Assembly: GCA_004524445.1 (NCBI GenBank)
Contig: SDNP01000050.1
Coordinates: 1 to 12,354, forward strand
DNA from: Candidatus Thorarchaeota archaeon
Lineage (GTDB): Archaea; Asgardarchaeota; Thorarchaeia; Thorarchaeales; Thorarchaeaceae
Reading direction: 5' to 3'
DNA length: 12,354 nt
Shown here: in pieces, positions 1 through 12,354 of the stretch
Layout of the letters: each line of letters opens with the position of its first letter
How positions within the stretch are numbered: the stretch's first letter is position 1
Translations under genes and position numbers: made by a program
The notes under the pieces: generated by a model
The model's database searches: none
What the model saw: only the letters and a program-made list of their open reading frames with translations
What the model was told of the DNA's origin: nothing

Positions 1-1842
1 CCATTAATTCCATTGCCTTCCATGATTGTTGCAACAATAATTGAGAGCAATTTCATGTTTATATCTGCCGCATTCATGGGCTTAATGGGCATATCCACAT
101 TGATTCAGGTAATCAGTTCAACCAGATTGAGAAATCAATTATCCTCAAATTACCCACGCATTGGCTGGTTACCAGCAGTACTTGGCATTCTTGTGGCAAT
201 CTACATATTGAGTAGCGTCTTCACGATTGGAAGTCCTGCTTCTATCGCGAATTACGTATTTTATAGTGCTTTCCTAGCATCCTTTTTTGTTATAACATGG
301 CAATTATGGTCGGTTGTATTCACGGATGCTAGCGAAGGATGGAAAGGTTTCTTTGCAGGAATTCTCAATGGATTTGCATTCCCGGCTTTAGCAATTGGGC
401 ACGCAATTAGCCCGATTGTAGTGTATTTGGCCTACATTGCACTCATAGGAGGGCAAGTATTTTCTGCATTGTATTGGTGGAGTCCATTAGCAAATACGAG
501 AGCATATGCAAGAAGTACTGACAAGGGCAAATTCGCCTTTGGATTAACAGGATTCTTGACCTCATTAGTTGGAGCAGTTGCAGTATTTGTAGGTCCACTA
601 CAATCAACGGGTGACGTTCAGGTATGGATTCCCTGGAGCGTATACACAGAAACTGGCTACGTAACTGACCCAACCCTCGTCTGGGGATTCTGTGCATCGC
701 TTCTGTTTTGGGTTATGCTTGGACCTAGATTAGGCAAGAAAGAAATCAAAGCCACGGTCGTTAGTGAGGACATTGTTACAGGAGGGAAGAAATACATCAT
801 GGCGTTTTTCGCCGCTCTTGGTCTAATTGGAGTTTATCTTGCACCAACTCTAGGTTTCGAAATTGAGATGGCAGGTTTTGCCATCCAGGGATTCAACCTC
901 TTCATAATCTGGGCTCCAGCAGCTGTGCTCTTCATGATGGGAGCCATTTATGCAGGAAGAACAGATGTTGTCACGGGACTCCCCCTTGTGCTTGCAGCTA
1001 TCTTCATTCTGGTGCATCCAGTAGTCCTCGCAAATTTCGTAATCATCGCATACATCATCCTGATTGTCACTCAGGCGTTATTGATGATCGAAACGAAGGT
1101 TAGAGGCCTCACCTACTTTCAACAAGGTACACTTTCTGTTATCGCCACACTGGCCTCTTCAGCAATGTTTGTGATGATTATACTTGGCGTGCTCGGAAGT
1201 GGTCCTCCCGCGCTCTGGCCAACTAATTTCTGGTTCAATGTGGAGCTGTTTGCAGGTATACCATTAGCCGTGCAGGCACCAGTTATCCTTGTGTTACCAA
1301 TGCTGGCCTTACTAGTCAGAAATGTGGCTATTGTTGGATATGCACATGGCCGGGGCATTAGCGGTGGAGATGTCCTAAGCGGATTGAGCATGCTCTTTGC
1401 ACTACTTATCCCCATTGTTGCTCAAGCATTCAAGGGTATTACTCACATGGCACTCACTGCTGCTGCAATCATGCTTGCCCTCTACGCAATAAGCTTTGCA
1501 CTGGTTTTGTCAGTCAACCTCAGTCTAGCTGAAAACGTAGAGGACACAGGCAATCCAATAGAGGGAATGTTGATCAGACTGACCACGATAGCAGGAATCG
1601 TATTTGGTGCACTTATCGCGGTTTACGTTCTAGCTACGTTCTCCGGATTTCCAAGTGCTCTTCAAGTATCGGGTGCAATTACCTGGCTAGTGATTCTAGT
1701 TACTGGACTCGAAATTCTCAACTTCATCGGCTGGTTATCAGCAGGAGCAAGATTGGGAATGCTTCGAAGTGGCTTCAAATTTATGAAGCACGAAGATCTA
1801 GTAAAAGAAGCAAGTTTGGCCCGCTCCGGATATGAAGAGTGA
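1..1842 (+). CDS. Large polytopic membrane protein of unknown function, probably 5'-truncated by the window edge
   Basis: The frame is open from base 1 (cca tta att cca TTG...), so the TTG at 13 is probably not the true start. Stop TGA is at 1840-1842. The 609+ aa are dominated by roughly 16-18 hydrophobic segments (by eye) with short charged loops. No transporter or enzyme signature was recognised. Confidence 0.85.
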   Translation, partial: PLIPLPSMIVATIIESNFMFISAAFMGLMGISTLIQVISSTRLRNQLSSNYPRIGWLPAVLGILVAIYILSSVFTIGSPASIANYVFYSAFLASFFVITWQLWSVVFTDASEGWKGFFAGILNGFAFPALAIGHAISPIVVYLAYIALIGGQVFSALYWWSPLANTRAYARSTDKGKFAFGLTGFLTSLVGAVAVFVGPLQSTGDVQVWIPWSVYTETGYVTDPTLVWGFCASLLFWVMLGPRLGKKEIKATVVSEDIVTGGKKYIMAFFAALGLIGVYLAPTLGFEIEMAGFAIQGFNLFIIWAPAAVLFMMGAIYAGRTDVVTGLPLVLAAIFILVHPVVLANFVIIAYIILIVTQALLMIETKVRGLTYFQQGTLSVIATLASSAMFVMIILGVLGSGPPALWPTNFWFNVELFAGIPLAVQAPVILVLPMLALLVRNVAIVGYAHGRGISGGDVLSGLSMLFALLIPIVAQAFKGITHMALTAAAIMLALYAISFALVLSVNLSLAENVEDTGNPIEGMLIRLTTIAGIVFGALIAVYVLATFSGFPSALQVSGAITWLVILVTGLEILNFIGWLSAGARLGMLRSGFKFMKHEDLVKEASLARSGYEE

Positions 1843-1864
1843 TTCTGGGAGTGCTTGACTAACG

Positions 1865-2614
1865 TTGGATGCGGAGGTTCGCGGAAGAACTCGCAAACCT
1901 TCACCATCCAATATTGCTTTTCTCCTGATTCATGGATTCTGTGCAGACATTGATGAAATGGTCAGTCTAGCTGACTTTCTCTATGATAGGAATATCGCTT
2001 CGTTTTCTGTACGTCTGAGTGGTCATGGAACCAAGCCTGAAGATTTAGCAACCAAAACTTGGAAAGATTGGTATACCTCAGCCAAGCAAGGGTTAGATTT
2101 TGTAAAGTCTTGGGACAAGCAGTACACCTTTATTTCTGGTTTATCAATGGGAGCATTGCTCTCTCTGAATCTTAGCATCAATGAAGCAGACCTTGCCGGA
2201 CAGATACTGTTCTCGCCAGCTGTCAAGATTGGGGGGATAGCCTCTAAATTCGTTCCCTTATTGAAGAGAATCATAAAATATCGAGAAGTCGATTTATCAT
2301 ACATTCCAGAGATATATGACCTTCCTAGAACGAAATATGCACGGGAACCACTATCCGCCATACATGAACTCCTCAAACTTGCAGATTATACACGACAGAT
2401 TCTTTCTGAGGTTCATATACCTACACTCATCATCCAAGCTGGCGCGGACAAAACCATAGATCCCTCAAGTGGAGAATATGTTTTGGACAACATTGCCTCA
2501 GAAGACAAACAACTACAAGTAATTGAAGCGGCCGAACATGTCATCACATGTCACCCCACAAGGAAAGATGCATATCACCATGTGGAAAAATTCATCCAAC
2601 GGATTATAAACTAG
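1865..2614 (+). CDS. Alpha/beta-hydrolase, carboxylesterase / monoacylglycerol lipase-like (Est30/bMGL-type)
   Basis: Contains the HGF oxyanion motif (LLIHGF), RLSGHGTKPEDL..TWKDW, the nucleophile elbow GLSMG (2138-2152), and candidate triad Asp (ADKTID) and His (AEHVI). TTG start with GGGAGTG about 11 nt upstream. An in-frame TGA at 1856 limits any extension. Confidence 0.9.
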   Translation: MDAEVRGRTRKPSPSNIAFLLIHGFCADIDEMVSLADFLYDRNIASFSVRLSGHGTKPEDLATKTWKDWYTSAKQGLDFVKSWDKQYTFISGLSMGALLSLNLSINEADLAGQILFSPAVKIGGIASKFVPLLKRIIKYREVDLSYIPEIYDLPRTKYAREPLSAIHELLKLADYTRQILSEVHIPTLIIQAGADKTIDPSSGEYVLDNIASEDKQLQVIEAAEHVITCHPTRKDAYHHVEKFIQRIIN

Positions 2615-2634
2615 CTATTTTCGTTAAAAGATTA

Positions 2635-3348
2635 TCATCGACTCATATCGAGTTCTTTCTTGAGCAAAACCCCGACGCCAGGAAAATCTGTTATGATTCC
2701 ATCAACACCCTGTTTAACTAAGTTCATCATTATATCCTTTTCGTTAACAGTCCAAGGAAATATTTTCAACTCAGCAGAATGAACCTGTCGAGTAAAATTC
2801 TCTGGTATCGTAAAAAAGAGTGGATTGATTGCATCCGCTTTGAGTTCCTTCGCTGTAGCGATAGATGATTTGTCTATTTCATTCAGCAGTAAGGCCGTTC
2901 TCGCATCAACATTGATATTTTTCAATTTTTCAACAACAGATGGAATAAAAGAAGAGAATAGAACAGAATCAAGCATTCCGCGATCATCTACTAACTTAAG
3001 AGCATCATGCTCAATATCGGGTACTTTTATCTCAATATTCAATTTCACTTTGCCCTTTGACCAAGCTAGAACATCAGTAAGCAGAGGTATTCGTTCCCCT
3101 CCACCCACATCCAACTTATATAATTCGGAGTAATCGGAATCACCCACAAATCCTTCGGTGGAGGTGAGCCTTGAAAGCTCGTAATCGTGAATAACCACCA
3201 ACTGTCCATCTTTGGTGTTCTGTAAGTCAAGTTCAATCATATCGACCCCGATTTCCCAGGCTTTCTGAAAGGACAGCATTGTATTCTCGGGAGCAACAGT
3301 GGGAGCTCCTCTATGTCCAATAATCAGAGGTGCAGAAGATAGTAGCAT
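2635..3348 (-). CDS. Glycerophosphodiester phosphodiesterase (GDPD, UgpQ/GlpQ family), cytoplasmic type
   Basis: Hallmark motifs IIGHRG, PENT, IELDLQ.TKDG.LVVIHD, NIEIK, FSSF, WTVN and GVDGIITDFP. No signal peptide is visible. Confidence 0.95.
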   Translation of the reverse strand: MLLSSAPLIIGHRGAPTVAPENTMLSFQKAWEIGVDMIELDLQNTKDGQLVVIHDYELSRLTSTEGFVGDSDYSELYKLDVGGGERIPLLTDVLAWSKGKVKLNIEIKVPDIEHDALKLVDDRGMLDSVLFSSFIPSVVEKLKNINVDARTALLLNEIDKSSIATAKELKADAINPLFFTIPENFTRQVHSAELKIFPWTVNEKDIMMNLVKQGVDGIITDFPGVGVLLKKELDMSR

Positions 3349-3353
3349 TGGAT

Positions 3354-3362
3354 GACCTCCTC
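3354..3362 (-). promoter_or_regulatory. Shine-Dalgarno-like ribosome binding site of the GDPD gene
   Basis: The minus strand reads GAGGAGGTCATCCA-ATG, with GGAGGT 6 nt before the ATG at 3348. Confidence 0.7.
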
Positions 3363-3416
3363 AAAACATTATGAATATCGTTGTCAGGTTTTAGTATGCC
3401 TCACAGCGTATGGATT

Positions 3417-3719
3417 TCATGAGGAACTGCCTTCAGGTGCAATTCCTGTTCCACCGCACCGAGGACAGATAATCTCTTCTCCAGATTCCTCAGCTTTGCC
3501 GGTGCCATTGCAGTAGTAACACATTTCCCGCTCAGAATCAAGTGACTGATCATACCCTTTCACTATTGCACCCCCGATGCCAAGAAGAATAATCCCCACA
3601 AACATTAGAATCAAGGATAATACGTAATATTCTGCAATGGGCAAAATCAGTATGATCGATGCCAAGAAAATTACAGCACCGAGGCCCAGCAGGATTGCCC
3701 CTTTCTCTTTTTTCCTCAT
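3417..3719 (-). CDS. Small two-TM membrane protein with a C-terminal DnaJ-type cysteine-rich zinc finger (2 x CxxCxGxG)
   Basis: The likely start is the ATG at 3719 (MRKKEKG..., 100 aa); the ORF track extends it to a GTG at 3773. Two hydrophobic helices are followed by CYYCNGTG and CPRCGGTG. No J-domain or HPD motif. Confidence 0.85.
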   Translation of the reverse strand: MRKKEKGAILLGLGAVIFLASIILILPIAEYYVLSLILMFVGIILLGIGGAIVKGYDQSLDSEREMCYYCNGTGKAEESGEEIICPRCGGTGIAPEGSSS

Positions 3720-3896
3720 TTTAGTCACCAAAGGTGTTTGTGTATTCAATATCAAGGGAGAGAGATTTGCCACACATCAATATCGGTCTGCAGCAACTCT
3801 CTGCTTTATACCTTATGGCATAACGTCATAGATTGGTCGCTAATAACATCACCCTAAGAGATTAATAGACGAAACAGGCAAGCTATAGTGCACTAG

Positions 3897-4823
3897 GTGG
3901 TTATGAATTTGTCAAGGACAGATCTTTTCTCAAGATATAGCCAGATATACCGTAAATCACGAGCCAAGGAAATAGTGCCGGATGGCCTTTTTGTCCGACA
4001 ATTAGCTGATTTGCCGCGATATGGCATGAATATTGGGATATTTTTCAAAGAAAAAGGTCTAAAAAAGGCTAGGCAAATCTTCATAGGGGAACCGCTGCCA
4101 TTTTCCTTATCTTCAGAAGAAGGATTTTTTGAAGCAGAGGATGACATGTACCTAACAAGGACCATTATCTCCGAGTTTAAACAACTGGACTACCTCAAGA
4201 TATCTATTGCTTCTGGAAGTTTTCTTGAGCAACAACAAGACCGAATTCAGTTCCTTAAGAGGTGCCAAGGAATAGTTGATACGCTGCTTCGGAAAACGAG
4301 AAATATTGTGCATTTTGGCAGCTTCAAACCGCTTCTGTACGCTCGCAAGATTAGGACACTGGACGAGTTTTTGAAGAAAGCAGTAAAACTTGATGATGTG
4401 TCGCGCGAGGCGGCAAGGATACCATTTGATGTTGCAGAGCCGGAATATATACTTCTTAGCGGGAATGATTTGATAGTAATGAAAGATGAGCCCCAAGTCC
4501 ATCAGGGGGTCTATCATTTCGTTGGAGGAATTGGCTACACGTTTGACAAGAAAGTTGGAGCCGTAAATGAGGAACAAATGTTCCGTCCTAATGTGGATTG
4601 GACTTCGGTAGGAATTGATGCCGCTTATGTGGAGGCAAATATTTCTAGGGTTACTGAGGATTTTCAAACCAATATTCATTCACTCATTTTCAGCGATATC
4701 TGGAAGAAGGTCGACAGCAATCCGGTTGCAGTGAATATTGATAAGAATCTGCTAATCAAGCCTGAGCCATCCAGTGACATTTGGGCAGGAGTATTCGAAG
4801 TATATCTTAAGCCGCCTGAATAA
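3897..4823 (+). CDS. Hypothetical soluble protein (about 306-308 aa)
   Basis: A long ORF that fills the gap between neighbours, with globular composition. Start is GTG 3897 or ATG 3903. No motif recognised. Confidence 0.8.
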   Translation: MVMNLSRTDLFSRYSQIYRKSRAKEIVPDGLFVRQLADLPRYGMNIGIFFKEKGLKKARQIFIGEPLPFSLSSEEGFFEAEDDMYLTRTIISEFKQLDYLKISIASGSFLEQQQDRIQFLKRCQGIVDTLLRKTRNIVHFGSFKPLLYARKIRTLDEFLKKAVKLDDVSREAARIPFDVAEPEYILLSGNDLIVMKDEPQVHQGVYHFVGGIGYTFDKKVGAVNEEQMFRPNVDWTSVGIDAAYVEANISRVTEDFQTNIHSLIFSDIWKKVDSNPVAVNIDKNLLIKPEPSSDIWAGVFEVYLKPPE

Positions 4824-4843
4824 TCGTGCAAAGAAGAAGGGCT

Positions 4844-6424
4844 CTACCTGAAGGCATCAACAGCTTGGACAACTGCCCGTAGGGCATATATTCTGAATGT
4901 ATATGTGATGGGAACCGCATCTGTTGACTCTAGAATTGCTTCCAAGTCAGTTAGAAAATCAGATCCAAACAAACCTAGCCCGCTGACCAAATCAATGACA
5001 GTAACTGACTGGGCACCATTTCCTAATGATATGGCGATGTCATCTGCAAGAGCATCTACCTCATGATACGGGTCAATAGGTTCTCGATTAGGGGGGAAAA
5101 ATGGGATGATTTCACCAAGTCTGAGGCTGATAATTCCTGAGCCCTGCAAGTTTGAAAATGCATAACACAAATACTCTCCAACATCGCCTGCCATATAATT
5201 AGAAAACGAGGTTCGAATACACTCTACTTGGCTGTTGGGAAACCTCTCCAAAATCTCCGGAGTGACTCCACAGGCAAGCATTATGGTGCTATCACCATCA
5301 ATTGTGTCATCTAGTACAAAGCTATTTACAATAAGGCCAGGCGATAGATTGTTTCCCTCACACGTCATTTCTAGTTGATGTCCATATAACTCAAGGGACG
5401 ACTGATTGATTGACGTAATACTTGCACTTACTAAGCTTGAGAAACCGTACAAGTCGATTTCGCGAATCTCACTCATGAATAGCGCTTCTTCCTCGGGAGA
5501 GAGTGTCATATCGAAAAGAACAGAGGCCGGATAGGATTCCGTAAGAGTTGAATTTAATACTTCGAGCAAGGCGATAACCATTGATGAGTATCTCTGATAT
5601 AGTCCCAGAATAATTTCATTTGTTCCTAATACGGTAGGATTTCGGGGTACCAAATCGGTCCTATTTGCATCCAAGGTAATCGAATATTCGATGTCATTGC
5701 CGGTCACATTTCCAAGTACAGATCCCAATGTATTCCAAGCATCATTGTTGCCATAATTGACCACAAGCTCCAATCCAAAACCAGTATCCTTCAAATCTTG
5801 AATCAGCTTCGAGTCATCATTGAGAATATTATCTTCATATAATACTTGATTCATATCGAGCGTAAAGTAAACCCCGCCTTCTCCCTCATAGTTCATTGAA
5901 TTTATCGGAGTACTTCCCATCAAATAGACAGATACAGGGAATAGGAAACCTATCAGATTCAGCAGAAGTAGGTATGCTATTGCTCTCTTGCTAATTGACG
6001 AACGGTCAATTTCCAATGTTATTTCGGTTGTCATGATGAGCCAGAAAGAAGAGGTGAAATTGACGAATGAGATGATTATGAACGCAACAGCGAGTGGAGA
6101 TATGACTGCAAAAACTGCACCTGCTATGGCCATTACTGCAATTGATGGGACTTTACTCAGTCCCTTGTAATGTGCGCGAATAATGAGAGAGAGAAACACG
6201 AATAATGGCATAACGTACATTGCTATCGGAAGAGAATCGACTAAGGTGAGCCCTGCGACTTGCAGACGAAATACGATGGAGACCAGCACGTAGCCAATCA
6301 ATATCGTGTCAAGAAGTAAAACAACTAGTATACTATATTTCGATGCAAGGCCAATTCTTCTACTATTCCGAGCAAAATCAGCAAGTGTGGGAAGGAGAGG
6401 CCCATATCTTCTTTCCTTTTTCAT
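4844..6424 (-). CDS. Membrane-anchored protein with about 5 N-terminal TM helices and a large acidic, probably extracellular C-terminal domain
   Basis: Basic N-terminus, hydrophobic segments up to about residue 170, then about 355 D/E-rich residues with several N-x-S/T sequons (NVT, NRT, NST, NQS, NLS). Confidence 0.85.
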   Translation of the reverse strand: MKKERRYGPLLPTLADFARNSRRIGLASKYSILVVLLLDTILIGYVLVSIVFRLQVAGLTLVDSLPIAMYVMPLFVFLSLIIRAHYKGLSKVPSIAVMAIAGAVFAVISPLAVAFIIISFVNFTSSFWLIMTTEITLEIDRSSISKRAIAYLLLLNLIGFLFPVSVYLMGSTPINSMNYEGEGGVYFTLDMNQVLYEDNILNDDSKLIQDLKDTGFGLELVVNYGNNDAWNTLGSVLGNVTGNDIEYSITLDANRTDLVPRNPTVLGTNEIILGLYQRYSSMVIALLEVLNSTLTESYPASVLFDMTLSPEEEALFMSEIREIDLYGFSSLVSASITSINQSSLELYGHQLEMTCEGNNLSPGLIVNSFVLDDTIDGDSTIMLACGVTPEILERFPNSQVECIRTSFSNYMAGDVGEYLCYAFSNLQGSGIISLRLGEIIPFFPPNREPIDPYHEVDALADDIAISLGNGAQSVTVIDLVSGLGLFGSDFLTDLEAILESTDAVPITYTFRIYALRAVVQAVDAFR

Positions 6425-6539
6425 TCTGCAAAGACTCCATCATCTTCTAGCTACCGAGTTTATTCCGAACGTAAAGGGCCTGCACTTATACATATGTTTT
6501 GAGTAGGAACCAACAAAAACAAGTAGGCACATTCTAGAA

Positions 6540-7754
6540 ATGCATAGTATGCGTGATGTAGCTATTGTAGGAGCAGGACCAGCAGGGTCAACATGTGCGA
6601 GATATCTAGCAAGAGCTGGTCATGATGTCATCCTAATCGATAAGGAAGAGTTTCCTCGAGATAAACCGTGTGGCGGCGGCTTCTCATCGGACATCATCGA
6701 TGAATTCTCATATCTCAAAGATAAAACTGATGAATTTCTAGATGGTATATGCAAAGTGGGTATTTTGCACTCGCCAAATCGAAGGATATCATTACATTCT
6801 AGAGTAGAGATGGCAGTGGCGCTCCGAACGAAATTTGATGCGGCACTATTTGATGCCGCTGTTGAAGCTGGAGTCAACACCAGACAAAAGAGCTTTGTGA
6901 AAGGAGTTCAAATCAAGAAAGATAAGGTGACTATTCATCTATCTAGCGGCGATCAGATTGATTGCAAAGCAATTGTTGGAGCAGATGGAGTCAACAGCAT
7001 TGTTGCAAGAAAAACAGGTCTCAATAAGATGTGGTCGACCAAAGATGTGACTCCCTGTAGGGTTTCAGAGATTCCAGTTGAACAGAAAGAGATAGACGAG
7101 ATGTATTCAAAGGAGAGAAGATATCACTTCTTTGCAAATTTCAATAATCTGCCTGGATATGGTTGGATATTTCCAAAGCTCAAAACTGTTAATGTTGGGA
7201 TTGGGGTGATGGGTCCGAAGGCTACAGGCCTCCCAATGCTTTTCCAAAGATTCATTGGATTCCTAGAGTACAAGGGACTATTACCTCTGAATTCGGATAT
7301 CTCTGCTGCAAAGGGAGCTATAGTACCCACTGGTGGCACAATTGATAGGACTTCGTGTGAAAGATGCATTCTGATGGGTGATGCTGCAGGCATGGTAAAT
7401 CCTCTGACAGGCGGGGGGATTGGATACGCAATGCAAGCTGGTAGAATTGGAGCAAAGGTTTTATCGAAGCACCTTCAAGAAGATAATCTCAGTAAGGATG
7501 CTCTGAAGATCTATGATGAGTTATGGAGAGCAGAGTTCGGACATGAGATCGGTCCTCTAAAACTGGTGCAGCGCTTGTTTACCAGTTCATTTACATCAGC
7601 CTTGTTTGAAATAGGATCCAGAGATGATGAGCTTCAGAAAATGGTCGCATCTGTTATGACTGAAATGGATGAATCCAAGCCCAGTACTTCTAGTATTGCC
7701 GCTAGAGCCCTATTAGTATGTATACGGGAGGCATTTCATCTCAGGAAATCTTGA
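6540..7754 (+). CDS. Geranylgeranyl reductase family FAD-dependent oxidoreductase (digeranylgeranylglycerophospholipid reductase-like)
   Basis: Motifs DVAIVGAGPAG (FAD-binding), PRDKPCGGG, R.KFDA.L, IVGADG..S, PGYGWIFPK and LMGDAAG.VNPLTGGGI. The start may be the second Met (MRDVAIV). The substrate cannot be determined from sequence. Confidence 0.92.
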   Translation: MHSMRDVAIVGAGPAGSTCARYLARAGHDVILIDKEEFPRDKPCGGGFSSDIIDEFSYLKDKTDEFLDGICKVGILHSPNRRISLHSRVEMAVALRTKFDAALFDAAVEAGVNTRQKSFVKGVQIKKDKVTIHLSSGDQIDCKAIVGADGVNSIVARKTGLNKMWSTKDVTPCRVSEIPVEQKEIDEMYSKERRYHFFANFNNLPGYGWIFPKLKTVNVGIGVMGPKATGLPMLFQRFIGFLEYKGLLPLNSDISAAKGAIVPTGGTIDRTSCERCILMGDAAGMVNPLTGGGIGYAMQAGRIGAKVLSKHLQEDNLSKDALKIYDELWRAEFGHEIGPLKLVQRLFTSSFTSALFEIGSRDDELQKMVASVMTEMDESKPSTSSIAARALLVCIREAFHLRKS

Positions 7755-7836
7755 TATTCTTGCCATCAAATTTCAACGCAAAGAATAAATTGGAGCAAAA
7801 TACTGTTACGCAGTATGAGCTGATATACGCAAGGCT

Positions 7837-9528
7837 ATGGGAGAGATTAAATTGGATAGACCCTGGTACGACCACTATGTCGGTGATACACCGCGTGAAA
7901 TTACAATTCCTGATGGCCCACTTTGGGCTTATCTTGACAGAGCAGTTGAAGAGTTTCCTGATAACATGGCTCTTCACTATGAAGGAGTAGAGATGACCTA
8001 CCGGGAGCTTGGTGAACTTGTTGATAAGGCAGCAAATGGGTTCGCCAGACTCGGTGTGACAAAAGGAGATACTGTGGCAATCATGTTGCCTAATTGTCCA
8101 CAATTTGTCATATCTTACTTCGGAGCTCTAAAAGCGGGAGCGACTGTTACGCCAGTCAATCCTATGAGCATGCCTAAGGAATTGAGAATATATCTTCAAG
8201 ATACGGGAGCCAAGACTATGGTTACTCTGAACTTCTTCTACAAGACTGTGAATGCTGTCAGACAGGAGAGTAACCTGGAGAATGTGATTGTCACCGCTGC
8301 TTGGGACCCAATGAGTAAGCTAAAGCAAATACTGGCTCCGCTTTTAGTCTACAGGAAGCAGATGAAGGATGTACCCCCTCTTCAGGAAGGCGACTTGGAG
8401 TGGAATGAATGGCTGGATCGATCAGTTCCCGAGCCACCTGTTGTCGTCGTTGACCCTAGTAAAGACCTAGCGGTATACCAATTTACTGGAGGCACGACAG
8501 GGATACCAAAAGCTGCTATGCTGACTCACAACAATTTGAAGGCAAACTGTGAGCAATGTGGTGCTTGGATGTCGTGGATGGCTGATAGAGGAAAGGAGCT
8601 TTTCGTAGCAGCTTTGCCAATGCAGCATATCTTCGGGCAGACAGTGTCAATGAACCTTGCGATATCATGGGGTTGTGGAATAATTCTCATTCCCGATCCA
8701 AGAGATATAGAGAATCTGCTTGGCAAGATGGACAAGCTGAATCCAACTTTCTTCCCCATTGTCGCAACGCTTGCTATCGCTATATACAGCTCCGATGTCG
8801 TCGATAAGTATGACATAACTTCACTCAAGCTTTCAATTGCTGGAGCCATGGCGCTGCCCGCAGAAGTCACAAGGAAGTTTGAGGAGGCAACAAATTCAAT
8901 CATTATTGAGGGCTACGGATTGACCGAAGCTTCACCCGTGACTCATGCTAACCCTCTTGACAAGGAAGCACGGAGGATTGGGTCTATTGGTTTGCCTTTC
9001 CCCAGCACGGATAGCAAAATCGTTGATTTGGATGACAGGTCAAAGGACCTTCCCGCTGGCGAGGTAGGCGAGCTGGGTGTCAAGGGACCGCAGGTCATGC
9101 AGGGGTACCACAATCGTCCGGAGGAAACAGAAAACGTACTTACTGATGACGGGTGGTTGTTTACTGGAGATATTGCAAAGATGGATCCAGACGGCTGGAC
9201 ATACATTGTTGACCGCAAGAAGGATCTCATCAACGCTTCCGGATTCAAAGTCTGGCCCCGTGATGTCGAAGAAGTCCTCTTTGAACATCCTAAGGTGAAG
9301 GAAGCAGCTGTTGTAGGTGTTCCTGACGAAGTTCGAGGAGAAACTGTAAAAGCGTTCATTGTCCTCGAACCCGGCGAGTCATCTTCTCTAGAGGAGATTC
9401 GCTCGTTCTGTAAGGAAAAAATGGCAGCCTATAAGGTTCCCACTGATGTGGAGTTTGTGGAAACACTTCCCAAATCAATGGTGGGTAAAGTCCTGAGAAG
9501 GGAACTTAGAGAACAAGAAGAAGAATGA
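7837..9528 (+). CDS. fadD: Long-chain-fatty-acid--CoA ligase (ANL adenylate-forming family)
   Basis: AMP-binding loop QFTGGTTGIPKAA, EGYGLTEASP, GPQVMQGY, TGDI, IVDRKKDLI and the C-terminal catalytic Lys in LPKSMVGK. Chain-length specificity is assumed from overall similarity. Confidence 0.92.
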   Translation: MGEIKLDRPWYDHYVGDTPREITIPDGPLWAYLDRAVEEFPDNMALHYEGVEMTYRELGELVDKAANGFARLGVTKGDTVAIMLPNCPQFVISYFGALKAGATVTPVNPMSMPKELRIYLQDTGAKTMVTLNFFYKTVNAVRQESNLENVIVTAAWDPMSKLKQILAPLLVYRKQMKDVPPLQEGDLEWNEWLDRSVPEPPVVVVDPSKDLAVYQFTGGTTGIPKAAMLTHNNLKANCEQCGAWMSWMADRGKELFVAALPMQHIFGQTVSMNLAISWGCGIILIPDPRDIENLLGKMDKLNPTFFPIVATLAIAIYSSDVVDKYDITSLKLSIAGAMALPAEVTRKFEEATNSIIIEGYGLTEASPVTHANPLDKEARRIGSIGLPFPSTDSKIVDLDDRSKDLPAGEVGELGVKGPQVMQGYHNRPEETENVLTDDGWLFTGDIAKMDPDGWTYIVDRKKDLINASGFKVWPRDVEEVLFEHPKVKEAAVVGVPDEVRGETVKAFIVLEPGESSSLEEIRSFCKEKMAAYKVPTDVEFVETLPKSMVGKVLRRELREQEEE

Positions 9529-9531
9529 AAA

Positions 9532-9575
9532 GAGTGCTGAGGAAATCATCCCTCAGCTCCCTGCTTTTATTTCCC
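9532..9575 (+). terminator. Possible terminator hairpin between the convergent fadD and APRT-like genes
   Basis: GCTGAGG (9536-9542) and CCTCAGC (9551-9557) form a 7-bp stem with an 8-nt loop, followed by the pyrimidine-rich tract CTTTTATTTCCC. Confidence 0.5.
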
Positions 9576-9583
9576 TGTGCTAT

Positions 9584-10144
9584 TCAATCAACAGGATTGA
9601 GTACATCTGTTTGTAAATCAGTAATCAGAGAGTGAAGCTCAGGGCGACCAAGCAATTTTCTCCTCGTTTCGCTCATATTGTTGATGACGCATGCCACCCC
9701 AATGACTTGTGCTCCCAGCTTGTTAATGGCCTTTGTAACAGCCAAAACGGTGGTGCCTTGAATGAGCCAATCATCAACAACTGCAACTCTATCTCCTTGA
9801 TCAATTGATTCCGAAACAAGTGCCAACCTTCTGTCAGCAAATCTACTTGATGGCATCCATTCAACAGGACGAGCATAGTCCTCGGGCAAGTAGGCTATCG
9901 ACCGAGCAGGAACAATACCACAACCAAGATAATATGCAATTGCACTTCCAAGTGCTAAACCTCTCTGCTCAATTCCTACAACCTTATTTGGCTGAAGTTC
10001 AACAAGGGGTTTAGCGAGCTTGACAACAGCTTCGTGAAAGATGCTGGGATGTTCCAAGAGCCTACTGATGTCACATACCGCTTTTCCCGGTTCAGGCCAA
10101 TCTTCTATTACGTCAACGTAGTCTCGGAAATCAATGTCTGTCAT
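9584..10144 (-). CDS. Adenine phosphoribosyltransferase-like protein (type I PRTase fold) with divergent active-site motifs
   Basis: Colinear with APRT: DWPEPG...DIS.LL, KVVGIEQRG..LG, and a PRPP-loop-like RVAVVDDWLIQGTT. The start is probably the ATG at 10144, preceded by SD-like GAGGTTGA; the ORF track gives an ATG at 10180. Confidence 0.88.
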   Translation of the reverse strand: MTDIDFRDYVDVIEDWPEPGKAVCDISRLLEHPSIFHEAVVKLAKPLVELQPNKVVGIEQRGLALGSAIAYYLGCGIVPARSIAYLPEDYARPVEWMPSSRFADRRLALVSESIDQGDRVAVVDDWLIQGTTVLAVTKAINKLGAQVIGVACVINNMSETRRKLLGRPELHSLITDLQTDVLNPVD

Positions 10145-10151
10145 TCTCGTG

Positions 10152-10159
10152 TCAACCTC
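10152..10159 (-). promoter_or_regulatory. Shine-Dalgarno-like site supporting the 10144 start of the APRT-like gene
   Basis: The minus strand reads GAGGTTGA-CACGAGA-ATG. Confidence 0.5.
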
Positions 10160-10337
10160 GGTCTCCAAAAGTCTAAGCATAGGAGATATTTCTTTCTGTT
10201 TGGATAAAATTGGCTGTCACCTTTAAGTCTACAGGCTCAGGTGCGAAAAGATTAAGACTCGGAATAGGCAGAGGTATTCATGACTTGAATGGAGTTGCAA
10301 GGCTCTGAGAATACCAGGCACAACGATTTCCATTGCA

Positions 10338-11555
10338 TTGCTACCAGGATATGTCGAGGTGCGGGATAAGGGATCTATCAAGAAAAAAATCAAGGTGAAA
10401 CGCAAATCCTTCGAGGATATTCAAAAAGAACTCCAAACCTTTCTTCGATACAATGGCAAGGTATTAGCACCAGGAATCCTGGAGGAAACTATGGATCAAA
10501 TCGGCGTAAGAGAAGCCACTGTCTCTTCAGGAGCGAAGGCTCAAGCTGCAAGAGAGGTGCCTTTGGATGACGAACCCAAACCGTCAACAACTGTCAAAAA
10601 AGAAGTTTCGGCCATTATAGCTGAGAGCATTGATAGTCAGTCTGATGAGGATTCGAATCTTGAATCAGGTGACTTAGATGGCTTCCAAGAGGCTCTATCC
10701 GCTGTGGATGAAATCAGTGACAAGTTCTTGTCCCCCACATCTCATGATGAAGCTGTCAAAGCGCCAAAGGTCAAGGTATCGTTTTCAGGGAAATCAGAAA
10801 TCACTGCCTCATCAAAAACACGCGCCACTCAGGTGAGGCCAATCCCGAAGCAATCAGTTGACGAATCTACTCGAGAAGAAACAGAAACAGGTTTGGAGCA
10901 AGAACTCCGGGCAGAATCCACAGATGGAGTTGCCGTGGAGAAAGAAACCAAACTGAATAAGACTCCTGCGCATGTCATTAAACCGTTGGTAGAGACCAAA
11001 GTAATCATACTTGGAGAAGAGGGAGTAGGCAAGGGTTCGCTCCTTCGGAATGCGGAATTTAGTCCAGAATTATATGACGAAGATGCAGAGGTTGTCGAGC
11101 CATATGCATATTCCAAAACATATGAACTTGAGAATCATAGAGTTAAAACGAAAGTGTGGCTCTTCGATAAGGCGGCTGATTTGAATATATCACGCGTAGA
11201 GTATTACTCTAATGCCAGCGTCATAATAATCGTTTACTCCGTAGCAGATAGATGGAGCTTTGATAGCATTGAGTTCTGGTTGAAAGAGGCTGCAATGCAT
11301 TATGAAAGCCAGCCACCAATAGTCATTGTGGGGAATAAGAAGGATTTGAGAGAGGCGCCTGCTGAATTTGATGAACTGGATGATGCCGCCGTTTCAACAG
11401 ACGAGGGCTTTGCTCTTGCTGAAGAAATGGCAAAGAAACTGGGAGAAGAGGATCAACTGCACCCTGTGGCATTTATCGAATGTAGCTGCTTGTCAGGTGA
11501 AGGAATTGATGATGTATTCCGGACTGCAGCAGAGCTATTTGAGAAGTCACTGTAA
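10338..11555 (+). CDS. Ras-superfamily (Rab-like) small GTPase domain protein with a long N-terminal extension and degenerate G motifs
   Basis: The C-terminal ~185 aa contain KVIILGEEGVGKGS (G1), YYSNASVIIIVYSVADRWSF..I.FWL.E (Rab/Ras-like), IVIVGNKKDL (G4) and FIECSC..GEGIDDVF (G5). The start is uncertain: TTG 10338, with the frame open back to 10284 and a CTG at 10305. Confidence 0.9.
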   Translation: MLPGYVEVRDKGSIKKKIKVKRKSFEDIQKELQTFLRYNGKVLAPGILEETMDQIGVREATVSSGAKAQAAREVPLDDEPKPSTTVKKEVSAIIAESIDSQSDEDSNLESGDLDGFQEALSAVDEISDKFLSPTSHDEAVKAPKVKVSFSGKSEITASSKTRATQVRPIPKQSVDESTREETETGLEQELRAESTDGVAVEKETKLNKTPAHVIKPLVETKVIILGEEGVGKGSLLRNAEFSPELYDEDAEVVEPYAYSKTYELENHRVKTKVWLFDKAADLNISRVEYYSNASVIIIVYSVADRWSFDSIEFWLKEAAMHYESQPPIVIVGNKKDLREAPAEFDELDDAAVSTDEGFALAEEMAKKLGEEDQLHPVAFIECSCLSGEGIDDVFRTAAELFEKSL

Positions 11556-11670
11556 ACATATTTACATATCGCCGTGTTCATGATATCACTCGGAAATATA
11601 GTAAGAGATAGTAACAAATAAGATAAGCAAGGCTGATGATGATAGAGTATCGGGGACATCCATTCAAGAG

Positions 11671-11985
11671 TTGATTACAATAACCGAGAAGCGCTGTGAA
11701 AGCTGTGGTAAGGTTTTCGAAATGCCAACCAGAGCAAAAACACTAGAAGATAACTTCACTCATGAGAAAATGAGAGATCTCTGTATTTGTGAAGAGTGTT
11801 TTCATAAGCGGTTTAGCATTGAAACAAAAAAGAGCAGTGGCTATGGCGGAACCATTTATGAACTTGAAGAAAAGGGTCAGCCAAGATTTGGATTGGGAAG
11901 CAAGTCATTCACCTGCTTGAAATGCGCTTGGGTAGCCTGGACTGAGGAAGGACTCCTCGCTCACATGAACCATAGACATGAATAG
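11671..11985 (+). CDS. Small zinc-binding protein: N-terminal C4-type site plus a C-terminal C2H2 zinc finger
   Basis: Contains CESC...CICEEC and FTCLKC-AWVAWTEEGLLA-HMNHRH (C-x2-C-x12-H-x4-H). TTG start. Confidence 0.85.
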   Translation: MITITEKRCESCGKVFEMPTRAKTLEDNFTHEKMRDLCICEECFHKRFSIETKKSSGYGGTIYELEEKGQPRFGLGSKSFTCLKCAWVAWTEEGLLAHMNHRHE

Positions 11986-11988
11986 AAT

Positions 11989-12354
11989 TCAGACCCTCTT
12001 CTCTATTTCTTTAGGGTCAACCACTCTGATCATTTCATGGCCTCGCAATCGGACACCATTAACCTTTGCTGCAGCATTCTCCAGTATACCCATTCGGTAT
12101 ACAGTAGTTCTGGGACCGTGACCTTTGAGCCACTTCAAGGACGATAATTCAAGCTTGTCGTTTTCTGTGAAGTAAATCGCAAGGTCGGTAGCCAAAGCAT
12201 TCGTTCTATCAAACATGGCTGCTGCAAAACCAGCGCTGGGAGCTGCAAAGCCAGCTATCACCCAGATTATGATTAATGGATCCTGACCGTAATACTCGAA
12301 GAAGAAAATAAACCCTGCAAATATAGGCTGTACTAGTGCAAGGATTACCAAGAA
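11989..12354 (-). CDS. 3' end of a hypothetical membrane protein (5'-truncated by the window edge)
   Basis: The frame is open to the right edge. Two hydrophobic segments are followed by a soluble tail. The stop lies 3 nt from the convergent zinc-finger gene stop. Confidence 0.75.
   Translation of the reverse strand, partial: FLVILALVQPIFAGFIFFFEYYGQDPLIIIWVIAGFAAPSAGFAAAMFDRTNALATDLAIYFTENDKLELSSLKWLKGHGPRTTVYRMGILENAAAKVNGVRLRGHEMIRVVDPKEIEKRV

Follow-up and report, generated by a model that had tools for sequence, protein, structure and literature searches.

A Ras/Rab-fold protein family of Thorarchaeota lacking the Mg2+ and gamma-phosphate motifs: a probable non-switching pseudoGTPase

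Ras-superfamily GTPases are greatly expanded in Asgard archaea and are mostly regarded as precursors of the trafficking switches of eukaryotes. One gene of this superfamily, in the genome of a Candidatus Thorarchaeota archaeon (2.79 Mb in 64 contigs), had been annotated from sequence as a Rab-like protein in which the motifs for guanine recognition are kept and those for Mg2+ and gamma-phosphate are lost. This raises the question of whether the gene is a copy in decay, a GTPase that works in an unusual way, or a G fold put to another use. We studied the gene within its entire contig (C11), a stretch of 12,354 nucleotides referred to below as the window, and compared it with its relatives within and outside this genome.

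Start codon and three-part architecture

The reading frame at 10338-11555 of the forward strand is translated without a stop codon and contains all the G motifs that had been listed for it, at the coordinates given below. However, the start at TTG 10338 assumed in the initial annotation is too late. The frame is open from 10284, after a stop codon at 10281-10283, and position 1 of the profile of the conserved N-terminal domain falls on 10305. The N-termini of the family follow the pattern M/L/V-x-[IV]-PGTT, and their counterpart in the window, L-R-I-PGTTISIALLPGYVEVRDKG, lies upstream of TTG 10338 in the same frame. Moreover, TTG 10338 is TTA in the same-genus ortholog, and all four substitutions (4/4) that separate the two sequences over 10305-10350 are synonymous. 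We therefore place the start upstream of 10338 on the basis of the profile, the TTA codon and the synonymous-only changes. Since there is no in-frame ATG, GTG or TTG between the upstream stop and 10338, CTG 10305, which is a single mutation away from the TTG start in several orthologs, is judged from these comparisons to be the most likely start codon, giving a protein of 416 aa. TTG 10338 and GTG 10395, which gene callers assign as starts to this gene and its near relatives, were rejected in favor of 10305, where the conserved N-terminal domain begins. A scan for sigma-70 promoters and intrinsic terminators says nothing for an archaeon.

The protein had been handled as a lone G domain; it is actually made of three parts, one of them a family-specific N-terminal domain, and its gene has a zinc-finger gene as a partner (see below). 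The gene and its parts are as follows:

10305..11555, forward strand: whole gene, 416 aa; start placed at the near-cognate CTG 10305, TAA ending at 11555
10305..10532, forward strand: family-specific N-terminal domain, residues 1-76; a three-strand beta-meander, then three helices
10533..10979, forward strand: acidic, Ser/Lys-rich disordered linker, residues 77-225; pLDDT <50 at residues 84-119 and 146-214
10980..11552, forward strand: Ras/Rab-fold G domain, residues 226-416; Pfam Ras PF00071; pLDDT about 96

In a full-length AlphaFold2 model built on a 76-sequence alignment, the N-terminal domain has a pLDDT >95 (90.7 when modelled alone). It has no Pfam match, and Foldseek found no match to it in the PDB at E <= 0.001. 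The best hits of a wide structural search (VIA), to ribosomal proteins and partial PH/PTB/EVH1-like folds, reached Z 5.6, which is below a meaningful level; a shape search of the ESM Atlas returned only unrelated bacterial hypothetical proteins at TM 0.5-0.63, and a feature search of the same resource gave no usable match. On the other hand, a profile search of 1.84 billion representative proteins recovered 44 representative clusters, to which the domain is confined and which essentially all have the same architecture or are fragments thereof. The linker harbors a conserved helix motif, DLDGFQEALSAVDEISDKFLSP, at about 10665-10730; the helix spans residues 124-142 with a pLDDT of 73-82, and D123, A130, L131, D139 and F141 are invariant or nearly so in 76 sequences. 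KVxVSxSGKxEIxAS and TPAHVIKPLV are further conserved linker motifs.

An HMM search, proposed in the initial annotation as a check, returned Ras, Roc and Arf matches to the G domain: Pfam Ras PF00071 matches residues 221-399 of a 405-aa reading (E-value 4.4e-24; 85.3 bits, cut-off 21.6), and the Roc and Arf matches are weaker. The best sequence matches in the PDB are Ypt1, Rab11 and Sec4, with Rho scoring similarly, and the best Foldseek matches are Rab11b, Rab8a, Sec4, RhoG and RhoA (E about 5e-13, TM about 0.8 by target). Foldseek also listed 7eze, a solved Rab of Thorarchaeota. Many of the top structural matches, which include 1dpf, are GDP-bound, Mg-free or nucleotide-free GEF complexes.

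Loss of G1 to G3 and retention of G4

In canonical GTPases the Walker-A Ser/Thr and the switch-I Thr ligate Mg2+, the Walker-B Asp positions a Mg water, the DxxG Gly senses the gamma-phosphate and the Gln positions the catalytic water. The corresponding elements of this protein are:

11013..11039, forward strand: degenerate G1/P-loop GEEGVGK-G-S, with GGT 11034-11036 (Gly) at the Walker-A Ser/Thr (Ras Ser17) position
11058..11123, forward strand: switch-I equivalent FSPELYDEDAEVVEPYAYSKTY, with Val opposite the conserved Thr of TIG in the paralogs and without a conserved G2 Thr
11157..11180, forward strand: G3/switch-II equivalent WLFDKAAD, without an in-register Walker-B Asp, the DxxG Gly or the Gln
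11334..11345, forward strand: intact G4 NKKD (AAT AAG AAG GAT)
11478..11489, forward strand: G5-like ECSC, with Ser retained and the canonical Ala changed to Cys

The codons at 11013-11039, GGA GAA GAG GGA GTA GGC AAG GGT TCG, read GEEGVGKGS. In a phmmer search against PDB sequences this P-loop is aligned to GNSGVGKSC of Ypt1, with the Gly opposite the Mg-binding Ser22, so that the previously noted replacement of the Mg-ligating Ser/Thr is borne out by the coordinates, by Ypt1 and by the alignment of paralogs. The same search aligns WLFDKAA without a gap to WDTAGQE of Ypt1, and a MAFFT alignment with the paralogs yields the same register, in which Leu stands at the Walker-B position (Ras Asp57) and the Asp of FDK two residues after it. 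With WLFDKAAD opposite WDTAGQER, the absence of the DxxG Gly and of the catalytic Gln holds as well. So does that of the G2 Thr, since a Val is aligned with the paralog Thr and the position is variable across the family. In the predicted structure a helix follows directly after strand beta-3, where canonical GTPases carry the DxxG loop. Behind NKKD there is an insertion of about 10 residues, acidic in character. As had also been noted, the protein has no C-terminal Cys prenylation motif, ending in ELFEKSL.

The genome contains about 25 Ras-family matches, among which this gene ranks 16th by score. We extracted and aligned 22 other paralogs using MAFFT. GK[S/T] and the switch-I Thr are kept in 22/22 of these sequences, as is the Gly at the DxxG position, with the Asp present in nearly all and mostly followed by Gln, and their G5 reads [ST]SA[KL]. 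A joint deviation in G1, G2 and G3 is seen in this gene only among the same-genome paralogs aligned. Since the paralogs are canonical in the identical register, the deviation is real and gene-specific. The domain thus has a Ras/Rab fold from which the Walker-A Ser/Thr, the switch-I Thr, the in-register Walker-B Asp, the DxxG Gly and the catalytic Gln are all missing.

We identified 120 relatives among 5.8 billion proteins, nearly all of them with a Thorarchaeota label and a length of 400-500 aa, and a representative library added 40 more; 142 members with a recognizable G domain, only about 30-40% identical in sequence, were used for residue counts. Their Ras Ser17 position is occupied by N in 39, R in 23, K in 21, G in 20, S in 17, H in 8, Q in 6, E in 4, A in 3 and L in 1, which amounts to 12% Ser and 0% Thr, and to K/R/H at this P-loop position 8 in 52/142. 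The following position 9 is S/T in 137/142 (96%). The P-loop Lys (Ras K16) position holds K in 80, V in 47 and I in 13, and the Lys is absent in 62/142. No conserved Thr exists at the switch-I position, and DxxG is found in 0/142 members, the family consensus for switch II being W-[ST]-F-[DEP]-x-[AS]-[VM], with S/T at the Walker-B position (W+1) in 127/142 and D/E at W+3 in 96/142. G4, in contrast, was correctly described as intact, since [GA]NKxD is found in 142/142 members. The same description of G5 stands only for the Ser: the near-universal Ala of SA(K/L), kept in the canonical paralogs, is Cys here, and across the family G5 reads E[TC]S[CTS], with C/S/T in place of the Ala in nearly all members. 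The Phe28-equivalent is aliphatic in most members. We dropped the idea that P-loop position 8 covaries with W+4, as the Gly/Lys pair of this genus had suggested, since other Gly-8 members carry Glu at W+4.

The orthologs thus share the G1-G3 substitutions; orthologs with canonical G1-G3, which the initial annotation had named as the sign of a copy that is simply decaying, did not occur. The same-genus ortholog is 89% identical in the G domain, and the Nei-Gojobori dN/dS between the two genes is 0.11 overall; by region it is lowest in the G domain (0.036), followed by the N-terminal domain (0.17) and the linker (0.22). The G domain is therefore under strong purifying selection, and the loss of the motifs is family-wide, ancient within the family and maintained by selection, with NKxD invariant.

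Origin, distribution and gene neighborhood

We constructed a maximum-likelihood tree (LG+C20 PMSF) of 38 G domains of the family, this gene and 19 same-genome paralogs; the tree is rooted at the midpoint only, includes no eukaryotic sequences and may be subject to long-branch effects. The tree recovers the family as monophyletic (100/100), with a long stem (1.79 substitutions per site) and with two canonical Rab-like paralogs as its sister group, C2:6339 and C42:15340 (support 97/83); in this tree without eukaryotic sequences, the family is nested among the same-genome Rab-like paralogs. It is split into a Lys-retaining clade (clade 1), which holds this gene and keeps GxxGVGK, and a Lys-less clade. 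The latter belongs to one monophyletic family with this gene and shares its N-terminal domain, linker motifs and G-domain substitutions, but has lost the P-loop Lys (GEEGVGVNS and GERGVGIKS types) and the W+3 Asp (WTFPKS). At the one locus of this clade that was examined the neighborhood is different, without the APRT-like or zinc-finger genes described below, and no member of the Lys-less clade was found in the present genome. A search with the N-domain profile gave hits in 54/59 genomes for GTDB family f1, in 1/1 for its sister family f2 and in 0/190 for the genomes sampled from 26 other Asgard families. The family is a derived, lineage-restricted innovation, an offshoot of canonical Thorarchaeota Rab-like genes. 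Accordingly, the relevance to the evolution of eukaryotic signature proteins that had been proposed for this gene looks weak, and the impact of the finding is limited in that the family, being lineage-restricted and derived, is not ancestral to eukaryotic systems.

Two neighbors flank the gene in the window:

9584..10180, reverse strand: divergent APRT-like phosphoribosyltransferase gene; Pfam Pribosyltran, E 3e-13
11671..11985, forward strand: co-oriented 104-aa zinc-finger gene; CxxC...CxxC plus a C2H2-type CxxC-x12-H-x4-H

The gene order is conserved in 11 loci of the same GTDB family: a divergent APRT-like gene, the Ras-like gene, the co-oriented zinc-finger gene and a convergent gene of about 214 aa, whose product has no Pfam family above threshold. 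In the longer stretches an ABC ATPase and a MacB/FtsX-type permease are found farther out. The product of the APRT-like gene scores well below the cut-offs of the NCBIfam APRT models. This gene is adjacent in 10/11 of the relatives' loci examined initially and in the longer stretches obtained afterwards, but not in the sister-family genome (G019), where the ortholog of the Ras-like gene sits in another gene context. The zinc-finger gene is single-copy and is present in 17/18 relatives of the same GTDB family. Wherever it occurs (18/18 genomes, the present one included), it directly follows the Ras-like gene on its downstream side. The one genome of this GTDB family without it (97% complete) is also without a clear ortholog of the Ras-like gene. 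The zinc-finger protein has 23 invariant columns among 18 orthologs. This adjacency and co-occurrence support a functional link between the two genes, and on gene neighborhood alone the zinc-finger protein is the best candidate for a functional partner. A predicted complex of the N-terminal domain plus helix, the G domain, the zinc-finger protein and 2 Zn scored 0.00, which is below the mark and weighs neither way on binding.

These results bear on the possibility that the gene is a pseudogene, that is, a decaying copy of a Rab-like GTPase. The loss of several catalytic motifs and the lack of a canonical start codon ahead of the conserved N-terminus would be expected from such a copy. However, its frame of 416 codons is intact, its fold is predicted with high confidence, and its orthologs are single-copy, carry the same substitutions in conserved synteny, and occur in 54/59 genomes of the family. 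Since a dN/dS as low as that of the G domain (0.036) means that the gene is not decaying, we consider this reading, to which we give virtually no credence, to be refuted by the dN/dS together with the family-wide substitutions and the distribution.

A probable scaffold, and its relation to known G domains

A Rab-like pseudoGTPase, as first proposed, remains the best reading in view of the Ras HMM match, the common substitutions and the purifying selection, with the correction that G5 is altered. More specifically, we consider it probable, at about 0.6, that the protein is a three-part adaptor that has lost Mg/GTP switching, probably holds a guanine nucleotide without Mg, and serves as a constitutive docking platform. 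In this adaptor the domain would be unable to coordinate Mg2+ or to sense the gamma-phosphate, and would thus neither cycle between GTP and GDP nor hydrolyze GTP to a meaningful extent. The guanine nucleotide, whose presence is suggested by NKxD, would be kept as a structural cofactor, bound weakly and without Mg as in Ras S17N or Mg-free RhoA-GDP. The switch-II/alpha-3 surface is conserved and is ordered in the model (W285, F287, DRWSF and FWLxE), W285 of switch II being invariant in the family and F287 and F300 nearly so; rigidified, it may form a constitutive protein-binding platform, and the disordered tether and the N-terminal domain may connect this docking face to something else. To our knowledge, the NKxD Asp has no role besides reading the guanine base, and since it is also invariant, the members of clade 1 can be argued to bind a guanine nucleotide. 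On the other hand, the P-loop Lys is lost in part of the family, which points to an absence of nucleotide binding in some members at least.

Among eukaryotic pseudoGTPases are CENP-M, the pG domains of p190RhoGAP and AAGAB, with Rnd/RhoH as nucleotide-bound inactive forms, and Stiegler and Boggon have reportedly provided a classification. A nucleotide-free (class i) pseudoGTPase, in which the G fold is purely a protein-interaction module and NKxD is structural, is a rather doubtful alternative for the present protein. It would agree with the loss of the P-loop Lys in 62/142 members, the family-wide replacement of the G5 Ala and the unconserved Phe28-equivalent, and also with the G1 and Walker-B positions, which are at their most degenerate (Gly and Leu) in the sub-clade of the present gene. 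However, it would leave NKxD invariant in 142 sequences that are just about 30-40% identical, when the Asp of this motif is only known for reading the guanine base; clade 1, including this gene, retains GxxGVGK; and nucleotide-free examples usually have degenerate G4 and G5 as well, whereas G4 is kept here. Partner binding by such domains has documented precedents, for example AAGAB (PMC12490416). As regards the preferred adaptor with a bound nucleotide, it may be observed that the other base-contacting elements, the G5 Ala and the Phe28-equivalent, are altered, which speaks against it.

Some GTPase families, for instance with a hydrophobic residue at the Gln position, still hydrolyze GTP despite the loss of this Gln, and a non-canonical but functional GTPase or switch, in which relocated residues rebuild a metal/phosphate site, has therefore to be weighed. 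The candidate residues are the S/T at position 9 (137/142) and at W+1 (127/142), the D/E at W+3 (96/142) and the K/R/H at position 8 (52/142). However, several of these substitutes are absent from this very protein, in which position 8 is Gly and W+1 is Leu; small residues also occur commonly at position 9 of canonical GTPases, so that their conservation here is nothing special; and switch II lacks any Gly for a flip coupled to the gamma-phosphate, just as switch I lacks a conserved Thr. We thus regard a working switch of this kind as quite unlikely. Across the family, the S/T at position 9 and at the Walker-B position nevertheless leave room for an unconventional metal/phosphate site, which is a point against the adaptor reading.

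Loss of the Mg-ligating Ser is expected to result in weak, Mg-independent and GDP-biased nucleotide binding. The present domain resembles Ras S17N, the corresponding Rab S-to-N mutants and Mg-free RhoA-GDP (PDB 1DPF) in this loss. However, these mutants and the Mg-free form are engineered or artificial versions of genuine switches whose G3 is intact, whereas the loss here is natural, fixed family-wide and combined with that of DxxG. Rnd and RhoH are likewise unlike this family, as they keep G1-G3 with only catalytic residues changed. In eukaryotes pseudoGTPases are well recognized, and their range is stated to extend from bacteria to human (PMC12490416). The present family is similar to the eukaryotic ones in that the G fold has remained under selection after the loss of catalytic motifs, presumably as a protein-interaction scaffold, but differs from them in its independent, archaeal origin and in the loss of the G1 Ser/Thr, G2 and G3 with G4 invariant. 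A solved protein suited for comparison, the canonical Thor-Rab of Thorarchaeota (PDB 7EZB/7EZD/7EZE; Tran et al. 2024), binds GDP/Mg and GTP-gamma-S (PMC10933270). It has the same Ras/Rab fold, comes from the same phylum and likewise has no C-terminal prenylation Cys, a motif that is also absent from canonical Asgard Rab-like proteins (PMC10933270). However, Thor-Rab stands alone at about 190 aa and its G1-G3 are canonical, whereas the present protein has 416 aa, with an extra N-terminal domain and a linker, and contains neither the Walker-A Ser/Thr nor the switch-I Thr nor DxxGQ.

We found no description of an archaeal or Asgard pseudoGTPase, or of an inactive Ras-superfamily family, in the literature searched, and the loss pattern, domain architecture and gene partner seen here differ from those of described pseudoGTPases. 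If the adaptor reading is right, one Asgard lineage would also have evolved the use of the G fold as a "dead-enzyme scaffold", independently of eukaryotes, and would have equipped the pseudoGTPase domain with a disordered tether as well as a new N-terminal domain. As a natural experiment in which guanine recognition is kept and the handling of Mg and gamma-phosphate is lost, the family could show how much degeneration of a G domain is tolerable with a nucleotide still bound.

Lastly, the domain might have been repurposed to sense some guanine-containing ligand that is not Mg-GTP/GDP (for example guanosine, GMP or a signal based on guanine), and could form with the APRT-like and zinc-finger proteins a Thorarchaeota-specific module for purine status, an idea that we consider very unlikely. 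It is based on the invariant NKxD pocket next to an eroded phosphate/Mg site and on the APRT-like enzyme, which is apparently non-canonical.

Start codon of the pseudoGTPase gene

No in-frame ATG, GTG or TTG lies ahead of the conserved N-terminus of the pseudoGTPase (window 10281-10340), and the CTG at 10305 is the likely initiation codon. The same N-terminus in the same-genus genome is likewise without an upstream in-frame ATG, GTG or TTG, with CTG again being the likely start. The protein has been shortened by gene callers: the database record of the window gene begins at Met52, and the records of close relatives are truncated to the equivalents of the GTG at 10395.

Sister-family ortholog and multidomain canonical paralog

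Two related genes lie outside the window:

L023 (G019:C21) about 4385-6154, minus strand: 590-aa open frame, pseudoGTPase ortholog from the sister GTDB family
G000:C42:14773-15891, minus strand: 373-aa open frame, one of the two closest canonical Rab-like paralogs, on another contig of the source genome

The P-loop of the sister-family ortholog reads GEDDVGMSS, with Met in place of Lys, and in its linker ETKVEAP(A/T)-type units are repeated in tandem many times over. In the paralog the Rab-like G domain, which is canonical, sits at the N-terminus; an acidic, disordered linker joins it to a coiled-coil-like C-terminal region. Both it and the pseudoGTPase are multidomain Rab-like proteins, with their domains in reverse order.

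Genes flanking the pseudoGTPase gene

9584-10180, minus strand: APRT-like phosphoribosyltransferase, below NCBIfam APRT cut-offs
11671-11985, plus strand: 104-aa zinc-finger protein with CxxC...CxxC and a C2H2-type finger
11989-12354, minus strand (L013, a relative's locus, 6976-7623, minus strand): convergent gene, protein of about 214 aa

In all same-family loci that were examined, the APRT-like gene is a neighbour of the pseudoGTPase gene, and its product is conserved at 66-94% identity. Its NCBIfam APRT score (104 bits) is far under the cut-off of 224, and it may be a non-canonical PRTase. The zinc-finger gene is confined to one GTDB family and lies directly 3' of the pseudoGTPase gene in every case. 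Its product has the CxxC...CxxC at the N-terminus, an invariant SGYGGTIYELEEK...PRFGLGS core and the C2H2-type finger at the C-terminus; Pfam zf-C2H2 matches this protein only below threshold. The window copy of the convergent gene is interrupted by the contig end; the only Pfam match of its protein is a weak, sub-threshold one to H+-pyrophosphatase. In longer stretches from relatives, genes for an ABC ATPase and a MacB/FtsX-type permease of about 936 aa come after it.

Remainder of the window

1-1842, plus strand: 613-aa ORF
1865-9528: lipid-related gene cluster
3897-4823, plus strand: 308-aa ORF
4844-6424, minus strand: 526-aa ORF

The cluster encodes a Hydrolase_4/MGL-like alpha/beta hydrolase, a GDPD phosphodiesterase, a geranylgeranyl-reductase (GGR)-family protein and a long-chain acyl-CoA ligase, and the order GGR-ligase-APRT-like is kept in several relatives too. 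The three long ORFs have no match in Pfam or NCBIfam; orthologs of the 308-aa and 526-aa ORFs are carried by related genomes.
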